Shown here: positions 1 through 64,000 of the stretch, piece after piece
How positions within the stretch are numbered: the stretch's first letter is position 1
How the letters are laid out: every line of letters starts with the position of its first letter
The notes under the pieces: generated by a model
What the model saw: only the letters and a program-made list of their open reading frames with translations
Databases searched by the model: none
Told to the model about the DNA's origin: nothing
Assembly (NCBI GenBank): GCA_009103225.1
Contig: RHPI01002368.1
Coordinates: forward strand, 202,772-266,771
Length of the DNA stretch: 64,000 nt
From: Chlorokybus atmophyticus
Lineage: Eukaryota; Plantae; Mesostigma and Chlorokybus algae
Reading direction: 5' to 3'
Position numbers and translations under genes: made by a program

Positions 1-1785
1 CCGCGGTGAGACAGCGATATCGACCGCTACAGATCGTGGACATCTGCGTCCCGGCAGTATCGCAGATGCAGTTTCATCCATTCACTGTGAGTGATGTGAA
101 GAGTGGGAGTGAAGGAAGCACACTCACACTCTTCATCAAGCACTATGGGAAGTGGACTTCACGCCTGCACGCGCTCGCAGCAGATGCCAAAGGGAGAGAT
201 ATATGCGTGCGTGTCACCGGGCTATACGGCCTCGATGACATCAGCTCCTACTCCAAGTAAGAACTCTGTATATCTACTCTCTGCATGTGTGTGTGTGTGT
301 GGCTCAACGTCTGTCTTTGCATGTGTCAGTCACTGCCTGTTGTAGTCTATGTGTGCGTATGTGTGTACGCGCGTGTGTCTGCGTGCGTGCTTACACGCAT
401 GCGTGCGTGGGTGTGTGCATCTGCGTGCTCGTGTGCATGCATGTGTGTATGTGTCACTCAGTGTCTCACACCACTGTTGTACACGACTTAGTCACTTCTC
501 ACACAGGTCCCCCCACGTCCTCTTAGTTGGTGGTGGCATCGGCATCACCCCACTCTACTCCTTGTTGCGTGGCTTCGCTCGCTGTTCATCCTCCTCCACA
601 CTCCAGTCCATCTCACTCGTGTGGGCCGTGAGACACAAGTCCGAGACCTCCCGCATGTTGGACGGCATCCAACACGCCGTAGCGAGACTCAAGGCGAAGG
701 GCGTGAGGGCGAAAGCGCACGTGTTTGTGACGAGAGAGAGCGGGGAGGAGGAGGGGAGAGGAACACAGCCTGTGGATCTGGCCATTGATGTTGTGGGTGG
801 GAGTGAGAGCAAAGTGAGGACATCAGGACAGCTAAGGACGCCGTATAGCGAGAGAGCGCAGAGAGTCAACCTGTCGCCGGCATTCTACGCAAGTGAGTAC
901 TGCAGTAGTGTGTGTGTGTGTGCGCGTGTGCGTTCGTGTGTTGTGTGTAGCTTGCATGGGTGCAAGCATCGCTGAATGTGTGTATGTGTCTGTAGTTTAC
1001 TGCACTCTGTGCATGTGCATGTGCATGCGTGCATGATGTGAGGTGGCACACACACTCTCTCTGCATCCACGCCCATATTTCTCCTCTCTCTCTAACCCCA
1101 CATACCCGCCCACGCACGCAGCTGCCTTGATGGGTTCCTACATCGGTTTCCTGGGCCTCCTCGCCCTCTTCGTCCGTCTCATCATCTACCCTTTCGAGAA
1201 CACTTCAGAAGAAGAGGAGAGGCGGTTCTACCCGTGGGTCCAGGGAACCATCTATGCATTCGCCATGTTTGCGGGGCCCGTGCTTGTCGGGGGGGCGGTG
1301 TTGCTCTATGCGCACGGGAAAGAGAGGAGTGTAGAGGGTGGGAAGGGTGGAATCCAACTTGACGAGGAGGAAGAGGAGTTGTGCGAGGGTGTGGTGGTGG
1401 GTGGGGGCAAGGAGGCGTATGTGGAGTTCTCGTATGGAGGGAGGCCCAACGTGAATGGTAAGCATACGTGTGCATGTGTATATGTGTGTATGTATGTATG
1501 TGTGCATGCACGTGCACACGCACACGTACAGTTCTGACTCCCATGTGTTCCTGTCCCCACACAGAGATCCTCAAGGATGTTGTTGCAGCGGACCTCGACT
1601 CCCCCTCCTCCTCTCTCCGCAGCAACATTAGCATCAACAACACCACCAACAAGAAGCGCACCCTCACGGTCGTGTCGAGCGGGCCCGACAGACTCGTGCG
1701 CGCGGCGTGCCGGTGCGCGCAGAAGAGAGACAACGTGCCGGAAGATGTGGAGGTGTACTTTAACCATGCGAGCTTTGATATGTGA
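1..1785 (+). CDS. FRO: Ferric reductase oxidase (plant FRO type), 3' part; gene starts before the window
   Basis: FAD-binding motif (QFHPFTV) in exon ~1-257; NAD-binding motif LVGGGIGITP after the acceptor at ~506; two-helix hydrophobic insert (GSYIGFLGLLALFVRLIIYP...WVQG...) typical of land-plant FROs; last exon ~1566-1785 ends VVSSGP...FNHASFDM*. GT-AG introns at about 258-506, 892-1121 and 1458-1565. Confidence 0.85.
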
Positions 1786-1926
1786 AGAGGATGTGGGGAT
1801 GTCCCTCTCTCTCCTGCTATATAGCCAGAAGAAGTGTATCGTTGTATACAGCGCTTATGAGTATGTGTTGCGTACTTTGGGTAGTCACGCTTTTTGTGCG
1901 GTTGCGGTGGTAGTTGGTTGTTGTAG

Positions 1927-4900
1927 TTATTTATGATAAGAGGTTGAGAGGCACAGACTCGTTGCATAGGTGGTTGGTACGTGCGCAGCGCTTTGATGCC
2001 CACTAGGCGGATTATATAGTTGTTTACTTTGCTGGCGCCTAGTCTCTCTCATGGCAGAGTGTGTGTGCGCAACGCACACTCTTTCTCCCTGCGCGCGCGC
2101 GCGTGTGTGTGTGTGTGCGTGCGAGTGCATGCGCCCGTGCGCGTGTGACGTGCAAGTGTGTGCACATGCTACTCTTTCTCCCACACACACACACGCGCAC
2201 GCACACAGGCACGCCTGCACGCCCGCACACACACCCACACACTTGATGTCCAATGCATGTTATGTTCAGCAGGCTGCTTAGTGTATCTACAGAGCCTATG
2301 CAGCTAAGGCGTCAATATCGGCAAGCTGAGTTCGATACTCGGCACATGCACTCTGCTCGCCACGGCCGATATCGCTGCACCTCCCATAGATTTCTGCAGC
2401 TGCGGCACCGACATCTCTCCCAGCAATCGGCTATGGCTTGTATACACATTGGCCCCATACCCCTCTTTGCCTCTCTTGTATGTTGGGTTGTTGTGTGCGT
2501 GTCTCATTGATGATAATGCTGATGTTGGCTCGGGCGACATCATGACGGGAGACAACATAACAACATTGACGGCCTTCTTGTGTTGTTGGGTGATATCGCC
2601 GTCGCGGGTGTTATATTCAGCGTCTTCTTGCGATATCGCCAACACGGGGGATGATGATGTTGGGATGATGTTGTTACTCCTCTTGTTGGTTGTGTATCTG
2701 TTGTTGTTGGTTTTGAGCGCTGCATTGTCTCTGTGTTGCCTTTTCAACGCTGCAAACTTCACGTAGTTGCTCGCCGACCTCGGCGGGAACCTCATATGAG
2801 CCTCCTGTTGAGTGTGGGTATGTGAATTGTGTCACAACAACATGTGTCACACAATGACCCAACATGAGGTAACCTCACCTCGTTGACTTGTGTTGATGTT
2901 GTCGGCATCATGTTGTTCGCCCTGCTCGCATTCTCATACAAGCTGTTGAGAGGCATTCTCTCGCGTGCAAGTGTCAAGTGCCGAACCAACAGCGGCACAT
3001 TCATCGCGCCTGTAAGACACATATGTTGGTCTCCCACTGGGTGTGAAATCCTTCAAGCGCGCACACGCATGCAGATGCACGTACACACGCACACAGGCGC
3101 GTGTGCGTGTTGACTCACATGCATACCTGCGCAAAGGCGTGCTTGCGCACATATGCGCGTACGCGTATGCGCACGCACACGCACATGCCCACGCCCACAC
3201 CCACACCCACACATGCACACACACCTGCATGCAGCCCTTCGAGCCTACCAGGTGCACTCTTTTCCCCCTGCACCCCGACGAAGAAGTCCGCCAGCCTCGG
3301 TCCCGACATCGACGCCGGCATCGACGATATAGCCGAAGAAGGCGACATCACATAAACCGCCCTTCTCCTACCAGAATAAAAGAGAGACCCAATATATAAC
3401 CCAACCTCACACAAGGATAACACATCTACACACACTCACTTGTGTGCTGCGCGCAGTTTGCGTGCCGTCCCGCGTTGGTATGCAAGCATGGGTGATGCGT
3501 ACATATCGGCTCCTGAGGAAGGATATCCGGCCCCGTCGAGGCGGATGCGCTGCTGCCAGGAGGCCGATATCGAGTCGGAGGGGAGGTCTAAGGCGACCAC
3601 GGCGGGAGAAGCCATGAATGCCCTGCGGGAGATATGTGGCTTTGTGACTATGTGTTGGGTTGCATGACAATACAGAGATACACACGTGCTCGCGCACATG
3701 CACACACGTATACGCGCACGGATGCAAACGCACAAATGTGCGCACACGTGTGCATGTGCGCGTACACACACGCGCGGGCGCGCGCACACTCGCGCTTGCA
3801 CTCAACTGTGCACGTGCACGTGCACACGCACACAACATGCTGTACCTCCACACCCACTCGCACAAGATTACATGTAGACTTGCAAGCAGGCACGCTTGTG
3901 CACAATTTGCACACATATGCGCACACCGATACAAGTGTGCACGCGCGCGCACACTTGCCTGCCGGTTGCTGTTGGGGTGCGAGCGGTCGATTCACCTTCT
4001 CCAGCGCTGCGCTGCGTGTCCACTCGCAGCTTGTGTTGTTGTGTTGTTGGGGACGACGCCCTCACCTGTGGGTGTACGCGCGTGTGCACGTGCTCGTGCG
4101 CGTGTGCGTGTGCATGTGCCCGCGCGGGTATGTGCACACGTGTGTTGACAACATCAACAACTGCTGCAAACAACACAACAACATCATGTGATCCCTTACA
4201 TCATTCTGTCGGCTCTGAGGGCGTGAGCGCGACGTTGATATCCCCGTCGGTGTTGAGGCTCTCGACGGCGTATCTCTTATGTTATCTCTAATATCTCTGA
4301 TATCTTCTCCTCCTTCCCCAACATGTTCCCTCTCTCTCACCCTATTCACTTTACCTCCTTTTCCCCTGACGTGGATATCATTGAAGTCCCAGTTGACATT
4401 GACGTCGACATCGCCTCCACTCGTACTTGCGTTGCCTCGCTTTCCTCCAGCATTCCAACCGATATCGCTGTCACGTGAACCCGATATCGGCTCCCCGTTC
4501 GGACCCAGCCCGCCGATGTAAGCAGCAGAGCTGTGCAGTAGGAAGAGACAGTGTGGGTGTTGTGTCGAGATGCAACAGCATGTGTGTATATGGTATGTGT
4601 ATACGCTACAAAGGCGCACGCACACATGCGCGCGTGCATGCACGCACACGCACACACACACTTACGTGCCACTTGTGCCCGCTATCTTCCAACTCTTATA
4701 CGTGCCGTCACGCTCCATATCACCCTCATGACCACCTTCTTCGCTCCAGTCCCTGCTACAACCCACATTAGCCACACTCGCACACACACACACGCGCACA
4801 CGTACACCCGCGCACACACACACAAGCTCTCGCCTTGTAGTTGTGTCGGCAACGGCGTGTGCTCTGTTGTTGGCTTGGTGTGAAGGTGTTGTCGGCCTCT

Positions 4901-7750
4901 CGCGCGCGTGAGCTCTGCTTGCAGGCCGACTGTTTGCATTGCCGTTGTCGTGTGGCTGCGTTGGGTCTTGTTGATGTTGTTGTCGTTGGGTTGTTGGACT
5001 AGGGGCTCCACGTGTCTTGGAAGAAGCCCCACCTCGCTTCACACCACCACTCCCAACATGCTTGTTGCTCTTGCTGTTGTCCTCGTTGTCGCTGTCATTG
5101 TTGGTGCTGCTGCTACCATTGGCGTGGTTGTCGGTGGAGCTGCTGCTGTTTAGGTGGTTGTCCTTGTCCTTGTCCTTCTCCTTGTTGTTACTGTTCTTGT
5201 TGTCCTTGTTGTTGTTGTTGTGCTTGCTGTCCTTTCTCGCCCGTGCATTCTTCCCGTCGATATCACCCCCATCCCCACTCACAGACCCTTCTCTATCAGC
5301 CCTTGAGCGACTTCTATTCACTTCTCTGCTCTTAGGCCTGGACCCCGACATTCCCGCCTTGGCCCCGATATCCACCATTTCCTCGATGTCAATGAGGTTA
5401 TCATCCCCGTCAACGATACACTCCACGTCGCGGATATCTTTACGAAATTGAGTGATATCTTGCACGGGTGGCCACGGCGCCAAAGACACCCCCTGAAGGA
5501 GTCTATCAAGAAAGTGTGCATAGTCGTTCGCATCGATGCCATCCACCCACATATCCGCGAGCTCGTACATCCCGTCGAAGAAAGACATCTCGCTCATGAC
5601 AGATATCGAAGACATATTCTCCCCTCCACCCCCCGTATCGGCGATCCAATCCTCCTCGGCAACGATATCATCCTCGACATAACCCGGCACTAAAGCCTTG
5701 TGAATAAGCTTATTCATGAGGATATAGTCGTCATGATGAAGCGTATTGTTGTTGTTGTTGTTGTTGTTGTTGTCTCCTCTCCTCTTTGGTGCTACAATCC
5801 ACCACCTCTTTATCGCCGACACAACGAGTGGATGTTTCCTCAACGCTCGTCTCTTTCTCAGATTATCCATGGTGTACATGTCCAAGTTGCCTTGTTGTGC
5901 GTACGACGTGGACGCGAGGGCGGCGTTGTCCTCCACCTCCGCCACGACGTGGGCGCGCGCGACGGCCTCGCGCGCGTTGGCGGCGTCGAGGGCGTACTGA
6001 GCCGCGCGGAGGGAAGCGACGTGTTGGAGTGTGGCGGCGGCGGAGACGGAGGAGCCGGCGCGGTGCCAACGCTCGCAGACGAGGGAGATGCCAGCCTTCT
6101 TGGTGGTGGTGGTGTTGTTTGTTGGTTCATCGCTCGGCTTGAGAGAGGTGAGGCGCTGGGGTGGGGGTGGGGGTGGGTTAGTTAGTGTGCGTGTGCATGT
6201 GTTGTGGTGTGTATGATGTAACAACAGCGAGGACGGTGCAAAGATACTGACGGATGCGCGTAGATGTGGATGCATGTGCGCGTAAACACACGCACGCAAT
6301 CACGCACGCATGGCGAGCGCAACTGCACACGCACACAGTGCATATGCGCACATGCTCGCACACACACATACGCATAGGCGGGGATGCGCACATGCACACG
6401 CCTGCATGTATATGCGTGCTTGCTAACACGCAGACAGGGGCACGCACATACACGCAGACGCACATGTGTACGCACACACGCACAACTCTGGACAACATGT
6501 CTGTGTTTGCGCGCAGGCACGCACAGGTGCGTGCACACACGCAGAAGAGACACACATGTGCTGGATGTGTGCGCGCGCGCGCACACACACGTCATTGTTG
6601 TGATGCTGCACACAGTGAATATCTGCAAACGTGTTGAACGCCTGCAAACACGTCTGCAAATATCACAAATCTTCGATTACAGCAACAAAGCAAGCATTGT
6701 TTACCAGAAACTGCAACAAGTCCAGTTCACCACCTCCACCCCAGTAAGAACAAAGATTGTATGACTGGCAATCTGCTGCAAAACTTCCCATGCAGCACTT
6801 GAAAAATTCACATAACGTATGCATTGTAACATCCCTACCTGTACGTGCACTGAATTTAGCAGGCTGGTACAAGTTATTGGCGGTGTAACACCGCCGGTGT
6901 TAGACTGCGCGTGCGTGTGTGTAACTATTACCATCATTATACAATATCATCAGTGTGTTTATCCAATTCACCTTGAATGCGGACGGTCGTAGATTCCCCA
7001 GCCCTTTCCCCACTCTTCCCACTCTCTTCCGCACCCTATGCCCTCTATAACACCTCTGGATCAGCAGCGCCGCCGCCACCACCGCCGACGTCGCCACGTC
7101 CGTCAGGAGAGGCGTGCGGCGTCCTGCCTCGTCGCCACTGCCCTCCATCTCCGCCGCCGCCGCCGCCGCCGCCACCGCCGCCAAGGCGTTACACAGCGAT
7201 GCTGGACTAGCCTCTACAGACCGCCACGTGGCAGCGCGAATGCGACTTGCAATCAAGTCACGTGATCCTTTTAGGTCAGTCAAGCGCCAGGTCCTGCGAC
7301 CATAAGTTTTGGAAAGAGCCTTTCTCAGGGATCAGACCTTCCTGGAATGGGACTGGATGGGACGCAAGGGTTGATTGTAAACGTGGCTGGTCCTGAGCGG
7401 TAGATACTACGGCCAATATCTTTGCTGATATAGCAACTGATATAGCAATATGGTACACACTATGCTAATAAACAATAATTTGCTGTCGCGCACTGTCCAA
7501 TTCACACTACGTGATAGCCTTTGCATAGCCTTTGCATGAGCATGCTCATGTACGACCCCGGCGAAAAGCTAGCGTGCATCGACAATGGCGTCGTCGGTGG
7601 GCACGGCGGCGGCGACGGCGGCGCTGGCTGTGTCGGCGGTGCCGGCGGGGCCGTCCTCATCGTCGTTGTCATCTTCGAGTAGAAGGCACAGGCCGGCCTC
7701 GTCGCCGGCTCGGCTTTCGCGGACGCCTGCGGCGAGGCAGCGTCTACTGT
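1927..7750 (-). CDS. Multi-exon gene for a large protein with an IQ calmodulin-binding motif, a conserved-looking helical domain and long low-complexity regions; function unknown
   Basis: IQ motif AALLIQRCYRGHRVRK in exon ~6972-7330; long exon ~4834-6150 with globular-looking segment LRKHPLVVSAIKRWW...AEEDWIAD...FFDGMYELADMWVDGIDANDYAHFL; further coding-like exons near 4660-4755, 4190-4525, 3440-3640, 3230-3400, 2870-3010, 2300-2800 and 1927-2060, separated by GT/CA-rich introns. Start and some junctions are uncertain. Confidence 0.6.
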
Positions 7751-8242
7751 ACTATAGCAGGTGAGGCATGGCCTGGTCTGGCTGCCTTGACTTGGCCTGG
7801 CTTGGCTTGGCTTGGCTTGGACTGTTCTGGCCTGGTTTGGACTTTAGTCGGGTCTCTCTCGAGCCCCATTCACGGTGGTTGGGCGACTGGCGATTGTCTC
7901 TCATACGTGTGGTCTTAGCAAATAGCAGGCCTGCCAAGGATCACGCAAACCCTATTCTTGCATTGGGAGGCGGAATTGCAGTTCAACCTGTTTGCATGGT
8001 TGTTTTCACACGCTAAATACGTAGATGTTGTGGTACATATGAACAACATTCTGTTTGCTGATCTGGTTGTATTCATGAGCTGCTATTATCACGCATGCTG
8101 CTTGTTGTGCTCGGATCATTGGCTTGGTTTGTGCGCTGGTGTTTAACGTCTTTTCAGGACACTACTACTATCACAATGAGCCTGGGTCATGTTGGTTAGA
8201 TTAATTGTGGCAGCTAGTTAGGTGTTATAGCCTTTCACGAAA

Positions 8243-11200
8243 ATGGCAAGTTGGGTTACACTTGTGAATTGCGCAAAGATTGTGTTCGTGTGTGGTGTCT
8301 CTCGCTCTATCGGCCGTCACTTCCACAGCAAAAGCCGCTAACCTCTTTGTTTGTTCTCAACAACTGCCACAGATCAACAAGGTCTCTTTCATCCACGCAC
8401 ACGTCATCTCCCTCACCTTCAAGACGCGTGTCTCAACGGCGGACATGGAGCACAAGTGATGATAATTGTATTGATGATCATGTTGGGTTGCGGCGCTGCG
8501 CGGGGACGTTGTGGAGCCTCAGAACAAGGCGGGGGCGGGGGTTCGTGGCGGGAGCACAACATGTTGGGTGAGTGGTTGGTTGATGTGCGTGCAGCTGTTG
8601 TTTATATTGTGATGTGAGTTTCTGTTTAAGTTGCCTTGTTGCTTGGGCATACAAACTAAGGACACGTTTTTGCCATGAACACAATGTAAACATTTGTGTC
8701 CTTGCCTTGTTTTGCCTTGCCGTTGTTTGACAAAATACTGTAGCACATCTTGTAGAGTGCCATGAACAGGTTAACTTCGTTTGACATAAATGTGTAGCAC
8801 ATCTTGTATACTGTAACAATCTAACGGGGTCAACCACTAGTTAGCAGTGGTGAAGTGTTGCTGACAGTCTTCATGGACAAAAATTGTTGGAGAGTTTGAC
8901 CATGCTCAACATTCCAATTTAAACGTGTGCAGTTCGCCGCCGCGTTGCAATTGCCATATCTCCTCTTCTTCCTCCTCCTCACCGCAACCGTCACAACAAC
9001 AGCCCGCATCCCCACAACAGCACCCTTCTCGCGCCTCGCACGTGCGACCTCCCGACGCCGTCGCCGCGCACACGACCCTTGCCGACACGACATCTCACCC
9101 TCTTTACTCCCCCTCAGACGACGATATCGACACCCTCCCCCCCATCGATATCAACGCCCTATACCAAACACCTCTGCCGTCGCACCCGAAACTAATCCGC
9201 GGCACGCTCGATAACGGGCTTAAGTACGTGGTGTTGCCCAATCCGGTTCCACCGAGCCGGTTTGAAGCTCATCTTGAAATCGGTGTTGGGTCCGTTGATG
9301 AAGAAGATGATCAACAAGGACTCGCGCATCTGATTGAACACGTGACGTTTTTGGGGTCGAGAAAGAGGGAGAGATTGCTCGGGACGGGCGGGAGATCCAA
9401 CGCGTACACTGATTTTCACCACACGGTGTTCCATGCACACATGGCTCTCACTGTAAGTAGATGTTGCTTTCAGTTGCAGAGCTTTGGTAGTGCTGCGTCT
9501 GTGCGCTCTTGTATTTATGTTGTTGTCTGTTGCCGTGGGATGGTCTTTTGTGTGGGTATTTGTGTGGGTGCAAGGATGTTACCTGAGTGGTTTGGTCTTT
9601 TGTGCCGTGGGTTGGTCTTTTGTGTGGGTATTTGTGTGGGTGCAAATGCGTGTACACGCGGGTGTGCGCACGTGTTCATAAGCATGTGCAAGCGGGAGCG
9701 CGCGAGTACGCGTGTGCATTGTGCGTGTGCTTGCCACTGAGCTTTTCAACTGTTGTGACACTGATGTTATCGATCTTGTTGTGCACAGGATGAGAGCACA
9801 GGTGCAGAGTTGTTGCCCGCCACGCTGGACGCCCTGGCTGAGATTGCCTTCGAGCCGCAGTTTCTGCCTTCTCGCATTGAGAAAGAGCGCCGCGCAGTCC
9901 TGTCTGAACTTCAAGTAAGTGTTGGTTCCGTAAAGGAAGTAAATGTGTAGAACGATCACACATACACTTGTTGGTGTGATGTGTGTGTCAACTATCTGTG
10001 TGTTGGGTGTGTCTAGTTGTATGAATAGGTAGTCGAGTGATGTCGTACACTTCTGTGCACCTTTTATGAATGGAGAACTTTATTGTAGATTTGGGCAAGT
10101 ACAGATTCAGATCGTATATAGTGCGCACGCATGTATGTGCGTACGTGCGCGTGCGCGCATCATACATGTTGAGTTGGCGCGTACGTGTATGCGTATTTGT
10201 CCTGTTGCTTCTTTTGTCAAATGTGCTCGGCAAATGCTGCGTGCGTGTGTTGATGCGTTTGCTTTTTACACAGATGATGAACACGATGGAGTACCGGGTC
10301 GACTGCCAGCTTCTTCACCACCTGCACTCGGAGAACAAGCTCAGCTGCCGCTGCCCCATCGGACTCGAGGAGCAGATCAAGCAGTGGGGAGCCGCAGAGC
10401 TCAAAGAGTTCCACCGCAATTGGTAACATTTGTTGTTGTTGTTGTTGTTTGTGTTGTGGTGTGTAGTTGTGTCGCATTCCTGGTATGTCATGGATAGGTT
10501 GTGGTTGGGTTGTGCGTTGTGTGTGATATGCACACAAGGGTAAGCTTGTATGTTAGATAAGGGTGTGCCTGTTATTAACTACATGCATTGCGGGTGTGTA
10601 AACTGTACAAGCAGTTGAGGGCGCACGCGTACGCGGATACAACCGTGTGCACAAGTGTACTTGAGCGCCTTGATTTGCATGTGCAACGCACCCACCCACA
10701 CTGTCAGTCTAGTATAGACATTCAAGCTTTGATGTCAATGATGTTTGTTTACGTGCGCCTCTGTGTGTGCTTGTACAAAAGCCTACATGTAGAAGAGTTC
10801 CAGCAGATGCATTTGCACACATTTATGTGCTACATACGTTTATGGTGACGTGTTGTTATGTGTGTTAACAGGTACTTCCCCGCAAACGCGACACTCTTCT
10901 TGGTGGGCGATTTCCCTTCCGTCCCGCATGTGATATCACTCATCCACTCGTCTTTCGGTCGGATATCCGCCGACCCGGGCTCTGTCGCCGCCGCCGCCGA
11001 GGCGCTTGAAGCCGATATTGTCGTGGGTCTGATGGAGATATCTTCTCCCAACACGAGCACCGACACAACTATCAACCGTCCCCCGCCCCAACCCACGCCG
11101 ACACGTCCCCCCGTCATGCACACCTACTCAACACAACATCTCCCACCCGTCTCACCCAACATGTTCAAGCACCCCCTCCTACAACAATTCACCCTCTCGC

Positions 11201-12805
11201 TCATGGCAAAAGACCCCGTTGTTAAAGTGGACAACTTGGGCGAGTTGAGGCGTGTACTCATGTCGCGTATAGTGGTGGCAGCCTTTCAGTTCAGAATCAA
11301 TACGAGGTACGAATTGGCCAACCCGCCGTGCATGTGTGTGTGGGGATGTGGCGCACGTGTGCGTGCGTGTTGCCTGTTTATTGTTGTGTTGGTCTATATG
11401 ATTGTATGTGGTTATGTCATATCAAGCCCACATTCACACAGGTATAAAATGGCCAATCCGCCGTTCAGTTCGATCGATCTGGATCGGTCGGATTCGGCGA
11501 GAGAAGGATGCGCGGTTACGGCGTTGACGATTGTGGCGGAACCTAATGAGTGGAAAGGAGCCGTGCAAGTGGCCGTGCATGAGGTGAGTGTAGTCAGTTG
11601 TTGACGTGTTGTGTGTTTGTTTGGTCTTGGCTCCCCCTTTTTATCTTGTTTTTTTGGCTTGACGAATTGGGTAATTGTTGGTCTTCGCTCTTGTTGTGTA
11701 TGTGTACGCGCATGTGTGTGTGTGTGCGGATGTTTCACTCATGCATGAGCGCGCACGTGCGTGCGTGCATGCGTGTATGTATATATGGGATCCTTGTCGT
11801 GTCATAATATGTGGTTGTACGCATCGCCCGGTTATTACCAACCCTTCTCTATCTCTATCGTGTGTCCTACTCCCCCCTCCCCTCAGGCCCGTCGCCTCTT
11901 CGTCCACGGCGTGACCGCCTCCGAGCAGGCACGCTACCTCTCGGCCCTTCTGAAAGACTCCGACCAGCTCGCGGCCATGGTCGGGCAGATCCCGAGTCTC
12001 GACAACCTCGACTTCGTCATGGAGAGCGACGCGCTGGGGCACACCGTCATGGACCAAGTACAGGGACATCAGGTGAGAGAGAGGGAATGTTGGTAGGGAT
12101 GGGGGTGGGGGTGTTGTTGTTGTCGTCGGTGGCGGTGGTGATGGTGGTGGAATGTTGGGTGAGGGAGGTGAGGTGGAGTGCGTGTGCAAACTGCTTGCGT
12201 GTATGTGCCTTGACTAGGTACAGAAAATTAGCGACTTTTGAGTGTGTATGTGCAAGCCTTACATGCAGCGCACACCTGCATGCAGTGTATGCTGCAAGCG
12301 TACAGTGGCACATATGTATATCGTCGTGTGCCTTTTAATTTTGCGCGTGGTCATATGCACGCATTCTTAAGGGCATGCGCGCACGCGCAAGTGCATGTGC
12401 ATGTGATGTGCATGCACGTGTGCTCAATGCGTAATATGCCGTGACTGCAGATATATCTACAGTTACACAAGAGGCATGCGCACGCACACACACTTCCTCG
12501 CAAGTTACGCACGCACTCACTCTTACGCACACACGTCTACACGTGCAGGCCCTGCTTGAGGTCGCGGACACGCTGACGCTGGACGAGGTGAACGCCGTGG
12601 CACGCGAGCTGCTTGCCTTCGTGGCGGACTTCAACGAGCCGCACGCGCCAAAAGCCTCCGCCGTCGTCGCCTGTGTGCCGCAACACCAACAACAACACGC
12701 CAACGCGACGGAGACGCCCGCGACGTTTGATGTATCCGCCCAGGACATACTTGATGCAATTGAGGTGTGTTGGTGTTGGTGTTGGTGTTGTCGTTGTCGT
12801 GGTTG

Positions 12806-12837
<32 letters not shown>

Positions 12838-15800
12838 GGAATATGTGCAAAGATGCTGCCTGTAAGTTCCACAGTCTGTAGTGTGTGTGTGTGAGCGTGT
12901 ATCTGGGTATGCGTAGGTGGGTATGCACTTGTGTACGCGTGTATGCGAGCCTTCATTGTATATATGCGAGTGTGCGTGAGCCCGCGCGCGCGCACTTTTG
13001 CATGTGGACACATGCAAGAGTGTGCCCAGCCACACATGCAGAATGCGCGTGCATGTGCAATCTGCATGCATGCGTGTACACAAGTGTAAAAACCAACCTT
13101 TCTCCCCACACCAACAGGAAGCCAAGGCGATTGAGACTTTGGCCGAGCCTGATCTCGTCGTCCCCCGCGCGTTGATATCGGACGAGCAGCTCTCCACACT
13201 CATTCACAACAGCACCTTTTCGTTTGCTGATATGGGCGACGGGACCGATATCGCACACGACGAAGCCACGGGCATCGTCCAGCGACGCCTGCATAATGGG
13301 ATCAAGGTTAACTATAAACAGACGTCGAATGAAGCGAGGGGAGGAGCCATGAGGCTCGTCGCTGCAGGTGGGTGTGGGGTGGGGTGGGGTGGGGTGGTGG
13401 TTGCGTGACATCTACATTGCACGAACACACACTGTACACGTACATGCGTGCGCGTGTGTTTGTATCACGCGTGTTTTTTGTGTGCGTATGCGTGTATGCG
13501 TGCGCTCTGTGTTCGTGCAAGTTCAATGCCAGTCAAATGTGTAGCTTGAGAGTGAGCTACACATTTCCTTTTCGTTTGTCGATGTCAGTGCCTATAACTG
13601 TGTGTGTGCAACTATGTTACCTAAGGTGTGGTCGTTGGTTCTGGTGCATATTATGGGATTTGTATGCGGTTAGATGTTAGTCTTATTACTGTAGCAAGCC
13701 TATACTATGAGTTTCAAGCAGCGCAGCTTATTTTTATCGAGGTACATGTTTCCTGAGTTACGTCTTTTGCAACAGGTGGCAGGGCGTTGGAACCCAAAGA
13801 TGCCATTGGCTGTGTTGCCGTTGGCACCCGTACCCTCAGCGAAGGGGTAAACCGCCGTAAACCCACATTTCATTCTCAACACACACATTTTATGCTGATC
13901 GAGTCATACACATCACGACATATTGCGGTATACAGGGCGCAGTGGGGAGGTTTTCAAGGGAGGAGGTTGAGCTTTTCTGCGTGTCCAACCTAGTTAACTG
14001 TGTGGTGGAGGCGGACGAGGAGTTCTTGTGCATGGATTTCCACTTCTCCTCTCAACCATCCGCCCTTTCTGCTGCCTTCCAAGTAAGCACGTACACATGT
14101 GTTTGTGCTTGCATGTGCGTAGTGTGGTATTGACAACATGTGCTAAGTTTGCACGTTTTTCCATTGCAGGTGCTTCATCTTGTGTTGGAGCAGCCTGTCT
14201 GGTCTGCGGATGCGCTCGAAAGGGCCAAACAGCTGTACGCGTCGCATTGGAGAGGCATCCCAAAGTCGCTGGAGCGTGCAACTGCCAACAGGTGTGCTGA
14301 GAAGAGTGTGTTAGACACACAATGACATTATGTACTTCACACAAGAGCGCATTCGCGGGGACTCGTGCACGCGTGCGGGCGCTGCACATATATACGCAGG
14401 TCTTGGTTGCACACATGCACACACATGCACATGTGTGTGTGTGTGCGCCCGTGCACTCACCCACATGCATGCGCACACACATACATGCACGCACATCCAC
14501 AAACATCTACACATACATACTTACACATGCGCGCGTGCAGGTTAATGCGGGCGATGTTTGGGGGTGACGGGAGGCTGCTTGACCCGAGTCCCTCGGAGGT
14601 GGCGGCACTCACGCTGGAGGGCGTGCAGCGCGCTGTGATGGAACAACTTGTCACAGGTAAGAGAAGGGGGAACAACAACAACAACAACATCAGATCACAT
14701 GGAGCTACTATGTTTTTTCTGTTTCTATGGCATACTACGCGGTCGTCGTTGCATAGCACTGACTCACACATTGCTGTGCGGAACAGTAGTTAGTGTTCAT
14801 GTACTCGTATCCTGCACTGCAGTCACGTTTCTGGTATCTGTGTATGCATCTAGACTGTGTGGTTCGACTCACGCCATGTTTGTTGGTCTCATGCAGACAA
14901 TGTAGAGATTGATATAGTTGGCGATTTTGATCCCGCCGAGCTGGAGCGCTGCATACTGACTTATCTCGGCACCGTGAAACCGCGCCTTGGTAACAGCAGC
15001 CACTTACAGAAGCAGGAGAAGCTCTCGGTGAGTTGAACTGTTTTATGTGCATGTTGTGTCAAGTACCCATTGCTGTATACACACAGCGTTACTCTGTGCA
15101 CGATGTGTTGTATATCACAACTTGTCATGTAATTTGTTATGTACGACACAACTTCCTTTGTGTTGCATATGATGTTGTCTTTGAACTTCAACTGTTGTGT
15201 GTATGTGCGTGTCTATCAGATATCAAGCAGTGTGCCCGCAAGTTCGAGGAGGCAGCGGTTATATCTGCGGGATTCAGACGAGAGGGCATGTGCTTATCTG
15301 GCGGGCAGGGCTCCCAACAGGTGGGGTTATCTTGATATCGGCGAAAGGTCTGATACTGGACCCTCTCGCGACGATATCAGCGAGAACCCTGAAGCCACCG
15401 TGGGCGCGATAGAAGAGGGCAGGACCGATGTCGGCACCGCTACTACCAGCAGCAGCAGCAGCACATATGTTGGCACGTGTGCCGATGTCAAAGACAATAT
15501 TGTTGATCTGAATGTGGCACTGTCGTATGCACCCGCCGAAGCCACACCAGAACAGCTCGCAGCATTGGGTTCCGGCATTGAGGTAGCAGCATTGCAAAAG
15601 TCGTGACATGGTGTTCATAACAAGCGCGTGTGTGCGTGTCTGTGCGTGCGTGCGTGTGCACGCGCATAGAACTCACACACATGCGTATGTGTGAGTTCAA
15701 AAGTGTCCAAACATTGCCTCGCACAGCCCAGTTAGTCTCGAGTAACCCACACACGATGTATCTTCATCCTCGGTGTTGTTTGTGCAGGTAAGGTGGGACG

Positions 15801-17136
15801 AGAGGGCGGGGAAGCATGTGCTCGTGAGGCCGCGGCACCCGCTGTGGGCCGCGGTGTCGATGGGCCTGCTGACGGAGGTCGTCAATGCGCGCCTATTCAC
15901 CACAGTACGTGACGCCATGGGCCTCACATACGACGTCGGCTTCGAGCTCTCTTTATTCGACCGCCTCAACACTGGATGGTACGGCCATATGTGTGTGTGC
16001 GTGCGGGTGTTCGCATATGCATATGTACGTGCGTACACACGCACATACACACCCAGCACACGCACGCACGCATGTGTGCGTGCGTGCCTGTTAGTGCATC
16101 TATGCGTGCATGCTTGTGTGCGTGCGTGTTGCATGTGTATGCACACGCTTTCCATAGGCGTGTAATTGTGTAGTCTGTGCCTCTTTACTTATGCATTTCG
16201 TATCCTTTGTGTCAGGTTTGTGGTGAGCGTGACGTCGACGCCAGCAAAGATCGAGGAGGCGCTCCAGGCGTCTGTTTCGGTGCTGAGGGGCATCAAGTCG
16301 AGCCCCGTGACGCACCGCGAGCTCGAGCGCGCCAAACGCACCCTACTCACGCGCCACGAGAGCGACCTCAAGGACAACAATTACTGGCTGGGCCTCCTCA
16401 CACACCTCCAGGTGCGCGAGATAGAGAGAGAGCGTGTGTGTGTGTTTGTGACGAGGTTGTTTGTATGGCTGGCAGCAGACCAAATGCAATGGTTGTCATT
16501 CGAGCACTCACTTGTTGACTGCATGGTTGGTGTTTGGACTGATCAACTGTCTGATGACTCACTCTCTGTTTCGCTCACCCTACTTTTCATTGATTGACAG
16601 ACCATTCATTGGGTCATCAGTTTGAATGCGTGCAGTGGTCATGAATTGAAACCGTGAAATTGACTGGTTGCTGTCTCAGGCGGACTCGGTGCCGAGGAAG
16701 AGTGTCGGTTGCGTGCGCGACATGCCGTGGCTCTATGAGAATGCCACAGTGCAGGACGTTCAGGAAATGTGAGTTTGCCGCTTGTGGCCCCGCCCCGCCC
16801 CAACAACAACATGCACATGCATGTTACGTTTTGTCAAATGTCTCAGTCTGTGCGGGTTAGATGTAAACTTGCTTGATACTGTGCAGTTACGACGCATTGG
16901 ATTTGAGGGATGAGGCCATCTTCACGAGCGTGGGTGTGGCGGGGCGGCGAGATCCTAGCGACGCCGGCGACATCGACCCGGCGGACTTTGTTGATGCGCA
17001 ACGCATTGATGAGGAGATTGGCGATGATCTCGAGGACGACGTGAACACCCCACATCTCGACGCCTTCCCGGGGGCGATGACGTCGCATGGGCGCGGGCGG
17101 TCAATGGTGACTCTGCCTACCACCGATGCGTTGTAA
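8243..17136 (+). CDS. SPP: Chloroplast stromal processing peptidase (M16 insulinase-family zinc metalloprotease), about 20 exons
   Basis: HxxEH motif in GLAHLIEHVTFLGS; plant SPP-like blocks LPSHPKLIRGTLDNGLKYVVLPN, SNAYTDFHHTVFH, ENKLSCRCPIGLEEQIK, WYFPANATLFLVGD, ELINARLFTTVRD-like EVVNARLFTTVRDAMGLTYDV, ESDLKDNNYWLGLLTHLQ and C-terminal GRGRSMVTLPTT. Exons approximately 8933-9452, 9789-9914, 10274-10422, 10872-11306, 11442-11583, 11887-12072, 12549-12764, 13118-13367, ... 16888-17136. An S/T/R-rich transit-peptide-like exon lies at ~8360-8568; the exact start codon (candidate ATG 8243) is uncertain. Confidence 0.93.
9531..9645. repeat. Near-perfect 43-bp direct repeat within an SPP intron
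   Basis: TGCCGTGGGATGGTCTTTTGTGTGGGTATTTGTGTGGGTGCAA at 9531-9573 and the same with one substitution at 9603-9645. Confidence 0.9.
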
Positions 17137-18183
17137 TGATTGTGTTGGGTGATTTGGGCAACCCCTTTTGTTCATAACAGATGTAGCACATTGTTTTGGT
17201 TTAGTTGATGAGTTGAGCGCGATTGCATAATGAATGTGCATTGCGGTGTTGACATTGTGTTGACAAGGTGAATGGCCCCCTCCCTTTTCCAGCCCCTGCC
17301 AAGTTTAAACAGGTTGTTGAGCACTCGAGCATGCACGTCGTCTGAATGTAGGTCGTGTTTGCCTTTAAGCCTTCATTGTCAAAATGCTTGAGTTCAATGT
17401 GTGCTTTCTTAGTTGATAAGTGCAAATCGGTCATGCGCTTCATTGCACTACTTTCATAACATAATGTCACCGGCATGATTAAGGACGTTGGGAAATCATG
17501 CAATGCACACCCTATTATAAATGTTTGTACTCCAGTTGCAGAGTACAGTACGCCATAAGAGGAGAAATAGGAGGCAGTGCACATTTGAGAGGACCTGCCC
17601 GTTGATGCATGGGTCAACCTTTTATGCACCTTGCTTATATCGCTGTCATTGCGCCAAGGATGTTAACCGAGGGGCTGATGTGTGCCAAAACAGGACAAAA
17701 ACGGAACCTGATGGCGCAGAACAAACAACAATTCCCACGGCTGTGTATTGACTACAAGCGGTGAGCTGCAATGCTGTGCAGCACAGCTACTCACTGCAAA
17801 GGGGGGTGCCCATGCACAGAGCACTCGTTCTTGAGACATGTAGGACCGGCACTTGTGTTGTCCAAGTTGTCGTGCACCACGTGCGGGTAGCAATGTTAGC
17901 AACGGCAATGGTGCAGCAGCAGCGGTTCCACAATAATGCAGTGCGACAGCCCTTCTCCCTCTCCTCCTTCTCTCCCTCACCCCGCTCCTCTCTCTCCACC
18001 TCCCTCCTCTTCCTGTCACCGTCGCACCCTTGTGTCGCAGCCGCTGTAACCCTTGTGCGTAGCTGAGTTGAGCGCAGGCAGAGCGGCGGCGGTTCTGTGC
18101 GTGAGAGTGAGTGCATCGAGTGCTGCCAACAGCAAGCGCTCAGCTCTCTGGTGTGAGATTGTCGTCGCAGCAGCGGCGGCAAG

Positions 18184-21251
<3,068 letters not shown>

Positions 21252-21819
21252 CACGCGCACGCGTCCTGTTCAACTAGTTGCCAAAAACAAGTAGATCTCT
21301 CTGATCGCTTTTCCACACCAGGCTGCTCTAGTGACTTGAGCAGCTTTTCTTGTCTGTACCCAATGGCCCTTCACCACGGTCACATGCCTGTTAACTCGCA
21401 ACATCAGCCTTTACCACGCGTAAGTCACCTGTCCACCATGTCATGGCACGCAGTGTCCACGACAACTTCAGCACAAACCGGCATGCATGCTGATACGACG
21501 TCGGACGTTGTAGGCAGCTTGTACGCTTACCGATTGGTCAAATGGTAAGTGTGTGTCTGATGACAGCGGCAGAAAGGGCAACAGCTGCCGTCAGCGATGA
21601 CGGCAGCTGTAGTGCCGCAGTGCCTGTTGCGGAAGTTACAGCTAACCGCTATCTGGATCTGCACTTGTGGAGTGTTGTTGCAACAGTGAGCGAAACTTGA
21701 AAATTCAATTCACTATTGCAATGACGCTTCACACACTGCGTGAGTGACACGTATGCTGGCATACGCGCATCATGCATACAAATGCATACAAATGCAATCT
21801 CAATTATACTGCGTACACA

Positions 21820-22280
21820 CGTTGACGGGCGGGGGGTTCTGTGCAACTCATAGTGATGGACCTCTCCCGCAACCAAAAGGGTGTCAAGCTTTCAGAAGTT
21901 TGCTTCCTCAACGCGATGATGCTACTGTCGATTAGTCTGATATATAGGCACGAGCACGCGCACACACCCATGCACACGCACACCTATGCATACAGGTGTT
22001 GAAGCTGCCTCCAGTGCGCAGCTTTACAACCGACTGGTGCGGATATGACCTCTCCAAGGTGAGACCAACAATGTACCTTTGAGTTGCTCACCTTCCAGCC
22101 TATGCGCAGATGGGTTCTGGCAGCCGGCAGCAGGCGTACGTGCTAGGCGACATCATGCGTCCATGGAGTCCAACCCAGTGCATTGCGGCGCCGTGTGATG
22201 TTAATGTGGATGGTGGGGGAGTGTGCCTCATCATGACGGTGGAGCAGCTGGCACCTAGTATGAGGTGGCTTACAGCATGA
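21820..22280 (+). pseudogene. Degenerate BAHD fragment (exons 8-10; copy 2)
   Basis: VQLIVMDLSRNQKG (exon 8-like), a 63-nt exon VLKLPPVRSFTTDWCGYDLSK with intact flanking splice sites (~21996-22060), and a frameshifted exon-10-like sequence (MGSGSRQQAYVLG...). Confidence 0.75.
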
Positions 22281-22499
22281 TACTGTGAGTTTGTGTGTAT
22301 GGCACGCACATGTGTGCTGCTGCCAGCAGAAACACCTGTACTGAACGCTGCCTTTCCACGAAAAGCAATATGGTCTCTCAGGCTTCTCTACTTGTGTGCG
22401 TGCCTTTGACCTGCTCATCAATGCGTGTTGACACACATTTGCTGTCACCTCGCAGCTTGCAGTGCGCGTCCATGCAGTGAATGCATGTTGATGCAATCA

Positions 22500-25400
22500 G
22501 TAAGGTCCAGCCTGTACGTAGGTCACAGCAAACTCCTAAATGATGCAGAGCCAAAGGTTGTTCCATGGGAACACTGCGCCTTCAGGCTCGTGGCGCTCGC
22601 GTATTTCAAACACTCACCAGTGCATCCCCATATGGTGGCACGCAACTCGACAACAGCACAGTATCCAGCCATATATGCTGTCAACATATTATAATACGAC
22701 CATGCAGGCAGCTGGTACAGTCACTTCCTTACGACATTCAGTAGAGCAACAGGGCGAAGCAGCACCTGCGACACTTTGTGGACGGTCAGTATGCCACCGC
22801 TGGAGAAGCTCAAGTCTTGAGGCGCCCACCTGCTAGCACTGAGTTGTACATGTATCAAGCCAGCCTCTACATTGTTATTAGCACCAACTCACATATCTTG
22901 CAGAGCAGAAACCCTGCATGGAGGCAAGCTGGCCCCAGCATCGAACACTGGCTGATCATGATCAATTGACATCAAACTGGCACAACTAAGAGATTGCCAT
23001 GCTAACGTCAGGTACAAATGCTGAGTCTGTGCGTGAGCTTTTGTTTCGTTTGCTTGCGGGTCGCCACCATAAACAGCTGCGAAGTGCATACTGTCAATGG
23101 TCAGCAAAGCTTGTAAGTTTGCGATGTGGTGTTCCCCCAAGCGATGTTACCATGCGTTTCCAGAAACTATGCCGATACTGCGCCCAGTAGCATCAAAACT
23201 GGCACAGGTACCAACTGTTCCATTCGCCACACAGCTTCAGTAGCAGCTACTGCCTGGTTGTGCAATGCAGCGTGACGGAATTGTTGTGGCAACACTCTGG
23301 CAACGCTTGGTGAGACTTCACAACAGTGGAAATGTAGCTACTTGCTGATGTTTAGCTCGCAGTAGCAAGCTTGGTGAGATCAGTGTCGTGGATGTTACTG
23401 CTACACTGACTCGAGCATGTACATACAATGTGGCGTGCAATGTATTGAAACCCCATGATACCAAGCAGAGCAGCGCTATGCTACTTTCTTGAGCAGAGGT
23501 TTGTTGACAGTTGTAGCGGATCATTTATAGTACACTCTCTTGCTACACTCTGCTGCTACTCTTGTTACACTCTCTGGCTTCAATCGACGCACGAAGGCAA
23601 ACACTGAAGCAAGACAGCAACACCAACTTGCACAATCACACCGCTGACCTATTGTGGACCTGGGGTCTTCAAGTAAGAGAGCTATGCTTCCATGGCTGAA
23701 ACGGCACTCTGTGCCTCAGCTAGTTTACTGCCGCCGCCGTCGCTTGCTCTCAGCTAAGCTGCGCAGGCCGCAAGCGGCTCTCAGCTCAAGTTGACTGTGC
23801 CACACAACGCCCGGTTGTGGTTGTGTGCTGGACTACAATGGCGCAGTGTGCATGCACTGAATGCCATGCACGGTAGCTTAGCTTTGCCTAAACACGTGCA
23901 TGCATGCTGCTCAATGCCCGCATGTGAGAAAGGCTGCTGCGCCGCATGTGCGCATGCCACCACTGAGCCCTTTATCTCAACCTCATCAGCGCCGAAGCCA
24001 GCTTGGGTCGTTTCTCTGAAAATAAAAGATACCCTATACCAAGAGTAGGTGACCGTTGGTGTTGATTGTACATGTATGCATCCCGTGGACAGTACACAAC
24101 ACAGGTTGTATTGCACAACACAACGCGGGTTACACATGTTGACAGTATATGTCAATGAGTTGTCTTCGCGGTTTGCACAAGCTCGGTGCTTGTTGCGCCA
24201 TATGAGTACACAGTCACAATCACTACAGTGTAGTGCGGTACGTCTTCCGCACGCCAAACCTACGCTGTGAATGTTTCTATATGCATGTACTTCACCACAT
24301 GCATAGTGGTGATTGACTTGGTATGGTCAAGGACAATGCCTTTCCAGCAGGTAAAGCAACTTGGCTGGCACCAGATGCCCTCAACCAGTTTGGGCGTTAC
24401 AACTAGAGTTGCTGCATGTATCCTTGCTCCCTTGTCTGTTTGTTGGACGTTGCACTTGTTGGATCGGCAAAACACAATGTGAACATGTGTATGCATTGGC
24501 AGGGGCTACCTACATCGACCTCAGCGACGTCAACTACGCCCTCTACAGGTGGAAAAGGCAACACGTCTCTTGTGCTGCTATTGACTCTTTTGCATGAACA
24601 GCACGCTTGATAACGTTTGCACACTCACACACGCACGAACAGACAACTGTATAGGGTATGTGAAGTGCTGTGTGATACACGCATACATATGCAACATGCA
24701 CACCAACACCAACATGCGGGCGGAAGGCGAGACTCACTGCGGGGGCGGGCGTATCAGGCTCTTCCACTACTCCTTGTGTTATGTCAACAACACGCACTTC
24801 AAGTCCATAATGGCAGTAAGTAGTAGCTACACACAAGTGCTGCCGCTCTATATGCATCACCAAAGTGAGGCAGTGACACCAGTCAAGCACCTGCGGGCGT
24901 TCGTGTATGGGAATTTTGCATGTCAACCGTCGAGTCTTTATGATGCAACACGGTTGCGGTGAAGCTGGACTCTACTTGTAGCTATTCTTGCGGTTGCACC
25001 CTCATGGACAATGTAATGACAGAGTTCAGTTCTCCTCCTCGTTGCATGACAAGACACGCTGCATGCGAATCTGTTCGTGTCTACAGGAGTATGTGCGTGT
25101 CTACGTGTGTGCGTGTGTATGTTGGATGTGCTCACATACTCTATGCTTCGGCAGAAAGCGATTTTCGCCTACACCAACATCAAGCTTGGTCGGGATTCTG
25201 CTGCTAAGACCTTCAATATTGTATGTATGACAACCACAAACATGTTTTTACCCCAGGCATCTAGAGGGAAAACACACATTCTTTACGCTTATGCAAATGC
25301 TGCAGGCTCTGCCTTGTAAAGCTTGGGTTTTCCCCAACTCACCAGCAGTGGTCTGCCCCCGGCCACCTCCACCCAGGTCTGAGCTCATATCCAACGTGGT

Positions 25401-26170
25401 GTGCATTGCTAATATATGCACGCAAATAGCAATCATACGTGGTGTGCATTGCCAATATATGCACGCTTGACTAGTTAAAACGATCACAGTCGACAATCCT
25501 CTCTATGCACTTTGGGAAGAATTTGGCTAGCAACGCAAACCGCTGCTAACTTCCGGGGACTGCTTCAACAAACCAACTTCAGCTACGAGGCGTACATTTC
25601 ATATTTCTTTCTGCCTTTCAAGGTAAAGTACTTCCACTCATGGGACAGGTGGCGAGTATGCTTGATTTGGCGCCTGAGGCGGCAACTTCCCGTGGTGTCA
25701 AGACTGGCAATAAGAAATCCTGAATGTTAGACAAACAATTCCTTCAATACATTGAAGTTATCCACTTCGTGTGCGTCGTTTGTGTGTAGGTGATGTCGAG
25801 CGCAAAAACTCTCATAAACTACTCTCACTCGCAGACATGTGCTCAATGCGCGAGGTAGCATCAACAATTTAACGAACAGCAACTATCACAACGAAGAAAC
25901 CGGGCTGATTGAACACTGCTACACAGTAAATGTGACATGCACATCTTTATGCGGACTATGAACTGGACGCTACACATGCACTCTGAATGCCTACAGTGTA
26001 GTACATGCAGCGTTAGCTTTATTGTTGATCCGCCTGTGCGTACGACGCTTACAGCAGTCATGATTACGCAGTGATGTGCATGGTAATACTTACAATGGAG
26101 TTACGACCAGCAAGGGCACGCCCTACTTCATGAACATGCCAGCTGCAAGCGGAGGTCAACATGACATTGA
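22500..26170 (+). other. Cryptic multi-exon coding remnant, possibly with OTU-like and Ulp1/C48-like protease motifs; gene or transposon cargo
   Basis: Several short segments with strong C-ending codon bias bounded by AG/GT: ATYIDLSDVNYALY (~24502-24548), LFHYSLCYVNNTHFKSIMA (~24758-24814, followed by GTAAGT), KAIFAYTNIKLGRDSAAKTFNI (~25156-25220), AANFRGLLQQTNFSYEAYISYFFLPFK (~25540-25622). Some stops are present. The domain assignment is by eye only. Confidence 0.35.
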
Positions 26171-26439
26171 AACACAAGGCTAATGCATGCGCTGGATCGG
26201 CTTGAACCATGCATATATAAAGCTTGTTTAGTGTTGATGTCCATTGGTGACTCTTTCAGTCCAGCTCAGTTGCACGCTGGCAAAGTGCTTCAGTGCATAC
26301 GCAAATACTGTGCATGCGGATGTATGCATTGCACTGGGCCGTCTTGAAGGCGAACAGATGCATCACTTACATAGCAAGCTGCATGAACAACCTCTTGTTA
26401 CACAGTGAATACACGATGATATGCCTGTCAAGTCTCATC

Positions 26440-29400
26440 TCACAACTTGGCCTGCACCACGCGGCGTCGGGTGGCATTTGACATGGGAATATCACTCATG
26501 GCATCTGCGTTCTTGCCCTGCTGAGCGCCGCTGCGGGAGTCCATTGGCGCATAATCTCGAAGCCACTCGCCAGTGTACCACTGCAGCACAGTGTTTTCAG
26601 TGCTATGCCAACACAAATCCCGTCTGCATATTGTATACACACCTCATCAACATCAACAACACTACCTGCTGCGGGCGCACGATCTTCGTGTCAGGGTCAT
26701 CTAGGGACTCACGCCAGTGGGCCAAGTAGCCAGCGGCACGTGGGATGGCAAAGAGGACTGGGAAGAAGTCTGTGGGGAAGCCCAGCGCCCTGTATATGAG
26801 CCCGCTGTAAAAGTCGACGTTGGGGTAGAGCTTGCGGGAGACGAAGAACTCGTCTTGCAGGGCAGTCTTCTCCAACACCTGTGCCACCTATGGAACAGCC
26901 AGTGCTTCAGAACTGTCACCACTTGCATATGAAGACTGCAACACTAAATCAAGACACTTTGTGCATGCTACCGCAAGTGTGACGCAATGGCTGCATCGCA
27001 TTGCAACTACTTTTGCAATACGATGGTAACATTTTCGAGTGAGCACAACACACCTCAATGAGAGGGTCGCGGCCTACAATCGAAAACACTTCCTCAGCGA
27101 GCTTCTTGATAATCTTTGCGCGGGGGTCGTAGTTTTTGTACACTCTGTGCCCGAAACCACTCATCTTCCGACGGCGTTGCTTGACACCCTCCACAAAATC
27201 AGGCACGTTGTCCACCGTCTTGATCTCTTCCAGCATTCTCAGAACTGCCTGCACAGAAACGAACATTTTCAACCTTTTTCTGGTAAGCTTCATTTGCGCT
27301 ATACCGCGGACGCAGTTACCAATCAATAACTAGCAAATGCCAGCACTGGCTTGTGCTTCATTACCTCATTTGCACCACCATGCAGGGGGCCGTACAGTGC
27401 GCCCGTCGCACCAGCCACCGCAGAATACACGTCCACCCCACTGCACACCAGCAACTATGAACACACCTGTCATACACAATGATATACGCACCAAAGTATT
27501 GACCATAGGTACCTTGATGCCAGGTGCCTTGCCGCAGCAGTCGAGCAGTTCATCTCATGATCTGCATGAAGGATGAACATGATGTCGAGCACTTGAGCCA
27601 GTCGTGGGTGCGGCTTGTAGTTCAGCTGGCCCCTGTTGGAGTTACGGTTCAGCATGCAAGCTGACTGACTACTATATTAAGTTAAAACTACAAAACATGG
27701 AGTCATGTCACTCATTGCAGTATGGACAAGCTGATCGCCAGCAACGAGCGCACAACTACTCACATGGCATCCAGCATGTACAAGAAGTTTTCGCTGTAGG
27801 ACAGGCGCGAAGAAGGGAAGGTTGGCAATTGGCCTGTTCGCCGGTGGTATGCGTGTGCAGCAATGGCTGGAATCTGCAAGACATCAGTCATGTTGTAGTG
27901 TTTAAGCAGTCCCTCATGGGAACAACAGGACTGTTTACTTAACCTTCCAATAACGCAGAACAATGCCATGCATAACTCACTGCAGTGCAATGTCAACAGT
28001 CCAAGCAACATCAGCACACCAATTCAACAGATAAATTGCAACAAGTCGACCTTTGCAAGGCTTATTCTTAACAAAACCTGTGCCGGTGACCCAGTAACCA
28101 AACAGAGCACGGCATTGCAGCAGTGAGTGTAATGTGCTTTGGTAAAACACATGCATGTTTCGCTCACTGAGTCGAGTAGTGCACGACCACACGAGGGACG
28201 TAACACAAACGTGCATTGATTGCCTCACCTTGGCGATGATGCGTACAATCTGTTTGTCGCGGACTTTCTTGTCGTCATAAATGCCCTGCCCCACAAGAGC
28301 AGGGTTCGCGTCTGGGTGCACTGTTGAGAGGGCATTTATCCCCACAATGAGTGCGCCCATGGGATGCGTGTCATGTGGAAGCGCCTCAATTGCATCCTGC
28401 AAAACGGCCCGCAATCAGGGTCAACAACAGCTTGCCTGACTCAACTTCAGTTTGTTCCCACGCCACAGCCCAATGCCAGCACCACACAACAACTTACAAA
28501 CATTCTCACACCAGATTTACCTAAACCTTGCAATACCATGCGTATCGTTTTATTCATATCATCGCTCATGCGTACTACCATGTCTGTGCTTAGTGGTGGA
28601 CGGGCAACTCACTGCAACAAATGTGGGCAGCTGCGAGTGGCGAGCGATAGCGTCCTCCCATTTCTGCAGCTGGCCAGCAGTTGGCAATGAACCATACACT
28701 GCACACCAAAAACCAATTTAGTTGACACTGTGTTGACCAATGGGATTTAACAGCACACACCTCAATCTGCAACTAGTAAGATAGACAACTTGGTGTCACT
28801 TTTGCACTGATACCACAACCCAAGGCAATACAATCCACATGCACGCAAGGTTGACTTGTGCTTGCTGAGGCGAACATAGGTCAACCCGTACTCACTCAAT
28901 AGGTATGCAGTCTCCAGGTACGTTGACTTCTCCGCCAGCTGCTCAATGGGATAACCGCGGTATCGCAGTATGCCCTTGTCGCCATCAATGTAGGAGATGG
29001 CGCTGCAGACATGCCAACAGTGGGCCTAACTACGTCACTGCAACTGTCAACAGAGCGCATTGCATACAGGCAAGTGCCTGTACATCCATTGCACGAACCT
29101 GCGGCATGCGGCAGTGTTCATGTAACCAGGATCGAACAAACGCAACCCGACACCATCACCGCCCGCCACAATCTGCCAATGCAATATTAAGAGATGATAA
29201 CCAATGTTGATCCATTCAATGATCGTGCCACCAGCGCCAGTAGAGAAGTAGTGATACACGTAAACGCTTCGTGCATGCACAAGGCCGGCATCTCAGACTG
29301 TCCTTGCATGCACTGTGCTTTACCCGTTTTACAACAGATTCAATCAACGACCAAGTTGAAGTTACCGATGTGTACAGACAGTAATATGAGTTGTTGAGAG

Positions 29401-29746
29401 CCCACAAACACATAAGACACGAACAAGTTAGTTGACAACAAATGCCAGCACAAATGCGGCAGCACCCACGGAAACGAACAATGTAACGGCAGTGCGGCAG
29501 AAGCGGAGATCCGCCTCCTTAACTACGCAAACGCAAGTCGCTGCGCAAGCCTATCGTCTCAACGCTCACCTGCTTGAAGTCAGTGGCTCTAACGCATCCG
29601 CCTTCAGTGATTTCCAACTTATACTCCTTACCGGTGCGGTCGTCCCGCACCGTGATGGTGCCCTTGCCGCCGCTGGCAGCAGGCCTTTGCCGCTCTGCAG
29701 CAGAAGAGGCGGCGGACACCGGCTCCGCCTGCACTCCCCTCTCCAT
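26440..29746 (-). CDS. CSY: Peroxisomal/glyoxysomal-type citrate synthase, 11 exons, 491 aa, C-terminal PTS1 (AKL)
   Basis: Exons 29570-29746, 29099-29172, 28896-29002, 28613-28698, 28229-28396, 27764-27873, 27513-27632, 27365-27440, 27054-27248, 26666-26887 and 26440-26580 join in phase (1476 nt). Catalytic motifs [17 protein letters not shown] and YPNVDF, plus DPGY and [10 protein letters not shown], match the plant CSY family. Confidence 0.95.
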
Positions 29747-31924
29747 GACGCTCAAAACGTACCCACAATGCCCACGTCCTCTACCAACTTTTACTCTGCC
29801 TCCACCTCCACCTCCGCCGCCGCCGCCGCCGCCGCCGCCGCTTGCTCGCTAGTGCCACTAACAGCGACGTATGCAGCTGATCTGACCGAGGTTGTACGTC
29901 GTTACCAAACAGAGGCTGAACCGATTATCGGCTAACTAACAGGGACGTTTGTGCATCAAACGCGGTTAGAGGCTGTGTTACCAAGGGTGGCACGGTTAGA
30001 AAGACGGGCTTCTGGTTATGGTGGTTTCGTGCTTATCTAGGTTGGTCGAGCTGATCCTTAAATTGGTCCGCCACGTCGGAGTCGCGCTGAGCCCGACCTT
30101 TCCACGTCGGCTGATCAGCAGTTCAGTCGCCAACTTGACGCAGGGTAGTTTCATTCCCATGAACGACGGAAGATGACTCGGGCGTTAGGCTAAGTTGAGA
30201 GAGCAGATCAGTAGTAGTGGCATGCGCACTTTAAGGCAGCAACGTTTCGCCAGATACGGGCATACATGAGCAAGTGTTAAGAAGCGCACTCTGTGTTATG
30301 CGAAGGCATTCAGTGTGAGTACGCGCATTGCTTCGGGTAGGCGAGCACCACAACCGGGCATTGTACAAGTTAAGCTGCTTAACTCTGAATGAAGCATGGG
30401 CGGCTTAGCCGATAGCAAGCTGCGGCGGCGGTGACGGTGTGCAGCTTGGCAACAACTTAGGTGAGGTACTGCATAAAGTTTCAGCCATTGAAGCATAGCT
30501 GTTGCGCCAAGCAGATCCAAACCAGAACACACAGTCACGCCGGCAATGTGTGTTGTGCATGTTGGTGTTGTCTTGCTTCAATGCAGACTGTTCAAGGACT
30601 GTTTGAACTCGTGCGAGGTGAAGCGGCTTTTGTCCAACTGATCAACTACAACTATCATACTACCTCTGTTCATAACGCTGCTCTGCTCCTGTTTATTTGC
30701 GGGTTAACGCATGCTTGAGTCAGTTGAGCAGTAACACCTACGACACTGATCTCCCCAACCCTGCTACTGCCAGATAAGCATGCAAGTAGCAGCAATTCCA
30801 CTGCACCACTTATAACGCTTGAGCAAGCGCTGTAGACTGTTGCTACAACAGTTCGTCACTCTGCATTGCACAACAAGGTAGATGTCAATGATAGCGAACA
30901 GGACAGTTGGTGCCAATGGTTTACTACTGGGCCGAATGCCAATAGCATGGCTTCTGGATGCACATAACACCGCATTTCAAACATACAAGCCTTCAAGGCA
31001 AGTTGTTGACCAGTGGTCAGTGAGCAAACCCCAGCTGTCACAGTTGCACCTGAGAACAAAGTGCATGTTGTAACTGATGATGGCAAGACCATCGTTATTG
31101 CCAGCTTGATGACGACCTGGCAGAGGCAAACGAATGTAGCTGCTCAGCCAGTAGTAGGTGCATGTGCGATGCTGGGCCAGCTTACCTTACAGTTTCTGCT
31201 TCCCCAGAAAGTAAGTTAGTGCTGATACCAACTTCAAGACTTGCTTGGTACAAGTACGATGCCAGCAGGTGGGTGCCCAAACTTCTCAACCGGTGGCGCA
31301 CTGAGCATCAATGCAGTGTCGCAGGCAGCTTGCTGTTGCAGCTGCTGCTTTCTCTTATTGCTCTCTATTGAGCACCACTACCAAGTCGTGAGTTCACAGT
31401 CCCGCTGTCTGTCAACAGCATACAATGGTTGATGTTGAGTTGATAAGCTGCGTGAGATTGCTTGCACAGGGCTGTGCTTGAAGTTTGCGATTGCTACAAG
31501 CCTCTGCTGCGCATGGGCTTGCCCCCTTTAAGGTGTGCTGCACAGCGTTGTAAGTCACCGACAGTCTGCGAGCAGCATATACTCCAACGGCTCTGCTTCC
31601 TCAAGCTCAGTTGTCTATCCCAATGCCACATATATTCAACATTTGGCAGACACTTTTGCCTAGAGCAAGTTAGGCGAGGTGCGTACAGGCTGGTTTGCAC
31701 TCAAGGCATTGACATGCACAGCTGCGCACTGCAAGCTAGGAGGTGACAAGGAGGTGACAGTTGTTGTTCGTGGACATCATGCATTGTGAGCTGGTCATTG
31801 TGCACAGACAAGTACAGCCTAAGAGCATACGGTAGTCAATCGTGGAAAGGCCGCATTCAGGCGGCAATAATTGGTAGCACCACACATGTGCGTGCGATGC
31901 ATACAAACTCTCACAATGTCAGGC

Positions 31925-34778
<2,854 letters not shown>

Positions 34779-37700
34779 CTTGCCGCTGATGGGAAACAAA
34801 TCCAAATTACTAGAGATCTAAGCGCTTGCTGTTGCCGCCACTCCACGCGCTTGCTCTCGCATGCAGTAATCCGCCGCCGCGTTGCCTGCGCTCCACCAAT
34901 TGCAAGTGTCTAACACTTTGCCGCTCAAGCTGCTTGCATGAAGGTATTTATACACGAGGCTTTCAAAATTGGTATTGGCCTCGTCACTGTGCGTACCATG
35001 CAGGTACTTCCGCAGGAATACGGTGGCAGCAGTACACGTGCATGTTGCCATCACTGTGCTGCATGCAAGCGCTCATGCACTTGAGTGTTGGTACGCCTTA
35101 AGTTGTCATACATTGGAAGGCTGGTGGGATTACCTCATCAGAACGGTACCACAAGCCTCGTCTCTGTAGGTACGATTGCTCGTACCAACTCCAATACGGA
35201 GCAGTACAGGCTTGCTCATCTCAGCACCTGTCACCTTGAAGTGCTGAGTTATAAGGCCCTGAGACTGTCAGGTTGCGACCACGCAATGGGTTAATTGCTA
35301 TTGCGCGCACAAGGTTACCAGGATTAGTTTATCATGGCGTAGCATGGAGACTATCCCAATAAGCCGTACATTTTACGAAAAATCTTTACTTTTCCTTTCT
35401 TAGTATCGCTTCGGTGGTATCATCGCCCATAGTCGAAGAACACGCCACGTGTGCCTGACCCGCGGCGCCTGTTCCATCGACGGCGCCGCATTATGTGGCG
35501 TTTGCGGGTATATCAACGGCAACATAAACACTACATAGAACGGTGCAATCAATGTACCCATGCTCACCGCAAGCGCCCAGCCGCTGGATCCGACGGGCTC
35601 GTAGCGCTTCTCATAACGCGCGGTTGTTAGATCGAACGCTCACCGCGCGTCGTAAACGCGTTGCGTAGCCTTGTGCGTAGCGTTGTTAATGAATTGCGGT
35701 GCGCCGTGTCTTGTCATTGGTGAGTGGTGGCGTAACTTAATAAATAGATTACCGCGGACTAGAAGTTGTTGCATAATTAAGGGGCTTTCCCATGCCTCCC
35801 CCCTAAATCCAACGGGATATCCTTGCGCCACGCCACGCCACGCGTAACACTGCATTGTAGTTGGTAAACGCATTTGGGCATTAAGCGGCCTTAAACAATA
35901 GGTATGCGCGAAAAGTCGTTGCATACCGTAATGGTATTAACTACTCGTCATGAAGGATTATCCTACCAGGGTATGGGACATGCTTGAATGGCATGCGGCT
36001 CCTCCTATGGCAGCGACTTTTGCTGCCATAGCATAGTGGTTAAAACGCCGATGCTTTCCACAATGGTAACGAGGCTGAGCGACACAGCTTTGAATCCCAT
36101 GGGGGATAAAATTGTTAATTGTTGTGAAATTGATTAAAGGCAAATAATTGCAAATTAATGACTAAAAGCGCCGCGCGAGCTCACCAACCTCTTGAAGCGG
36201 CGGTAATTTATTACCTACGACCGTCTGAGCGGTTGCAAGCTTGCTCAAAGATTGGATGTCGGCGCGCAGTGACGAGGTTTCAACCGTATGAAGACGGGGA
36301 CGTCGGTCAGGCGACATGCACGTTGCGGGTAGGTCGCGACGAGCTCGTTAGGTGACATGGGTAAGTCGCCGTGTTTGGTTCATGCACGGCGATCTCCGCT
36401 GGTATTGAGTTGGGAGGAATGTCATACCATGGTATGGGACATGGTTAAATGGCATGTGGCTCCTCCCATAGCAGCGGCTTTTGCTGCCGTAGCCTGGTTA
36501 AGGCGCCAATGTTCACATTATTAAACCTTCAATTTGTTTTTGTCACAAGCCCCATCAGCCCCCCATCCGCCCGCAAACACTATGCATGCTTCGTCACTAT
36601 TGCGGCAAACGCCGCTTCAAATGTACAGTTTAATATACTTTGTATCGTTTCATAATAAAATGTAAAGGGATATAGATCGTTATCATGCTAAAACCCTAAC
36701 GGCGAGTTTGTCAAATCTCGCCGCCACTGCTTGGCAATTGGTTTCTGTTTTCGTCTCTTCCCCTTTGCAAATTATTTCAATGACAAGTAGTTCATACCAT
36801 TACGGTAATCAAGGGGCTTTTCCAAGCCTCGCCCCTTGATCTAATGCCGTTTCCTTGCGCACACGCCACGCGCGGCACAGCATTGACGTCATCAAACGCA
36901 TTAGAGTTGAGCAACGTATGATAATCAAAAACCGGTGCTGATGACCGGCGCGCAATCAAATTCGGTCAAACGGCCAATGCAAATAGCAGGCCACCCGAGC
37001 CACCGTGCTCGTTAGCGACGTGGCTTGCGGTGAGCATCACATTGGTTACCGCTAACCAGCAGTGATAATGGCATGTGTTTATGCTCAACGCAAGTTGTCC
37101 AGCCCGTTTTTTCGACGCTCCAAAGCGCTTCTCGCGTTGCGTGAATCGCGATTGGACGGTCAATGTGAATTGTGGAGGAGGAGGAGAGGGCGGGAAGTGC
37201 ACGTGGAGGGCGAGAAAGAGAACCGTCCCGCGTCGAGCAAATAACGAGTCATCAGTCACAATCGCTGACTGTCGTGACTGGTGTGACATGCGCGATACGC
37301 GACTTGTAACCCGCGACGCGCGACACTAATTCTTGCATTACGTGAGTTGCAATCGTACGCTTGTTGCGCGGCGTTAATCGCGCGTCGTGATTCGCAACAG
37401 TGACGCGTTCTTATCAATAGATGATATCGGTGACTAAAAGTCGCTGCAAGAATAAGGCACCTATATGCACGAGGCATGGGACTTCCCTTGCCTCGCGCAT
37501 ATATCTCACGGTAGACTGTGCCACGCCTTGTCACACAATGCATGTTAGCCGTCGATGGTAGTTAGCCCCGGTAATAATGAGACCCGCGAAAAACTGAAAA
37601 TTCAAGCCAAACGGCCTGAATGCTTATTGATGTTGGCCAAAATCGGTTGATTCACGTGCTATATGGATAAACTTCAACGATCAAGCGTGAAGTATGTCCC

Positions 37701-38330
37701 ATCCTTGCCGAAATGAATTACAACATTCACCCACTCGTGAACTAAATGTTCATTGCCGTTAGCGCGTGCAGTCAACAAATTGCACATTCATGGCGTATGC
37801 CGTTAATGTGCACTTTTTGCCATGAATGCTTACATCATTGCTAAACGACGGGAGGCATGTCACATGACAACCTTGAACGGCTGCTAATTCCTAACGAGTG
37901 CCCATGAATAATCAAGGGCAACATTGCCGCCAAGGCAAATTGCACGTTTAGGCCAGTCTCTGGCCTAAGTGGTTGGGCCTGGTCTAGCGGCAATGGTGGC
38001 CGGGTGCAGCCCGGCCGGCGCACCAGGCCAAGCGCTTAGCCTGGTCGTGTTAGCCTGGTGGCGTGTAGGCGTCACGGCAACGTGGCCTTGCCACGCAAAG
38101 TAGGCCACGCCAGCCTGTCTGGCATGCGTGGCCTGACCGCCGGACCACCGGCTGCTTTGACGGCGCTTGGCCTGGCCTGCTGCAGGTCTGGACTCCAGCT
38201 GGCCGCTTTGCTGGCGGAGACAAACCTTTGTCTCCGTTCACGACACGAGGCTGAGGGTGAGGGCTTGAGAGGACGAAGTTAAGGGGGAAGTGGGAGAGCG
38301 AGCTTGCTGGAGGCAGGGTGGTGCTGCGCA

Positions 38331-38334
38331 GCTC

Positions 38335-38404
<70 letters not shown>
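38331..38404. repeat. (CT)n microsatellite
   Basis: Directly visible. Confidence 0.95.
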
Positions 38405-38406
<2 letters not shown>

Positions 38407-38928
38407 CACTCCTCGTGCTCCACTAGACCAGCACTCCCTTCATCACTCTTTCTAAGTGTGTGAGATGCTCTCACAAAGGCAGCCACACACTGTCACTAAA
38501 GCGTTTCATACACACACATTGGCATTCGCATGCTGTGTACGCACGCGCTACAGCCTCTGCACGTTTTGCCTTGCTGTGCTTGCATCAACTGCTGATTGCT
38601 GCTACTGCCCATTGGCCTAGCGTTGCCTTGGCTCTGTGCATTTGATAGCTTGCCGCTACTACTTACTACTGCATGCGCCCTAGCACTAGTTTGGCTGCTT
38701 ACGTGCTCACTACTACCGCTGTGTGGAACTGCATTGCATACAGAGTCACCTCATTATTTTTGCGTGGGCTGCTTGCTAGCTAGCCTTGTGGTGTGAAGTG
38801 CATGCTACGCTTGCTTGCACGCGTACACAAGCACACGCATGCATGCATCACATCATATGTATTCATCTATATCACCATTACTAAACCACTTTATATATAC
38901 AAACTCTCGATATGACGCCGTCTTACGA

Positions 38929-38970
38929 GGCCCATAAAGGGCGAGCTCATTTGCTCGCCCTTTATGGGCC
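38929..38970. repeat. Perfect 18-bp inverted repeat with 6-nt loop
   Basis: GGCCCATAAAGGGCGAGC-TCATTT-GCTCGCCCTTTATGGGCC. Confidence 0.95.
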
Positions 38971-39215
38971 GGCCCCGCAACACCCTAAGGCCGTCGGTTG
39001 GCCTTGTGCCGCCGCTCCGCCCCCACTACCGCCACCTTTGCCTCCGTAGCCGCTTCCACCACTCCCATTACACCTCACACACACCGCCGCCGCCGCCGTC
39101 AACGACAACGACCCCACCGCCAGCAAAGCGATGATGGCGGCAGTGGTAGGGTTTTGCCGCCCCGAAGGCAATAACAATATTGATAGGTAACAGATTGCAC
39201 GGGGACGCTTGCTGT

Positions 39216-39287
39216 GTCCGCGTAGTCTAGTTGTTAAGTATGTGTCTGCCATGTTAAAGGTTTTGTGTTCGATTCCCGCCTACTCCA
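39216..39287 (+). pseudogene. tRNA-derived sequence, most similar to tRNA-Gly(GCC); not a functional tRNA
   Basis: A-box-like TAGTCTAGTTG, CTGCCAT anticodon loop and B-box GTTCGATTCCC at tRNA spacing (72 nt); acceptor, anticodon and T stems do not pair. Confidence 0.6.
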
Positions 39288-40460
39288 TCCGGTTGCATGA
39301 ACCGTCCTGTTGACGTTGCCATTGTCTCAAAGCTGTGAACATCACACCTGTTTTGCTTTTTTTTGTCAATGTTCTCGTGCGTGAACATTCATGCTCAAAA
39401 AGCGTAACTGTTCACGGCCAAATGTTGCATGTGAATGATTTTTGCTTTTTTCAATGTTCGTGCGTGAACATTCATGCTAAAAAGGCGTAAATGTCGACGG
39501 CCAGATGTTGCGTGTGCATGGTCAACAATTTAGAGTGACCGTGGTTCACGGTCAAATCAAATGAATGTTTAATACACACTTCTTTGAAGAACGTGAATGT
39601 TTTTGTGCTCTAATGGAGTCGTTAGCAGCCCCATAATCCTAAATGCAATGCACATTCGTTAAGAAATGACCTAATATTACTATTACTATTCACATACAAT
39701 TTGGGTGAATGTTCAGGATTGGGGGGGTCTAAAAAGTACCATGTAGCGTCCCTGATTAATAAATGCGCGTGATGAAAAGTTCCTGCAATATTAAGACACT
39801 TTCCCATGCCTCACCCATGAATCTCACAATGGATATTGTGCCACATCTTATTATGTAATGTATGATATAGCCGTGGATGAAAGTTAGCGTCCCTAATCAG
39901 TAGATGAACGCGTTACTAAAAGTCGTTGCCAAATAAAGGCAACTATCCATACCTCGCCTGGATATCTTACATTCAATATTTTGCCACGCCCTGCCATGTA
40001 TTGTATATCATCCGTTAATCGTGATTTGGCCGTTAAACGTTATCAAGCAATAGATGTGCGCATAACCAAAAGTTTTTGCATAATTACGGCACCTTCGTGC
40101 GTGCCGCCCATATATATCTTACGATCATCTTGACGCCTTGTTTGTTGCATAACAATTGGCCTATAAGCAGCCCTTATTACTATATGACACTCAATCATAC
40201 ATGTATTCATGTATGTTGCTAATAACACATAAATATATGCATATACATACATGTACATAAGTATTCAATGTCGCATGTGCCTCTCGCATAGCAAATTTGG
40301 ATGGTTGCATTAATAATGTATATATCACGTGAATATCCCTTTTCAAAAACTAACGCTAAAGATATTGCACAATTGTAGGTTGTATACGTAGCACACACAT
40401 ATATAAGCAATTAGAGAACAATGCATTTATATAAGCATTATATAAGACAACATATGAGTG

Positions 40461-40465
<5 letters not shown>

Positions 40466-40536
<71 letters not shown>
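40466..40536. repeat. (GA)n microsatellite
   Basis: Directly visible. Confidence 0.95.
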
Positions 40537-40538
<2 letters not shown>

Positions 40539-40589
40539 TTGTTATTTTTGCAAATAAATATGTAATGCTTATACGTGTTCATATGGGGC

Positions 40590-40760
40590 CTTCAGGCTGT
40601 GCCAGTACTGGCACCTGCCTTTTCGGGTTCGACCCAACAAGGCTTAAAACTGGCACAAAACAGTTTGCGCCAGTAATGAATTATAATTCACTAACTGGTT
40701 GCTGGCACAAGCGGTTGTGCCGGTACTGGCACACTTAATTGTTGTGTCAGCGCCGATATA
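40590..40760. repeat. Short element with clustered TGCCAGT/ACTGGCA palindromic motifs
   Basis: 16-bp palindrome GTGCCAGTACTGGCAC at 40599-40614 and a near-palindrome at 40716-40733; the same 14-bp palindrome recurs at 56800-56813. Confidence 0.6.
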
Positions 40761-40879
40761 ACAAAATTATGCCATGTCACGGGAATGATCCTCGGCACGC
40801 ACTTCTCCCTCGCACCCCTTGTGCGCTCACATCAGCAGCAGCATCGGTCAAACCAAATCACCAGGTGTCGGACAGCATG

Positions 40880-42346
40880 ACAAGACCCATCGACACCGCT
40901 TTTTAAGGCCAGACAATGAGGAGCGAGAGTAGTGGCGGCGGCCAACATTAACAGCTTCCCTTAGCAGACTCTAGGGAATTACTAGACAATAAGTTGCAAC
41001 TAAGCGTGGCGCAGAAGCGGCGGCATTCCTTTTAAGACTTTCAAAAGTCACCATCAGACTAGGAAAAACGCGTGCATGCACGCTACCTTGTGTGAAAGTT
41101 GAACTTGTAAGAGCTGTCGCCCGAACTCCTTTGCTGTATACCCTGTTGTTGCCTTGCCCAGGATGCTTTGTCTCTCTCTTGCATTATTGCGTTAACCTCT
41201 TGGCGATGCCACCGCCCTGGTGCCTGCAAACTGCATCCTCCCCTGCCTAACACGGTACTTTACATGCCTTGCACAACCACAATCACGGTTGTGGGTATCC
41301 ACTAGCTTGCTGTTGGGTGAGTGCTTGCATCATGTAAACTCGTCTTATGTAGCAAACTTGAATTACATATGAACACACTTGCATGACTGCTGTGTGCTTG
41401 TTCATTCAACCTTATTGAAGGAGCATGTTGACTTGCAACTTACTCCACAGCCCTTAGTCTACAGTTAAGGTGTTTGTGTCTGTTTTGCCTTATTCGTGTC
41501 CGTTGCATGCGTGTGCATGCGTCTCGAGAGTCAACGGCTCAGCTGGGGAACTCGGCAAGCAAAAACACATATAGGGTGGAGGCGAGCTGATCCTACTAGC
41601 ACGCTAGCCAATTTTCACTCCAAGACCTGCCCCTTCAACAAATGAAGGAGTGGGTGACCACAACCCACCAGTCACTGCAACCTTCCTACCTTCTTCTCAC
41701 AGCGACCCCCGTTCCGGAAGTGAGAAAAACATGGCTGCCCGCGGCAACCGAGGCAGCAACGGAAGCAGTGGCAGCGGAAGAGAGCTGGTCTTCACTGGAG
41801 CAGCATGCTCGTAATCACACCCTTGCCGAGGGAGGAGCAATGCCTCGCCAAGTTCATCGACAAGCAGATCGCAGTAGTATCGGTAAAATTTGCAACAGCA
41901 GTAAAGTGGCTGGTGGTGGAGCATTCCATGGAGGCCGCGCATGGCATGATATGGCAGTCTCCAAGATAGAAAACATTGAGCATCGTTACAAGGCTTTGCA
42001 AGGGTTTTGTAATATCGAATGTTTTCTTAATGTATGGTCTTTTAACAAACTAAGATTCACCTTTCTTTAATTTTAAATATCTTTGGGTGTAGCAAATTGC
42101 CAGATGAAAGTTGCTGGACAGGAGAACCCTGTTAGATCATCTGAGTTTCGAAAGAGTTCGGATTTGAGTTTGAAAACTCTGAGGCGAGGTCTTTGTAGAG
42201 TCTGAAAGGTCTGGATCTGGCAAGCTTGGGTCATTACAAGGTCCGAGTTCAGGTTTGAAGATTTAAAGTTGGATTTTTTTGCAGGGTCTGGATCTGAGTC
42301 GAGAGAGGCCGCTGGCGGCGGGGACCGGGATTGCACAGGAGCGTCG
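40880..42346. mobile_element. Possible DNA-transposon remnant (hAT-like end)
   Basis: Degenerate coding-like sequence followed by subterminal GAGTT/GGATCT/TTTGAA repeats (42100-42300) ending ...GCGTCGCAACTCTA (reverse complement TAGAGTTGC, a hAT-like terminus). No partner TIR found. Confidence 0.25.
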
Positions 42347-43435
42347 CAACTCTAATTGAACCAGTCTTCGGTTACAACAGTGTGGTTCTGCAACCTCTGC
42401 TACACAGCTGAGGTCCAAGATTTTCTGAGGCTTTCTTCAAAGACTTTCCATAGACTTTCCATGGAAGCTTGAAATAGAAACTAACTAGCGCTGCTGCGTG
42501 GCACCGTTTCAGACAAACTTGTGCCTAGTTGTGCATGCATTGTTGCCATGTCAGCGGTCGAAAAGGGGCCGCCTTCCCCGTAGATGCTTACAGCTGGACC
42601 TCATCCCCGCGCTACTAGCATCAGGAGACGTTACCGTCAGCTATGCCCACAACCAGGCATCGACCGCGGCTATCGGCATGGGTCCCGCGCGATACGCAGC
42701 CATTCGAGGTCAGTTCGCGTAGGTACCTAGTATTCAGTCTTAGGCGTAGTAGCTGATCCGTTGTGAGTGTGACCTAAGTGTATCTAGGTCATTTTGTACA
42801 CTAGCCGTTATTTTGTAACTGAACAGCTGACACCTCACCATAAAGGCTTAGAAGTTGATCTCTATACATCGATGACGCTGTAAGTGAGAATTGAGGACTT
42901 GGAAATTACAAAGTATGCACATTGATCATTAGAAGTGCTCTGAACTTGCTCTTTCAAGGTTGTGCACAACAAATGGCTTGATGTGATTGCATCACCTCGC
43001 CGCCCCGTTAGCCAAGACACATCTACATGTAAAAGAGTGCAGTGCATACACACATGCATTACTTGTCACTTGAGGTGATTATGGTTGCGTGGGTGCACGT
43101 TGTGCAGTCCGCATCAGAGTGTGGTATTTACGTGTTGCCGCATATACCTCACTTAACAGTGGAATTATCTTGAACTATGCAAGGAATTATATAAGCAGCA
43201 CTACCTCTAATAGTGGCTTGTTGACTTACACTGTCATCCTCCTTGTACAAATGAGTGTCGTGCATCAGTGTTGCTTGCATCCTTGCAATGACGTTAGTTG
43301 CATCAATGTGGTGTTATCATTTTCAGCACTTAGTGCAGCTACGCGCACTAGTGTGTTGGGTGGTAGCATTGTTAGAGGTGCAATAGAGCACGCACACTCA
43401 ACCTCGCATTTTCCTTCAAGCACCGTGTTACCTGC

Positions 43436-46400
43436 ATGAGTGAGTCCCCATCAGCCAAAGAGTCCACTTATCGCTACGGACTTTCTCCTGTTGCTGACAA
43501 GAACACCAGTGACTTTGACAGCTGGTTGGGCTCTAACCTATCATATGGACGATACGGCAAACCAGAGGGCGACGACAACACCGACTACCCCCGTTCTTCA
43601 CCACTACTCAGTTTAAGATATGCTACTTCTCGTCATCGAGTTGAAGACTTCTTTTCATCGACCAGCTCGACAGTGACGACATAGAGTCAGCAGGCTCCAC
43701 CCATGGTCTTACCTTCTCCGGACGTCCTGGCACAACACCGCTGTACGAATGGATCATCAAATTCAACGCCAGGATGAGGTACCATGCGATCAAGACCCCC
43801 AACTGGTTGAATGTAATGTCATTTTGCATGGCTGCACCTTGCTTATACCACGAGGCGCATGAGGTGTACACGTCAGTTGCTGCACAACATGAGATCGGAG
43901 GGTACGGGGTGCAGGTCGGCACCGGAGCCCTGCCCATAGATGCATATCAACACCTGGCGCCCCTACCACGCCCATGTTTTAACTGCCCCACTCCAAGGCC
44001 CTACCTTTACAAAAGCTCTGGCCGCAGCGCAGTTGACAGATGATGCGGATGTACCGCCGGTGGACGCGGCACTTGTGAATCGTGACCTAACGGAGGCACA
44101 ACAAACCCGTCGTGCCCAAGTACACCTGCTAGCATACAGACTCCTGAAAAAACAGCAAAAAGCGATGGACGCAGCACAGGCATGACAACGCGCTGCTGCC
44201 ACGGAGCCGCCTGTTCGTACGAGGACGCAAGGGACACCAAAAACACACCTGCAGGCAGTGCTCTGTTTTCGGCTTCTGTTAGTATGCGCAAACCTGCTCT
44301 CACCGTAAGGGTGGACCGCACGTTGTCACCTTGCCAGGACTTGTACCTCGCACTTCGGCATACCTTTTCGCCACAAACAAGCCAGAAGGTGGAAGAGTTG
44401 CGCCACTTCATGCGCAAAGCAGGAGAGGATCCCCTGCGCATGTACACCCGCATGGTGAAGCTGCTAAAGGACACCAACTACAAGACCCTCAGCGACGAAG
44501 TTGCCGCGATGGTATTGGTCAGCCAGCTAGAGCCTTCACTAAACTGAACGGTGGACAACTCTCACAACCACACCCAACTACAAGGTTATTCGCTGCTTCA
44601 AGCTTTTGAATCAGCCCAGGCAATTCACGACCAACAGGTGAGAATGAGAGCAGTGGCACATGAATTTTAGTCCCTGATGTGCCTCTGCCCCTGCTTTTTA
44701 CCCCAGCCGGCGTGACAGCAATTCTTATCCCAAACCTCTAATGAAGTCAACTCACACTGTACTTCCTGCTCTTGTTGTTTGTCCTCAGTGTGGTCGTCAC
44801 CACCATGACCAAAAGGACTGCACAAAGGAGTATGGCAACCTGGTGTGCGATCACTGCCACAAGAATGGACACTTGGAGGCAGTCTGCTACGCCAAGCACT
44901 TTGAGTTAAGACCCTCAAGCAGCTATTATTGCAGCAGCGGTTACAACAACAACCATGGCAACAAGGGCAAGGAGCCAGCCAACAATAACTACCGGGGGAA
45001 AAACAAACCTTCCAAAACAAAAGCAGAACCAAGAAGGTGGACTCAAGGCAGGCAATGCCGCACACAAGGCGCCTGTTGCGGAAAACACGATTGTGGTTGC
45101 TGCTCTCACAACACGGATGGATGAGCTCCGCGCGATGCTCAAGGGCAGGGATGATGAGTACCGTACGTACTACACGGCACGGTTGGAAGCAATGGGAGTT
45201 GAGCGCAAAAAGGAAACTCCACCTACGCGTATCAACCACCGCGCCGAGCTTGAAGAAACGATGGTCCGTTCATGTCAACGGCTAAAGCTGGTCCTACTGC
45301 CCAAGCCGCAACAACAGCAGCGACGACAACAGCCGCCGCACCAACCGCCACCACCTGAGCCTCCGCTCCACTAGCTGCTTGGCCTCCGCCATTGCGGCCC
45401 CCACGACAGCTGCTGCCACACAAGCAGCCACGTCGACCACTACGATCTGTGTCAGTGGAGATCTTGCAGCCAGTATCACTGCCACTACCGCCGTCCTCGC
45501 TGCCAAACCCACTACAACGCAGTCACCAGTCGCCACCATTGCCACTGTTGACACCACTCAGCCGTCACTGGCTGTGGCCACTGCTCAAGCCAGTGTCGCT
45601 GTTCTGCAGACAACCATGGCAGGACCATTGACGGCAACCACGGCTGCCACGGGAGCAGGGCCGTCTACATTCACATCAGCGGACGCCCGCAACAATCGCC
45701 GCAGCAGCCTTTGACGTTGTTCCCGCTCGGACATGAGCCACTGCGTACTGCCACGGGCATACCAATCACACCTGCGCCCATTGGCATTGACCAGTGCATG
45801 TGGCGCATTGATGAGGATGCCATTTGTAACGGAGTAGACGATGCCCCGCTTTATGATAAAGAGTTGGCACATGACTTCCGCACCCTGCGCATTACCGATG
45901 GAACCCTCACCTTGTTTGGGGATTTGTACAACCAACACCGGTTGGCTCCAGAGCATCCTCCGGTGCTGCCTCCACCTGACCAAAAACCATCCAACTTAGA
46001 CCCACAAGTTGTCCAACTGTTGTTGGGCATTTGCTCGTCGTTCACTGAACGACAATCTAGAGTTGGCTACCTGCTCATGGCATGAATATTGCCGGCGCTG
46101 CTTTGCATGAAATAGGGCTCGTCAGTTTCAAGAGCAGCAAGAGCAAGTGGTTCGTCGCCGGGAGACTACTATGAGAATCTGCAGCGTGACATCAACAAAG
46201 CACCTGCAGGCGTCATCATCAAAGACGCCCGCGCCGAAGCATACGGCAAGGTTTGGGTGCACAGGCTACAGCATCCCACCGACGAGGATAGGGAGAACAT
46301 CAGGCTCGCTCAAATGAGGGCGTTGAGCACATAATAGGGGGGGGGGGGGGGGGGGGGGNNNNNNNNNNNNNNNNNNNNNNNNNNNNNNNNNNNNNNNNNN

Positions 46401-47702
46401 NNNNNNNNNNNNNNNNNNNNNNNNNNNNNNNNNNNNNNNNNNNNNNNNNNNNNNNNNNNNNNNNNNNNNNNNNNNNNNNNNNNNGGGGGATCGCTGCCCT
46501 TATCGCCGACATAACCAACAACTGGCCAGCAAGTCAACTAGGAGAAGGGTATTTACCACAAGGAGCACACCCTCATCTCGCTGGTCAGCAAACATATGGG
46601 GAGCAGCAGTTGCGCACACGCCTGTTGCAGGAAGGAAGCCATTCAGGGAACGTTGCAACAAGAAGGTCTAGCAGGCGCTACACTCGGAGGGATGCTGCGG
46701 CTGCAGCAAACCATGCACAAATGGGCTCAGGTACTCGCGTGGTTGATTAACAACCGCCCTGCAGTCCCACATTGCGCGTGCTTACCACGCCTGCAATAGA
46801 TGAGTGCATTCATGCGCTCTGTACGCATGCGTACGACCAAGTGACGGACCAGCTGCGTCCCTACGGCATCCATGACAGAGTCACCATGGAGGTCACCTTC
46901 ATACACCTACCAGGCATAAGGCAGCATGACAACTTCGGCGCATCGCAGGCGCATGACAACCAGCGTCGACAACAGGACTCGCCCGACACACTGAGGGTGC
47001 GGGCCATGGCAGTGATTGATATAGGGATCACTGGAGGCAGGTGGGACGCATACGGAGCACCCTCGGGATACCCACCATTGGCGAAGCATTGAGAAGGCAG
47101 CTGGTTTGGGCCGTCTACCTCACGCCCTTGCCTCAGGTGGAGGGTTTTGACAACTGGCATTATCACCTCTCGGCCACCTGAGAGGGCACCCTCGTGTGAA
47201 GGCCGCTCATGCAGTCCATTAGACAAAAAGAGGCAGAGTGGCAGCAAGTGAGCGCGTTTCCACCATCACCACCTACAGCAGCTGGCATCGACCCGACACC
47301 TCGTTGCAACCCACCACCGATGCCGGCACCTCTAGGCTAGGGGCGGGGGGGTCAGGCTGGATAGGGGGGTGCATAAGGACAGGGCATAGCTTCCGTTGCA
47401 GGCAGAGGAGCCATGGCAGCCTTGAGGTCCAGCACCCTGGAGCCGCACCCTACTGCAGATGCTGTCCCTCGACCCAACTCAATGACTGCGCACGGCTCAA
47501 CGCCAACGCCGTCGTGGTAGCCAACCAGAGCACACGTGTGTGCAAATCGACGGACGTACGCCGCAGCGCGTCGTGTTGGTGGAGGGGCGCAACCATGCAT
47601 CATCGGCAGACGTTGGGCTAAGGCCTTGGGTCTCACCGTGGCGTCCCTGAACAGCTGCCCTTTTAAGATAAACACGGCCACGGGAGGACGAGAAAGCCCC
47701 GT
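43436..47702 (+). mobile_element. Degenerate Ty3/Gypsy-type retrotransposon: gag with two CCHC knuckles, long unknown region, aspartic protease remnant; truncated by a chromovirus LTR
   Basis: Capsid-like YLALRHTFSPQTSQKVEELRHFMRKAGEDPLRMYTRM; knuckles CPQCGRHHHDQKDC and CDHCHKNGHLEAVC (~44780-44890); protease-like RVVLV(fs)GAQPCIIGRRWAKALGL...CPFKINTATGG (~47570-47700). Many stops and frameshifts; gap at 46359-46484. Confidence 0.7.
46337..46489. other. Assembly gap flanked by poly-G
   Basis: Ns at 46359-46484 with G runs on both sides; same pattern at 56327-56475 and poly-G at the window end. Confidence 0.95.
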
Positions 47703-48031
47703 TGGTAAGGAGGGGTGCTACCGCCCCTGCAATCCCCTACCCCAACACCGCTACGTCGCCGACACCGCCGCTGCTGGGGGCCATTGCCGGAGCAGAAGTT
47801 CCCCTGGCTATGGCGGCCGCTGCGTTAACAGTGCCGCCATACAGCTGATATCGACACGAGACTCATGTCTCCTGTTGATATCAATGTTACAGATAAGTAA
47901 CATCACATTAAAGCCGTAACATAGGTTAACGACCTTAATACGGCTTAATTGGCTGTATATACCCGTTGAGACCCTTGTTTAATCCTCCAGATAAGGGCGG
48001 GGAACCTCTATAGAGGTAGCACTCCATTACA
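47703..48031 (-). repeat. 3' LTR of the minus-strand chromovirus
   Basis: TG...CA ends; polypurine tract AAGTGGGGGGGAA immediately inside (48032-48044); homologous to 56141-56624; contains the palindrome ACCTCTATAGAGGT. Confidence 0.85.
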
Positions 48032-50822
48032 TTCCCCCCCACTTAGGTTTTAATGTCCTCATTGAAGGATTAGCAAAGCCCCACCATAAGCACTGAAAAC
48101 CAAAGCAGTTTGAGAACCAGGGTTGAAGCGGTAAAGATGTTTGCCAGCACCCTTTTACCGTCCGCGTGTGGACACATCACTCCACAACCCCAGAAGAATC
48201 TTTGGGCAATTGGTAAGACTCCTTTCAGGCTCCCACGTGTTGTGCTCAACGCCATACCCTTTCCATTTCACCAAGTAAGACGGCGCGCTTCCGCGTCGAA
48301 GCCGACGACGACTCGGGATTGCTTCCACCTCGTACTCAAAAGTATTGTTGCTATCCACAACAACGGGGGATGGAGGAGGTTAAACCCGACCAACAGAATG
48401 ATACGGATTCAGTACACTGAATTGAAACACATTGCGCATACGTATCAACTTCGATAAGTTTTAACGATACGTGTAAGTGCCGACCGGATTGGTTACTTAA
48501 AGGGCCTATCCAACGAGGGGAAAACTTGCGGGTACCCACTCCTTTGATGGATATGTTTTTTGTACCTAAAAGCACAAAACATCCCACATTGTAGTTGCCT
48601 CTTCATGATGCGCATCAGCTTGGGTTTTGTCTGTCTTGCGCTGCGAGCAGCCACTCCTTTCCCAACACTAACCTATCCTGCATGTCCGAAGCCATCTTGC
48701 GTGCTGAAGGTACGCAATTTACGTCAGTAGCGGGCAACTTGATATTGGCAGAACTTAGTGGATTCACTTCGTAATATGAGCTGCACACTCTCTTGCCATG
48801 CCATTATTGAACGCGAACTCAGCCATAGGAAGATAGAAATCTCAATCACTCTGGTTTGGACTCACATAATGCCGGATGGTTTCCTCAATCACTTGATTGG
48901 CGCATTATGTCTGACCATCCGTCTGCGGATGAAAAGCTGTGCTCATGTTTTGTTGAATGTGTAAGAAGCTGCACAGCGACTTTCAAAAATCAGCCACATA
49001 TCACGGATCACGATCAGACATAAAGTTGCAGGGCAAGCCATGCAACTCAAACACGGACGCAACCATAGCCATCAATAACTCACGGGAGTCTATCTTCATG
49101 CAACAAGGGACAATGTAAACGATATTAGTTAAACGGTCCACAGAAACTGCAACCGCAGTGTGACCTAATGCTGTCTTTGGGAGCTTAGTAATCAGGTCCA
49201 TACTCACACTTTCCCATTTGCCATCAGGAACAGATGGGCGCAGCAACCCAGCGGGTTTCTGACATAGCGGCTTGTCGCGCTGACATTTGTCACACGTGTT
49301 CACACAGTGCTTTACGTCAACAGGCAACGATGGCCACCAATACAATAGTTGCGCTGCCTTAACAGTCTTGCAACTGCAAAAGTGTTCAGCATACGGTGGA
49401 CGTGTACATCAGCTATGCAGTTCGCACGCAACTCAACATTGTTAGGTGTCACTGAGGTGGTGCCCACGTAATACAAATTGTCTCGTTTGTTAAGCTATTG
49501 CAAGTTCTTTTCTGAAGAAAACCATGAAGCATACCCTTGCACAGCAGCTTGCACATATTTGTCATCTGAAGACAATGTAACGTGCGTCGCACGCAATTGC
49601 ACATGCGTAACTGAGTCGACAATGACGGACAGTGACTCAGATCAGCAACAGTAGTTTTGCCTGGCCGGTACACCCACTCAAAAGTACACCGGGACAGAAA
49701 CTCATCATGATGGCATTCCAGCGAGCTTGTCTACGTGACAAGTTTTGCTGTGTCGAGAAGTACACCAATGGATTATGATCATTTACCACTGTGAATTAAA
49801 CCCCCTCTAAGTACCATCGCCGTGTTTTCAGAGCATGTACTATGCCAAGCAATTTTTGTTCAATGGTAGTGTAGTTCACCTCTGCTGGGTTGAACTTCCT
49901 ACTCTCGTAAGCACATGGTCGGCCATCTTGTAACAGTACTGCACCACACCCAAGGGTGGACGCATCGCTGACCACAGTGAAGTGCATGTCCCAAGTTGGC
50001 AATGCTAACACTGCAGCCAAAGTCAAAGCTATCTTCAGCTGTTGCACAGCAGCTTCTTGTTCAGCTGTCCCCAAGAATTGAAGCATCTTTTCACAACAGT
50101 TTTGTCAAGGGCACCACAACTGTAGAATACCCCATCATAGACTTGCGAAAGTAGTTTGCCAATCCCAAGATTAATCGCAGGTGATCTATATTCTTGGGTT
50201 GAGGCTAATCTTTCACAACTTGCACCTTACGAGGGTCACGTTTAACACCCGCATTGCTCACAATGTGCCCCAAGTACTTCATTGAGTGGCAACTCCGTTT
50301 TGCAAAAGTCACACTTTGCAAAATTGGCAAACAAGCGATGTGTACGCAATAAGGTAAACACCGCTTCCAAGTGCCGCTTATGCTCTTTTTTATTTTTAAT
50401 GAAGACAATGATGTCATCCAAGTAAACCATATCAATAGACCATATCATACTTGCCAAGTATGCCACAAATATCTTATTCATTTTTTTTAAAAACATTATG
50501 GGCGCATAAGTTAGTCCAAAGGTAACACTTTGTACTGATAATGGCCTGAACGTGTTCTAAATGCTGTTTTGTAAACACCAACATGATGAATCCGGTTTAT
50601 ATGATACCCACTTGTCATGTTCAGCCTAACTAAACTAAACTAAAGTACGCATTTCCCGACAGTTTATTAAACACATCATTAATTCGTGGTAACGGGTATC
50701 GATTCTTACCATGATCTTGTGCAAGGCACGGTAATCCACACACATGCGCAGCTTATCATTCTTTTTCATCACAAACAAGATGGGCGCGCCAAAGGGTGAA
50801 GAATTTGGCTTTGGCTTTGGCT

Positions 50823-52430
50823 TTGGCTTCCCCAAGGCGCAGCCCTCCTCTCGACGGACTTGCACTTTCACAGAGGCATCGCAATGCACTGGAGGGTTAT
50901 TCTCAAGGCATGGCAGAAGGTTGCGCCGGCGAAGCACCTCTTCCCAAGCACCTACAATGAGGTGCTGCGCCAGCACCTTTTCTTCAATAGCCACATTCGC
51001 GGCCCCGAAGGGAAGGTGCTCGATGTTGGCCCTTCTTGCCGGTGGTTTGAACCATGGGCAGCCGCCGGCTTCCACCGGGAATGGGACCTCTGGGATGCCG
51101 TCCTCCTCAGACCCTACACAAGCAAAGAGCTCAAGCATTGGGCCCTAGCCAACACGCAGTCTCGCCTGCAGTCGCTGTGGACGGCGATCCCCTCTCGCTA
51201 GCTGTCCCTCCTGCAAGCGGGACCAAGTGCGCCAGTGGTGGGGGACTGGTACACCAGCCCAGCTGGTGACGGCGCCGTCAACGACGTCCTAATGGTCCAG
51301 CACCTATCTCTACCATACTGCACCGGGCTGCTCTTCCCCCTCGGCGGCATGGAAGGAGTGCACCTGGAGAGCTGCGAAGGTCAGCGCACTATGTTGTCGC
51401 AGGGCCTGAAAAGAGTGCGAGTTCTCCCCCGCCGATCAGGACTTTGGCCGCCCCCTCCTCCCCAGCCTGGCTCGCGCTAGCAGAAGAGTCTCGCTACCTG
51501 GGTTGGGTGGCGACAGGCCGGGCTTTGCTCTCGGAGCTGCACGGCGATCCCGGTGCAGCATGCTGGCCGGGGGAAACTTCGGACAGCCGTCCCACCCCGC
51601 TGTGGGACTACACTTCTCGACTAGGCTATTGTCTCCTCACCCAACTGTGCAGCATGTCCCGGGCCCCAATCGATGGGCGCTTCTCCAACCCGCTCTTCTC
51701 TAGCCACGTATTCAAAAATCGCTTCACAAAGTCTTCGCTGCTGGCAAGCAACGCAGCCTCCTCTGGCTGATAGCGCAGAACGCCATCACCACGGGGGAAC
51801 ACCTGCAGCACTTGGATGCCACTCCGTCTTGCATGACCTGTTGCTCGGAGACGGTGGAAACCACCCTGCACATCTTTGTGCACTGTCCAACGACCTTGGC
51901 CTTGTGGTCCTGGGTGTCCTCTCTCTTCGCCTCCTTCGGTGTGGCTGTTGATCTCTTAGTACCCTCCGTTCTGTTTGGGGTCTCTAATACGTCTCGCTTA
52001 GGACTTCTGTTACAGGTTTAGGGTGCAGTGCGCCCTCTTGCTACTATGGTGCTTGTGGTGTTTTCGTTGTTCACTTCGCTACAAACACTCTTCACCGCCG
52101 ATGGGGGTGCTCCGGGCTAACTTCTTGCAGGCATTAATAGTTCGTGCTCGGGAGCAATGGGTGGCAATGCTCTCCACTCCGGTCAAAGACGATGGAAGGG
52201 AGCAGGCCTTCATGCTTTCTTGGGGCTGCAATTCCGTGTTTTGCGTGGGTACTGGCTCGATACCCTTTCCCTCGGTGGTGTGGTTCCTGTGGGACTCCAT
52301 ACCTGTTGTTTCTTAGCTCGTCCTTCATAGCTTTCTTGTTAGCAACAATTGTATGCAAATCTTACGTTCACCTAGCATGTACACTATAGCTAGTTCTCAC
52401 TTGCACTCTTATTAACCAAGCATCTGTTAT
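50823..52430 (+). mobile_element. 5'-truncated L1/Tx1-type LINE ORF2 3' fragment inserted in the chromovirus RT
   Basis: HWRVILKAW...HLFFNSHI...WAAAGFHREWDLW region and zf-RVT-like SCMTCCSETVETTLHIFVHCPTTLALW (~51820-51910), then LLWCLWCFRC; (TTTGGC)4 at the junction (~50806-50829). Frameshifted. Confidence 0.8.
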
Positions 52431-52908
52431 GCAGCTGGCATCGACCCGACACCTCGTTGCAACCCACCACCGATGCCGGCACCTCTAGGCTAGGGGCGGG
52501 GGGGTCAGGCTGGATAGGGGGGTGCATAAGGACAGGGCATAGCTTCCGTTGCAGGCAGAGGAGCCATGGCAGCCTTGAGGTCCAGCACCCTGGAGCCGCA
52601 CCCTACTGCAGATGCTGTCCCTCGACCCAACTCAATGACTGCGCACGGCTCAACGCCAACGCCGTCGTGGTAGCCAACCAGAGCACACGTGTGTGCAAAT
52701 CGACGGACGTACGCCGCAGCGCGTCGTGTTGGTGGAGGGGCGCAACCATGCATCATCGGCAGACGTTGGGCTAAGGCCTTGGGTCTCACCGTGGCGTCCC
52801 TGAACAGCTGCCCTTTTAAGATAAACACGGCCACGGGAGGACGAGAAAGCCCCGTTGGTAAGGAGGGGTGCTACCGCCCCTGCAATCCCCTACCCCAACA
52901 CCGCTACG
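52431..52908 (+). repeat. Apparently identical 478-bp copy of 47278-47755, ending at an N (52909)
   Basis: No differences seen by eye, including homopolymer lengths; covers the host-element protease and the first ~50 bp of the left LTR. May be an assembly duplication. Confidence 0.9.
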
Positions 52909-53516
52909 NCACTATTAGGAATGAGTGGTATTGTGTGTCCGACACCTCGATCGGGGGGTAAGCCTGGCAACTCATCTGAGAACGCATCTTGGTAATTCTC
53001 AGTGATGTCTGCAACATCTTCAGTATTGCCCAGCTCAAAGTCGTCCAATGATGTCAAGTGGACCAGACTAGCCGGCGTGTTTTTGCGCACCGCACATTTC
53101 ACTTGCAGCGCAATGAGTAGCGCAGGGTCGAGCTGCTTGTACTCCGAGCTATGTGACCCTTTCACAGACAATGTTACATGCTTACGACCTTTCTTTATTG
53201 TGCACAGGCGTGCGCCAGTATCCAATGTCATTTTGACATATTTCGGCCATTCCTGTCATAATACCACATCAACACCTGATATGTTGATGGATACTACTAT
53301 AAAAGTAAGAGTGGCATGATAATCACCAATCCTACCTTCATTTTGATCTCCCCTTTTACTAACAGCGCACCCCCGCACCGGCAGCTGAAATGTTGAGGGT
53401 TTACACGCTATCTTGTTGCGCACAACCCATTGTACCTCAACAAAGTTGTGTGTTGCACCAGTGTCAATCGAGAACGATTTGTTTACACCCTGCATTGTGC
53501 CATTGAATGTCCACAA

Positions 53517-53942
53517 CAGGGTACCAGCCGTCCTTGAATTGTAGCTAAGAGTCCGTGACTAACGCGAGGGTTGATTAGTATTGCCAACACACTGCACTGT
53601 CCCTATTTCACGCTTGCTAAATTGCTTGAGCACAGTACCCCCCCGAGTATGCCTTAACCATTGGCTATGATACTTTGGCACCATCACCACCATATGTAAA
53701 ATGCTGTGCTTCTTTTGCAACTCAACCATTGCATGCAACACATCAGTAAGCATGTTGAATTCCACATGTACCAGCACACAAGCGTTGTTTTTCACTTTTC
53801 CCATATTAAAAGGTGGCAACTTGTTATGTGCGTGCCATGCATGTGTTATTACATGCACTTGGGACAGATCATCAAACCAGTTTGTTGCATGCATTTCAAG
53901 CAACTGACCATTAACCATCTCTACACAAGTAACGGCGTAATC
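53517..53942 (-). other. Extra domain between gag and protease, resembling a degenerate Dam-like N6-adenine methyltransferase fold
   Basis: In frame with both gag and protease, separated from each by a single TAG. The pattern WFDDL...HA...NKLPPFN...CVLVHVEF.MLTDVLH...MVVMVPKY.SQWL...RGGTVLKQF parallels retrotransposon Dam domains, but the NPPF motif position reads HVEF. Confidence 0.45.
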
Positions 53943-56140
53943 CTATTCAACCTTCTTGGCCTTGACCTTCGCCTTAATAGGGCAGTTTTTTGCAATGTGG
54001 CCCGGCTGATGACATACGTAACAAGTGCGAGCCGCAGCAGGTGTAGCACCACCTGCAGATGTGCCACCAATGGGAGGCGTGAATGTCTTCGCCTTCTTTG
54101 CCGTGTGCGCACTCGGCTGAGGGTAACGCTTTCCTCTCACCCCCTGGCTTGGCAGCAGCTGCCACATGGAATTCCCGTCAACGTGTTGTACTGCAGCTGA
54201 TCGCGCGTCCAAGCCGCGCTTATACAACTCAAACTGCTCAGCCTTGTCCATGGGCATGATGCCACTGTTGGCGCGACCCACCAATGCTTGGAACTGCTGC
54301 AAATAGATTGAAGCCGGCCATTCTGTCGCAACTTGATGAGCTGCTTGTTGTGAGCCTGAGGAGCTGGGTCCATGCCACCATATCGCTCCACGAGGAACTG
54401 AAATAACTCCACTGTCTTCGCCATACCATCCTCCGTATGCCTCGCCCACTCGGCGAGAGCGTCAGATGGCATGACCAACTCAGCAACAGCGACGTGCTCA
54501 GCAACTGGACGCTTCAGTGCTGTCAAGTAGTGCTCAACAGTGACCACCCAGTGACGGATGCTGACACTGCCATTGGGCTTGAACATCTCAGGTTTGTTCA
54601 ATGCTGTAACCAGCAGCCTTGCTGATGCACCAACTGCTGAAGTAGCACCCGCCACTTGTTGGCGTAGTGCCACAACTTAGACTGCATAGCATCGAGGCGT
54701 GCCGCCAACTTCACTTGGCCGGTCAGCTTGTGTTCCAAGTCAGGACCCAAGTACCAAAACACATCCTTGCAACGTTGTGAGGTTTCGGCCACCAAGTTGG
54801 CCAAAGGGGCAAACGCCATTTGCTTCCCTTGGTAAGGGAAAGGCTTGTCGTATACGGTCATGAGAGCAGCAACTTTGGCATCACCTCGCTCAAGTGGCGG
54901 GATGTTGTTCGTCAATTCGTGCTCGAGCTTGCGGATCACCATCTCCTTGCTTGCGCGAGGGAGTGTGGCAAAGTTTGTCTCATACCCATCACAAATCTTC
55001 CGCGCCCATGCATCCCACATTTCCTGACAAAGGTGAGGGTGGGCAGCAAGCGAAGCCTTATGCTCTAAGGCATACGTCTCAATGGCCCCGCCAATGACAC
55101 TCTGTGTGTCCCTTGTAGCTGGTCCACTCTAAGTAGACTGGTCGGAAAAAGCTTCGCTATCCTGCTCAGCTTCCTCCTTGTCACTCTCAGTGAGTTTGTA
55201 GCTCTCACTTGTATCTGAGTCTCTCACTTTGTCATTACTCGATGGTTAGTATGATGGCAATGAGTTAGGGACGGCGAAGTACTTGTCACCTCCCTCTCCT
55301 TGGTCAGCCATTGCCCAAGGATTCGTGTTAGCAAGTGCACAACTACACAGATTCTGCACTGCAAAATTGGCAAACGCTAGTGATTTTGTCTCGTCAAGTC
55401 TCGAGGGGTTTACGTGGGGTATACAGCCCAAACAAAAGCTCTCCACACACCAACTAGACCCCTGCAACAAATTGCACGCGAATCCACACAATGGTTCACG
55501 AGCTATGGCTGCCCAAAGTTCCCATTTTGTACAACCCAGCTCAACTCACAATTGTAACTGACACACGGGGTGCCAAAATTTTGTTAAAACGACCTTACAG
55601 ACCGAAATTGACTAGTTGTGAGTCATGAGTCTGATATCGGCCGCATAAAATGACTCTGGCGGCCTCACCGCACTTACTGGCGGTCGGAACAGGCGATGCT
55701 GCCACTGGACTGCCCCCAAGGAATTTATATTGTTTTTTCTGTGATTACTAACCCTTCACACCACCACGAATCCACGTGGTGGCAAGCACACACAAGTGAA
55801 GCAAAATAAGTTATTTACTAGGTGATGTGCTGAGATGCACTCCTTGGGGGGGGTAAACTGCCTGAGTGGCCGCCTCCCATAACAGCAAATTAGGCTAGGC
55901 TGGGGAAGGCAAGCTGGGCTAGGCTAGGCAAGGCAAGGCAAAGTAAACAAGGTTAGGCAAGTTAAGCACCGGCAGCAGCGCTAATTACACTCACAACTAT
56001 CAAGTAATTACCGCTAATTGCCACCGCCGCCGCTGCAGTCGCTGCCGCCTACCGTTTATCGCTCGCCGCTTGCCATCGCAGTCGCTGCTGCCTGCCGCCG
56101 CCCCTCCCACAGGCCCCTCGCCGCCCGTGCTCTAATACCA

Positions 56141-56624
56141 ATATAAAAGAGGGGTGCTACCGCCCCCTTTAATCCCCTACCCCAACACCGCCACCAGCCA
56201 GGGCGTCGACGCCGCCGACAGGGGCAACCGGAACGGAAGATCCCATGCCTATGGCGGCCGCGTTAGCAGTGCCGCCATACAACTGATATCGACACAAGAC
56301 TCATGTCGCGTGTCCATATCAGTGTTGGGGGGGGGGGGGGGGNNNNNNNNNNNNNNNNNNNNNNNNNNNNNNNNNNNNNNNNNNNNNNNNNNNNNNNNNN
56401 NNNNNNNNNNNNNNNNNNNNNNNNNNNNNNNNNNNNNNNNNNNNNNNNNNNNNNNNNNNGGGGGGGGGGGGGGGGTAAGTAAAACTACAGGGCCTTAACA
56501 CTAGGTTAACGGCCCTAATACGGCTTAAGTAGCTGTATATACTCGTTGAGTTATTAGCGGTATATACCCTTAATTAATCCTAAATTAAAGCGGGGAACCT
56601 CTATAGAGGTAGCGCTCTGTTACA
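56141..56624 (-). repeat. 5' LTR of the chromovirus (interrupted by assembly gap 56343-56459)
   Basis: Ends ...CTCTGTTACA on the + strand; shares GCTACCGCCCC, the hairpin block and ACCTCTATAGAGGT with 47703-48031; PBS adjacent. Confidence 0.85.
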
Positions 56625-56759
56625 AGCACACGACCCTGCCACGCCCGACATTGTGGCAGTATTGTGTCATTTGAGCCTGTGTGCATACATGAATGACATA
56701 GCACATTTTTTGCGGTATGGGCTTTATATTTGTTTGTGTCAGTAATCGAAGGTTTTAAA

Positions 56760-58030
56760 TTAATTCACTTGTATTGGCATACATACATACGGTCTTCTAT
56801 GCCAGTACTGGCACAACAATACTCAGGCAGCACTGGCGTCATCGCTTTCAGCCAATATTGGTAAAAACAATGTTGTCAGCATTCGTGCTAAAACATTTGT
56901 GCAAGTCTTGGCACTAATACTGCAGCTTTTGTGCAAGTGTTGATGGTGATTGTTCTGTGCCGTTGCGGAGAGCAACAAAGGCATTCCAATGAAGGCATAA
57001 AACCGCTTATGCTAGTTACGATATGTGAGTTACCGATCGGTACTGACACAAGCGATTCTATGCCAGTTTCGGGCGGTCTCGGGTCTAGGCCGAATACGTT
57101 TGTGCTGGTCGTGGCACAAACAGCCTGTGCTAGTATACTGGTATGGGCTGCAGGGCCCGTGTTAAGGTAGCCATGCTAGGTACATCAAAAGTTGGTTGTA
57201 AATTACGTCATTTTGTAATGGATCGTCAAGAATACAATCAAATATGTTAAGTTCACAATAGACTACCTGGCGGTGGTGTACAAGATGTAGAGTTAAACGA
57301 TTTGGTTTCTTCACACTGCGACAGAGCATGACCCAACCATTGTTGACCATGATAGATGTATGCGGTACCGGCTTTTTATTTACAAACATTTCATGCGGTG
57401 GCTTTGGCAGATGCGGTTTAGGAGAACAATGCGACATCAAATCCACTCCCCCTTCCTGCAATAGATCGAAAAATTACCATCTTGCTGCATCTGATCGTCT
57501 TTTCAGCGGTAGCATCACAAATCCGGACACATGTCACGTGCTCACACATGGGCCTACAGCAAATGCCAGTTGTGGCATTTGTTTTTTAGGTCCCAGCCCC
57601 ATACTTGCCAAATTTGCACAAAAGCACTTGTGTAAATAATGACGGGTAAGTCACATACTTGTTGGTGGCTTAAGCTATGTATGCCAGAGAGTGGGGTGCG
57701 CTATAAATGCATTCGAGTCTATAATGACGGGTAAGTCACATAATGGATGGTGGCTACTGGTTGGTGGTAAACGGTATATGCCAAGGAGTGGGGTACATTG
57801 CAAATGCAGTAATCCTTACTCAAGAGTATGGATTCAAAACCAGATCATGGCCATGCTTGGCACTGGTCAACTGAAATGCCAGCACGAGCATATAATGGTA
57901 TATGTTAGTGCTAACACGTAACAATCGTGCCAGCACTTGCACATAATTAAAAAGCATTTACGTTTATGCCAAAATCAGCACAAGATATTTATTATGCTAG
58001 TGGTATACATTTGTTATGGATTCATTGTCA
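56760..58030. repeat. Repeat region with TGCCAG/CTGGCA motifs and an ~85-bp imperfect tandem duplication
   Basis: TGCCAGTACTGGCA at 56800; ATAATGACGGGTAAGTCACATA twice (~57636 and ~57721). Confidence 0.55.
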
Positions 58031-60047
58031 CATTCTAACAAAATGACGTGCCGCTTGCAGCAGGCCTTCGCCGCTCCGCAGCAAAAGCGGCAACCGGCGC
58101 CGCCTGCACTCTCCTCTCCATGACGCCCATAACCTCTTCAACAATATCCACGTCGTCTACCACCTCCACCTCCACCTCCACCGTCGTCGCCGCTCGCTAA
58201 TGGCACCAGCAGCGACGTGCTAAGCTTTGTCTAAACCAGGGTTGTGCATTTTCAGTCAACCGTACGGTGGCAAGTAATGGGGACGTTTCGCGGGTAAGGG
58301 CGGTGTTACCAAAGGTGTTAGAGTTAGTTGCTTTGCTTTCTACTTAAGATGGTTTTGTGCTTATCGGGTTCGTGCTGTTGGGCGAGCTGATCGATGAACT
58401 GGTCTGCCACGTCGGAGTCGCGCTGACAGCTCGACCTTTCCAGGTCGGCTGATCAGTGGTCAGTTGCCAATCTTAGGCAGGGGTTTTCATTCCCGCGAAA
58501 GAGACGGAACATGGCTTCAGCTTCCGTTAAGTTGAGGCTGTTAAGGAGGGAGCTCACTGCAGCATGCGCACTGCGAGCAGCGCATAGGGCATACATAAGG
58601 GATTCAGTGCAAGCATGCGCATTGCAATGAAGCAGGCTAGCACCACAACCGAGCATTGCGTTGCACAAGTCAAGCTGCTCGACTTTGGATGCAGCATGTG
58701 GAGCTTAGCTGAGAGCCAGCGGCGGCGATGGCGGCGGCGTAGTGTGCGGCTTGGCAACAGAACAGAGTGCGTTGGTGCATGCCGTTTCACCCCGGAAGCA
58801 TAGCTGTTGCGTGAAGCAGATTCTAACCAGTAATACAGTTACGCCGGCAATATGATTGTGTTGATGTTGTTGGATTGCTTCAATGCAGACTACTAAACGA
58901 CTGTTTTGAACTCGTGTGTGAGACAAAGCGAAGAGCATCTTAGAACTGTTTGACCTCTTTTCACAGCGCTGCTTTGCCTGTTGTTGCTGATTTATGCATG
59001 CTTGAGTCAGTTTAGCAGTAACACCTGCGGCACTAAATTTATCATATCTGCTTGAAAGTTAAGCATGCAAGTAGCAGCAAATGCAATGCGCCAATTGTGA
59101 AGCTTAAATAAGCGTCGCAGCCTGTTGCTACTCGTTATCCAGCATTGCACAACAAGGCAGTAGTAGCTGTTTCATGAATAGATGACAAACCGGATAGTTG
59201 GTTCCGGTGCCAGTTGGTTTACTAGACTGGGCGCCAATGGCATGGTTTCTGGATGCGCATTGTAACACCCCATTGCAACAGTTAACACCTATATACACAT
59301 GTACATGGTAACACCGCATTGTGAATATCCAAGCTTTGCTGACCATGGGTTAGTGATCATCTCTAAGCTGTCACGGTTGCGACCCGCAAGCCAAACCGCG
59401 AGTGAGAAGCATCAAGCGCTCTTGCATAGACTCTGCAGGAGTAATCAACAATAGGAGGAGCCTTCAACTTCCGCCAGCTAAACAAGAAGCTGGCAAACGA
59501 AGGTAGGTGTTTAGCCAGTGAAAGATGCATGTGCAATGCTAGGTTTTCCTAAACGCAAGTTGGTGCTTATGTATTTGCAGGACTTGCTCGGCACAATCAC
59601 AACGTCCGCAGGTGTGTGCCCGAGCTTGTCAACCAGTGGCACATCAAGTAGCAATGCAGTGTCGCAGGCAGCTTGCTATTGCAGCTACTGCTTTGCCTTG
59701 TTCCTCTCTGTTGGGCACCATTACCAAGTTGTAGACGCACGGTCCCTGCAATGTTTATAAAAAGCATACAATAGTTTATGTTACTTATGAAGCGTGCGAC
59801 GGCTTGCAGGGATGTGTTTAAAGTATGCGAGTGTTATGAGCCTTATAACTCTGTGCATGCCCCCTGCGGTAGGTGGCTATGCAGCACAGCATTGTACTTC
59901 ACCAACAATCTGCATTCAACTTACACGCCGACGGCTTTGCTTCCTCAGGCTTGGTTGTCTATCCTATTGCCGCACACGTTCAACCCCCGTGTTCAATTCT
60001 TGGCAGACACTGTTGCTTAGAGCAAGGTGAGCAAGGTGCGTACAGGC

Positions 60048-62137
60048 CACACACCTTACACACGGCTTGACGTTCAAGAACCATGCATGGTCCTTCCACG
60101 GACCCCGCGGGCCATACACGGTCCGTCCCCGCGGACCACGAGTGTCTGGTCCGCGAGGGACGGACCGTCCATGGTTCTTTTGGGGCCCCAACACCTGGCG
60201 CGCAGTCGCACCACATATGGTCCGTGCCGCACCTTGCATGGTGCGGCACGGACCAGTACTCTACGCTGGTTCCTGGATGCGGACCAGGAGTGGGCCCGCG
60301 GCTCAGCGGCCCGGCAGCCGCGCACCAACCATGGTCCGTGCCGCACCATGTATGGGGCGGCATGGACCAGCAATTGCTGGTTGGCGGCCCTGCAGGGCGC
60401 GCTACACGTGTACCATGACCGAAGTATCGTTATTGCATGTACGAGTACATAGGTACATTGTCCATAGTGTGTATCAAGTAGTAAATGACAGGCCGCACCG
60501 ACTGTCGCCGCTTACCATAAAGTGGACAGTCGCAAATGGTCGGCGGCTGTCAATGTAGATTGACAGCCGGCTGTCCATGTACATTTTAACTTGACAGCCG
60601 CCGACCAGTTGCGGCTGTCCACTTGTGGCCTATATATGTATAAATGGATATGTGTATACATATAAATATATGCGTAAATATACACATGTATATATATGTA
60701 TACATGCATATGTATATATTTGTTGATAAATATACGTGTGTGTGTGTGTGTGTGCATGTAGGAATAGGCTTAAGGTATGCAAGCAAAAATTGTTGACGTA
60801 TTGCGGCCGCAATTTGCAGCCGTGCAATTACTTCATATCTATCATTTCATGTACATACATTGTTGTAAGTATATTGATGCGCGTACACATGTGCATTAGA
60901 CCTTTCATATGCAAAATTATATACATATCAAACAATGTATAAGAATATATTTGTCCAAAGTGTTATGATTACTGTACAATTACATAGTTTAAAATAATAA
61001 TTATATCAAATTTACATCCATGCGTTGCGCGTGTTAATTACATCATATATAGTTCGGTGGTTATTACATCATCATAATGTTCACAACCGTTGACATCATA
61101 CCATGAATACATATGTTGATGCTGTTCGCTTGTTGCATTGCTAGGCGTAGTTAATTGTATGTTTGGTTTTGATGATTTGTACAAAACGAAAGCGCAAGCA
61201 ATGTCAGATGTTATAACTTGTAGCCTTACTTGTATAACCTCATAAATGGCCTATAAAAGCCTCATGCGATGACAGAATCATCGACAGCCCGATAAGGTAC
61301 ACTGGCTGCATTGACAGTCGCAATTTGGCTACTATCATTAAGCATTGTCACAATGACAGCCCCTAACAAGTCTACAAATTGTACTGGCGTATTGACAACC
61401 GCCGAGTTCGCGGCTACCGGTATGTAGTTTACCACCGTCCATGTAACTGGTACAGCCTATAAATGCTACAATTGCATAGGCTCAGCCTATGGGCCTATCA
61501 AAGTGACACACAATCTCCGACTGTCCATCGGCAATTACTGCCGCCGGCCGACAGTCGCCAAGCGGCTGTCGGCGCATGCAATAAACTACATGATATGGGT
61601 TGCCATGCGACCCTACCGGTACGTGCACTTGTAGCTTAGTGGTTAGGGCGTCGTCTTTGATATGCTAAAGGTACTTGGTTCGAATCCGGCCGATTCGTGT
61701 GTTCTTGACTAATCATTCCACTGACTCCGCGGAGCTGGCCGCGGCCTCCTGCGCCGCAGGTTGGGCGTGGCCGGTGCCGCCGGCGAAGATATCTCAACAT
61801 TTACTGCAGTTGCACAAATGTTTACATTGTTTTATATTAAACTTCGGTCGATGGTCCGCTGGCCGAACCAGTTATTGAAGTATTGTGATGATTTTCTCCA
61901 TGGTCCGATGGCTGGACCAAACCTGGTCCTGACTCAACAGTAATCGGCCGGACTTAAATTGGTGCGTAGTAAGGGACAATGGTACCATTCACGTGAAATT
62001 CGGACCATGAATGGTCCGACTGTCGATGAAAAAAAGACCATGCAAGGTCCACTGATTTCACTTAGCAGGGGGAAATCCCGGTCTGAGGATACGGACCATT
62101 TATGGTCCAAAAACGTCAGGCGGTGTGTTATTGTGTG
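60048..62137. mobile_element. Non-autonomous TIR element (~2.09 kb) with GGWCC-rich subterminal arms
   Basis: TIRs CACACACCTTACACACGGCTTGACGTT (60048-60074) and AACGTCAGGCGGTGTGTTATTGTGTG (62112-62137); dense GGACC/GGTCC at 60085-60420 and 61850-62110; internal GACAGCCG/CGGCTGTC repeats (60480-61580). Interrupts the duplicated segment; no clear TSD. Confidence 0.75.
61625..61697 (+). pseudogene. tRNA-like sequence (isotype undetermined); not a functional tRNA
   Basis: A-box TAGCTTAGTGG, D-arm-like GCTT...GGGC and B-box GGTTCGAATCC at tRNA spacing; acceptor and anticodon stems pair poorly. Confidence 0.6.
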
Positions 62138-62356
62138 GACATGCATCGATTATGCCTAGCCCAATTGCGAATTGCAAGCTACGAGGTAACAGGTTGTTGT
62201 GCGTGAACGCATTCTTGAGCTGTACAAAAGGCCATTGCGCACAGACAAGGAGAGAAGCTTGATAGCATACTGTAGCCTTTAAGGGAAGGCAGCACTTCTC
62301 GGTAGCACCACACATGCGCGTGGGATGCATACAAACTCTCACACACAATGTCAGGC

Positions 62357-62558
62357 CTAAAGCAATCTAACACCAAATGCTAGCTGCTCCACCCAAACAC
62401 CAACGGTGGCTCTGCATGCGCCGAAACGTGGCTCGTCCACCGGCGTGATGAGGCACACTCCGCCGTCAACAATGCACGCTCCCACAATGCACTGGCTTGA
62501 ACACCATGGGCGCGGGTTTCTGCCCAGCACGTACGGGTGCTCGCTGTCAAAATCCATC
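62357..62558 (-). pseudogene. BAHD last-exon fragment (copy 4)
   Basis: MDFDSEHPYVLGRNPRPWCSSQCIVGACIVDGGVCLI...WVEQLAFGVRLL*, homologous to exon 10 at 31925-32131; homology stops at the exon's 5' boundary. Confidence 0.85.
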
Positions 62559-62561
62559 ATC

Positions 62562-62807
62562 GTATCACACGCGGACCGGCCCTGGTCCTCACGTACGGAC
62601 CAGGGCCAAAACGCCCGGGCGGCTTGGGGTCCGGACCAGGGTCGCCCGCCTTGGTCTGCACGCGGGGACCAGGGCTGGTCCAAACAGTACGTAATTGTCC
62701 CACGGTCCCCCGAAAAACCGAACCAGGGCTGGTCCCTGTCACAACAGTGATAAATCGGACCGGTTATGGTTGTGGTTAAGGACCATCATTGGTCCGAGTC
62801 TTGATAC
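62562..62807. mobile_element. MITE-like ~245-bp element rich in GGACC/GGTCC
   Basis: Imperfect TIRs GTATCA-CACG-CGGACC and GGTCCG-AGTCT-TGATAC; same internal motif as the arms of 60048-62137. Confidence 0.5.
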
Positions 62808-64000
62808 AAGGGAGCAGCCGAGCATGGCTCGAATTAGGTAAGTCGGGACACAAAACGGGGAAACCCGGGTCGGGACGCGGAAAATGAGAGGAAAAGGTTG
62901 CGTCGGGACGCAAAACACGGCAAGAAAGTGCCGCGTCGGGACATAACAAACAACGGACGACCCGATATAGTGGTATCAAGTATGGAAGGTGGGGAACGCG
63001 ATCCGAGGTAATCCCAATTTCCATCGCCGCGTCCCTGCTCAGCCACTACGCGCCGACGATGTTCATCACCGTCGACTGGTTTTGTCGGCGTCGGCGTGGC
63101 CGCTCACGTGAGCCAACCATACTGAACGACGCTCAACGGTCAACTACATTGAAGTCAACTATACTATATATATTCAAGACAATTGGGCTGGCGTTATGTG
63201 ACATTGATAGTGTGCTTGTTCACACTTCCTATACTTTGCATGTTGGTATAGTGTAGCACACAATGATTGATAAGTGTGTCAATATCATTACAAAGTTTTA
63301 AATACTTGCACGGCATCACTCTCACATGCATGTACATATACATTTATATAAAAAAACTTGACAGTTGCAAGCACACAGATATTTACAACTTCCAGTCACG
63401 TAAATGGAAGAAATGTATTGCAGTCTATACGTGTATAAACGAAGCTTAATCAATTCTACTAATACATTTAAGTTATTACATAGGATTGAAGGTCACTCAC
63501 TCCGCGTGTCAACTACTGCACGCACGTGCGTGTGTATGTACATGCACGCATCCGTTGCACGTAGCTGTATTTGGGTAGGTATAGTTGTGTTATTGTAAGC
63601 GGCTGTAAGCTTTACACCCAGCTAGATGAATTGTTCCTACCTGTGTGTTCGTTATATTTGTTGTGAGTGTTTCTTACCTACATTGTGCATGATCCTTTAT
63701 GTATACTGACGGGTTGTGCCGCACGCTTGAACGCGCGCTTAGAGCGCACCCACACTTACACCATCACACACACATATGAGACAAACACTAACACGCACAT
63801 CAATGTGAGTGCTTCATTGTGTAGTGAGTTGACTTGTTCCGCGTGTCACACTCTCGTGCATGCCGCAATTCTTGCATTCTATATATCATACATGCAGCAC
63901 AAACACACGCACACATGCACAAAACCCACCAAGTCAACATCCTTTACACAATTAGATCTAAGGGGCTGGTTAGGGAGACATGGTGGGGGGGGGGGGGGGG

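Follow-up and report, generated by a model that had tools for sequence, protein, structure and literature searches.

HIP1 (GCGATCGC) is the highly iterated palindrome of cyanobacteria (Xu, Lawrence & Durand 2018, PMC5861425). Its copies occur genome-wide, both within and between the reading frames of a bacterial chromosome, at 15-300 times the expected number. DNA uptake sequences (USS/DUS) and Chi sites gather in genes, preferably where protein constraint is weak and the frame is tolerant; these motifs are non-palindromic, orientation-dependent, and tied to the uptake machinery or to RecBCD. Exonic splicing enhancers are short exon-enriched words that overlie coding sequence in any frame; they are specific to one strand, are found close to splice sites, and have most importance where exons are short or weak. 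As for DNA methylation, the AMT1-dependent ApT 6mA of unicellular eukaryotes marks transcribed genes and not transposable elements, is neither hexamer-specific nor linked to ApT composition, and is concentrated just after the transcription start, in linkers with a nucleosome period (PMC12695648); streptophyte algae are unmentioned in the main text of that paper. A 2026 preprint links Dam-carrying LTR elements to hosts that use 6mA and reports Streptophyta to be devoid of both such elements and abundant 6mA (10.64898/2026.05.21.726589).

The hexamer GATATC was analysed in a 64,000-nucleotide stretch of the Chlorokybus atmophyticus genome (the window), which holds 42 copies, against 7.0 expected and a maximum of 16 in dinucleotide shuffles of the whole window. 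Direct counting places 27 of them within 16-15378, each at the coordinate listed in an earlier note on this DNA, and, as that note had claimed, all 27 are exonic according to curated models of three genes. Site 15219 lies across a splice acceptor (cAG/ATATC), and GATATC is formed in the spliced mRNA as well (tcG/ATATC). The three frames that had been described are indeed all used: GAT ATC 14 times, G ATA TC 11 times (5 of these in SPP), and xGA TAT C twice, vs 6.1, 0.8, and 0.3 expected, respectively. Like HIP1, GATATC is a short palindrome far above expectation, it is present in every frame of coding sequence at the expense of codon and residue choice, and the two share the CGAT half-site and a discussion in which DNA methyltransferases are invoked. 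Unlike HIP1, it is found in intron-containing nuclear genes of a eukaryote, and neighbouring genes differ in it. Over-representation between genes, as known for HIP1, is absent from 7.35 kb of intron, 1.9 kb of UTR and intergenic DNA, and 42.7 kb of gene-poor DNA, and the fold excess is lower (7-20 times by our ratios over Markov models).

Of the three genes, the first is represented by its 3' part (1-1785, forward strand; exons 1-256, 507-892, 1122-1457, and 1565-1785) and is ferric-reductase/NADPH-oxidase-like according to a Pfam NAD_binding_6 match and an open spliced frame. It shows no excess, having site 16 (CGA TAT CGA) as its sole GATATC vs 1.4 expected, with 1 of 5 compatible peptide contexts used. 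The second, referred to as G2, is an orphan gene on the reverse strand (2304-6155) with a largely low-complexity protein. Its eight exons (4822-6155, 4666-4755, 4200-4530, 3955-4065, 3503-3639, 3258-3367, 2864-3009, and 2304-2804, the 5' end being provisional) have GT..AG borders throughout and form one open frame of 920 aa; there is no Pfam match, and protein search of the large exon found no relatives. G2 contains 16 GATATC sites vs 3.4 expected, and 16 of its 20 compatible contexts are used. The sites belong to the last exon (2368, 2592, and 2632; 2368-2637), the 137-nt exon (3522 and 3566; 3522-3571), the 331-nt exon (4237, 4299, 4374, 4461, and 4483; 4237-4488), and the 1334-nt exon (5259, 5367, 5433, 5454, 5602, and 5664; 5259-5669); site 4461 reads CCGATATCG and site 4483 reads CCCGATATCGG. 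Two public runs (X1 and X2) yield patchy contigs on the window, and those that fall on G2 or on the first exon of SPP match it exactly. Parts of G2 are covered, possibly by RNA, and five sites are read identically in independent contigs (2592 and 2632 in run X1; 4374, 4461, and 4483 in run X2).

The third gene, SPP, encodes a stromal processing peptidase of the M16 family (7585-17136, forward strand), identified by a Pfam Peptidase_M16 match and an open spliced frame, and is 50% identical over 1164 aa to the full-length SPP P0008. The model consists of exon 1 (7585-7760) and 18 further curated exons (from 8933-9452 to 16887-17136) and leaves out a small exon that lies within 7761-8932; the exon-1 donor (7760) is also where a 4105-nt contig of run X1 stops. 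For exon 3, an exhaustive search yielded distant SPPs only, with an identity of at most 79% in the conserved part alone. SPP has 10 GATATC sites vs 2.4 expected. Sites 9123 and 9147 (9123-9152), both GAT ATC (Asp-Ile), lie in a non-conserved N-terminal stretch, while 10932, 10962, and 11037 (10932-11042) are all read as G ATA TC and encode Val-Ile-Ser, Arg-Ile-Ser, and Glu-Ile-Ser, respectively. The group at 13174-13252 comprises site 13174 (TTG ATA TCG), where Leu-Ile-Ser is also present in homologues, and site 13247 (GAT ATC). Sites 15219, 15334, and 15373 (15219-15378) belong to the internal exon of SPP that is least conserved. Joined models of SPP and G2 were used for shuffles and for alignment with homologues only, and database searches were run exon by exon.

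Several controls show that the excess exceeds what the proteins and their codons impose. Shuffling of codon order, which keeps composition only, gives 2.4 expected copies vs 27, and Markov models of order 1-2 predict 1.2-3.9 in the exons vs 26. Synonymous-codon shuffles and dicodon shuffles, the latter keeping both the protein and the dinucleotides, each give 7.2 expected; the observed 27 is reached by none of the 2000 synonymous and none of the 500 dicodon shuffles, where the maximum is 16. Among all 4096 hexamers GATATC ranks first in the coding sequence (z 8.8), as it does in the first 15.4 kb, and the top hexamers of control coding sequences have z values of 4-6 and 3-9 copies. No other palindrome is enriched in the coding sequence, half-site variants GAT(N1-4)ATC are not enriched, the zero-spacing form alone being so, and one-mismatch neighbours show no clear depletion (44 vs 52). 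Compatible peptide contexts encode GATATC in 27 of 41 cases, and Asp-Ile pairs are written GAT ATC in 14 of 23 (26% expected), the Asp-Ile dipeptide itself being 3.5 times over-represented (23 vs 6.6). The idea that codon usage, dipeptide content, dinucleotide bias, or chance produced the excess draws on the fact that Asp, Ile, and Ser are common in these acidic, low-complexity proteins and that GAT and ATC are common codons. Besides the shuffles, however, it has to face the otherwise rare ATA, which encodes the Ile of 12 among 16 Ile-Ser(TCN) pairs, preceded by G in 11 of these 12, and of which 11 of all 22 codons lie inside GATATC, as well as the central TpA, which is otherwise avoided in exons (observed/expected 0.56). 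With practically no chance left to it, this idea is already refuted for these genes. The core of the earlier note, a DNA- or RNA-level signal overlaid on coding sequence, is accordingly supported, since codon usage and amino-acid pairs fall short. Neighbouring G2 and SPP hold about 4 times more GATATC than their proteins and codon habits explain, and, because the excess survives every control, it represents a real nucleotide-level, gene-specific iterated palindrome.

The enrichment is gene-specific, not regional: only 500 bp separate the ferric-reductase-like gene (1/5 contexts) from G2 (16/20 contexts). The excess is missing from SPP in four other green organisms, which have 1-2 GATATC vs 0.5-1.5 expected. 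According to the alignment with homologues, all 10 sites in Chlorokybus SPP are below median conservation and mostly at lineage-specific residues, and 7 of 10 are in ungapped alignment, which points to substitutions rather than insertions. This preference for weakly constrained parts of the protein is shared with USS/DUS and Chi; unlike those motifs, GATATC is a palindrome.

As for the distribution outside and within exons, no GATATC is found in 7.35 kb of intron or in 1.9 kb of UTR and intergenic DNA. Its absence from introns is weak evidence alone, because the introns consist to 60-83% of alternating purine-pyrimidine sequence and just 0.4-0.75 sites are predicted for the 7.35 kb by Markov models. 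The missing enrichment, by contrast, is significant: at exon density, by our estimate, about 10 sites would fall in the roughly 3 kb of complex intron, which contains none. The description of the motif as exon-restricted therefore stands as a contrast in enrichment between exons and introns and does not mean that introns are depleted of it. The other 48 kb contains the 15 sites attributed to it, vs 5-7.6 expected. This part is gene-poor transposable-element DNA, and 2 of its 15 sites are Asp-Ile codon pairs in exons of a fourth gene. These two (19373 and 19652, both GAT ATC; 19373-19657) lie beyond the span of the earlier note, and the gene is BAHD-type acyltransferase-like, with an HxxxD motif and a partial exon chain. 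Protein searches found no relatives of an exon of this gene or of a chromovirus gag ORF. The 42.7 kb gene-poor part has 11 sites vs 4.7-6.4 expected. Complex introns, UTRs, and transposable-element DNA are without the enrichment seen in the exons.

Within genes, 9 of 31 exons have a site. Short exons carry 2 sites in 2873 nt, none of them in 20 of the 22, and long exons carry 25 in 4962 nt, a bias mostly explained by low protein conservation (residual P 0.02-0.03). Sites are spread across exon interiors rather than close to splice sites, and together with the empty short exons this makes an exon-definition element, one of the roles suggested earlier, a poor fit. A nucleosome-linker code fits poorly too, since spacings within exons are irregular (21-148 nt) and have no nucleosome-scale period. 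In SPP the sites extend from about 1.5 to about 7.8 kb into the gene, and in G2 they span all 3.9 kb, so that no concentration downstream of the transcription start is seen in either gene. Intron positions were also considered as the origin of the sites, and this candidate was dropped, the exon junctions being of the ordinary AG/G type.

The bases on either side of the sites show reverse-complement symmetry in the sense strand (C13 T6 A4 G4 at -1; G13 A8 T2 C4 at +1). The preferred context is YGATATCR, above all CGATATCG, which has 8 copies vs 2.8 expected (P 0.005). Symmetric flanks and a palindromic core look like double-strand reading. From three to four genes in one window, our best explanation, held tentatively and at somewhat less than even credence, is that GATATC is a gene-specific iterated palindrome kept as a double-stranded site for a dimeric DNA protein. 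GATATC has entered coding exons of certain nuclear genes both through synonymous codon choice and through amino-acid replacement at weakly constrained positions. The double-stranded hexamer would be read by a dimeric, sequence-specific DNA protein on certain transcribed genes, and if each site carried a slight advantage or a slight fixation bias, copies would accumulate wherever they are tolerated by the protein. Most concretely, the candidate would be an adenine methyltransferase of EcoRV-methylase-type specificity or a protein recognising the mark that it leaves; Dam-family enzymes of this specificity exist.

A reader of RNA would account for some of the same observations. In this case GAUAUC in pre-mRNA or mRNA would be bound by an RNA-binding protein, or would pair with other copies, with a role in the processing, stability, or localisation of certain transcripts. 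Such a reading agrees with enrichment that is confined to host-gene exons and differs by gene, with the grouping of SPP copies by 2-3 within at most 155 nt, and with the site re-formed across an exon-exon junction in mRNA, although about 0.5 such sites are expected over about 30 junctions by our estimate, which puts this one within chance. A single-strand motif, however, has a prior of just 1.6% of being palindromic (64 of 4096 hexamers), and reverse-complement symmetric flanks are not predicted by an RNA reader. Neighbouring copies are predicted to pair in 4 of 16 cases and do not pair in the other 12, and hairpins between them were dropped as a candidate. Exonic splicing enhancers resemble GATATC as exon-enriched words over coding sequence and differ in lacking its palindrome and its symmetric sense-strand flanks. 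The short exons without the motif and the distance of sites from splice sites, which also tell against RNA-level action, mean that GATATC is not a general splicing enhancer. Taken together, an RNA-level element appears somewhat unlikely.

Neutral molecular drive needs no reader at all: a sequence-specific bias of repair or gene conversion would turn near-matches into GATATC, and copies would persist in old unique exons that tolerate them, with introns and intergenic DNA turning over too fast to keep them. This kind of process occurs with bacterial uptake sequences and has been proposed for HIP1, where conservation favoured selection over repair bias (PMC5861425). It is in line with the location of sites at weak protein constraint, with the microsatellite-like alternating purine-pyrimidine composition of the introns and the young transposable-element DNA that makes up the rest of the window, and with non-genic DNA standing at about twice the expectation (11 vs 4.7-6.4). 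Against it stand one-mismatch neighbours that escape depletion, about 3 kb of complex introns free of sites, and a ferric-reductase-like gene that has free synonymous opportunities and uses 1 in 5, for which we estimate P at about 0.02 given the G2 and SPP rate. We judge neutral drive unlikely. The possibility that the sites were left by a small mobile element, as its footprints or ends, or are short in-frame insertions bearing the palindrome, is suggested by some SPP sites in lineage-specific insertions (model nt 959 and 2763, gap fraction 0.55-0.76) and by the frequency of close pairs. Neither the flanks nor the stretches between paired sites share any sequence, though, 7 of 10 SPP sites align without gaps, and one site, at the shared Leu-Ile-Ser, requires synonymous choices only; this possibility is largely refuted and highly improbable.

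Returning to a double-stranded site read by a DNA protein, its methylation version can be compared with AMT1-dependent 6mA. Both would set transcribed genes apart from transposable elements, both make use of ApT, of which GATATC has two, and both are symmetric between strands. In contrast to AMT1 6mA, GATATC sites run through the whole gene at irregular spacing, and classical 5'-biased 6mA fits the pattern poorly. A gene-body DNA mark also has no obvious reason to spare the introns of the same genes. A candidate Dam-like methyltransferase at 53517-53942 was rejected, as searches of Pfam, NCBIfam, and PDB with the sole ORF there (53559-53918, reverse strand) gave no methyltransferase match. The most far-reaching version, in which (C)GATATC(G) would be maintained by selection genome-wide and read by an adenine-methylation system marking a class of host genes, with putative Dam-carrying chromoviruses imitating the mark, is in our estimate quite unlikely. 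If true, it would give the HIP1 of cyanobacteria its first counterpart in a eukaryote, and the plant lineage a 6mA gene mark specific to one hexamer.

Bacterial iterated palindromes written over coding sequence have stayed unexplained for decades. As far as found in the literature, iterated palindromes in coding sequence are known from cyanobacteria and have no description for nuclear genes; the search returned no paper linking Chlorokybus with GATATC or 6mA. GATATC offers a test system with introns, chromatin, and sex for the question of whether such motifs are selected or driven, and it is suited to this purpose in being confined to exons, different between neighbouring genes, and sufficiently strong to replace amino acids. 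Work on the Chlorokybus genome with codon models, gene finders, or selection scans should take this bias into account. Whether GATATC is methylated or bound in this early-branching green alga would also bear on the place of its lineage in the history of 6mA.

The 64-kb window, from the early-diverging streptophyte alga Chlorokybus, contains 42 copies of GATATC. The 27 claimed in the earlier note were all confirmed at precisely the positions it listed, within the first 15.4 kb. In this part, where dinucleotide shuffles of the window as a whole give an expectation of 7, GATATC outranks every other hexamer in over-representation, the microsatellite words included. A short exon-chaining script produced the gene models, which were afterwards curated by eye. 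They comprise a ferric-reductase-like gene (1-1785, + strand, only the 3' part inside the window), the orphan gene G2 (2304-6155, − strand), and the stromal processing peptidase gene SPP (7585-17136, + strand). G2 encodes a low-complexity protein, and its model, which has no defined 5' end, consists of eight exons with GT..AG borders throughout and a single open frame of 920 residues. The SPP model has 19 resolved exons, with one small exon missing, and shares 50% identity with a full-length SPP across 1164 residues; its exon-1 donor is the end of one 4105-nt public-run contig. Database searches took single exons as queries, and joined protein models were used in local scripts only. As had been reported, all 27 sites fall in exons of the curated models, including the acceptor-straddling site at 15219, which takes its G from the acceptor AG and is also read as GATATC in the spliced mRNA. 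Five sites read identically in contigs of two public runs.

The excess survives the control for codon usage and amino-acid pairs that the earlier note had set as its own refutation test. For the ~7.8 kb of coding sequence in our own models of the three genes, a per-gene synonymous-codon shuffle, which keeps the protein and codon usage, expects 7.2 sites and reached 27 in 0 of 2000 trials, and a dicodon shuffle, in which all dinucleotide counts are preserved as well, likewise expects 7.2; its highest count in 500 trials is 16. A shuffle of codon order expects 2.4, and thus there is an approximately threefold excess in the protein sequence and a further fourfold excess in codon choice. According to the synonymous shuffle, GATATC ranks first of 4096 words (z 8.8), and none of the other palindromes and half-site spacing variants tested against it stands out. 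In the coding sequences of other green organisms, the top words of the same scan have z of 4-6 and 3-9 copies.

Sites occur in all three frames, as claimed: 14 as GAT/ATC (6.1 expected), 11 as G/ATA/TC (0.8 expected), and 2 as xGA/TAT/C (0.3 expected). GAT ATC encodes 14 of 23 Asp-Ile pairs (codon usage predicts 26%), and ATA, a codon rare elsewhere, is used in 12 of 16 Ile-Ser(TCN) pairs, 11 of these 12 being preceded by G; half of the ATA codons in these genes are part of a GATATC site. The dipeptides themselves exceed the prediction from composition 3.5 times for Asp-Ile and 1.9 times for Ile-Ser. TpA, the central step of the motif, is otherwise avoided in the same exons (observed/expected 0.56). 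GATC is rarer in the coding sequence of the three genes than the synonymous shuffle predicts (18 vs 28.7, z −2.5), for which the GAT codons tied up in GATATC may be the sole cause. ATGTTG, TGTTGG and similar words, as well as (CAA)n, are over-represented on the sense strand of exons.

Across the three genes, 27 of 41 compatible peptide contexts are realised as GATATC, with values of 16/20 for G2, 10/16 for SPP, and 1/5 for the ferric-reductase-like gene. The latter lies 500 bp from G2 and shows no excess, and the pressure is therefore gene-specific, not regional. Within SPP, the ten sites are confined to four or five of the 19 resolved exons (P 0.003), and all ten are found in parts of the protein with below-median conservation. 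An apparent preference of sites for long exons (P 0.001) is mostly accounted for by conservation. Most SPP sites encode residues not common to homologues in an alignment without gaps, and are therefore substitutions, not insertions; the Leu-Ile-Ser site, which is common to homologues, needed only synonymous choices. In the SPP coding sequences of four further green-lineage sources, GATATC occurs 1-2 times, with 0.5-1.5 expected, so that the excess belongs to the Chlorokybus lineage and not to the SPP gene. One SPP intron (11307-11441, 135 nt) is in-frame and stop-free, and its first bases nearly repeat those at the start of the following exon, junction included (11304-11332 vs 11439-11467, 23 of 28 letters, AGGTACGAATTGGCCAACCCGCCGTGCA vs AGGTATAAAATGGCCAATCCGCCGTTCA); possible explanations are duplication of a splice junction and an alternative start of the exon.

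The claim that no sites lie inside introns holds as a count, and complex introns indeed lack the exon-level density; the zero itself, however, is no depletion, because intron Markov models predict no more than 0.4-0.75 sites. Most introns are low-complexity stretches in which purines and pyrimidines alternate, leaving hardly any room for GATATC: 257-506, 3640-3954, 4531-4665, 14292-14540, and 15979-16215, for example, are built from GT, GC, CA, and CATG, with 66-83% of steps alternating. Such introns are Z-DNA-prone and have no polypyrimidine tracts; ordinary complex introns (e.g., 7761-8932 and 16412-16679) are a minority. Neither the complex intron sequence (~3 kb) nor UTR/intergenic DNA (1.9 kb) contains a copy, where exon density would by our estimate give ~10 and ~6, respectively.

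Further along, the exons of a fourth, acyltransferase-like gene carry Asp-Ile sites at 19373 and 19652. Two more copies, at 20457, 19 nt past a donor (AAG/GTGAGG at 20438), and at 20547, just before a possible acceptor, look like part of a 123-nt intron of this gene; another reading would make 20547 an Asp-Ile site, the exon around it beginning further upstream. The first intron of the same gene holds a (CT)n microsatellite of ~600 bp (18270-18880, one N at 18560) grading into (CTCG)/(CTGT) variants. The gene-poor, transposable-element-rich region at 21-64 kb has 11 GATATC sites (4.7-6.4 expected), among them 47847 and 56285 in two diverged copies of one repeat. In addition, two 300-nt direct repeats (47278-47577 and 52431-52730) at a distance of 5153 bp are 100% identical and probably go back to a recent element or duplication.

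As for the nature of the signal, sense-strand flanks are mirror-like (C13 T6 A4 G4 before the motif, G13 A8 T2 C4 after), and the eight-letter palindrome CGATATCG has 8 copies vs 2.8 expected (P 0.005). Together with the palindromic motif, these sequence features point to a reading of double-stranded DNA. An RNA element, which we place second and consider doubtful, gains from the introns of the site-bearing genes: their lack of GATATC counts against a DNA mark and is better explained by RNA-level or coding-level pressure. A single-strand RNA motif, however, predicts neither the palindrome nor mirrored flanks, and only 4 of 16 neighbouring pairs of sites are predicted to form a hairpin. The exon-definition element proposed in the earlier note fits poorly as a general splicing enhancer, with 20 of 22 short exons free of the motif and sites not near splice sites, and the note's nucleosome-linker code does not suit the irregular spacings of about 21-150 nt. 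Neutral drive through repair or conversion comes third and seems unlikely; in pure form it would have to account for the unaffected ferric-reductase neighbour, the empty complex introns, and the one-mismatch neighbours of GATATC, which are not depleted.

Regarding known systems, the literature search yielded no publication that deals with GATATC in Chlorokybus. The closest known phenomenon is cyanobacterial HIP1 (PMC5861425), which in contrast is genome-wide and also occurs between genes. The conservation of HIP1 was assessed against matched control words at synonymous positions. The described eukaryotic 6mA pathway is ApT-wide, unlinked to ApT composition, and densest just past the transcription start (PMC12695648), whereas the SPP sites extend to ~8 kb into the gene. 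According to a 2026 preprint, LTR elements that carry Dam are associated with hosts that have AMT1 and 6mA, and are absent from Streptophyta (10.64898/2026.05.21.726589). Should Chlorokybus chromoviruses nevertheless have Dam-like domains, the alga may itself use 6mA, which would leave room for methylation but lend no weight to a specificity for the hexamer. A 119-aa ORF that is flanked by gag zinc knuckle and protease in a decayed chromovirus (53559-53918, − strand) was considered as a Dam-like methyltransferase and has no methyltransferase match in Pfam, NCBIfam, or PDB sequences.

Because the more specific ideas fit weakly and the double-strand features stand, we tentatively favour a dimeric protein that would read double-strand GATATC on particular genes of Chlorokybus, the site being weakly selected or weakly favoured. 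A concrete candidate would be a GATATC-specific adenine methylase or a reader protein.
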